The notes beneath the pieces were generated by a model that was not told where the DNA came from, did no database searches, and saw only the letters and a program-made list of their open reading frames with translations. This document shows positions 1-13,455 of a stretch of DNA of 13,455 nt, piece by piece. Both the position numbers and the translations under genes were made by a program. Positions within the stretch are counted from its first letter, which is position 1. Each line of letters begins with the position of its first letter. This stretch comes from a virus. The stretch lies in UHGV virus genome UHGV-0114979; one strand, given 5' to 3'.

Positions 1-1
1 A

Positions 2-1321
2 ACGCTTGGTCTGATCCGCGAAAACAATGAACTGGCTCGCTCAGGTGCAAATAACATTGGTCTGACCGCGTTGCGTGGTCTGGCTGGAGTTGCTGATATT
101 TACAATCAGGAACAGCAACAGAAAGCTATTAGTGCGTTCAATAAGGTTCACGCTGATGCATGGGCTTCTGGTGATCCATCGGGACTATTTAAGTTTGCCC
201 AGGAAAATCCAGCGTTTGTTGCACAGGCACAACAGGCGTTTTCCGGTCTTAATGATCAGCAACGCAACGATATGGGCGATTTAGCCATGAGGGCTAACGT
301 CGCTCTTTCTCAGGGACCGGAAGCCTACAGTAAATTCATTACTGACAACAAGGACAGGTTAAATCGCGTGGGGGCGAATGCTGACTGGATGATTCAGACA
401 GGTATCCAGAATCCAGAGCAGCTATCACACATGTTGACTACTATGTCTCTCGGTGCGCTTGGACCAGAAAAGGCGTTTGCTGTTCAGGACAAGATGGCTG
501 GTCGTGAAATTGACCGAGGCAAACTTGCAGAGACAATCCGCAGCAATCAGGCTGGAGAAGCACTTCAGGCGAGAGGGCAAAACCTTTCCTATCAGTCAGC
601 AATGACTGGACACAATATCGCAGCACAACGCTTGGCTCTGGATCAGCAAGAGTTCGGGTTTAAGATGCAGCAAGCACAGGAAAAGGCTCAGCAGTTGATT
701 AGCGAAGCACCTAAGCTGTCAGTAAACATGGAAAAAGGCATCGAGACGGCTGTAAACAATGCTACAGCATCATCAAACTCAGCCAATTCCATGAGTGCGC
801 TTGCTCAACAGTTCAGAGCAGAAAAACCAACGACAGGTTTGTTCGGTAACGCACAGAACATGTTCGCAAAACTTACCGGAAGCGATACAACATTGCGTGA
901 TTTGCGCATCCGCCAAAATGCCCTTGTTAACAGTCAGGTTCTTAAATTCCTACCTCCCGGCCCCGCAACGGATAAAGACGTTGAGATCGTTCGGCAGGGT
1001 GCACCAACTGACATGGATAACCCTGAGACGGTCGCAAGATGGCTTGATGCGATGGCAAACCTTGAGCGACGAAACGCGCAGTTTAATGAGTTTAAAGCCG
1101 AGTGGATGAGCGCGAATGGCAATCCAGGACAATCGCGTAATGGCGGTCAGATATTGGGGTTGGATGTTAAAAAAGGTGAATCATTGGGGAGTGCCGTTAA
1201 GCGGTATATGTCAATGAATACTGACGCAGCGCCAGCACAAGATTCGACACCTTCAGGAGAACCACGGAATCAGGTTGGATCATATACCTCAAAATCAGGC
1301 ATTCAATTTACGGTGGAATGA
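2..1321 (+). CDS. DNA-transfer (ejection) protein, P22 gp20-like; 5' end lies upstream of the window
   Basis: The reading frame is open from nt 2 to the TGA at 1319-1321; the ORF track's 71..1321 is only the first in-window start. The protein is Q/A/N-rich and non-hydrophobic. It sits directly upstream of the gp16-like gene with an ATGA stop/start overlap at 1318-1321. Assigned from gene order and size (about 440 codons in window against a recalled 471 aa for P22 gp20), not residue-level alignment. Confidence 0.7.
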
Positions 1322-3150
1322 TGAAAGTAACTGCAAACGGTAAGACATTTACCTTTCCTGATGGTACGAGCACCGAAGATATTGGCACCGCCATTGATGA
1401 GTATTTTGCTGGTCAGGCTGTTCAGCAACAAACAGTTAATCAGGCCAATAATACACCAACACGGGAAGAACCATCATTGATGCAACAAGCTGGTGATTGG
1501 CTCACAGGTGGTCAAAGTGCAGGGCAAATTGCAGAACAGGCTGGTCGTGGTCTGGTAAACATACCATTTGACGTATTGCAGGGTGGCGCAAGTCTGATTA
1601 ATGCAATCAGCCAGGGGCTTGGCGGCCCCAAGGTTTTGGATGATGTTTATCGCCCTGTCGAGCGACCAACAGACCCTTATGCGCAAGCTGGAGAAACAAT
1701 TGGCGGGTATTTAGTTCCAGGAGTTGGAACGGCAGGAAGCATGGCTATTGGATCACTGGCAGAGGCCGCAAATCAGAAAGGCGATTTCGCACAAAATGCA
1801 GCTAAAAATGCAGGAGTTAACCTTGCCGCTCAGGGGGTTCTTTCCGCAGCAGCAAAGGGAATAGGGCGTGGAATTACTGCTGTTCGTGGCGAAATATCAC
1901 CAGCAGATCAGCAATTGCTCAAGCGTGCCGCTGCGGCAGATGTACCAGTTATGACATCGGATGTAGTTCCTCCAAAAACAAAACTTGGCAATCAACTGCA
2001 GGGTTACTCAGAAGGAGTCATAGCTGGTACTGGACCAATGAGAGCCGCACAGCAGGATGCCAGAACCAAGCTTGTTAATCGCTTCACCGAAAAATACGGC
2101 GACTACGATCCATCTGTAGTCGTTGATAGTCTAAAGTCAGGCGTTGCAAGGGAAAAATCGTTAGCCAAGTCAAAACTAAACAGCCTGTCAGGAAGAATGG
2201 TTGGAAAGCCAGTTGATACAAGTGGCGCCATAAGAGCTATCGACGGAGCAGTAAACGAACTTGGGAAACTTAAAGGTGTTTCTGACACCCAGACCATTTC
2301 TGCGCTTAATGATTATAAGAATGCCATTCAGGAGATAACAAATGGAGATGATGCCTTTGAGTTACTTGATAAGCTGAGAACTCAGTTCCGCATTGACGTA
2401 AAAGGCGATCGTACAGTTCTGCCATCAATGTCGCAAACAATGGTCGACAGGGTCTATAACTCGCTAACCAATAGCCTTAGTAAATCTATAGCGAAAGGAC
2501 TTAGCTCAAAAGATGCTTCAGCATGGAGAGCGGGAAAAGCTGATTATGCAAAAATGGCAACACATGCAACTCAAACGCGCCTTAAAAACGTTCTAAACAA
2601 AGGAGATTTAACTCCCGAGGCTGTAAATACCATTGTGTATGGACAATATGGGTCAGATATAGCTCGATTGTACGGGAAACTCGATCAAAAAGGTAAAGAC
2701 ATGCTAAGGGCGGCATATATCAGCAAAATAGCTGACAAGGTAGGTGACAGCCCTCAGAAAATGATGACCGAGCTTGGCAAGCTGCAAAAACAAGCAAATG
2801 GTCAGGTGTTTAAAACTGTATTTGGTGGGAAGAACGGAAAAGAGATAGAGGGGATGTTATCTATTCTCGATGCTACCAAAAGAGCATCTGAGGCTAATGT
2901 TGTGACGAAGACTGGCATGACACTCGCGCCTTTGGTAAGGGTTATTGGTAACCTAAAAACCGGAGGCGCGCTATTGGCTGGGGAAACAGGGATTGGCCTT
3001 ATGTCGAGGGTTTATGAAAGCCCTATGGCCAGGAATGCGCTCTTACGTCTGGCAAACACCAAAGCAGGAACGCCAGCCTATGAAAGAGCATTAAGTAACG
3101 CTGCAAATGCCATCAGACCGCTGCTTGCCACTGAGGCAACACAGCAGTGA
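1318..3150 (+). CDS. DNA-transfer (ejection) protein, P22 gp16-like
   Basis: 610-codon ORF with tandem ATG ATG at 1318-1323, so the second ATG would give 609 aa, the length I recall for P22 gp16. Gly/Ala-rich, consistent with ejection proteins. It is the last gene of the late block before the immunity/cargo region, as in P22 (…7-20-16-sieA-mnt-arc-ant-9). Confidence 0.75.
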
Positions 3151-3167
3151 CTAAATGCCATGGATGG

Positions 3168-3356
3168 TTATTTCCCTAGCACATGAAACAATGTTTGCTT
3201 TAATTCCACCCATACAATTATGACCACTATAGACAGACAAAAGAAACTGAATGCATTGGCATCACGATCGAAACCTTCTCCGGCACTAAATCCGTAAAAG
3301 GTCATAAAAAATATAAAAATTGCGCACTTTGCAACGTTTACAAATTTTTTCTTCAC
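3168..3356 (-). CDS. Small (62-aa) membrane peptide with two hydrophobic helices, unknown function
   Basis: On the minus strand a near-consensus Shine-Dalgarno AAGGAGG (revcomp of 3362-3368) lies 5 nt upstream of a GTG start at 3356-3354. Translation is MKKKFVNVAKCAIFIFFMTFYGFSAGEGFDRDANAFSFFCLSIVVIIVWVELKQTLFHVLGK: a Lys-rich N-terminus and two hydrophobic segments separated by a charged turn. The ORF track's 87-aa version (start 3431) has no RBS and begins inside an operator repeat. Divergent from the 328-aa gene. Confidence 0.4.
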   Translation of the reverse strand: MKKKFVNVAKCAIFIFFMTFYGFSAGEGFDRDANAFSFFCLSIVVIIVWVELKQTLFHVLGK

Positions 3357-3419
3357 ACCAACCTCCTTAGTTTTGCGCAGGATACCAGATGATAATGTGT
3401 AGTTGGAGTAGCGCGGTTG

Positions 3420-3511
3420 TAATGCAAGCATTTTGTTTTAGTTTTATGCTTGCTTGTATGTGTGTACAGTGTATATAATGCAAGCATACATCACAACAAA
3501 GGTGCTTGCAT
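3420..3511. promoter_or_regulatory. Promoter for the 328-aa gene, embedded in four operator-like palindromic sites (TAATGCAAGCAT)
   Basis: Sigma70-like promoter on the + strand: -35 TTGCTT (3450-3455), 18-bp spacer, -10 TATAAT (3474-3479). Copies of the 12-mer TAATGCAAGCAT sit at 3420-3431 (+) and 3476-3487 (+, overlapping the -10 and start site). A reverse-oriented copy with one mismatch is at 3500-3511 (GTGCTTGCATTA), and a weaker reverse copy ATGCTTGCTT at 3446-3455 overlaps the -35. Each core is a near-palindrome, ATGC-NN-GCAT. Confidence 0.5.
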
Positions 3512-3512
3512 T

Positions 3513-4499
3513 ATGACTGAAAAGAAAAGTGGCGAAGGGAAAGCTAAGGGCGGGATCGCTCGCGCAAAGTCGCTGACTAAAGAGCAGCGTTCTGAAATAG
3601 CAAAGAAAGCAGCGGCAAAACGATGGGAAGGTAAGCCACTAAGAGCGATCAGAAAGGGTAACTTCATTGATGATTTCGGCATTGATGCAGAATGTTACGT
3701 ACTTGATGATAATGATAAAACGGTTGTAGTTAGTAAAACTGGTCTGGCTAAATTACTAGGAATCGGTGAGCATGGTAGGGATGTAGACCGTTTTCTAAAT
3801 ACGAATTATATGGCTGATTTTGTTGATCCATTTCTGCTAGAAAAATTCAAAAAACCTCTTATTTTTCAATGGAGAAGTCCGGTCCCAAACTCAGCCCCAA
3901 ATCCACTCGCTGATGAGGCTCACGGTTACGATATTGCCCTTATCGGTGATATAGCCACAGCAATGATTAATGCCGATCGAGCTGGCGCTCTACCGCCTTC
4001 AAGATCAAAATCTGCCAGCCTTGCCCAAAGACTTGTTACCGCATCAATGAAAGCAGGGCTTAAAGGACTTGGTTATGCTATTGCAGGATATCGACCTGAA
4101 GTACAGGAGGTTATTGATTCCTTCAAGGCCTTTGTTCGTGAAGAGGCGAGGCAGTATGAAAAAGAATTTCCAGATGAGCTATATGAGGAGTGGTATCGAC
4201 TGTACGGCCTGAACAGGCCAGAGAAGGGACGTCCAATTCGTTTTGGGCAGCTAACCAACATGCAGATATACACTCCGCTAGCAAAGAGTAAAGGTAAAAT
4301 CCTTGAACAGATTCGAGCCAGCCGAGACGAGAACGGAAAACAATCTGATAAGTTGCACCTGTTCCTTTCTGAAATTGGTGTCAAGGCTTTGCGTCAGCAT
4401 ATCGGTAAGCTTCTTGGTGTCGCAGCGATGAGCGAGACAAGAGAAGAATACGAAAAAGGAATAGAAAAGGTTTTTGGAAGAATAAAACCAGAAATCTAA
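3513..4499 (+). CDS. Hypothetical 328-aa protein with a basic Lys/Ala-rich N-terminus, occupying the sieA-equivalent cargo slot
   Basis: Long ORF; the ORF track starts at TTG 3450, but ATG 3513 is preferred, with a purine-rich AAAGG 10 nt upstream. The N-terminus is MTEKKSGEGKAKGGIARAKSLTKEQRSEIAKKAAAKRWEGK, a basic segment that looks like a nucleic-acid-binding tail. The rest is hydrophilic with no transmembrane segments and no catalytic motif I can recognise. Followed by a strong bidirectional terminator. Confidence 0.8.
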   Translation: MTEKKSGEGKAKGGIARAKSLTKEQRSEIAKKAAAKRWEGKPLRAIRKGNFIDDFGIDAECYVLDDNDKTVVVSKTGLAKLLGIGEHGRDVDRFLNTNYMADFVDPFLLEKFKKPLIFQWRSPVPNSAPNPLADEAHGYDIALIGDIATAMINADRAGALPPSRSKSASLAQRLVTASMKAGLKGLGYAIAGYRPEVQEVIDSFKAFVREEARQYEKEFPDELYEEWYRLYGLNRPEKGRPIRFGQLTNMQIYTPLAKSKGKILEQIRASRDENGKQSDKLHLFLSEIGVKALRQHIGKLLGVAAMSETREEYEKGIEKVFGRIKPEI

Positions 4500-4501
4500 T
4501 T

Positions 4502-4529
4502 AAAAAACCCACCTTCAGGTGGGTTTTTT
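4502..4529. terminator. Bidirectional Rho-independent terminator shared by the convergent 328-aa gene and mnt
   Basis: AAAAAACCCACC-TTCA-GGTGGGTTTTTT: 7-bp G/C-rich stem (4507-4513 / 4518-4524), 4-nt loop, A-run on the left and T-run on the right. The mnt stop codon (revcomp of 4515-4517) lies in the loop, and the right arm plus T-run encode the Mnt C-terminus …KKPT. Confidence 0.8.
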
Positions 4530-4769
4530 ATCTTCTCCGTACATGCTGCTGAGAGTCTTTAGAAGAGCCTCCCTAAATTTTTCAGATTCTTGTTGAGCAA
4601 AACCTTCTATTGTTCTTGGTGATTTTTCTTCATCAATAGCAGCTTGCAAGATCATAACTATTTCTGAATTTAATGAGCGTCCGTTTTTCGATGCTCTTAT
4701 GGTCAGGTCGCGCTTGAGGCTATCTGGCATTCTTACGCTATATGGGGCTATGTCTCTAACCTTCGTCAT
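4515..4769 (-). CDS. mnt: Mnt-like ribbon-helix-helix repressor (immI region)
   Basis: 84 aa: MTKVRDIAPYSVRMPDSLKRDLTIRASKNGRSLNSEIVMILQAAIDEEK… The N-terminal beta-strand/helix pattern and the NGRS-x-NSE signature match the Arc/Mnt (MetJ-Arc) family. Size matches P22 Mnt (about 82 aa as recalled). Divergent from arc across an operator-rich intergenic region, as in P22 immI. Confidence 0.8.
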   Translation of the reverse strand: MTKVRDIAPYSVRMPDSLKRDLTIRASKNGRSLNSEIVMILQAAIDEEKSPRTIEGFAQQESEKFREALLKTLSSMYGEDKKPT

Positions 4770-4878
4770 ACTTACACCGTGATGATCACATTGATATCAC
4801 AGTGTATTCAAAAAAATTTTGACTTGATATACTCACAGTGATATGTTTGTGATTCACAATAACTCACGTGGTGGCAAT
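4770..4878. promoter_or_regulatory. Divergent mnt/arc-ant promoter-operator region (Pant/Pmnt analogue)
   Basis: 109-bp intergenic between divergent RHH repressor genes. Palindromes: GTGAT-G-ATCAC (4779-4789), TGATATCA (4792-4799), TCAC-A-GTGA (4833-4841), TGTGA-T-TCACA (4848-4858). Candidate rightward promoter: -35 TTGACT (4819-4824), 17-bp spacer, -10 TATGTT (4842-4847). The TCACAGTGA palindrome sits in that spacer and TGTGATTCACA near the start site. I could not place the leftward mnt promoter with confidence. Confidence 0.55.
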
Positions 4879-5031
4879 ATGGAAAAAGAAGTTAGCAGAA
4901 TTTTGGTGAGAATGCCTCAGTCGCTAAAAGATGCGATTACTGGAAAGGCCAAAGAAGAATGCCGGTCGTTTAACTCGGAAGTGATTAAGCGATTGCTGGA
5001 CAGCCTGAAGAGAGAGGGGGTGGTGGTATGA
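4879..5031 (+). CDS. arc: Arc-like ribbon-helix-helix repressor
   Basis: 50 aa from ATG 4879, with GGTGG 4 nt upstream; the ORF track's 4843 start adds 12 residues with no RBS. MEKEVSRILVRMPQSLKDAITGKAKEECRSFNSEVIKRLLDSLKREGVVV resembles P22 Arc (53 aa as recalled), including RS-x-NSE and the C-terminal KKEG-like motif. Confidence 0.8.
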   Translation: MEKEVSRILVRMPQSLKDAITGKAKEECRSFNSEVIKRLLDSLKREGVVV

Positions 5032-5219
5032 AAAACCGCAGATGTTGTTTTTGTGGGTGTAGTAAAGAAACGACTGGCAGGGGCTTTGTTGTGTCAAAAA
5101 ATACCGAAGAAGCAATTTGTGACTCATGCGTTACAGATATTGTTATTTTCATGCATGGCGAGAAGGGGTTAGATGAAAAGCTAGAGAGTATTCCAGTTGA
5201 AGGCGCTGATAAAAGTTGA
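5028..5219 (+). CDS. 63-aa C4 zinc-ribbon protein resembling the ClpX N-terminal zinc-binding domain
   Basis: The start ATG overlaps the arc stop (ATGA at 5028-5031), and a GAGGGGG purine tract lies upstream. MKNRRCCFCGCSKETTGRGFVVSKNTEEAICDSCVTDIVIFM… has C-x-F-C-G … I-C-D-x-C-V with about 21 residues between the Cys pairs, the same pattern as the ClpX zinc-binding domain (…CSFCGKS…ICDECV…). The C-terminal 25 residues are acidic. Confidence 0.6.
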   Translation: MKNRRCCFCGCSKETTGRGFVVSKNTEEAICDSCVTDIVIFMHGEKGLDEKLESIPVEGADKS

Positions 5220-5285
5220 AGCCCCAACTGCTGTAACAGTCAGGGCTTCGGTTGTCGGTAAATCCTTGGAGAAAAACCAACATGA
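5210..5285 (-). ncRNA. Candidate sar-like antisense RNA covering the ant ribosome-binding site and start codon
   Basis: On the minus strand a -10-like TATACT (revcomp of 5288-5293) would start transcription near 5282; the -35 is weak. Transcription would run leftward across the ant SD (GGAG 5268-5271) and ATG (5282-5284) into a hairpin (stem GAAGCCC 5218-5224 / GGGCTTC 5243-5249). On the minus strand the hairpin is followed by AACUUUUAUC. Predicted length is about 70 nt, matching the 68-69 nt I recall for P22 sar, which has the same position and polarity. Confidence 0.3.
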
Positions 5286-6184
5286 ATAGTATAGCAATTT
5301 TAGAAGCAGTGAACACCTCTTACGTACCATTCAACGGTCAGCAAATTATCACCGCCATGGCTGCCGGAGTTGCATATGTTGCGATGAAGCCAATCGTTGA
5401 AAACCTTGGAATGAGCTGGTCAACGCAGCAAACAAAACTCATGAAGCAGATTAGCAAATTCAACTGTGTTCATATGAACATGGTTGCCGCTGATGGGAAG
5501 CTTCGTAAGCTACTCTGCCTTCCTTTGAAGAAGCTAAATGGATGGCTGTTCAGCATCAACCCTGAGAAAGTTCGTGCTGACATCCGCGATAAACTTATTC
5601 AGTACCAGGAAGAATGCTTTACTGTGCTGCATGACTACTGGACGAAGGGAAAGGCAGAAAATGCACGTAAGAAAACATCTGTTGATGACAGGACTCCGCT
5701 TCGTGATGCTGTAAATATGCTAGTCAGCAAAAAGCATCTAATGTACCCAGAAGCTTATGCAATGATTCATCAGCGTTTCAATGTGGAAAGTATTGAAGAG
5801 CTTGATGCATCTCAGATACCGCAAGCAGTAGAGTACATCCACAGGGTAGTGCTTGAAGGTGAGTTCGTCGGCAAACAAGAGAAGAAAACCAACGAGCTTT
5901 CTGCAAAAGAAGCAAACAGCCTTGTATGGTTATGGGATTATGCCAACCGCTCACAGGCATTATTCCGCGAACTGTATCTGGCGCTAAAACAAATTCAATC
6001 GAACTATTCCGGCAGATGCTACGACTATGGCCATGAGTTCTCGTATGTTATCGGAATGGCGAGAGACGTTTTAATCAATCACACACGAGATGTTGATATT
6101 AATGAGCCAGACGGACCAACGAATCTTTCCGCATGGATGAGACTTAAGAATAAAGAATTACCTCCTTCAGTACATAACTACTGA
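5282..6184 (+). CDS. ant: Antirepressor Ant (P22 Ant N-terminal-domain family)
   Basis: 300 aa from ATG 5282, with GGAG 10 nt upstream; the ORF track's TTG 5252 start is rejected. [56 protein letters not shown]… matches the phage antirepressor N-terminal domain family. It lies downstream of arc, as in immI, and the length equals P22 Ant (300 aa as recalled). Confidence 0.85.
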
Positions 6185-6202
6185 CAGATAAACAACGCAA
6201 CG

Positions 6203-6226
6203 ACCCAGCTTCGGCTGGGTTTTTTT
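6203..6226 (+). terminator. Rho-independent terminator downstream of ant
   Basis: ACCCAGC-TTCG-GCTGGGT followed by TTTTTT (6221-6226): 7-bp stem, GNRA-like tetraloop TTCG, U-run. Confidence 0.8.
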
Positions 6227-6237
6227 ATGCCCAAAAT

Positions 6238-6336
6238 TCACCGTAGCTACTCAGCGGCTATGGACATGAGAGATAGCACTACACAAAAAGTGTAGTGCAA
6301 AAAGCAAACAAATACTCACCGTAGCCATGCTGCGGC
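6238..6336. promoter_or_regulatory. Symmetric repeat-hairpin-repeat element in the tailspike 5' region
   Basis: Direct repeats TCACCGTAGC-N6-GCGGC at 6238-6258 and 6316-6336 flank a perfect 9-bp-stem hairpin (GCACTACAC 6276-6284, loop AAAAA, GTGTAGTGC 6290-6298). Spacing is 17 bp on each side. Lies between the ant terminator and the tailspike SD (GGAG 6351-6354). Confidence 0.3.
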
Positions 6337-6362
6337 GATTCCTTGTATCTGGAGCAAATTAA

Positions 6363-13455: not shown

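Follow-up and report, generated by a model that had tools for sequence, protein, structure and literature searches.

A conserved 62-residue two-helix protein, predicted to lie in the inner membrane, occupies the sieA slot beside gene 16 of P22-like phages and is probably an alternative envelope or exclusion factor

Results

Organization of the locus

The window analysed here is the whole 13,455-nucleotide stretch of the virus genome UHGV-0114979. An ORF of 62 codons is present on its minus strand, with a GTG start at 3356-3354 and a TAA stop at 3170-3168. On the minus strand the sequence is ...ctAAGGAGGttggtGTGaagaaaaaattt..., and the translated peptide is V/MKKKFVNVAKCAIFIFFMTFYGFSAGEGFDRDANAFSFFCLSIVVIIVWVELKQTLFHVLGK. 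The features of the locus are as follows.

1318..3150, plus strand: gene 16 homologue (ejection protein gp16), the constant convergent neighbour, assigned by PF26808 or by the gp16 position in related loci
3151..3167, no strand: 17-nt spacer, CCATCCATGGCATTTAG in minus-strand reading, between the convergent stops; downstream linker of the slot
3168..3356, minus strand: CDS of the predicted 62-aa two-helix membrane protein, based on sequence, homologues under purifying selection, PHROG 21338 and the AlphaFold2 (AF2) hairpin
3362..3368, minus strand: Shine-Dalgarno sequence (SD) AAGGAGG with a 5-nt spacer to the GTG; SD, spacer and GTG are identical in P22 sieA
3357..3400, minus strand: sieA-type leader, its part 3386-3357 common to P22 sieA, marked by homology breakpoints; upstream recombination linker of the slot
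3389..3394, minus strand: candidate -10 hexamer TATCAT, putative, aligning with the 3' end of the annotated P22 PsieA at a 2-nt offset
3422..3511, no strand: four ATGCWWGCAT palindromes (at 3422, 3446, 3478 and 3502), context, outside the cassette
3513..4499, plus strand: 328-aa P63C-domain gene (Pfam P63C, 9e-14), divergent neighbour, context

The SD and the GTG start proposed in the initial annotation are both correct, and it is the 62-aa form that is conserved; the program-made ORF list gives the same frame as 87 aa from an upstream ATG at 3431. The same annotation had placed a 17-bp convergent overlap at the 3' end of gp16. The distance is right, but these nucleotides form a spacer between convergent stops and there is no overlap. 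The GC content of the peptide gene (34.9% vs 46.8% for gp16) gives it a moron-like composition. As the window holds 71 ORFs of at least 40 aa, the length of the ORF alone is not beyond chance, and it is judged real because it is conserved.

A consensus scan of the window gave no match to a promoter for the peptide. A looser scan of the minus strand yielded only 8/12 matches, TTGTGA-17-TACACT at 3496-3468, and no convincing -35 accompanies the candidate -10 TATCAT (3394-3389). Transcripts would begin near 3379-3383 with TATCAT as the -10, and at ~3461 with the 3496-3468 promoter. RNA structure in the leader was no better than in shuffled sequences (z = 0.25 and 0.65). The same was true of structure at the junction of the 3151..3167 spacer and gene 16, where no terminator was found.

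The ORF is a conserved protein-coding gene

Conservation of the peptide and its SD in related phages had been named as a check on the ORF, and both are conserved. Seven distinct coding sequences at ~80-100% amino-acid identity are free of indels and end at the same position. The start likewise stays in place, as GTG in E. coli and Salmonella and as ATG in Serratia; in the latter the frame is closed by a stop 3 codons before the ATG. An SD-like motif (AAGGAGG, AAGGGGG, GAGGAGG, CGGAGG, TAGGAG, AAGAGG or GGGAGG) precedes the gene in nearly all loci. Among diverged pairs, dN/dS was 0.14-0.42 and synonymous changes exceeded non-synonymous ones (Fisher p = 0.004-0.007). Further homologues at ~32-53% identity (n=7) are 61-66 aa long, except for one 98-aa call. 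Residues K10, F14, M18, G22 and W49 are invariant across the homologues; the motif W-x-E-x-K, where helix 2 ends, is almost invariant. Positions 3168-3356 on the minus strand of the window are a genuine protein-coding gene.

The peptide matched PHROG 21338 over its entire length (E = 4.3e-45, residues 1-62 vs profile positions 1-62 of 62). This PHROG, the family of the peptide, carries no functional annotation, so that membership is uninformative on function. A scan of one genome per species gave a single locus, in Serratia fonticola; the family is therefore taxonomically narrow. It occurs in three hosts, E. coli, Salmonella and Serratia, on phages and prophages of the P22-like (Lederbergvirus-type) group, and in metagenomic relatives; the homologues came from prophages of these hosts and from metagenomes.

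A different explanation of such conservation is that the ORF is no functional gene and is kept only as DNA conserved for a recombination linker or a transcription signal. Sequence identity is at least 99% in 87 of the 89 E. coli genomes, so that little can be learned from E. coli alone on how selection acts on the protein, and most annotation pipelines skip the peptide. Against this, start, stop, length and frame all persist in homologues as distant as ~32% amino-acid identity, at which little DNA similarity is left, the dN/dS values are far under 1, the conserved residues follow a helix-periodic, hydrophobic pattern, and the scans above found neither RNA structure nor a terminator. Hardly any credence can be given to a locus conserved as DNA only.

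Prevalence and annotation

The peptide is found in 89 of 5426 complete E. coli genomes, compared with 21 for the HS1-type sieA-B, and it is also carried in hundreds of Salmonella assemblies. The expectation that ORF callers would miss or mis-start it was borne out. None of the three GenBank phages with the peptide has it annotated, and a feature lies under it in 4 of the 60 RefSeq E. coli records listed from the 89 carrier genomes; one such record was examined, and there the call begins at ATG 3431 and gives 87 aa. Some 62-aa versions from Salmonella and Serratia have been entered at NCBI as hypothetical proteins. A conserved small protein is missing from the RefSeq annotation of most of the 89 complete E. 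coli carrier genomes.

Predicted structure and topology

The Lys-rich N-terminus and the two hydrophobic helices described in the initial annotation were both recovered. Four lysines fall within the first 10 residues, and Kyte-Doolittle windows delimit two hydrophobic stretches at approximately residues 5-25 and 35-50. AlphaFold2 predicts helices at 2-25 and 29-59 arranged as a helical hairpin (mean pLDDT 87.9). The charges flanking the hydrophobic stretches (N-terminus +4, loop -2, C-terminus +1) suggest an N-in/C-in topology. A lipoprotein or a cleavable signal peptide was rejected on inspection of the alignment: C11, which follows a K, varies among the homologues, and a small residue at -3 before the loop is absent.

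Database searches returned little. A Pfam scan of the peptide gave no family at E <= 0.1, and NCBIfam and PADLOC, searched with the peptide and its distant homologues, gave only one match, at chance level, for a distant homologue. A sequence search of the PDB with the family profile had no match at E <= 1. Foldseek against BFVD listed 192 matches at E <= 10 and none at E <= 0.001, all of them generic helical hairpins.

The peptide occupies the slot of sieA

The peptide is the gene-16-proximal gene of the 'ant moron' region, which is the slot of sieA in P22 and in prophage HS1. Like sieA, it lies between genes 16 and 9 on the strand opposite to the late operon. In the window and in all 64 other loci the next ORF downstream runs towards the peptide; the two are separated by -4 to 45 nt, mostly by 17 nt, and wherever the locus is complete this gene is gp16 (65 loci including the window). 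P22 sieA and HS1 sieA-B are oriented likewise, at distances of 22 and 21 nt from gene 16, and a sequence CC(A/G/T)TCC(A/T/G)TGGC is conserved 3' of the peptide and 3' of P22 sieA. Homologues with ~32-44% identity to the peptide of the window are still adjacent to gene 16, even where the interval from gene 16 to the tailspike gene contains nothing but the peptide.

The two genes are alike on their 5' side as well. The P22 sieA leader CATGGTATCCTGCACAAAACTAAGGAGGTTGGTGTG equals the leader, SD and start of the peptide. The stretch GGTATCCTGCNCAAAACTAAGGAGGTTGGT (3386-3357) is common to the peptide leader and P22 sieA and for the most part also to HS1 sieA-B, the leader of which is shared with the peptide up to AAGGAG. 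As to expression signals, the leader GGTATCCTGCNCAAAACTAAGGAGGTTGGTGTG is common with P22 sieA; the promoter hexamers upstream of it differ. The same leader also stands before a different ORF in vB_EcoP-611R6. Homology with the window extends to 3400 in JEP4, to 3409 in phiv205-1 and to 3374 in UPF_BP1, and in 611R6 it begins at 3354 and continues upward. The shared start region bears on the start codon of P22 sieA, which has been called uncertain (PMC10883804).

The 213-aa HTH/S24 repressor of HS1 and the repressor that precedes the peptide in JEP4 and in the loci L044 and L057-L062 are 100% identical. After this identical repressor the next gene is sieA type B in HS1 and the peptide in JEP4 and six other loci; sieA-B and the peptide are therefore alternative cargo in an otherwise matching backbone. 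A tblastn search (E <= 1e-3) of the 65 peptide loci found no SieA of type A or B.

The upstream neighbours vary

In contrast to gene 16, the gene upstream of the peptide varies, with more than 12 architectures in the 65 loci. Elsewhere the peptide is preceded by HTH/S24 repressors, Arc/Mnt-like proteins, a lipoprotein, a Rap1a-like protein or Fic, and in other arrangements it lies 127 nt behind a PIN-domain gene, or faces either a Panacea-domain gene or, directly, the tailspike gene. Much of this company (lipoprotein, Rap1a-like periplasmic protein, Fic, PIN, Panacea, immunity repressors) is of the envelope, defence or toxin-antitoxin type.

The initial annotation had suggested that the peptide may have operators in common with the divergent 328-aa gene, here the P63C gene, and could form a two-component module with it. 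In the window the two genes do diverge across 156 bp that contain the four ATGCWWGCAT palindromes, the leftmost of which (3422-3431) lies ~30 nt upstream of the candidate -10 of the peptide, and the pairing recurs in ~8 loci and in 17 complete E. coli genomes. The P63C gene is, however, the neighbour in only ~8 of the 65 loci, and over 12 other arrangements are seen upstream of the peptide. The palindromes bracket the P63C promoter TTGCTT-18-TATAAT (3450-3479) and stay with the P63C gene in vB_EcoP-611R6 and, in part, in ST104-like phages. In vB_EcoP-611R6 the P63C gene and its operator-rich promoter occur without the peptide, a different ORF being fused at the same GTG. Moreover, homology breakpoints fall between both genes, at 3354-3409. 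The module is already contradicted by these sequence comparisons and is highly improbable.

Two further observations were made on the region. The sieA slot also holds unrelated genes, such as an ORF with a TM segment plus coiled coil in 611R6. In locus L008 a repressor-plus-peptide pair is located inside a siphovirus-like prophage.

Comparison with known exclusion proteins

SieA (PF26849; types A, B and C) resembles the peptide in its slot convergent with gene 16 and in the 5' leader, SD and GTG of P22 sieA, and both are predicted helical proteins of the inner membrane. SieA proteins have 162-212 aa, 3-4 transmembrane segments and a C-terminal FxRYPxEAxxFNK motif (PMC10883804), whereas the peptide has 62 aa and two helices and lacks this motif, with only a faint, non-significant GEGF(D/N)R resemblance there. 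Homology with SieA was rejected: BLASTP gave E = 0.28 over 27 residues at the conserved SieA motif, and profile-profile comparison then spoke against it, the hhalign probability of the peptide family against a 10-sequence SieA alignment being 0.4%. The corresponding probabilities for homology with T4 Imm and HK97 gp15 were 0.3% and 0.1%.

The size of the peptide and its modelled hairpin would nevertheless fit small exclusion proteins of the T4 Imm and HK97 gp15 type. T4 Imm (83 aa) is likewise small with two hydrophobic helices and is annotated as acting on DNA transfer across the membrane, where it blocks DNA entry of a superinfecting T-even phage. By analogy, its mechanism is a plausible model for the peptide. 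It differs in being expressed early by a lytic phage of a different phage group. HK97 gp15 has the same length of 62 aa and is annotated as a moron product within the structural-gene region; it was reportedly described by Cumby et al. in 2012 as a membrane-anchored, moron-encoded superinfection-exclusion protein that blocks DNA entry. Unlike the peptide with its two helices, it has one N-terminal hydrophobic helix followed by a charged tail, and it is encoded on the same strand as the tail genes with its own terminator.

Discussion

The peptide is probably an alternative prophage-expressed envelope or exclusion factor and no partner of the 328-aa gene. It is best read as prophage-expressed inner-membrane cargo of the sieA slot, and superinfection exclusion, at somewhat less than even chance, would be its most likely function. 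The superinfection-exclusion peptide that the initial annotation had listed among its guesses fits the evidence from the sieA slot, which would point to such a function. What counts against exclusion is that position in a hot spot is guilt by association, with unrelated genes found in the same slot. The lack of similarity to SieA, T4 Imm and HK97 gp15, the failure of the scans to give a convincing promoter, the diversity of the adjoining gp16 C-termini and the siphovirus-like setting of L008 also speak against it.

The peptide could be transcribed from the prophage, as sieA is, from a weak promoter bordering the shared leader, or alternatively by read-through from a lysogen-expressed gene upstream. 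The product would insert into the inner membrane with both termini cytoplasmic and a short acidic periplasmic loop. The lysogen would then be protected at the envelope, where entry of the DNA of a superinfecting phage would be blocked. To this end the peptide could interfere with either the gp16/gp20 ejection conduit or an inner-membrane factor of the host that this conduit requires. The peptide would in this case be a functional analogue, and not a homologue, of SieA, T4 Imm and HK97 gp15.

Identical peptides adjoin gp16 C-termini that are only 15-59% identical, so that a specific pairing of peptide and gp16 is unsupported. Specific co-evolution with the gp16 C-terminus is not evident, the overall Spearman rho of 0.55 being at the level expected from linkage. 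SieA likewise tolerates diverse ejection proteins, and how it recognises proteins so diverse has been called unclear by Leavitt et al. (PMC10883804).

The initial annotation had also considered small membrane toxins and holin-like peptides. A toxin of the type I toxin-antitoxin kind, a pore former in abortive infection or a holin-like protein, restrained by the convergent late transcript or by an antisense RNA, would agree with a small and very hydrophobic peptide, with a gap to the late operon of 17 nt, such that late read-through past gene 16 would be antisense to the peptide, and with the toxin-antitoxin-type genes near it in some loci. Typical type I toxin mRNAs, however, are unlike this one, with its strong SD and a leader devoid of structure beyond that of shuffles, and no separate antisense promoter or terminator was found on the opposite strand, which is weak evidence as it comes from a consensus scan. 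Carriage of the peptide is stable, in the 89 complete E. coli genomes as well as in hundreds of Salmonella assemblies, and it is often the last gene behind a constitutively expressed immunity repressor. It consists of two helices, with polar positions and a loop that are conserved, and not of a single generic transmembrane segment. A holin-like role in particular is at odds with its location outside a lysis cassette: gene 16 and the immI/tailspike region flank the peptide, which is on the anti-late strand, and the lysis genes of HS1 are elsewhere. A toxin is thus unlikely.

More room has to be left for a prophage-expressed small inner-membrane protein with a role in lysogenic conversion other than the exclusion of P22-like phages. 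Such a role could be modulation of a host transporter, of a sensor kinase or of Sec/YajC, as with small proteins of the MgrB, AcrZ and SgrT type, or defence against unrelated phages. The status as a gene, the membrane nature and the moron location would fit it equally well, and the slot region holds very varied cargo; one locus (L008) lies in a prophage that is not P22-like, and co-variation with the gp16 C-terminus is absent. On the other hand, the peptide sits in exactly the slot of sieA behind the sieA leader, it did not co-occur with sieA of type A or B in the sample, and adjacency to gene 16 is kept in the homologues ~32-44% identical to the window peptide. Lysogenic conversion of another sort is a serious competitor, yet a rather doubtful one, to superinfection exclusion.

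Within the exclusion reading, we tentatively consider it possible that the 62-residue hairpin, which has no relation to SieA, is a minimal blocker, acting alone, of the P22-type gp16/gp20 conduit for DNA ejection or else of an inner-membrane factor of the host on which that conduit depends (e.g. YajC), and that the sieA locus is a cassette-exchange site for unrelated exclusion genes; this is a less secure proposal than the exclusion function itself. Unrelated exclusion genes would be swapped between the shared leader, SD and start on one side and the conserved spacer on the gene 16 side. The sieA gene is present in only about one-third of sequenced P22-like phages (Leavitt et al., PMC10883804). 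If the peptide is active in exclusion, a 62-aa protein would be a much simpler handle on blocked gp16/gp20 DNA delivery at the inner membrane, and the slot would be revealed as a swap site for non-homologous exclusion genes. Under cassette exchange, the alternative cargo would be a peptide that is ~4x commoner than HS1-type sieA-B in complete E. coli genomes and almost never annotated.

Genomic setting of the peptide gene

The window corresponds to the right-hand end of the block of virion genes in a P22-like prophage (Lederbergvirus type); over 3100-3560 it shows 99.6% identity with several complete E. coli chromosomes. The following features were assigned from the ORF list and Pfam.

71-1321, gp20, ejection protein
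1318-3150 (+), gp16, ejection protein
3168-3356 (-), 62-aa peptide ORF
3513-4499 (+), P63C-domain gene, 328 aa
4515-4769 (-), Mnt/Arc-like gene
4843-5031 (+), Arc-like gene
5028-5219 (+), small Cys-rich ORF
5252-6184, Ant
6363-8564, tailspike
8635-9627 (-), acyltransferase
10656-11834, integrase

The gene 16-gene 9 region is the 'ant moron' in the usage of Casjens and colleagues (PMC2629481); in P22 it contains sieA, hkcC, 59a, mnt, arc and ant (PMC2629481; P22 annotation). GC content is 34.9% in the peptide gene and 30.7% in the acyltransferase gene, with 47-48% in gp16 and gp20. The AT-richness of the former two is typical for acquired moron or lysogenic-conversion cargo.

The peptide ORF is a conserved gene

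The ORF reads on the minus strand (...ctAAGGAGGttggtGTGaagaaaaaa...) from a GTG at 3356-3354 to a TAA at 3170-3168, 62 codons, and is preceded by the Shine-Dalgarno (SD) sequence AAGGAGG (3368-3362) with a 5-nt spacer. Four of the first 10 residues are lysines. The peptide further shows two hydrophobic stretches and an acidic loop (SAGEGFDRDANA), and its C-terminus is amphipathic and mildly basic. AlphaFold2 with a 12-sequence alignment predicts a helical hairpin, with helices at residues 2-25 and 29-59 (mean pLDDT 87.9). The structural description in the initial annotation (Lys-rich N-terminus, two hydrophobic helices, SD and GTG) was thus right. By the positive-inside rule, both termini would be cytoplasmic and the loop periplasmic.

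The size of the ORF alone is unremarkable; its reality is shown by conservation. A word-indexed search returned 62-aa homologues from Salmonella and Serratia (P0005-P0010, 79-82% identity). Seven more distant relatives (P0016-P0022, about 32-53% identity) came from an exhaustive profile search, all of 61-66 aa except one 98-aa call. K10, F14, M18, G22 and W49 are invariant in the family alignment, and S37, F38, I43, I46, I47, E51 and K53 nearly so. The close set, seven distinct coding sequences, shows zero indels and the same stop position. E. coli and Salmonella use GTG as the start codon; Serratia uses ATG, and an in-frame stop three codons before that ATG fixes the 62-aa form. Nearly all loci have an SD-like motif ahead of the start, despite completely changed sequence farther upstream. 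Conservation of the peptide and its SD in related phages had been suggested earlier as a check; homologues reach down to about 32% identity. NG86 dN/dS is 0.14-0.42 for diverged pairs; between the window and one compared locus (L003), synonymous changes occur at 9 of 37 sites and non-synonymous ones at 11 of 146 (Fisher p = 0.007). PHROG 21338, of unknown function, matches the full length of the peptide. On these comparative grounds it can be regarded with high confidence as an established gene.

The warning that gene callers would miss or mis-start the peptide was borne out in GenBank phages and RefSeq E. coli records. A mechanical ORF call gives 87 aa from an ATG at 3431, and the three GenBank phages with the gene (phiv205-1, JEP4 and UPF_BP1) all lack an annotation for it. 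Of 5426 complete E. coli genomes, 89 contain the peptide DNA; among these 89, a RefSeq feature lies beneath it in 4 of the 60 rows listed, and the one annotated record inspected (NZ_CP135488) has the 87-aa form from the upstream ATG. No description of the family was found within the literature searched. The gene thus encodes a small, predicted membrane protein that is conserved but seldom annotated.

The peptide occupies the position of sieA

With the gp16 stop ending at 3150, 17 nt separate the convergent peptide and gp16 genes. In P22 the superinfection-exclusion gene sieA is likewise convergent with gene 16, 22 nt from its stop. The sequence upstream of P22 sieA (...ttttttCATGGTATCCTGCACAAAACTAAGGAGGTTGGTGTGtct...) is matched in the window by ...ttatCATctGGTATCCTGCGCAAAACTAAGGAGGTTGGTGTGaag..., and the counterpart in two Salmonella loci (L005 and L006) is CATGGTATCCTGCACAAAACT(A/G)AGG(G/A)GGTTGG(T/C)GTG. 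The annotated PsieA (P22 13861-13891) ends at CAT immediately before this shared block, which therefore corresponds to the sieA 5' UTR, SD and start codon. A candidate -10 for the peptide, TATCAT (3394-3389), aligns near the end of PsieA and lacks a -35; a weak candidate promoter, TTGTGA-17-TACACT, lies at 3496-3468. The gene-16-side spacers are also similar (CCGTCCTTGGC after sieA, CCATCCATGGC after the peptide).

A second comparison is with the E. coli prophage HS1, whose type B sieA has been validated experimentally (PMC10883804). HS1 sieA-B lies 21 nt from gene 16, and a 213-aa HTH/S24 repressor gene precedes it by 64 nt; the sieA-B leader acacattatcatccggtgttctgctcaaaactAAGGAG matches the JEP4 and window leaders up to the SD. 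Upstream of the peptide, JEP4, L044 and L057-L062 carry a repressor with 100% identity to that of HS1. The identical repressor and shared leader indicate that sieA-B and the peptide are alternative cargo of one site in otherwise matching backbones. No SieA type A or B homologue was detected in any of the 65 peptide loci (tblastn, E <= 1e-3), and complete E. coli genomes hold the peptide in 89 cases versus 21 for HS1-type sieA-B. These sequence comparisons indicate that the peptide replaces sieA in its slot, using sieA's own start region.

The start codon of P22 SieA is itself uncertain (162 or 164 aa; Leavitt et al., PMC10883804). The peptide family and P22 sieA (L009 3829-3865, -) have the SD, 5-nt spacer and GTG in common, which supports a start at the GTG (164 codons).

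The peptide is a cassette independent of the P63C gene

The peptide was located by HMM in 64 other loci with a family member, drawn from exact-protein look-ups, IMG/VR, GTDB, GenBank phages and RefSeq. The downstream ORF is convergent in all 64, the gap being most often 17 nt (range -4 to 45). In complete loci it is a gp16 homologue, except in L025-L027 (a 95-aa ORF inserted between peptide and gp16), Serratia fonticola (a truncated remnant) and L008 (Salmonella GCA_010566485.1, 5299-6189), where the repressor and peptide pair lies in a siphovirus-like prophage with tape-measure and tail genes. The L008 pair, with 99.5% identity to the HS1-type repressor, does not adjoin gene 16, and this looks like a chimeric prophage.

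What lies upstream differs widely among the 65 loci. Repressors of the HTH/Peptidase_S24 type (213 or 286 aa) and Arc/Mnt-like proteins occur there, as do two kinds of lipoprotein (one of 161 aa whose lipobox is LLAGC, one PEGA-like), a Rap1a-like periplasmic protein, proteins of the Fic, Panacea-domain and PIN-domain types, and the P63C gene; elsewhere no gene intervenes and the peptide faces the tailspike gene directly. The 161-aa lipoprotein (PHROG 6067, unknown function) is often upstream in Salmonella (L010-L014, 5483-5968). In Serratia (L015-L019, about 5644-5999) the Rap1a-like protein, of a T6SS immunity family, stops 1-9 nt before the peptide ATG. Both pairs may be operons of envelope-protective cargo.

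The initial annotation had proposed that the peptide and the divergent P63C gene could form a two-component module, perhaps with shared operators. The elements between them are as follows.

3422, 3446, 3478 and 3502 (span 3422-3511), four ATGCWWGCAT palindromes, spacing 24, 32 and 24
3450-3479 (+), good P63C gene promoter, TTGCTT-18-TATAAT

The palindromes bracket the P63C promoter and start codon, overlapping the -35, the -10/+1 and the start codon, and the promoter looks tightly repressed. The motif is not enriched genome-wide (6 matches, 4.0 expected); its peculiarity is that four sites are packed into 90 bp, and these sites travel with the P63C module. The P63C gene adjoins the peptide in only about 8 of the 65 loci. 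Phage vB_EcoP-611R6 matches the window at 98% identity over the P63C gene and all of the intergenic sequence up to and including SD and GTG. The ORF that begins at this shared leader, SD and GTG (L020 3674-4078, -; corresponding to window 3354-3520) is another one, about 109 aa long with a coiled coil and an N-terminal transmembrane segment, and it stands where the window has the peptide. Homology to the window breaks at 3400 in JEP4, 3409 in phiv205-1, 3374 in UPF_BP1 and 3354 in 611R6, all in or adjoining the leader. The varied neighbours, the P63C gene without peptide in 611R6 and the breakpoints at the leader thus point to an independent cassette and not half of a P63C module, and the two-component proposal found no support. 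GenBank starts the 611R6 ORF at an upstream ATG, giving 134 aa, and thereby repeats the mis-start noted for the peptide.

Possible function of the peptide

The replacement of sieA in its slot, together with the sieA start region, makes superinfection exclusion or a related envelope function the leading hypothesis. The peptide would be expressed from the prophage, like sieA; in many loci the obvious route would be read-through of transcripts from a repressor or cargo gene lying upstream. It would insert into the inner membrane and hinder DNA entry of superinfecting P22-like phages; the gp16/gp20 conduit, or a host factor such as YajC (discussed by Leavitt et al., PMC10883804), is a possible target. 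Exclusion itself is put forward tentatively, as a reading somewhat short of even chances, while the broader class of prophage-expressed envelope-level cargo protein is probable. The leading hypothesis is directly testable.

Relatedness to known exclusion proteins was assessed. BLASTP gave only a 27-residue match at the SieA conserved motif, which is not significant (E = 0.28), and an hhalign comparison of the aligned peptide family with ten aligned SieA sequences gave a probability of 0.4%. The Pfam scan showed no match, including to PF26849, which annotates SieA homologues. Judged by sequence, the peptide is not a SieA homologue. Profile comparison also found it unrelated to T4 Imm (83 aa) and to HK97 gp15 (62 aa, one hydrophobic helix), and PADLOC, NCBIfam, PDB sequences and BFVD folds yielded nothing informative.

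Variation in the peptide does not follow that in the gp16 C-terminus: gp16 tails of 15-59% identity lie beside identical peptides, which argues against a gp16-specific partner role and is compatible with SieA-like breadth. In L033 (E. coli E189, 934-1995) an identical peptide adjoins a very different gene-16 region. RefSeq calls part of that region a partial pseudogene and assigns it a lytic transglycosylase domain, and over its C-terminal 150 aa the downstream ORF shares 15-18% identity with other gp16 proteins.

The initial annotation had listed toxin and holin options beside exclusion. That the peptide is a small membrane toxin is weakened by its strong SD and unstructured leader, by the lack of an antisense gene in a consensus scan of the window, and by its stable carriage behind constitutively expressed immunity repressors.

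Other small ORFs of the ant moron region

The Arc-like ORF at 4843-5031 (+) is listed at 62 aa. The RefSeq form has 50 aa from an internal ATG (L032 3280-3432), and the longer form is probably a mis-start. Between arc and ant, the 63-aa ORF at 5028-5219 (+) has a CxxC...CxxC pattern. It had no match in the Pfam scan and aligns weakly to the ClpX N-terminal zinc-binding domain (PDB 6vfs, E = 0.028, residues 2-47 versus 4-45). This ORF stands where P22 has the sar region.

What the first reader, a model, noticed from the sequence alone, without database searches (positions are those of the whole stretch)
3420..3511. Four TAATGCAAGCAT-type palindromic operators wrapped around the promoter of the cargo gene
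Two exact 12-mers (3420-3431, 3476-3487), a reverse copy with one mismatch (3500-3511) and a weaker reverse copy (3446-3455) bracket the -35, overlap the -10/start site and sit in the leader. This is classic tight-repression geometry for a dimeric DNA-binding protein. The repressor is not obvious. It could be the 328-aa protein itself (autoregulation through its basic N-terminus) or a regulator encoded elsewhere in the phage. It implies the cargo gene is conditionally expressed, as expected for a toxic or abortive-infection effector.
Basis: seen in the sequence. Interest (0 to 1): 0.55.

Follow-up and report, generated by a model that had tools for sequence, protein, structure and literature searches.

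The report
Conserved four-operator array of P63C gene
Four copies of a 10-base near-palindrome cover the promoter, start site and ribosome-binding region of an uncharacterised phage gene, and the same layout accompanies this gene from Salmonella/E. coli phages to transposons in distant bacterial phyla, so the gene's own protein most likely binds them to control itself.

Summary
Four ATGCAAGCAT-type sites lie at 3420-3513 in the order + - + -, with centres 24, 32 and 24 bp apart. No dinucleotide shuffle of the window gives more than two such sites within 100 bp (0 of 1000).

The window is a P22-like immI region. The sites precede a 328-aa P63C-domain gene (3513-4499). S2 holds the -35, S3 abuts a perfect TATAAT and covers the predicted start site, and S4 fills the gap between the Shine-Dalgarno sequence and the ATG.

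The same four-site layout, with an almost invariant core TGCAAGCA, precedes P63C genes in 79 of 97 distinct upstream regions. These come from several prophage contexts and from IS1-family transposons in many phyla, where the proteins are only 45-50% identical. P63C is the only gene always linked to the sites.

The site sequence follows a 30-aa basic N-terminal motif rather than the rest of the protein. Relatives with the same motif have the same sites, relatives with an altered motif have different repeats, and relatives without the motif have none.

The best reading is negative autoregulation through the N-terminus (confidence 0.6, inferred, no binding data). RNA structure, a distant regulator and transposase sites are disfavoured. 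A BstA/aba-like self-immunity role is not excluded. Whether the protein is toxic or a defence effector is untested.

The parts
3420..3431 (+). S1, TAATGCAAGCAT (10-mer core 3422-3431). Centre is about -59.5 from the predicted start site. In transposon relatives its bottom strand (TTGCAT) serves as the -35 of the divergent transposase promoter.
   Evidence: conserved as the first site in 79 of 97 distinct upstream regions; divergent promoter seen in L088-type loci
3446..3457 (-). S2, core ATGCTTGCTT on the top strand (10-mer 3446-3455, 1 mismatch). It contains the -35 hexamer TTGCTT at 3450-3455.
   Evidence: the -35 inside S2 is TTGCAT or TTGCTT in 63 of 77 regions; spacer to the -10 is 17-18 bp
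3474..3479 (+). -10 hexamer TATAAT. Its last two bases are the first two bases of the S3 10-mer.
   Evidence: the TAnnAT hexamer fused to S3 is conserved (T 63, A 69, A 65, T 73 of 77). The generic promoter scan missed it because the -35 matches only 3 of 6.
3476..3487 (+). S3, TAATGCAAGCAT (core 3478-3487). It covers -8 to +2. The predicted transcription start is A3486.
   Evidence: The start site is inferred from the -10 position and has not been mapped.
3499..3504 (+). Shine-Dalgarno sequence AAGGTG, overlapping the 5' edge of S4.
   Evidence: SD-like GGAG/AAGG/GAGG lies immediately 5' of S4 in most lineages
3502..3513 (-). S4, top strand GTGCTTGCATTA (1 mismatch). It fills the SD-to-ATG spacer and ends on the A of the start codon.
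   Evidence: in relatives the S4 10-mer starts 8-11 nt before the ATG
3513..4499 (+). 328-aa P63C-domain protein, the gene controlled by the array and the proposed binder.
   Evidence: Pfam PF10546 E=9e-14; PHROG 2384, unknown function; annotated 'P63C domain-containing protein' in RefSeq
3537..3626 (+). Codons 9-38, the basic motif GKAKGGIARAKSLTKEQRSEIAKKAAAKRW. This is the proposed DNA-recognition element.
   Evidence: It is the most conserved N-terminal segment. Site sequence follows this motif and not the rest of the protein. The motif also exists as a stand-alone module.
4501..4530 (.). Bidirectional hairpin terminator that closes the cassette (promoter + gene + terminator, a moron-like unit).
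3355..3419 (-). Conserved leader with a strong SD (AAGGAGG, 3362-3368) for a leftward gene. It is shared by different leftward ORFs in relatives. No convincing leftward promoter was found, so it may or may not be controlled from S1.
3168..3356 (-). 62-aa hydrophobic leftward ORF starting at GTG 3356. RefSeq starts it at ATG 3431, inside S1.
   Evidence: PHROG 21338 matches residues 1-62 of 62; the SD lies 5 nt upstream; RefSeq annotation

Best explanation
The four sites are operators of a self-contained, autoregulated gene cassette.

**Shown**
- The array sits on a sigma-70-type promoter: -35 inside S2, TATAAT fused to S3, predicted +1 inside S3, and S4 between the SD and the ATG.
- The array is under purifying selection.
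- It is inherited together with the P63C gene wherever that gene goes: P22-like immI, the slot downstream of cI, next to tRNA genes, and inside IS1-family transposons in many phyla.

**Inferred**
- The P63C protein binds the sites through its ~30-aa basic N-terminal motif (GG-x-ARA-x2-L[ST]-x-E-x-R-x-EIA-x-KAA-x2-RW).
- Probably one motif, or a pair of motifs, binds each polar 10-mer. The convergent pairs S1/S2 and S3/S4 (24 bp apart) would be bridged by a dimeric or tetrameric body. S2 and S3 lie three helical turns apart on the same face of the DNA.
- Occupancy of S2 and S3 would exclude RNA polymerase, and S4 would add a cooperative partner or roadblock. The result would be negative feedback that holds the protein at a low, constant level.
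- In the transposon relatives the same array also covers the -35 (S1) of a divergent, apparently leaderless transposase gene.
For: 1. **Non-random cluster.** 0 of 1000 shuffles reach the observed clustering.
2. **Specific to this gene.** The exact 8-mer TGCAAGCA/TGCTTGCA occurs 155 times within -130..+5 of the gene start, against 8 times in 365 kb of flanking DNA in 58 distinct viral loci. A complete related phage (45.9 kb) has no further copy.
3. **Conserved architecture.** 79 of 97 distinct upstream regions have the + - + - order. Spacings are 22-25, 30-33 and 22-25 bp, and S4 starts 8-11 nt before the ATG. Core positions 3-9 are nearly invariant, while the spacers are unrelated.
4. **Promoter elements fused to the sites.**
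5. **Selection among close relatives.** Variable columns are 2 of 40 inside sites and 23 of 85 outside, p=0.0036.
6. **Linkage.** P63C is the only gene always linked to the sites. The cassette is present in Acidobacteriota, Myxococcota, Proteobacteria, Firmicutes and others, with proteins 45-50% identical.
7. **Natural 'swap' experiments.**
   - ST104 ORF23 is 33% identical overall but keeps the N-motif, and it has the same four sites.
   - Lodos, Barco and SEN34 also keep the motif and have GCAAGCA-type sites.
   - 933W L0095 has an altered motif (ESSRKAVAAKK) and ACGTGCA repeats instead.
   - vB_PL1 has an altered motif and GTTAGATAT repeats.
   - An acidobacterial subfamily has near-identical bodies but an altered motif, and TATACTTGC-type repeats.
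   - Homologues lacking the motif (Si3, Midgardsormr38, L204, L205, and 5 genomic loci) have no sites.
8. **Other repressors in the window.** The Mnt/Arc operators use an unrelated motif.
Against: - There is no binding, footprint, start-site or reporter data. Everything about the binder is inference.
- The N-terminal motif has no recognised DNA-binding fold. AF2 gives two low-confidence helices (pLDDT 54-64). No PDB or Pfam relative was found.
- From my own knowledge, the motif resembles KGG-type repeats of hydrophilic stress proteins, which are not known to bind DNA.
- The protein/operator correlation rests on about a dozen lineages that are not phylogenetically independent.
- Two members carry the motif with variant sites (L086 and L135).
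- Two stand-alone motif proteins that I examined have no clear ATGCAAGCAT sites upstream.
- In the transposon relatives, a small co-encoded protein with the same motif, or the transposase HTH, could be the binder.
- The -35 is weak (3 of 6), so some sites (S1, S2) could act positively.
Confidence: 0.6

Rival explanations
1. aba-like self-recognition element. The array is mainly a cognate DNA 'antidote' or decoy that the P63C protein recognises on its own replicon, as the 63-bp aba element does for the prophage defence protein BstA. Promoter control would be secondary. This is compatible with the protein binding the sites.
For: - In BstA, the cognate DNA element spans -29 to +34 of its own gene, and each BstA variant has its own aba (PMC8585504).
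- P63C relatives occupy the same slot immediately downstream of the prophage repressor (ST104; L041, L071, L009).
- Subfamilies have their own repeat sequences.
- The array ends on the start codon.
Against: - P63C is not a BstA homologue (hhalign probability 2%).
- No defence phenotype is known, and PADLOC gives no hit.
- The tight fusion of the sites to -35, -10, +1 and SD in every lineage is what a transcriptional operator needs, not what a decoy needs.
- The cassette also lives in transposons on chromosomes, where a copy-number signal is less obvious.
Confidence: 0.15
2. The sites are operators for a regulator encoded elsewhere: a phage repressor such as C2/Cro, Mnt or Arc, or a host transcription factor.
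For: - The window carries two ribbon-helix-helix repressor genes, Mnt-like at 4515-4769 and Arc at 4879-5031.
- A dedicated repressor can have a single target.
Against: - The Mnt/Arc operators here are CACAnTGATATCACAGTG-type.
- No other copy of the motif exists in a complete related phage.
- No gene other than P63C is linked across contexts.
- The same core sequence is kept in phyla that share no such regulator.
- Site sequence changes when the P63C N-terminus changes.
Confidence: 0.08
3. RNA-level element. The inverted repeats form hairpins (S1:S2 and S3:S4, or a long S1:S4/S2:S3 stem) that hide the SD and AUG. In P22-like phages this would silence translation of the gene on late-operon read-through transcripts.
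For: - RNA 3410-3530 folds to -46.4 kcal/mol, z = -5.1, and pairs the SD and AUG.
- There is a perfect 12-bp repeat 3475-3486/3503-3514.
- Late transcription crossing immI to reach gene 9 is established for P22 (my own knowledge).
Against: - In most contexts a terminator lies immediately upstream of S1, so S1 and S2 are not transcribed.
- The conserved -10 puts +1 inside S3, so the gene's own transcript lacks the 5' arm. That leader is unstructured (z = +1.27).
- Core changes are not compensated: 12 of 13 (S3/S4) and 7 of 9 (S1/S2) break the pair.
- There is no Rfam match.
- Each arm is itself a near-palindrome, which a hairpin does not need.
Confidence: 0.05
4. Transposition or recombination sites: binding sites for the IS1-like transposase, or ends of a mobile element.
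For: In many distant bacteria the cassette lies inside an IS1-family element, next to the transposase gene.
Against: - The real element ends are different sequences (GGTAGTGnnTCAGTTTGAA), flanked by 8-bp target duplications.
- The four sites are internal.
- They persist in phages that have no transposase.
- Loci with an unrelated IS5/SWIM-type transposase keep the same sites.
Confidence: 0.03

Closest known systems
Phage repressor-operator autoregulation (lambda cI at OR/PRM; P22 Mnt at Omnt and Arc at Oarc in the neighbouring immI genes)
   Same: Multiple short dyad-like sites overlap the -35, -10 and +1 of the promoter of the regulator's own gene. Spacing between sites suggests cooperative binding. 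The cassette lies in a prophage immunity or moron region.
   Different: - The proposed binder is not an HTH or ribbon-helix-helix protein, and no known DNA-binding fold was detected.
- The sites are 10-bp polar pseudo-palindromes arranged as two convergent pairs (24/32/24 bp), and the fourth lies on the SD-ATG spacer.
- The operator core is conserved across phyla. From my own knowledge, that is unusual for phage operators.
- Binding has not been shown.
BstA/aba prophage defence with cognate self-immunity DNA (Owen et al. 2021, PMC8585504)
   Same: A prophage accessory protein of about 300 aa with a putative DNA-binding N-terminal part, encoded downstream of the repressor in relatives. A cognate short DNA element overlaps the 5' end of its own gene. 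Variants have their own element.
   Different: - There is no sequence homology.
- aba has terminal direct CCCGCC repeats and extends 34 bp into the ORF. Here, four inverted sites lie wholly upstream and are fused to promoter elements.
- No defence phenotype is known for P63C.
IS1 InsA repression of the transposase promoter
   Same: In the transposon relatives, a small array of protein-binding sites covers the transposase promoter, and a co-encoded basic protein is the likely repressor.
   Different: From my own knowledge, InsA binds the terminal inverted repeats through a zinc-finger/HTH domain. Here the sites are internal, unrelated to the ends, and linked to a passenger gene rather than to the transposase.
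Pfam P63C domain proteins (PF10546)
   Same: The 328-aa protein is a member.
   Different: The family has no described function, operator or regulation. The N-terminal motif and the site array are not part of the Pfam definition.

Membership tests
Autoregulatory operator array on a sigma-70 promoter | Repeated, dyad-related sites clustered beyond chance | tested here: met
   4 sites in 92 bp; 0 of 1000 shuffles give more than 2 per 100 bp
Autoregulatory operator array on a sigma-70 promoter | Sites overlap the -35, -10, +1 or leader of the regulated gene | tested here: met
   By sequence only: TTGCTT inside S2, TATAAT fused to S3, S4 between the SD and the ATG. The same holds in 77 regions. 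The start site has not been mapped.
Autoregulatory operator array on a sigma-70 promoter | Sites conserved more strongly than the surrounding non-coding DNA | tested here: met
   Core nearly invariant in 77-79 regions with unrelated spacers; 2/40 against 23/85 variable columns among close relatives
Autoregulatory operator array on a sigma-70 promoter | The regulated gene's product is the binder | tested here: inconclusive
   Strict linkage across contexts and phyla, and co-variation of site sequence with the N-terminal motif.
Autoregulatory operator array on a sigma-70 promoter | Binding lowers transcription | not testable with these tools
   Needs a reporter fusion or in vitro transcription
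P22 immI Mnt/Arc operators | Operator of the local ribbon-helix-helix repressors, located between mnt and arc | tested here: not met
   The local operators at 4785-4853 are CACAnTGATATCACAGTG-type. ATGCAAGCAT is absent there.
BstA/aba self-immunity system | Protein homologous to BstA (KilA-N-like N-terminus plus BstA C-terminus) | tested here: not met
   hhalign probability 2%; BLASTP E=0.036 over a 77-residue alignment
BstA/aba self-immunity system | Cognate DNA element at the 5' end of the gene that neutralises the protein | not testable with these tools
   The geometry is similar (the array ends on the ATG). Function is unknown.
Structured RNA leader (riboswitch, attenuator, translational hairpin) | Transcribed, with pairing maintained by compensatory changes | tested here: not met
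   Upstream terminators and a +1 inside S3; 12/13 and 7/9 core changes break pairs; no Rfam hit; own leader z = +1.27
IS1-family terminal inverted repeats | Located at the element termini next to target-site duplications | tested here: not met
   The termini are GGTAGTGnnTCAGTTTGAA with 8-bp duplications. S1-S4 are internal.
Pfam P63C (PF10546) | Significant match to the family HMM above the gathering score | tested here: met
   52.3 bits against a cut-off of 26.1, residues 205-292
Known anti-phage defence systems (PADLOC-DB 2.0) | Match to a defence-protein HMM | tested here: not met
   No family at E<=0.01 for the 328-aa protein or its neighbours

The most novel reading that the evidence does not exclude
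The ~30-aa GG-ARA...EIAxKAAxxRW segment is a previously unrecognised, minimal sequence-specific DNA-reading module that recognises GCAAGCA-type sites. It would be used by P63C proteins and by hundreds of families of tiny basic proteins. The four-site array would be a portable self-recognition element, acting as both operator and aba-like 'self' mark. It would let a new class of prophage- and transposon-borne effector (defence or addiction) be carried safely between phage moron slots and IS1-family transposons across bacterial phyla.
Probability: 0.2. Interest if true: 0.8.

Novelty: new variant of a known kind. Interest (0 to 1): 0.55.

Why it matters
P63C-domain proteins have no described function (no relevant paper). 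They are common in temperate phages, including Stx phages and P22-like Salmonella and E. coli prophages.

- **A direct experimental handle.** This work points to a defined 94-bp DNA target and a defined 30-aa candidate recognition motif. Natural specificity variants exist (ATGCAAGCAT, ACGTGCA, TATACTTGC) that allow swap experiments.
- **A mobile, self-contained unit.** The gene moves as promoter-operators-gene-terminator between prophage accessory-gene slots and IS1-family transposons across phyla. That behaviour is typical of defence or addiction cargo.
- **Many unannotated small proteins.** If the N-terminal motif does read DNA, hundreds of families of tiny basic proteins would gain a predicted function.

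Tried and rejected
- **Homology to BstA.** Rejected.
- **Generic promoter scan.** It found nothing in 3355-3512 because the -35 matches only 3 of 6. I therefore called the promoter from the conserved TAnnAT hexamer.
- **Leftward promoter using S1 or S3 as its -35.** No acceptable -10 exists in the phage sequences, so I make no claim.
- **First search for inverted repeats flanking the transposase and P63C.** It missed the ends because its search windows were too narrow. The pattern search replaced it.
- **First automated motif-versus-sites table.** It was unreliable because of wrong start-codon choices. The anchor-based count replaced it.
- **Stand-alone motif proteins P0132 and P0163.** Their upstream regions show no clear ATGCAAGCAT array, only loosely similar GCTAAGCA-type repeats. 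This is inconclusive.
- **Search for more ST104-type relatives.** Almost all hits were identical copies.
- **'IS1 family' plus 'passenger gene' literature search.** Nothing relevant.

Full report
**1. What is in the window**

The window is the immI end of a P22-like (Lederbergvirus-type) phage or prophage. The genes and features are:
- ejection-protein genes gp20 (71-1321) and gp16 (1318-3150);
- a short leftward membrane ORF;
- a 328-aa P63C-domain gene (3513-4499);
- a convergent Mnt-like Arc-family gene (4515-4769, minus strand), then arc and a small ORF;
- sar RNA (5214-5281, minus strand, Rfam 94 bits);
- ant (5252-6184), the tailspike gene, an acyltransferase gene and an integrase gene.

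DNA 99.5% identical over 3150-4550 occurs in E. coli prophages. 233 of 5426 complete genomes hold at least part of it, annotated 'P63C domain-containing protein'. An identical protein is recorded from Salmonella enterica.

**2. The observation**

All four sites are present:
- S1, 3420-3431 (+), TAATGCAAGCAT, exact.
- S3, 3476-3487 (+), the same 12-mer, exact.
- S4, 3502-3513 (-), 1 mismatch.
- S2, 3446-3455 (-), 10-mer with 1 mismatch.

The centres are 24, 32 and 24 bp apart. Across the window the motif is not over-represented (5 hits against 2.5 expected), but the clustering is extreme. No dinucleotide shuffle out of 1000 put more than two hits within 100 bp.

Each 10-mer is ATGC-AA-GCAT, a palindrome except for a polar centre. 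The orientation pattern is + - + -.

**3. Position relative to expression signals**

- A perfect TATAAT (3474-3479) shares its last two bases with the S3 10-mer.
- TTGCTT (3450-3455), 18 bp upstream, lies inside S2.
- The predicted start site is A3486, inside S3.
- AAGGTG (3499-3504) is the Shine-Dalgarno sequence.
- S4 fills the spacer to the ATG at 3513.
- A bidirectional terminator (4501-4530) follows the gene.

The unit is therefore promoter + operators + gene + terminator. The start site is inferred and has not been mapped.

**4. Comparative evidence that the array is functional**

I collected 79 viral-contig loci and 80 genome loci that encode relatives.
- In 58 distinct viral upstream regions, the exact 8-mer TGCAAGCA/TGCTTGCA occurs 155 times within -130..+5 of the gene start. 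It occurs only 8 times in 365 kb of flanking DNA.
- A complete related phage, vB_EcoP-611R6 (45.9 kb), has the same four sites and no other copy.
- 79 of 97 distinct upstream regions show the + - + - order. Spacings are 22-25 (mode 24), 30-33 (mode 32) and 22-25 (mode 24) bp, and S4 starts 8-11 nt before the ATG.
- Core positions 3-9 are almost invariant, while the spacers are unrelated.
- The TAnnAT hexamer fused to S3 is conserved (T 63, A 69, A 65, T 73 of 77). The -35 inside S2 is TTGCAT or TTGCTT with a 17-18 bp spacer. An SD precedes S4.
- Among 17 close P22-type variants, 2 of 40 site columns vary against 23 of 85 non-site columns (p=0.0036).

**5. Contexts**

The cassette occurs in several settings:
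- after gp16 in P22-like immI, with different leftward neighbour genes joined exactly at a shared leader and SD;
- immediately downstream of the prophage repressor gene and its terminator (ST104; loci L041, L071 and L009);
- next to tRNA genes, and elsewhere;
- inside IS1-family transposable elements of 2.5-3.8 kb in Acidobacteriota, Myxococcota, Alpha-, Beta- and Gammaproteobacteria, Firmicutes and others.

The transposons have 19-20-bp (occasionally longer) terminal inverted repeats (GGTAGTGnnTCAGTTTGAA) and 8-bp target-site duplications. In them a divergent, apparently leaderless IS1-like transposase gene uses the bottom strand of S1 (TTGCAT) as its -35. A small convergent gene follows P63C.

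No gene other than P63C is common to all contexts.

**6. Who binds**

The window's own Mnt/Arc operators are a different motif. No host factor is shared by all these phyla, so the cassette's own product is the parsimonious binder.

Natural variants point to the N-terminal 30-aa basic motif (residues 9-38, GKAKGGIARAKSLTKEQRSEIAKKAAAKRW).

| Relative | N-terminal motif | Upstream repeats |
|---|---|---|
| ST104 ORF23 (33% identical overall) | kept | same four sites |
| Pseudomonas phage Lodos, Gordonia phage Barco, Salmonella phage SEN34 | kept | GCAAGCA-type sites |
| 933W L0095 | altered (…ESSRKAVAAKK) | three ACGTGCA/TGCACGT repeats; relatives L188 and L190 likewise |
| Burkholderia phage vB_PL1 | altered | GTTAGATAT x2 |
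| Acidobacterial subfamily (bodies nearly identical to main-family members) | altered (KGGEARA…IARAAIQARW) | TATACTTGCTCGGGCA-type repeats |
| Si3, Midgardsormr38, L204, L205, five genomic loci | absent | no array |

In the anchor-based count, 99 of 102 distinct genes with the canonical motif have at least 2 sites (93 have at least 3). None of the 5 without a motif has more than one. These lineages are not independent, so this is supportive and not decisive.

The same motif forms the C-terminus of the small transposon protein (71% identity over 31 aa). It also occurs, often as two tandem copies, in at least 200 clusters of mostly 50-130-aa proteins. It is therefore an autonomous module.

**7. 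Rivals**

*RNA structure.* If the whole region is transcribed, it folds into a long hairpin (-46.4 kcal/mol, z = -5.1) that hides the SD and AUG. This could matter on late read-through transcripts in P22-like phages. However:
- terminators lie just upstream of S1 in most contexts;
- the conserved -10 starts the gene's own mRNA inside S3, and that leader is unstructured (z = +1.27);
- core substitutions are not compensated (12 of 13 and 7 of 9 break pairs);
- Rfam finds nothing there.

*Transposase or recombination sites.* Excluded, because the element ends are different sequences and the sites are internal.

*A BstA/aba-like self-immunity role.* Suggested by the analogous position and by cognate specificity (PMC8585504). 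It is not excluded, but P63C is not a BstA homologue, and the sites are wired to promoter elements.

**8. What the protein is**

This is unknown. The only Pfam hit is the C-terminal P63C domain. There is no defence-system match. There is no PDB relative by sequence or by fold with a medium-confidence model. I found no literature on its function. Only the genomic slots (the sieA position in immI, the rex/bstA position after cI, and transposon cargo) hint at an accessory or defence role.

**9. Verdict**

The most likely mechanism is negative autoregulation by the P63C protein through its N-terminal basic motif.
- Confidence is 0.6 for the full statement.
- Confidence is higher, about 0.8, that the sites are protein-binding operators of this promoter.

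The regulatory logic is classical. The binder, the site architecture and the cross-phylum mobility are new. I therefore rate it a new variant of a known kind, with interest 0.55.

Noticed in passing
L086-L157 (e.g. L092 1536-4060, L097 740-3780, L136 1411-4105): The P63C cassette is cargo of IS1-family transposable elements in many phyla. The layout is terminal repeat GGTAGTGnnTCAGTTTGAA, an IS1-like DDE transposase gene (leftward, apparently leaderless), S1-S4, the P63C gene, a small convergent gene, then the other terminal repeat. 8-bp target-site duplications are present in at least 13 loci.
   Followed up: yes
L088 3469-3741, L094 3452-3700, L097 3462-3755 and about 25 other loci: Small (about 75-95 aa) proteins convergent with P63C end in ...KNPAAVALGRLGGLKGGKARAxxLTxExRxEIAKKAAxARWKK. 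This is the same motif as the P63C N-terminus (71% identity over 31 aa). The motif is widespread as a stand-alone or tandem module in tiny basic proteins.
   Followed up: partly
window 3355-3419 and 3168-3431: The leftward leader and SD (AAGGAGG, 3362-3368) are shared by unrelated leftward ORFs in relatives, with the mosaic joint at the start codon. RefSeq starts the local ORF at ATG 3431, inside S1. GTG 3356 with the SD fits better, and PHROG 21338 matches residues 1-62 of 62.
   Followed up: partly
L053 and six other loci sharing its upstream region: These loci have only one site pair. The sequence between S1 and S3 (including S2 and the -10) is missing, as expected from recombination between the directly repeated S1 and S3.
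   Followed up: no
L202 about 1190-1200: In this ST104-type P63C gene the upstream DNA has been replaced up to a point inside S4. Only GCTTGCATAATG remains.
   Followed up: no
window 3410-3530: If transcribed as a whole, for example by late-operon read-through from gene 16, the array folds into a long hairpin (-46.4 kcal/mol, z = -5.1) that sequesters the SD and AUG. That would keep the gene untranslated on read-through RNA.
   Followed up: partly
L163 1300-1460 (phage 933W, upstream of L0095): This distant paralogue carries its own repeats, ACGTGCA/TGCACGT x3. It is preceded by TTAGTTTTGAGCAGAATACCATGATG, which resembles window 3367-3392. This suggests a shared ancestral module.
   Followed up: partly
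window 4785-4853 and 5214-5281: The Mnt/Arc-type operators (CACAnTGATATCACAGTG repeats) between the mnt-like gene and arc, and a canonical sar antisense RNA (Rfam RF00262, 94 bits), show that the P22 immI circuitry is intact beside the cassette.
   Followed up: yes
window 5028-5219: A 63-aa ORF between arc and ant has two CxxC pairs (CCFCG...CDSC). From my own knowledge this is reminiscent of a ClpX-type zinc ribbon. It matches PHROG 7150, unknown function.
   Followed up: no
L001 (E. coli isolateD, at the tRNA-Arg gene next to yfdC): A prophage remnant has lost everything between the early-left genes and the tail-needle gene. It still keeps the P63C cassette at 99.5% identity.
   Followed up: no
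window 9628-10655: About 1 kb without a sizeable ORF or tRNA lies between the acyltransferase and integrase genes. It is presumably the attP region.
   Followed up: no

What the first reader, a model, noticed from the sequence alone, without database searches (positions are those of the whole stretch)
3513..4499. Uncharacterised 328-aa protein in the superinfection-exclusion slot of a P22-like phage
In P22 the interval between gene 16 and mnt carries sieA, a superinfection-exclusion gene. Here that slot holds a soluble 328-aa protein with a basic Lys/Ala-rich N-terminus (…KGGIARAKSLTKEQRSEIAKKAAAKRW…) and no motif I can tie to a characterised enzyme or defence family. It has its own operator-laden promoter and a strong terminator, which is the layout of an independently regulated moron. 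Cargo genes at such hotspots are often anti-phage or exclusion functions. It is a candidate single-gene defence or exclusion protein, or a DNA-binding regulator.
Basis: partly seen in the sequence, partly recalled or inferred. Interest (0 to 1): 0.7.

Follow-up and report, generated by a model that had tools for sequence, protein, structure and literature searches.

The report
Self-regulated P63C DNA-binding prophage gene
The 328-aa ORF is a real stand-alone prophage cargo gene of the large, uncharacterised P63C family; its basic N-terminus appears to read four operator sites in its own promoter, and its benefit to the phage (possibly defence) is still untested.

Summary
The ORF (3513-4499, +) is real. 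It lies in a P22-like prophage between gene 16 and mnt and has its own promoter and a strong bidirectional terminator. It belongs to Pfam P63C (PF10546) and PHROG 2384, a family of at least 4,700 protein clusters with no known function. RefSeq already names it "P63C domain-containing protein". It does not replace sieA. The sieA position holds a separate 62-aa membrane-protein gene (3168-3356, -), and relatives carry true sieA alongside the P63C gene.

The main new result concerns four 10-bp sites, ATGCWWGCAT, that overlap the -35, the -10 and the ribosome-binding site. They are conserved upstream of homologues in Enterobacterales, Pseudomonas, Gordonia phages and Acidobacteriota while the DNA between them diverges. 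The site sequence also changes together with the 27-aa basic N-terminal motif: L10/I18 motifs go with GCAAGC cores, and M10/S18 motifs with GCACGT. This argues that the protein binds its own promoter and regulates itself.

Its function in trans is unknown. It gives no PADLOC hit, is not a BstA-family member, and has no significant fold match. Its position in immunity-adjacent slots and a BstA-like layout make a DNA-directed anti-phage role the best guess, at about one in three. This is a member of a known but uncharacterised family, of moderate interest.

The parts
3513..4499 (+). P63C-family gene, 328 aa plus stop
   Evidence: Translation. Pfam P63C and PHROG 2384. An identical protein in Salmonella and 1,421 homologues.
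3546..3626 (+). N-terminal basic two-helix motif, aa 12-38 (KGGIARAKSLTKEQRSEIAKKAAAKRW); inferred sequence-specific DNA reader
   Evidence: It is the most conserved segment across the family. Residues L21 and I29 (motif positions 10 and 18) co-vary with the upstream site sequence. Homologues that lack the motif lack the sites.
3639..3992 (+). Compact alpha/beta middle domain, aa 43-160
4125..4388 (+). P63C Pfam domain, aa 205-292, inside a helical C-terminal region (aa 162-321)
   Evidence: A profile search of the C-terminal half finds at least 4,714 clusters, and the 120 best listed are 219-350 aa with P63C as the only Pfam domain.
3422..3431 (.). Operator O1, ATGCAAGCAT
3446..3455 (.). Operator O2, ATGCTTGCTT; contains the putative -35 TTGCTT (3450-3455)
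   Evidence: The -35 assignment is read from the sequence, and the same layout is present in ST104.
3474..3479 (+). Putative -10 TATAAT, 18 nt after the -35
   Evidence: Read from the sequence. The generic promoter scan did not call it. An equivalent TATTAT or TATAAT sits at the same place in homologues.
3478..3487 (.). Operator O3, ATGCAAGCAT; abuts the -10 and the predicted transcription start
3502..3511 (.). Operator O4, GTGCTTGCAT; overlaps the Shine-Dalgarno (about 3499-3504) and ends 1 nt before the ATG
4501..4530 (.). Bidirectional intrinsic terminator shared with the convergent mnt gene
   Evidence: (I3).
3168..3356 (-). Divergent 62-aa two-TM membrane protein gene (GTG start after AAGGAGG), occupying the sieA position; a variable cassette that shares the regulatory region
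   Evidence: PHROG 21338, 1-62 of 62, E 4e-45. Hydropathy. Alleles at the same place in relatives include SieA and a lipoprotein, all behind the same conserved leader, which is also found upstream of P22 sieA.

Best explanation
Anatomy (shown). This is a self-contained prophage cargo gene encoding a three-part P63C-family protein:
- a 27-aa basic helix-turn-helix-like N-terminal motif;
- a compact alpha/beta middle domain with a winged-helix or Bro-N flavour;
- a helical C-terminal P63C domain.
Four pseudo-palindromic 10-bp sites, ATGCWWGCAT, are spaced 24/32/24 bp. They cover the -35 (O2), the -10 and start site (O3) and the ribosome-binding site (O4), with O1 upstream.

Self-regulation (inferred from conservation and co-variation, not measured). 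The N-terminal motif reads these sites, so the protein represses its own promoter and holds itself at a low steady level in the lysogen. O1 would be centred about 44 bp upstream of a predicted leftward start site, behind a TATCAT -10 that has no recognisable -35. The protein may therefore also control the divergent membrane-protein cassette that occupies the sieA position.

Function in trans (inferred, least certain). The family sits repeatedly beside prophage immunity genes, and its layout parallels BstA: a DNA-binding N-terminal half, a C-terminal effector, and a cognate DNA element across the 5' end of its own gene. On that basis it most likely acts on DNA of incoming or replicating phages to interfere with superinfection.
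For: Real, conserved gene:
-.

Operator layout is conserved while the spacers diverge:
- About 40 distinct IMG/VR loci with proteins 58-100% identical.
- ST104 ORF23, 32% identical and in a different genomic slot.
- Pseudomonas phage Lodos and Gordonia phage Barco.

Association across phyla:
- 36 of the 120 returned genome hits to ATGCAAGCA-N12-18-TGCTTGCAT lie within 250 bp of the 5' end of a homologue. The hosts include Acidobacteriota, Nitrospirota, Proteobacteria and Chloroflexota.

Co-variation of motif and site:
- 54 of 62 distinct L10+I/Q18 motifs have at least two GCAAGC cores upstream.
- Of 17 M10 motifs, 1 has GCAAGC and 6 have GCACGT.
- Other motif variants pair with GATAGAT, TGTACGCA, ATGCTAAC or ATGCTGGT repeats.
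- Homologues without the motif have no sites.

Other points:
- There are no compensatory changes between O3 and O4, so these are DNA sites rather than an RNA hairpin.
- In a complete carrier phage genome the only site cluster is at this promoter.
- Contexts: gp16-[sieA]-P63C-mnt; cI-terminator-P63C-N, which is the rexAB/bstA slot; next to an S24 repressor and an ORF6N antirepressor; the nin region; prophage ends next to an integrase.
- BstA features are taken from PMC8585504.
Against: - No binding, expression or phenotype data exist, and nothing was found in the literature.
- The generic promoter scan did not call the promoter.
- The O3-O4 spacing varies from 23 to 25 bp between relatives, which is unusual for a rigid dimer site.
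- There is no PADLOC hit and no similarity to the BstA HMM.
- hhalign against BstA gives only 5% probability.
- The acidic VDEATGYQ motif of most family members is replaced by YAIAGYRP in this subfamily, so no conserved catalytic residues are evident.
- The distant contexts sampled are mobile elements, but none is a recognised defence island.
- Sitting beside repressors fits a regulatory role as well as a defence role.
Confidence: 0.55

Rival explanations
1. Local regulator only. The protein is a transcription factor whose whole job is to control itself and the divergent envelope-protein (sieA-position) cassette, for example by activating the -35-less leftward promoter from O1, in the way lambda CI acts at PRM. 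It has no direct anti-phage activity of its own.
For: The regulatory region is shared with a variable leftward cassette whose leader is conserved. O1 would be centred about 44 bp upstream of the predicted leftward start, behind a TATCAT -10 with no -35 (read from the sequence). No further sites occur in the carrier phage genome.
Against: In the cI-N slot, the nin region, Gordonia and Pseudomonas phages and chromosomal elements, the gene stands alone behind a terminator with the same four-site layout and no divergent partner. A roughly 290-aa conserved C-terminal body is large for a simple autoregulator.
Confidence: 0.2
2. Antirepressor-like or lysis-lysogeny switch protein. Like other phage proteins built from Bro-N, KilA-N or ANT-type modules (P22 Ant, Roi, ORF6N antirepressors), it binds a repressor or other regulator, its own or a competitor's, and influences induction.
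For: It lies next to mnt-arc-ant, cI, an S24 repressor with an ORF6N antirepressor, and roi. Weak fold hits are enriched in Bro-N proteins. From my own recollection (the paper could not be retrieved), Iyer, Koonin and Aravind 2002 grouped P63C with these regulator modules.
Against: There is no sequence match to Bro-N, KilA-N, ANT, ORF6N or P22_AR in Pfam, even at E <= 10. Known antirepressors are held off by a separate repressor such as Mnt or LexA, not by operators that co-vary with their own N-terminus. The gene also occurs in elements with no recognisable immunity module.
Confidence: 0.13
3. The repeats are bound by something else (a host factor such as a SlyA/MarR-type protein, or Mnt, Arc or C2), or they act as an RNA hairpin that masks the ribosome-binding site. 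On this view the P63C protein does not bind DNA.
For: The GCAAGC core resembles, from memory, the SlyA consensus TTAGCAAGCTAA. O3 and O4 form a perfect 12-nt inverted repeat around the Shine-Dalgarno and ATG (I5).
Against: The same sites accompany the gene in phages of Gordonia and Pseudomonas and in Acidobacteriota, Nitrospirota and Chloroflexota genomes, in unrelated immunity contexts. The site sequence tracks the protein's own N-terminal motif, even between phages of the same host: 933W and this prophage type (found in E. coli and Salmonella genomes). O4 variants (TGCTTAC, TACTTGC) are not compensated in O3, and the predicted start site lies inside O3.
Confidence: 0.05

Closest known systems
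Pfam PF10546 'P63C domain' (named after Myxococcus phage Mx8 p63) / PHROG 2384
   Same: Direct member. The Pfam score is above the gathering cut-off, and the PHROG match covers residues 6-327. RefSeq already uses this name for the identical gene.
   Different: The family has no assigned function. The Pfam model covers only aa 205-292. The conserved N-terminal DNA-reading motif, the middle domain and the cognate operators described here are not part of any model.
BstA (prophage BTP1 abortive-infection protein with its aba self-immunity element; Owen et al. 2021, PMC8585504)
   Same: Both are single-gene prophage morons with their own intrinsic terminator and similar size (307 vs 328 aa). Both have a putative DNA-binding N-terminal half and an unknown C-terminal domain. 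Homologues of this gene sit in exactly the bstA slot downstream of cI. [quoted passage not shown]
   Different: No detectable sequence relationship: the PADLOC BstA HMM does not hit, and hhalign gives 5% probability. aba is 63 bp with terminal CCCGCC direct repeats, not four palindromic sites over a promoter. No abortive-infection phenotype is known for any P63C protein.
P22 SieA (inner-membrane superinfection-exclusion protein; Leavitt et al. 2024, PMC10883804)
   Same: Same genomic neighbourhood, between gene 16 and mnt. The leader of the leftward gene here is homologous to the leader upstream of P22 sieA.
   Different: SieA is a roughly 19-kDa multi-pass membrane protein on the opposite strand. 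The target is soluble, basic and unrelated, and it co-occurs with SieA in relatives.
Autoregulated phage repressors with multipartite operators (lambda CI/OR, P22 Mnt and Arc)
   Same: Several short near-palindromic sites overlap the -35, the -10 and the start of a gene whose product appears to recognise them, with a divergent promoter alongside.
   Different: There is no canonical HTH or ribbon-helix-helix domain in Pfam. The protein is far larger than needed for repression. No other target sites occur in the phage genome, so it is not an immunity repressor.

Membership tests
Pfam P63C (PF10546) | HMM match above the curated gathering score | tested here: met
   52.3 bits against a cut-off of 26.1, E 9e-14, aa 205-292 covering model positions 3-92 of 93. 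28 of 34 diverse homologues also match.
PHROG 2384 | Full-length profile match | tested here: met
   E 1.4e-92, aa 6-327 against profile positions 4-328 of 338.
SieA (PF26849) superinfection exclusion | SIEA HMM match | tested here: not met
   The Pfam scan at E <= 1 returns only P63C. SIEA is found on a different, adjacent gene in relatives.
SieA (PF26849) superinfection exclusion | Inner-membrane protein with transmembrane helices | tested here: not met
   Maximum 19-residue hydropathy is 0.95, so no TM segment.
BstA abortive-infection family | Match to the BstA profile | tested here: not met
   PADLOC BstA HMM: no hit for the target or four relatives. BTP1 BstA scored E 1.9e-124 in the same kind of search.
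BstA abortive-infection family | KilA-N-like N-terminal DNA-binding domain | tested here: inconclusive
BstA abortive-infection family | Cognate DNA element at the 5' end of the gene that neutralises the protein; abortive-infection phenotype | not testable with these tools
   A cognate element at the 5' end exists and co-varies with the protein. Whether it gives self-immunity, and whether the protein aborts infection, needs experiments.
Known anti-phage defence systems (PADLOC-DB 2.0.0) | Match to any of 5,027 defence-protein models | tested here: not met
   0 families at E <= 1. The only hit among four relatives was a chance-level E 0.0056 to a Type I specificity subunit.
Bro-N / KilA-N / ANT phage regulator modules | Profile match to the N-terminal DNA-binding module | tested here: not met
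   No Pfam hit for aa 1-161 or 40-161 at E <= 10. Only sub-threshold Foldseek hits to Bro-N proteins, E 0.07-3.
Autoregulated sequence-specific DNA-binding protein | Repeated sites overlapping its own promoter, conserved with the gene | tested here: met
Autoregulated sequence-specific DNA-binding protein | Site sequence co-varies with a protein segment | tested here: met
   Related sequences are not independent, so no p-value is given.
Autoregulated sequence-specific DNA-binding protein | Direct binding and repression | not testable with these tools
   Needs EMSA or footprinting and reporter assays.

The most novel reading that the evidence does not exclude
P63C proteins are a large, unrecognised family of single-gene, DNA-directed anti-phage (abortive-infection or exclusion) proteins carried by temperate phages and other mobile elements. 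On this reading the N-terminal motif recognises a short DNA word. The four copies of that word at the gene's own 5' end serve both as an autoregulatory operator and, when amplified on the replicating prophage genome, as a BstA/aba-style self-immunity decoy.
Probability: 0.25. Interest if true: 0.75.

Novelty: new member of a known kind. Interest (0 to 1): 0.45.

Why it matters
P63C is a very large phage and mobile-element family: at least 4,714 clusters at 90% identity, spanning Actinobacteria to Proteobacteria and Acidobacteriota. It has no assigned function and essentially no literature.

This analysis gives the family its first concrete, testable molecular handle. There is a short N-terminal reading head with a predicted recognition code (motif positions 10 and 18 against the centre of the ATGC-NN-GCAT site) and a predictable operator in front of almost every member.

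If the defence reading holds, it would add a widespread single-gene system to prophage immunity hotspots (the sieA-mnt and cI-N slots) and a second example of BstA-like self-immunity logic. If it does not, the result still corrects common start-codon mis-annotations. It also shows that in this prophage the sieA position is a variable envelope-protein cassette sharing its control region with the P63C gene.

Tried and rejected
1. Sequence search of solved structures with the family profile found only chance hits, E 1.7.
4. The AFDB50 fold library was unavailable.
5. hhalign of the family against BstA, Roi and P22-type Ant found no meaningful match.
6. Pfam on the N-terminal 161 residues at E <= 10, and on 34 diverse members at E <= 1, returned nothing but P63C. 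NCBIfam returned nothing.
7. The RNA-hairpin reading of O3/O4 was rejected for lack of compensatory changes.
8. The host-factor reading was rejected because the sites travel with the gene across phyla.
9. A replication-initiator-with-iterons reading was considered because of four repeats, AT-rich spacers and weak DnaD hits. I dropped it because the gene is chromosomal in 78 of 79 E. coli places, and the P22-like carriers whose replication region was seen (ST104, 611R6) already have an O/P-type replication module.
10. Literature searches for P63C + phage and for PF10546, and look-ups of Iyer et al. 2002 by DOI and by a PMC id recalled from memory, returned nothing usable.
11. The LF82 'Gally' transcriptome paper reports macrophage induction of the mnt-side genes of a P22-like prophage. 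I did not establish whether Gally carries this gene, so it is not used as evidence.

Full report
**1. The observation**

The ORF is as described. ATG 3513 to TAA 4497-4499 encodes 328 aa. A 100% identical protein is recorded in Salmonella enterica, and 1,421 homologues score E <= 1e-5.

The window is a P22-like (Lederbergvirus-type) prophage end. In order it holds:
- gp20 and gp16;
- the target gene;
- mnt (-), arc, sar RNA (Rfam, 94 bits) and ant;
- a tailspike with the P22 head-binding domain;
- an acyltransferase and an integrase.

The protein is soluble and basic. The terminator after it is a 13-bp stem at -17.9 kcal/mol, z = -5, and it also serves the convergent mnt gene.

**2. What family it is**

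- Pfam P63C matches at 52.3 bits against a cut-off of 26.1, over aa 205-292. PHROG 2384 ('unknown function') matches over the whole length at E 1e-92.
- NCBIfam and PADLOC give nothing. As a control, the PADLOC BstA model hits BTP1 BstA at E 2e-124 but none of five P63C proteins.
- RefSeq already labels the identical E. coli gene 'P63C domain-containing protein'. It is present in 75 of 5,426 complete E. coli genomes, so it is sporadic cargo.
- A profile of the C-terminal half finds at least 4,714 clusters. The 120 best listed are 219-350 aa, mostly 300-350, with no other Pfam domain.
- The searchable literature holds essentially nothing on the family.

**3. It does not replace sieA**

In Salmonella prophages that carry the identical protein, the order is gp16, then a minus-strand gene, then P63C, then small ORFs, then mnt-arc-ant. 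That minus-strand gene is bona fide SieA (PF26849, 164 aa) in some. In others it is a lipoprotein (MKKSLLIIPLLLAGC...) or another membrane or secreted protein.

All these alleles share one conserved leader and RBS, and then diverge completely. The same leader lies upstream of sieA in P22 itself, up to ...GGATACCA.

In the window this cassette is a 62-aa two-TM protein, from GTG 3356 to the stop at 3168 (-). It matches PHROG 21338 end to end at E 4e-45. RefSeq does not annotate it.

The sieA position is therefore a variable envelope-protein cassette. The P63C gene is a separate, divergently transcribed neighbour.

**4. The operators**

Four 10-bp near-palindromes lie at 3422, 3446, 3478 and 3502. 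Their sequences are ATGCAAGCAT, ATGCTTGCTT, ATGCAAGCAT and GTGCTTGCAT, and the spacing is 24/32/24 bp.

Reading the sequence:
- a -35 TTGCTT lies inside O2;
- an 18-nt spacer leads to a -10 TATAAT that abuts O3;
- O4 overlaps the Shine-Dalgarno and ends one base before the ATG.

The generic promoter scan did not call this promoter, so the assignment is mine.

The same four-site layout occurs in other places:
- phage 611R6 and the Salmonella loci;
- upstream of ST104 ORF23, which is only 32% identical and sits in a different slot, between cI and gene 24;
- about 40 distinct IMG/VR loci whose inter-site DNA has diverged almost completely.

This is a phylogenetic footprint.

O4 variants (TGCTTAC, TACTTGC) are not compensated in O3, so the inverted repeat acts as DNA, not as an RNA stem. 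In the complete 45.9-kb 611R6 genome the only cluster is at this promoter; two further single 1-mismatch matches compare with about 3 expected by chance.

**5. Who binds the sites**

The sites travel with the gene far outside Enterobacterales:
- Pseudomonas phage Lodos;
- Gordonia phage Barco, where TTGCAAGCATG overlaps the start codon;
- 36 of the 120 returned genome-wide matches to ATGCAAGCA-N12-18-TGCTTGCAT, which lie within 250 bp of the 5' end of a homologue in Acidobacteriota, Nitrospirota, Chloroflexota and several proteobacterial classes.

The unassociated hits are therefore unsurprising.

The most conserved part of the protein across all these lineages is the 27-aa N-terminal motif. 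The window has KGGIARAKSLTKEQRSEIAKKAAAKRW and Barco has AGGIARAKKLTREERSEIARKAAAERW.

The motif and the sites change together:

| N-terminal motif type | Upstream repeats |
|---|---|
| L at position 10 and I/Q at 18 (62 distinct motifs) | at least two GCAAGC cores in 54 of 62 |
| M at position 10 (17 distinct motifs) | GCAAGC in 1, GCACGT in 6 |
| QRTERAKKAV type | GATAGAT / TTAGATA |
| RSESARNAA | TGTACGCA |
| RSLAAKHAA | ATGCTAAC |
| RKE[NG]AR[AM]AA | ATGCTGGT |

Among the M10 motifs, the 933W type (...KMTAEQRKESSRKAV...) pairs with TTGCACGT-N5-ACGTGCAT.

Homologues that lack the motif altogether, such as Salmonella phage Si3, have no such sites.

933W infects E. coli, and the window's prophage type is found in E. 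coli and Salmonella genomes. Because the two use different sites, a host factor is unlikely. I conclude, by inference, that the N-terminal motif is the sequence reader and that the gene is autoregulated. These counts are over related sequences, so I give no p-value.

**6. Structure**

The full-length AlphaFold model is moderate (pLDDT 71). It shows two N-terminal helices, an alpha/beta domain and a helical C-terminal half. The middle domain modelled alone is confident, at pLDDT 91 and pTM 0.81.

Fold searches give no significant match:
- Foldseek against viral models gives sub-threshold hits that are enriched in Bro-N proteins and include Mx8 p63.
- hhalign places the CYVLDD...GLAKLLG segment on the start of BstA's KilA-N-like domain, but at 5% probability.

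I treat 'winged-helix / Bro-N-like' as a lead only. No conserved catalytic residues are evident. The VDEATGYQ motif of most members is YAIAGYRP in this subfamily.

**7. Context and likely role**

The family recurs beside prophage immunity genes:
- sieA-position cassette, then P63C, then mnt-arc-ant;
- cI, terminator, P63C, N, which is the slot of lambda rexAB (from general knowledge) and of BTP1 bstA;
- convergent with an S24 LexA-like repressor next to a cro-like gene and an ORF6N antirepressor, inside a siphovirus tail module;
- the nin region, before roi in 933W and on the reverse strand next to dinI in SEN34;
- next to integrases at prophage ends, in a recombinase-trio element, or beside an IS.

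It is always a single gene with its own control region. This is the signature of lysogen-expressed cargo.

The layout parallels BstA (PMC8585504):
- a DNA-binding N-terminal half and an unknown C-terminal domain;
- its own terminator;
- a cognate DNA element across the gene's 5' end, with variant proteins carrying variant elements.

I therefore rank a DNA-directed superinfection-interference role first, at about one in three. Next comes a purely local regulator of the neighbouring cassette, then an antirepressor-like switch protein. None of these can be decided computationally.

**8. Verdict**

The gene is a new member of a known but uncharacterised family. The added value is the operator and N-terminal-motif code, and a clear set of experiments. 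Interest is moderate.

Noticed in passing
window 3168-3356 (-): An unannotated 62-aa two-TM membrane protein gene (GTG start, AAGGAGG RBS) that matches PHROG 21338 end to end. It occupies the sieA position as one allele of a variable envelope-protein cassette. Alleles in relatives include SieA, a lipoprotein and other membrane or secreted proteins, all behind one conserved leader that is also found upstream of P22 sieA.
   Followed up: partly
L005 5930-6000 (Salmonella prophage; 10 similar places not shown): A 56-bp deletion between the two identical TAATGCAAGCAT direct repeats (O1 and O3) removes O1, O2 and the putative promoter. It leaves only the O3/O4 pair in front of an intact, 100% identical P63C gene.
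   Followed up: no
L002 3917 vs 3953 (ST104 ORF23); L093 6001 (P0038); L003 3917 (933W L0095): Because the operators contain ATG, gene callers often place the start codon inside operator O3 (for example MQAHFTTKSACIM... or MQAIKQLGCLHM...). The conserved N-terminal motif and the RBS indicate a start 12-13 codons downstream in the two class-A cases. The 933W call likewise starts inside its own ACGTGCAT-type repeat.
   Followed up: partly
window 5214-5281 (-): The sar antisense RNA of the immI region (Rfam RF00262, 94 bits) overlaps the start of ant, so a complete mnt-arc-sar-ant module is present.
   Followed up: yes
L228 3897-4228 (+) (phage P22, between PsieA and the mnt terminator): At the place where this window has the P63C gene, P22 has an open reading frame of about 110 aa on the + strand. 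It contains an HExxH-like AHECAHM motif and is not among the annotated features of NC_002371.2. I read it by eye only.
   Followed up: no
L236, L243, L269, L270, L286, L296, L323, L324, L331, L334, L339 (Eggerthellaceae, Prevotella and other gut MAGs): The same inverted pair recurs with a conserved spacer (ATGCAAGCA-CCGAGAAnnTTCACGA-TGCTTGCAT or its complement) and no P63C homologue nearby. This is an unrelated conserved hairpin of unknown nature.
   Followed up: no
window 12531-12833 (-) and 8635-9627 (-): Other cargo in the window: a Lar-like restriction-alleviation protein (PHROG 599, E 5e-17) in the early-left region, and an Acyl_transf_3 O-antigen or LPS acetylase-type gene between the tailspike and the integrase.
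   Followed up: no
L093-L096 5181-8896: In a siphovirus-type prophage the P63C gene lies inside the tail module, between a DUF6246 gene and the tape-measure region. It is convergent with an S24 LexA-like repressor, which is followed by a cro-like ORF and an ORF6N antirepressor. This looks like a second-immunity island embedded in the structural genes.
   Followed up: no

Follow-up and report, generated by a model that had tools for sequence, protein, structure and literature searches.

The closest described relative of the locus considered here is the sar RNA of Salmonella phage P22, reportedly characterized by Liao et al. in 1987, Wu et al. in 1987, and Schaefer and McClure in 1997. The primary P22 papers are said to have found that convergent transcription from the strong promoter Pant interferes with the sar promoter, Psar, and that sar would accumulate once Arc shuts Pant off. 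P22 sar, an RNA of 68–69 nt, pairs with the leader between arc and ant; the ribosome-binding site of ant is thereby covered, and less antirepressor is made, a post-transcriptional effect (PMC12197685, PMC7968456). It acts in addition to the repression that Arc and Mnt exert on Pant, and lysogeny is not established normally without it (PMC12197685, PMC7968456; discussion in PMC11016777), and a 2026 RNA-seq study detected it again in P22 infection (PMC13397905). The stretch between genes 16 and 9 that holds this system, called immI or the “ant moron” region, is highly variable among P22-like phages (PMC2629481). The phage L paper contains nothing on sar. We note that the details of P22 mapping and mechanism used for comparison below are drawn from database annotations, reviews, and general background.

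We compared this system with a locus in a 13,455-nt stretch of DNA, hereafter the window. This 13.5-kb window is the end of the late operon of an E. coli phage or prophage related to P22 (Lederbergvirus), and its immI region is framed by the following features:

71–1321: injection proteins (Inj_translocase)
ending at 4499, plus strand: P63C-domain gene
4515–4769, minus strand: mnt-like repressor gene, 84 aa (Pfam Arc/RHH domain, 35.8 bits; position and orientation as for P22 mnt)
4819–4847, plus strand: candidate Pant, TTGACT, 17 nt, TG-TATGTT (promoter scan; position fits the P22 Pant/Pmnt region)
4879–5031, plus strand: arc-like repressor gene, 50 aa from the ATG at 4879 (Pfam Arc PF03869, 44.6 bits)
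5028–5219, plus strand: zinc-ribbon ORF, 63 aa, CxxC...CxxC, between arc and sar (ORF list; phrog_7150, E = 5.7e-8)
5282–6184, plus strand: ant, antirepressor gene, 300 aa (Pfam P22_AR_N, 153.6 bits; P22_AR_C, 98.6 bits)
6202–6221, plus strand: ant terminator (terminator scan; position equals that of the annotated P22 and epsilon34 ant terminator)
6363–8564: tailspike with P22 head-binding domain

This arrangement matches the immI context in which sar is found, with a divergent mnt gene and an arc-ant operon under Pant; the sole departure is the extra ORF between arc and sar. The candidate Pant was the only plus-strand promoter-like site called by the promoter scan in 4400–6400. We infer that the arc-like gene starts at 4879; a longer ORF opens at 4843, but transcription probably begins downstream of that point. 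The P63C-domain gene (stop at 4499, plus strand) and mnt (stop at 4515, minus strand) converge, and a 13-bp hairpin with flanking A-runs and T-runs lies between their stop codons, at 4501–4530; it looks like a bidirectional terminator serving both genes. In one related prophage (L006, 3657–4182), two overlapping tandem mnt-like ribbon-helix-helix ORFs of 94 and 88 aa lie opposite arc, and the second is almost identical to the mnt-like protein of the window.

Several further genes lie on the far side of the tailspike. Downstream of it is an Acyl_transf_3 gene (8635–9627, minus strand), likely involved in O-antigen acetylation as in phage Sf101, followed at 10656–11834 by a tyrosine integrase gene on the plus strand and at 12531–12833 by a homologue of the Lar restriction-alleviation protein on the minus strand. 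Early-left genes are also present at the far end of the window, after the acyltransferase and integrase.

Judged by sequence comparison, positions 5214–5281 on the minus strand are very probably an ordinary P22-type sar gene within a complete immI region (mnt, Pant, arc, extra ORF, sar, and ant). The RNA itself would then be one already known, a member of a curated family in its canonical context, with nothing new in it. The features that make up the gene are as follows:

5211–5281, minus strand: sar antisense RNA gene, predicted length 68–71 nt (RF00262; ends by homology to the P22 and epsilon34 misc_RNA annotations)
5254–5281, minus strand: sar stem-loop I, GUUGGU...ACCGAC (MFE structure)
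5218–5249, minus strand: sar stem-loop II, the predicted intrinsic terminator hairpin, 14 bp, loop UACA (terminator scan and folding)
5208–5217, minus strand: terminator tail AACUUUUAUC, with the U run at 5214–5211 (sequence and terminator scan)
5268–5271, plus strand: ant Shine-Dalgarno GGAG, the predicted sar target (sequence; complementary to CUCC in sar)
5288–5296, minus strand: predicted Psar extended -10, TGC TATACT, in ant codons 3–5 (identical to the annotated P22 Psar region)
5311–5316, minus strand: Psar -35 hexamer GTGTTC (position from the P22 promoter annotation)

An Rfam scan of the whole window returned a single match at gathering level, to the sar family (RF00262) at 5214–5281 on the minus strand. 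The match scored 94 bits (E = 1.7e-19) against a gathering score of 43 bits and covered model positions 1–68 of 68 with no truncation. When the window was aligned with the P22 arc-ant and sar region, a check suggested in a preliminary description of this DNA, 66 of 68 bases of the RNA were identical to P22 sar (97%), and both the promoter and the terminator had counterparts. Of the two substitutions, that at 5257 replaces a G-U pair of stem I by G-C, and that at 5232 affects the loop of the terminator. No base differs from P22 in the start region, the spacer, or the -10 with its TG extension. In a megablast search of 50,697 phage records, homology to P22 (86%) and epsilon34 (98%) started at window position 5212, the sar 3′ end, and ran through ant, which is itself 86% identical to P22 ant and 98% identical to epsilon34 ant at the DNA level.

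The P22 and epsilon34 records carry annotations for sar and its promoter, and P22 also for the terminator, at positions corresponding to those in the window. In both records, sar starts at the base immediately 5′ of the ant ATG, its promoter covers ant nucleotides 7–35, and its 3′ end falls at the stop codon of the upstream gene or within 1–2 nt of it. With the full-length family match, this correspondence confirms the likeness to P22 sar in position, polarity, and length that had been drawn initially. The 5′ end in the window is accordingly placed by homology at the G at 5281, and the 3′ end should fall in the U run at 5214–5211. The minus-strand RNA therefore abuts the start of a P22-type ant gene at 5282 on the plus strand and contains the ant Shine-Dalgarno sequence. 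The preliminary description had predicted an antisense RNA of about 70 nt lying over both the Shine-Dalgarno sequence and the ATG of ant. The length and the coverage of the Shine-Dalgarno sequence (GGAG, 5268–5271) stand, and the complementarity takes in the spacer as well, but coverage of the ATG was rejected, since the ATG occupies 5282–5284 and the RNA starts at 5281.

Folding of the predicted ~70-nt minus-strand RNA, another check proposed at the outset, gave the same two-hairpin structure, with a minimum free energy (MFE) of -32.5 kcal/mol and z = -5.6. None of 200 shuffled sequences folded as well. The MFE and centroid structures coincide and show one hairpin at the 5′ end, from +1, and at the 3′ end a G+C-rich terminator hairpin with U residues behind it. 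Stem-loop I carries the anti-Shine-Dalgarno sequence CUCC in its loop and upper stem, opposite the GGAG of ant. Since -10-like hexamers are common in AT-rich sequence, one might ask whether a random hairpin had simply come to lie beside a random hexamer of this kind. The shuffling result, the Rfam E value, and the 97% identity to P22 sar refute a chance hairpin, and we regard this explanation as having next to no probability.

The terminator hairpin is a 32-nt inverted repeat (5218–5249) that forms 14 pairs on the minus strand, seven of them G-C, with a 4-nt loop and the tail AACTTTTATC. Of the four terminator-like sites in 4400–6400 (1.0 expected in shuffled sequence), this one is the strongest. 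The tail of its P22 counterpart is shorter (AACUUUACGC), and the U-tract reads UUUUAU in the window vs. UUUAC in P22. In the 2026 RNA-seq study of P22, the sar locus is listed as 104 nt, extending from 6 nt upstream of the annotated +1 to ~30 nt beyond the annotated 3′ end (PMC13397905, Table 2). The extra length suggests that its boundaries were drawn loosely or that transcription runs past the short U-tract of P22.

The hairpin and its U-tract had been described as functional in the minus orientation only, and the folding energies agree with this. The hairpin reaches -22.0 kcal/mol on the minus strand (z = -6.2) vs. -16.0 kcal/mol on the plus strand (z = -4.4), where it is not followed by a T-run, and stem-loop I reaches -9.0 vs. 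-3.4 kcal/mol. These differences stem from G-U pairs of the antisense RNA, whose counterparts in the mRNA are C-A mismatches. Still, the plus strand does fold, and the hairpin sits between two cistrons of one operon, so its main action could instead be on the sense transcript between the zinc-ribbon gene and ant, where it might stabilize the RNA, mark a site of processing, or serve as an attenuator. We consider this very improbable, as the plus-strand hairpin contains two internal C-A mismatches, is 6 kcal/mol weaker, and is followed by GGTTGTCGG, without a U-tract, and ant must be read through it. By contrast, the minus-strand form has a full terminator signature and belongs to a characterized RNA family. 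Termination of a plus-strand transcript at this hairpin was likewise rejected.

The -10-like element that had been noticed on the minus strand within the first codons of ant was also borne out. TATACT is the complement of 5288–5293, which form ant codons 3–4 (AGT ATA), and it is preceded by TGC at 5296–5294. The preliminary description was right to call the -35 weak, as GTGTTC has only 2/6 matches to TTGACA at 17-nt spacing, but it had overlooked the TGn extended -10. The P22 hexamer is GTGTTA, and that of the window has one match fewer; GTGTTC also occurs in epsilon34 and in three ant 5′ sequence types, 39 loci in all. A generic sigma-70 scan of 4400–6400 did not call Psar because its -35 has fewer than 4/6 matches, and the promoter call therefore rests on homology and conservation. 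An extended -10 is a known way to dispense with a good -35, and here the TGn plausibly compensates for the weak hexamer. At the level of sequence, the RNA has its own predicted promoter inside the first ant codons, reading away from ant.

If the system works as in P22, RNA polymerase would start at Psar, the extended -10 promoter in ant codons 3–5 on the minus strand, and transcription would begin at 5281, one base before the ant ATG. It would end at the intrinsic terminator formed by the hairpin at 5249–5218 and the U run, and the product would be an RNA of 68–71 nt with two stem-loops. Every base of this RNA would find its complement in the leader that separates ant from the upstream ORF, and the sar:mRNA duplex would reach from that ORF's stop codon to ant position -1. 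By pairing across the ant Shine-Dalgarno sequence, sar would block ribosome binding and limit antirepressor synthesis, as is known for P22. As in P22, it would presumably act beside the transcriptional repression of Pant by Arc and Mnt.

We compared ~130 related loci overall. An IMG/VR scan for the terminator hairpin, using a pattern that forced an identical terminator stem, yielded 120 loci, in which the start of the downstream gene always lay 62–66 nt after the start of the hairpin. The downstream antirepressors in these loci had at least six N-terminal types, and the 5′ half of the RNA differed accordingly; all 17 of the divergent variants tested reached the Rfam threshold, at 46–86 bits. 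Because this set had been selected on the hairpin, a second set was gathered through the Ant protein in species-representative genomes. It contained sar at gathering level in Entomohabitans, Lonsdalea, and Pluralibacter, and sub-threshold but clearly homologous sar in Pantoea, Citrobacter sedlakii, Hafnia, Photorhabdus, and Rosenbergiella. Compensatory changes in the terminator stem were seen in Photorhabdus, Pluralibacter, Pantoea, and Rosenbergiella; this covariation evidence comes from only the ~8 genomes found via the Ant protein, because the IMG/VR pattern had fixed the stem.

All 27 distinct variants, from phages and eight other enterobacterial genera, adopted the same fold, with a hairpin at +1 or +2 and then the terminator, vs. 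~5% of shuffled 5′ segments that gave this architecture. The outer stem of hairpin I took 19 distinct sequences among these variants, and the stem was kept in every one. Folding sequence by sequence with a shuffle control is weaker than structural alignment with formal covariation statistics. When a MAFFT alignment of 28 variants was given to RNAalifold, stem I was out of register and the terminator hairpin alone was recovered.

The promoter was conserved as well. At ant nucleotides 7–12, the minus-strand hexamer read TAnnnT at a fixed position in all 33 distinct ant 5′ types (TATACT in 23), and TG preceded the -10 in 31 of the 33. In Photorhabdus, where the protein begins MSIIT, the encoded residues differ, and the -10 persists as TGT TATAAT. 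Wherever codon 4 specified Ile in the 33 types, the codon was ATA, which is rare in E. coli. Residues 3–5 of very different antirepressors are mostly S-(I/L/V)-(A/S), and their DNA is nearly fixed as AGT ATA GCA because the strand opposite these codons forms the extended -10 of Psar. The N-terminus of the ant protein is, by all appearances, constrained by the antisense promoter.

These comparisons also bear on whether the conserved block is mainly a recombination linker, that is, a mosaic boundary between arc/cargo and ant modules in which Psar is too weak to act and sar is a silent relic. Such a reading would fit the abrupt start of P22 and epsilon34 homology exactly at the sar 3′ end, the joining of at least six ant types to at least eight upstream gene types by the same hairpin, and a -35 with only 2/6 matches that the promoter scan missed. 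However, a pure linker would not need stem I, which has been kept through 19 different sequences, nor a TG-extended -10 at a fixed position in 31–33 of 33 ant 5′ types. Moreover, the G-U pairs favor the minus strand, the U-tract is retained behind the hairpin whatever the upstream gene, and the GTGTTC -35 recurs in three ant 5′ types (39 loci, epsilon34 included). These patterns appear to be those expected from selection on an antisense transcript and argue against a merely inherited relic, and we therefore consider the linker explanation improbable and favor a sar gene of the P22 type.

More distant Ant homologues, in Pasteurellaceae, Neisseria, Pectobacterium, and a metagenomic gammaproteobacterium, were found without sar (L129, L131, L133–L139, L141, and L143). 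These loci instead carry a match to the Rfam family sRNA-Xcc1 (RF02221; 56–83 bits) on the same strand as the Ant gene and 5′ of it. The match lies ~30–140 nt upstream of the Ant match in most of them and ~350–440 nt upstream in L138 and L139, as if it were a 5′ leader, and some of the loci hold further copies elsewhere.

The junction between arc and sar is where the window departs from P22. The zinc-ribbon ORF shares bases with both of its neighbors: its ATG and the arc stop are joined in ATGA, and the sar hairpin includes 2 nt of its TGA. The preliminary description had placed the hairpin directly after this stop codon, which requires correction, as the TGA at 5217–5219 includes the first two hairpin bases. 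Its view that the insertion left the sar architecture intact was sound, given that P22 and epsilon34 homology begins at the sar 3′ end. A small ORF was present between arc and sar in about half of the IMG/VR loci with enough upstream sequence, and the inserted ORFs, or cargos, comprise at least eight unrelated types of 57–89 aa. Observations on cargos come from the window (5028–5219) and from loci L003, L006, L013, L024, L030, L031, L045, L047, L056, and L067. Four types are Cys-rich ribbons, one of them a true ClpX-type zinc finger (L056; 43 bits, PF06689). Beyond the ribbons there are an 80-aa protein, an ORF of 57 aa that starts with GTG, a probable membrane protein of 89 aa, and the 73-aa phrog_11805 protein that phage 611R6 also has.

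Both borders of these insertions were regular. In cargo-bearing loci, Arc ended in ...SLKREG(I/V)xV wherever the upstream ORF was detected, and the overlapping ATGA at the Arc C-terminus was seen in the window and in L006. At the other border, all the listed cargos ended with a TGA embedded in TTGAAGCC, overlapping the first two hairpin bases. The last codons of the gene upstream of sar are also constrained by the U-tract on the opposite strand (AAAAGT TGA, AAAAACGT TGA, and AAAACAG TGA). Several cargo proteins, that of the window included, have K/S/Q-rich C-termini because the opposite strand encodes the sar U-tract.

The zinc-ribbon ORF of the window appears to be rare. It had three homologue clusters among 5.8 billion proteins and no match by tblastn in 50,697 phage records, and the cargo block of the window was found in 1 of 5,426 complete E. 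coli genomes. A Pfam search at default stringency returned no match for it, and against the ClpX C4-type zinc finger (PF06689) it scored 12 bits (E = 0.2), short of the gathering score of 27. The cysteine pairs C6/C9 and C31/C34 are invariant in four homologues. An AF2 model, built from a very shallow alignment of four sequences, had pLDDT values of 78–88 over residues 1–40. Its best fold match in the PDB was the ClpX zinc-binding domain (ZBD; 2ds5_A), with a probability of 0.97, a target-normalized TM-score of 0.76, and an rmsd of 1.5 Å but an E value of 0.33, and a sequence match to ClpX (6vfs) had E = 0.028. As modeled, the protein weakly resembles the ClpX zinc-binding domain. We did not assign it to the ClpX zinc-finger family, since it fails the Pfam threshold and the E values are weak.

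These observations allow a broader proposal, which we offer as speculation with the odds against it. The arc-sar junction would be a dedicated cargo slot between two conserved linkers, its genes would be co-transcribed with ant from Pant and perhaps affected by sar, and several of them, that of the window included, would encode look-alikes of the ClpX-ZBD that might act as decoys. The linkers may be the Arc C-terminus (...SLKREG(I/V)xV) on one side and, on the other, the sar terminator, the first bases of which supply the TGA of the cargo. Because the last cargo codons lie inside the sar:mRNA duplex, sar could affect the cargo genes too. Free-standing cargos that look like the ClpX zinc-binding domain might, as decoys, shield Ant or another ClpXP substrate.

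For the RNA itself, the value of the analysis lies in correct annotation, as many P22-like phage and prophage records, including vB_EcoP-611R6 and RefSeq E. coli prophages, mark arc and ant but not sar. It also illustrates that sar can be recovered from raw sequence on first principles. The comparative data add modest support to the old model in two respects: the first five codons are under constraint from the Psar -10 even in very different antirepressors, and stem-loop I co-varies with the ribosome-binding site of each. The proposed arc-sar cargo slot with its ClpX-ZBD-like mini-proteins is a possible lead for the biology of phage-host proteolysis.

Among known systems, two small phage RNAs offer more distant parallels. 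The c4 RNA of P1 and P7 is processed from the same transcript as its target. Like sar, it blocks translation of an antirepressor gene (ant) at the ribosome-binding region, but it is not read opposite its target site and is listed as acting in trans (PMC12197685); the likeness is one of analogy only. The window had no match to the c4 family at Rfam gathering thresholds. The OOP RNA of lambda pairs with the 3′ end of cII and brings about RNase III-dependent decay. Like sar, it is short (77 nt), acts in cis as an antisense RNA, comes from a lambdoid phage, and reduces expression of a regulator of lysis and lysogeny, but its target is cII (PMC12197685). It belongs to another family with another mechanism.

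The sar gene of Salmonella phage epsilon34, a misc_RNA annotated by similarity as that of the window is (EU570103; PMC2629481), has 98% DNA identity across sar and ant and the same GTGTTC -35. It differs in having a P22-type arc directly upstream, in the terminator loop, and in one loop base of stem-loop I (window 5266). Escherichia phage vB_EcoP-611R6 (ON470589), which is 95.7% identical over 88% of window positions 4500–6300, shares the layout of arc, extra ORF, sar, and ant. Its extra ORF, by contrast, encodes an unrelated 73-aa protein (phrog_11805), and sar is unannotated in its record. P22 sar agrees with that of the window in its two stem-loops, the position of its 5′ end relative to the ant ATG, its extended -10 and spacer, and an identical terminator stem, and it lies in the same immI context between gene 16 and gene 9, the tailspike gene. 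The window differs from P22 in its E. coli host, in arc and mnt genes that have diverged beyond megablast detection, and in the 63-aa zinc-ribbon ORF that stands where P22 has arc directly upstream of sar.

Follow-up and report, generated by a model that had tools for sequence, protein, structure and literature searches.

The regular array of direct repeats and hairpin upstream of the tailspike gene is very probably a neutral scar that recombination and deletion left where the immI (mnt-arc-ant) module meets the tailspike, and not an element controlling tailspike expression. The window (the whole 13,455-nucleotide stretch of DNA that was analyzed) is part of a P22-like (Lederbergvirus-type) prophage, whose nearest relatives are the Escherichia phages phiv205-1, EC.P3 and E212 and the Salmonella phage UPF_BP1. 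Its genes follow the order mnt-like, arc-like, Cys-rich ORF, ant, ant terminator, element and tailspike (Table 1). The two domains of ant were recognized by Pfam (E = 3e-45 and 2e-28), and the gene also aligned to P22 ant. Its terminator, t_ant, is annotated in the P22 and epsilon34 records and is invariant across alignments A1/A2. The tailspike carries a Head_binding domain (Pfam, E = 6.5e-67) and is 98% identical over 2.2 kb to the tailspikes of E. coli FORC_041 and JNE082640.

Table 1. Features of the region between the mnt-like gene and the end of the tailspike gene, in window coordinates.
Feature	Position	Strand	Basis or remark
mnt-like Arc-family gene	4515-4769	-	
arc-like gene	4843-5031		
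ant antirepressor gene	5252-6184	+	P22_AR_N and P22_AR_C domains; final gene of immI module
t_ant Rho-independent terminator	6202-6228	+	Terminator scan; GACCCAGC-TTCG-GCTGGGTT followed by T7
Repeat copy 1 (TCACCGTAGCTACTCAGCGGC)	6238-6258	+	Repeat and pattern searches; duplicate of the leader's first ~21-24 nt, now diverging; ends where the gene relic is fused to it
PHROG 1726 antirepressor gene relic, 57 nt, codons ~48-68	6259-6315	+	Colinear alignments A3/A4
Spacers	6259-6275 and 6299-6315		17 nt each
Perfect 9-bp hairpin with A5 loop, GCACTACAC-AAAAA-GTGTAGTGC	6276-6298	+	
Repeat copy 2 (TCACCGTAGCCATGCTGCGGC)	6316-6336	+	5′ edge of the tailspike leader
Conserved tailspike leader ("boundary sequence")	6316-6362	+	Shine-Dalgarno GGAG at 6351-6354
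Tailspike gene	6363-8564	+	Head_binding domain at residues 1-113, then pectate-lyase-like receptor-binding part

Both repeats conform to TCACCGTAGC-N6-GCGGC with a period of 78 nt, and the repeat search, the pattern search and the sequence itself placed the repeats, the hairpin and the spacers exactly where the sequence-only reading had located them. That reading judged the arrangement too regular for chance, and rightly so. The repeat motif is absent elsewhere in the window, where 0.08 occurrences were expected, a test biased by the pattern having been taken from the same sequence. We also concur that the hairpin is not a Rho-independent terminator: it is followed by AAAAAGC on the + strand and by TATCTC on the - strand, so that a U-tract is lacking, and the terminator scan called t_ant but nothing at the hairpin. 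A promoter scan of both strands found no sigma-70-like promoter in the element, and the hairpin of phage JEP4 likewise drew no call in either scan. Rfam 15 gave only chance-level matches for the element region (E > 1) and no match at gathering score for the intact-gene loci and P22, and no description of the element was found in the literature. The + strand RNA of positions 6229-6375 folds into three hairpins with z = -4.6, compared with z = -1.9 for the minus strand. The 17/17 spacing is not conserved, the homologous P22 element having spacers of 17 and 49 nt, which suggests that the symmetry is incidental to the deletion endpoint. Two further candidates in the region were rejected: an 11-codon mini-ORF, MDMRDSTTQKV (ATG at 6260 to TAG at 6293), which stays in frame in all haplotypes but has no Shine-Dalgarno sequence, and a long-range pairing of 6320-6331 with 6393-6404, which is not kept in relatives. 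Between the window-type and P22-type versions of this mini-ORF, all eight differing codons are non-synonymous and there is no third-position bias, and thus no coding substitution pattern.

The two repeats differ in origin, copy 2 being the 5′ edge of a conserved tailspike leader and copy 1 a duplicate of it. From about TCACCGTAGC onward, the leader is common to loci lying behind ant and t_ant, behind Arc/Mnt-type genes and behind an IS911 insertion, and in phage CUS-3 (CP000711) the homologous ant-tailspike spacer is annotated "bsq1; boundary sequence." In viral locus L068, copy 1 is a perfect 24-nt duplicate of the leader (TCACCGTAGCCATGCTGCGGCGAT). Copy 1 varies between haplotypes, and copy 2 is nearly invariant. 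At another locus (L079), an mnt-type upstream module is followed by an identical repeat-relic-repeat arrangement, the pattern expected if crossovers occur in copy 1.

The interior, in turn, is the remnant of a second antirepressor gene. Positions 6275-6312 of the window match nucleotides 164-201 of intact genes at 37 of 38 positions. The parent gene encodes a protein of 241-250 aa that belongs to the PHROG 1726 "anti-repressor" family (E = 2e-102) and is covered by no Pfam or NCBIfam model. It is found intact in phage JEP4, in phiKp_30 and in many prophages, usually either after ant in mnt-arc-ant modules, as in WS4437A-1, where it directly follows ant, or directly ahead of the tailspike leader as part of a Rha-antirepressor-hyp-mnt(-) module. 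The relic keeps about 20 of 241 codons; both ends are gone, the start codon is absent, and the old reading frame is interrupted at 6274-6276 by an in-frame TAG derived from GAG. At its right end, AAACAAATAC stems from the spacer that separates mnt from the tailspike in JEP4-type modules; this spacer, GCAACAAATAC(C/T)(A/C)ACCGTAGCC, is present in 40 of the 49 viral loci with a conserved tailspike start (80 loci fetched).

In alignments, the interiors of the window, P22 and 0H26 are colinear with each other, with a pseudogene in E. coli FDAARGOS_1288 and with the intact genes. P22 has both repeats, the homologous hairpin and 32 nt more on the right, giving a relic of 89 nt between the repeats, and the extra 32 nt correspond to the following codons of the intact gene (to about codon 78). 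In FDAARGOS_1288 (and the identical viral contig L067), the hairpin runs directly into a long ORF. A BLAST search with this stretch matched the P22 intergenic relic (query 2-85, 89%, E = 1e-20) as well as the coding sequence of JEP4_17, annotated "KilA protein" (query 40-515, 92%), and phiKp30_080 from the hairpin on. PGAP annotates this ORF as a pseudogene "missing N-terminus," which starts inside repeat copy 1 directly after t_ant; the truncated pseudogene is a decay intermediate at the very genomic position of the relic. The relic occurs in Salmonella (P22) and E. coli phages alike, and its hairpin, intact in nearly all copies, is about 97% identical to the intact genes, compared with about 67% for the left spacer. 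Besides the stop codon, decay is visible as one-sided C-to-T changes in two relics (L054 and L089), which keep U.G pairs on the + strand only. The hairpin of the window was inherited from an intact antirepressor gene. The seemingly compensatory changes among relics likewise go back to that gene and did not arise at the junction, given that intact genes carry the same haplotypes. The extra 32 nt of P22 also hold a second palindrome, AAAATAACTT-CCGAAA-AAGTTGTTTT (L002:761-788; 16119-16146 of the P22 record), corresponding to ACAACTT-CTGAAA-AAGTTGT at about codons 70-78 of the gene in L094; it is specific to one intact-gene cassette type and not family-wide.

We then consider how widely the element is distributed. 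In the phage collection, 286 records match the intergenic region, 34 of which cover its full length (the long form), and 799 of 5,426 complete E. coli genomes match it, about 99 with the long form. Most of the remaining E. coli matches have a form shorter by 78 nt, as read from sampled two-piece matches (record span about 99 vs 177 nt) and established as exactly 78 nt in aligned phages: CUS-3, epsilon34 and phiv205-1 have a single repeat copy and lack one repeat plus the interior. About 85% of related E. coli prophages with the same ant-leader junction do not carry the element. Other E. coli matches cover just the final 45-55 nt, beginning at the second repeat, behind unrelated upstream sequence (Arc/Mnt-type genes or IS911). 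The absence of the element from close relatives with the same tailspike, the sequence half of what the sequence-only reading had itself named as refuting a role, is what the sequences reveal: FORC_041 and JNE082640 have neither the element nor the conserved leader. A scan of 185,579 species-representative genomes with the core pattern gave no match, and all viral matches to this pattern lie at the ant/leader junction or inside an antirepressor gene; scans of viral contigs with the repeat-only pattern mostly returned unrelated Gly/Tyr-rich repeat genes.

Based on these comparisons, we propose the following course, in which both the order of events and the exact junctions are inferred from sequence. 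The ancestor would have had the order ant, t_ant, leader and tailspike, a short form still present in most relatives. The 5′ 21-24 nt or so of the leader would then have been fused inside a PHROG 1726 gene at a patchy microhomology (GAT..CTTG), the left junction being approximate. A subsequent deletion at the microhomology AACAA would have removed the rest of this gene and its neighbours, up to the spacer before the genuine leader, so that the first leader copy, a 57-nt stretch of dead coding sequence and the second leader copy were left. The equal 17-nt arms would be an accident of the deletion endpoints, and the flanking direct repeats would allow precise loss of the relic, regenerating the short form. 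There are two or three relic types with common junctions and differing hairpin haplotypes, a combination that would need either repeated deletions at this one microhomology or the exchange of short patches with intact genes, both putative. Most probably the relic plays no part in the expression of the tailspike. Its sequence will form a hairpin in the late transcript. The suggestion of the sequence-only reading that came closest is a recombination site linked to tailspike module exchange: the element does lie at a mosaic boundary, but it would be a scar and not a dedicated site, and the modules exchanged appear to be the upstream immI/antirepressor modules, not the tailspike.

Could the element nevertheless act on the tailspike as RNA? 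The hairpin and the two repeat hairpins might together form a functional leader RNA in the late transcript, co-opted from the gene relic, with roles in stability or processing, for instance as the stem-loop at a 5′ end made by RNase E or as a barrier that shields the ant mRNA upstream. The strand-biased fold described above, the U.G pairs retained on the + strand in L054 and L089, and the better preservation of the hairpin than of the left spacer are all in line with such a function, and the last of these could mean that the hairpin is still constrained in the leader. We nonetheless regard a leader function as unlikely. The element is missing from most same-junction relatives and from genomes with the same tailspike, P22 differs in spacing and length, and the hairpin haplotypes are shared with intact genes, which explains their preservation without any leader function; the U.G variants, for their part, are singletons that fit early neutral decay equally well. 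The processing or stability element that the sequence-only reading had proposed thus receives no backing, neither from Rfam, where no family was found, nor from the distribution.

The same reading had offered a binding site for a late-gene regulator. In such a scheme, the 23-bp palindrome would be bound by a dimeric regulator that governs tailspike transcription, either a repressor of the Arc/Mnt type or a regulator of late genes, as might be suggested by the perfection of the palindrome and by other upstream modules that have operator-like palindromes at a similar distance from the leader, namely AGACCAC-A-GTGGTCT (L059) and TACCG-TTT-CGGTA (L058). We consider this very improbable, given that the arms change freely in sequence while pairing stays (5 of 9 positions covary), unlike the way operators evolve, that no promoter lies nearby, and that in the intact gene the palindrome sits inside coding sequence. 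Nor is it related to the window's probable immI operators (CACATTGATATCACAGTG and related sequences, 4780-4845), where a search for GCACTACAC gave no match. Even less credible is a miniature mobile insertion (MITE-like or REP-like), in which the direct repeats would be a target-site duplication. The indel does equal exactly one repeat period (78 nt), and direct repeats do bound the unit, but a 21-nt "duplication" with a different internal hexamer is atypical, terminal inverted repeats are absent apart from the central hairpin, and the interior is colinear with coding sequence. Moreover, in the collections searched, copies were found only at the ant/leader junction or within the antirepressor gene and none in unrelated contexts, with no core-pattern match in the species genomes.

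The parent gene poses a question of its own, since there the palindrome is strikingly constant. In intact genes, the hairpin stretch encodes E-H-Y-T-K-S-V-V-Q, and the haplotype of the window was found in 18 of them. We examined 87 intact genes from hosts belonging to Escherichia, Salmonella, Klebsiella, Serratia and Morganella (examples of intact PHROG 1726 genes are L091:1507-1529, which is JEP4_17, L094 from WS4437A-1, and L176-L179), and all 87 contain the palindrome, 9-11 bp long: 62 are perfect, 25 have 8 of 9 Watson-Crick pairs, and none has a G.U pair. Nine haplotypes were seen; the Phe/Lys type was predicted from proteins and then confirmed in DNA. The loop sequence varies (AAAAA, AATTT, GATTT, AAATT or TAAAA). 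Among ten gene haplotypes, 97.8% of cells pair, compared with 29-49% in slid controls, double-sided (compensatory) changes occur at 5 of the 9 stem pairs, and the covariation score is 0.593, compared with 0.183 in shuffles, none of 500 shuffles reaching the observed value.

This palindrome is aligned with the codons, reading G ACC TAC ..GTA GGT C, G CAC TAC ..GTA GTG C or G TTT TAC ..GTA AAA C (spaces mark codon boundaries), such that the residue before Tyr57 and the residue after Val61 are specified by reverse-complement codon pairs in 15 of 15 proteins. The permitted pairs are Thr-ACC/Gly-GGT, His-CAC/Val-GTG and Phe-TTT/Lys-AAA. Synonymous variation was observed in 87 of the 91 codon columns with an invariant degenerate amino acid, and the stem codons Tyr57-TAC and Val61-GTA are two of just four columns without any such variation (p about 0.0015). 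In an AlphaFold model (regional pLDDT about 80), residues 55-63 all lie within one beta-strand, the first strand of a predicted beta-hairpin wing at the end of the N-terminal domain; a fold search with this predicted structure gave no significant whole-chain match, only local wHTH-like matches. Given the single-strand placement in the model, positions 56 and 62 would not be protein contacts, and the covariation of their codons would thus point to a constraint at the nucleic-acid level. Two sources of this constraint are considered: the structure itself, as DNA or RNA, may be selected for, or the palindrome may maintain itself through template-switch ("quasipalindrome") mutation. The total lack of G.U pairs, together with complementarity that reaches into the loop in some haplotypes, makes us lean towards a DNA-level process. 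The strand evidence is mixed, the U.G pairs of two relics favouring the + strand and an A.C mismatch in one gene haplotype favouring the - strand. That the hairpin is a functional nucleic-acid element inside the PHROG 1726 coding sequence, a family with more than 2000 homologues in Enterobacterales phages, is a tentative proposal that we hold to be possible but doubtful. If functional, it could work at the DNA level, as a cruciform or single-strand hairpin for recombination or replication, or as an mRNA element controlling antirepressor expression. The window would in that case contain a stranded copy of it in the tailspike leader, possibly one that is still active.

Several known systems resemble parts of this locus. 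Boundary sequences (bsq) of lambdoid phages (Clark et al. 2001, J Mol Biol 311:657, as cited in PMC3029335) are, in the account given there, short conserved non-coding junction sequences shared by phages with differing neighbour modules, as is the tailspike leader, at whose 5′ edge the mosaic breakpoints lie. Unlike in that account, the first 21 nt or so are present twice here and enclose a gene fragment, and the bsq concept as summarized there leaves the hairpin unaccounted for. Degraded antirepressor genes have been described in the "ant moron" of the P22-like phages HK620 and Scho1 (Villafane et al. 2008, PMC2629481), a comparable case of decaying genes and changing modules in the interval from the ejection-protein genes to the tailspike gene; in contrast, the relic described here derives from PHROG 1726 and not from P22 Ant, measures 57 nt (P22: 89 nt) and follows an intact ant with its terminator. 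Quasipalindromes can be maintained through template switching during replication (PMC8794818; PMC7202029). Consistent with such a process, the stem of the intact gene is Watson-Crick perfect without G.U pairs, several adjacent nucleotides change in blocks together with their complements, and in some haplotypes the complementary stretch continues into the loop. The palindrome differs from these cases in being coding, codon-aligned and persistent across genera, so that selection may be at work instead. As in intrinsic terminators and the nut boxB of lambda and P22, the hairpin has a short stem and an A-rich pentaloop and lies in a phage transcript, but a terminator would require the U-tract that is missing here. 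A nut boxB is defined by a conserved GNRA-like pentaloop, a 5-bp stem and a nearby boxA, whereas this hairpin has a variable loop and a 9-bp stem, has no boxA and does not lie in an N-dependent operon.

These results remove a candidate tailspike regulator and document, nucleotide by nucleotide, the swapping and erosion of immI/antirepressor modules at a P22-like boundary sequence. P22 itself carries the same type of relic, unannotated, between ant and gene 9. More generally, a non-coding arrangement that looks regular may be what is left of a coding sequence. The element is ordinary as a feature of the tailspike, and the codon-aligned palindrome of the parent family is the sole part meriting follow-up; the question for specialists is why an antirepressor gene holds a perfect palindrome strictly enough to dictate which pairs of amino acids are allowed.

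Additional observations concern the neighbouring sequences. Between arc and ant, a 63-aa Cys-rich ORF (MKNRRCCFCGCSKETTGRGF...CDSCV...; window 5028-5219, + strand), whose start overlaps the arc stop codon (ATGA), resembles a small zinc-ribbon protein; it has no Pfam match, and P22 has no gene at that position. The probable immI operators, in the divergent promoter region of mnt and arc, combine the above-mentioned palindrome with repeated TGATAT..CACAGTG motifs and are unlike the Arc and Mnt operators of P22. About 15 nt before the Shine-Dalgarno sequence of the tailspike, repeat copy 2 folds as a small hairpin, CCGTAGC-CAT-GCTGCGG (window 6319-6335), whose stem includes a U.G pair when read on the + strand. 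This hairpin hardly varies among the upstream contexts seen, and its variants comprise three G.U-compatible changes and three mismatches, so that clear covariation is absent.

In two viral contigs (L105 and L117), a t_ant-like terminator, ATGCCCAAAA(T/C) and the leader also follow genes other than ant, suggesting that terminator and leader travel as a unit. In E. coli FORC_041 (L175:1000-1090), the closely similar tailspike has a wholly different leader and directly follows an Arc-family gene (...GGTATGCAATCACATCATGGTTGCATCATATCATTCGTCTGGAGCAATGAAATG), indicating that the conserved leader is not required for the tailspike of the window. Finally, the conserved tailspike start (ATGACAGACATTAC...) is interrupted after about five codons by inserted DNA in several relatives (L061:767-1267; L068, L071, L083 and L023; phage Kapi1, H50; and JEP4, L091:2700-2886). 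In some of them the insert is an HNH endonuclease gene on the opposite strand, with the real tailspike ORF restarting downstream, an arrangement suggestive of a homing-type insertion right where the tailspike gene begins.
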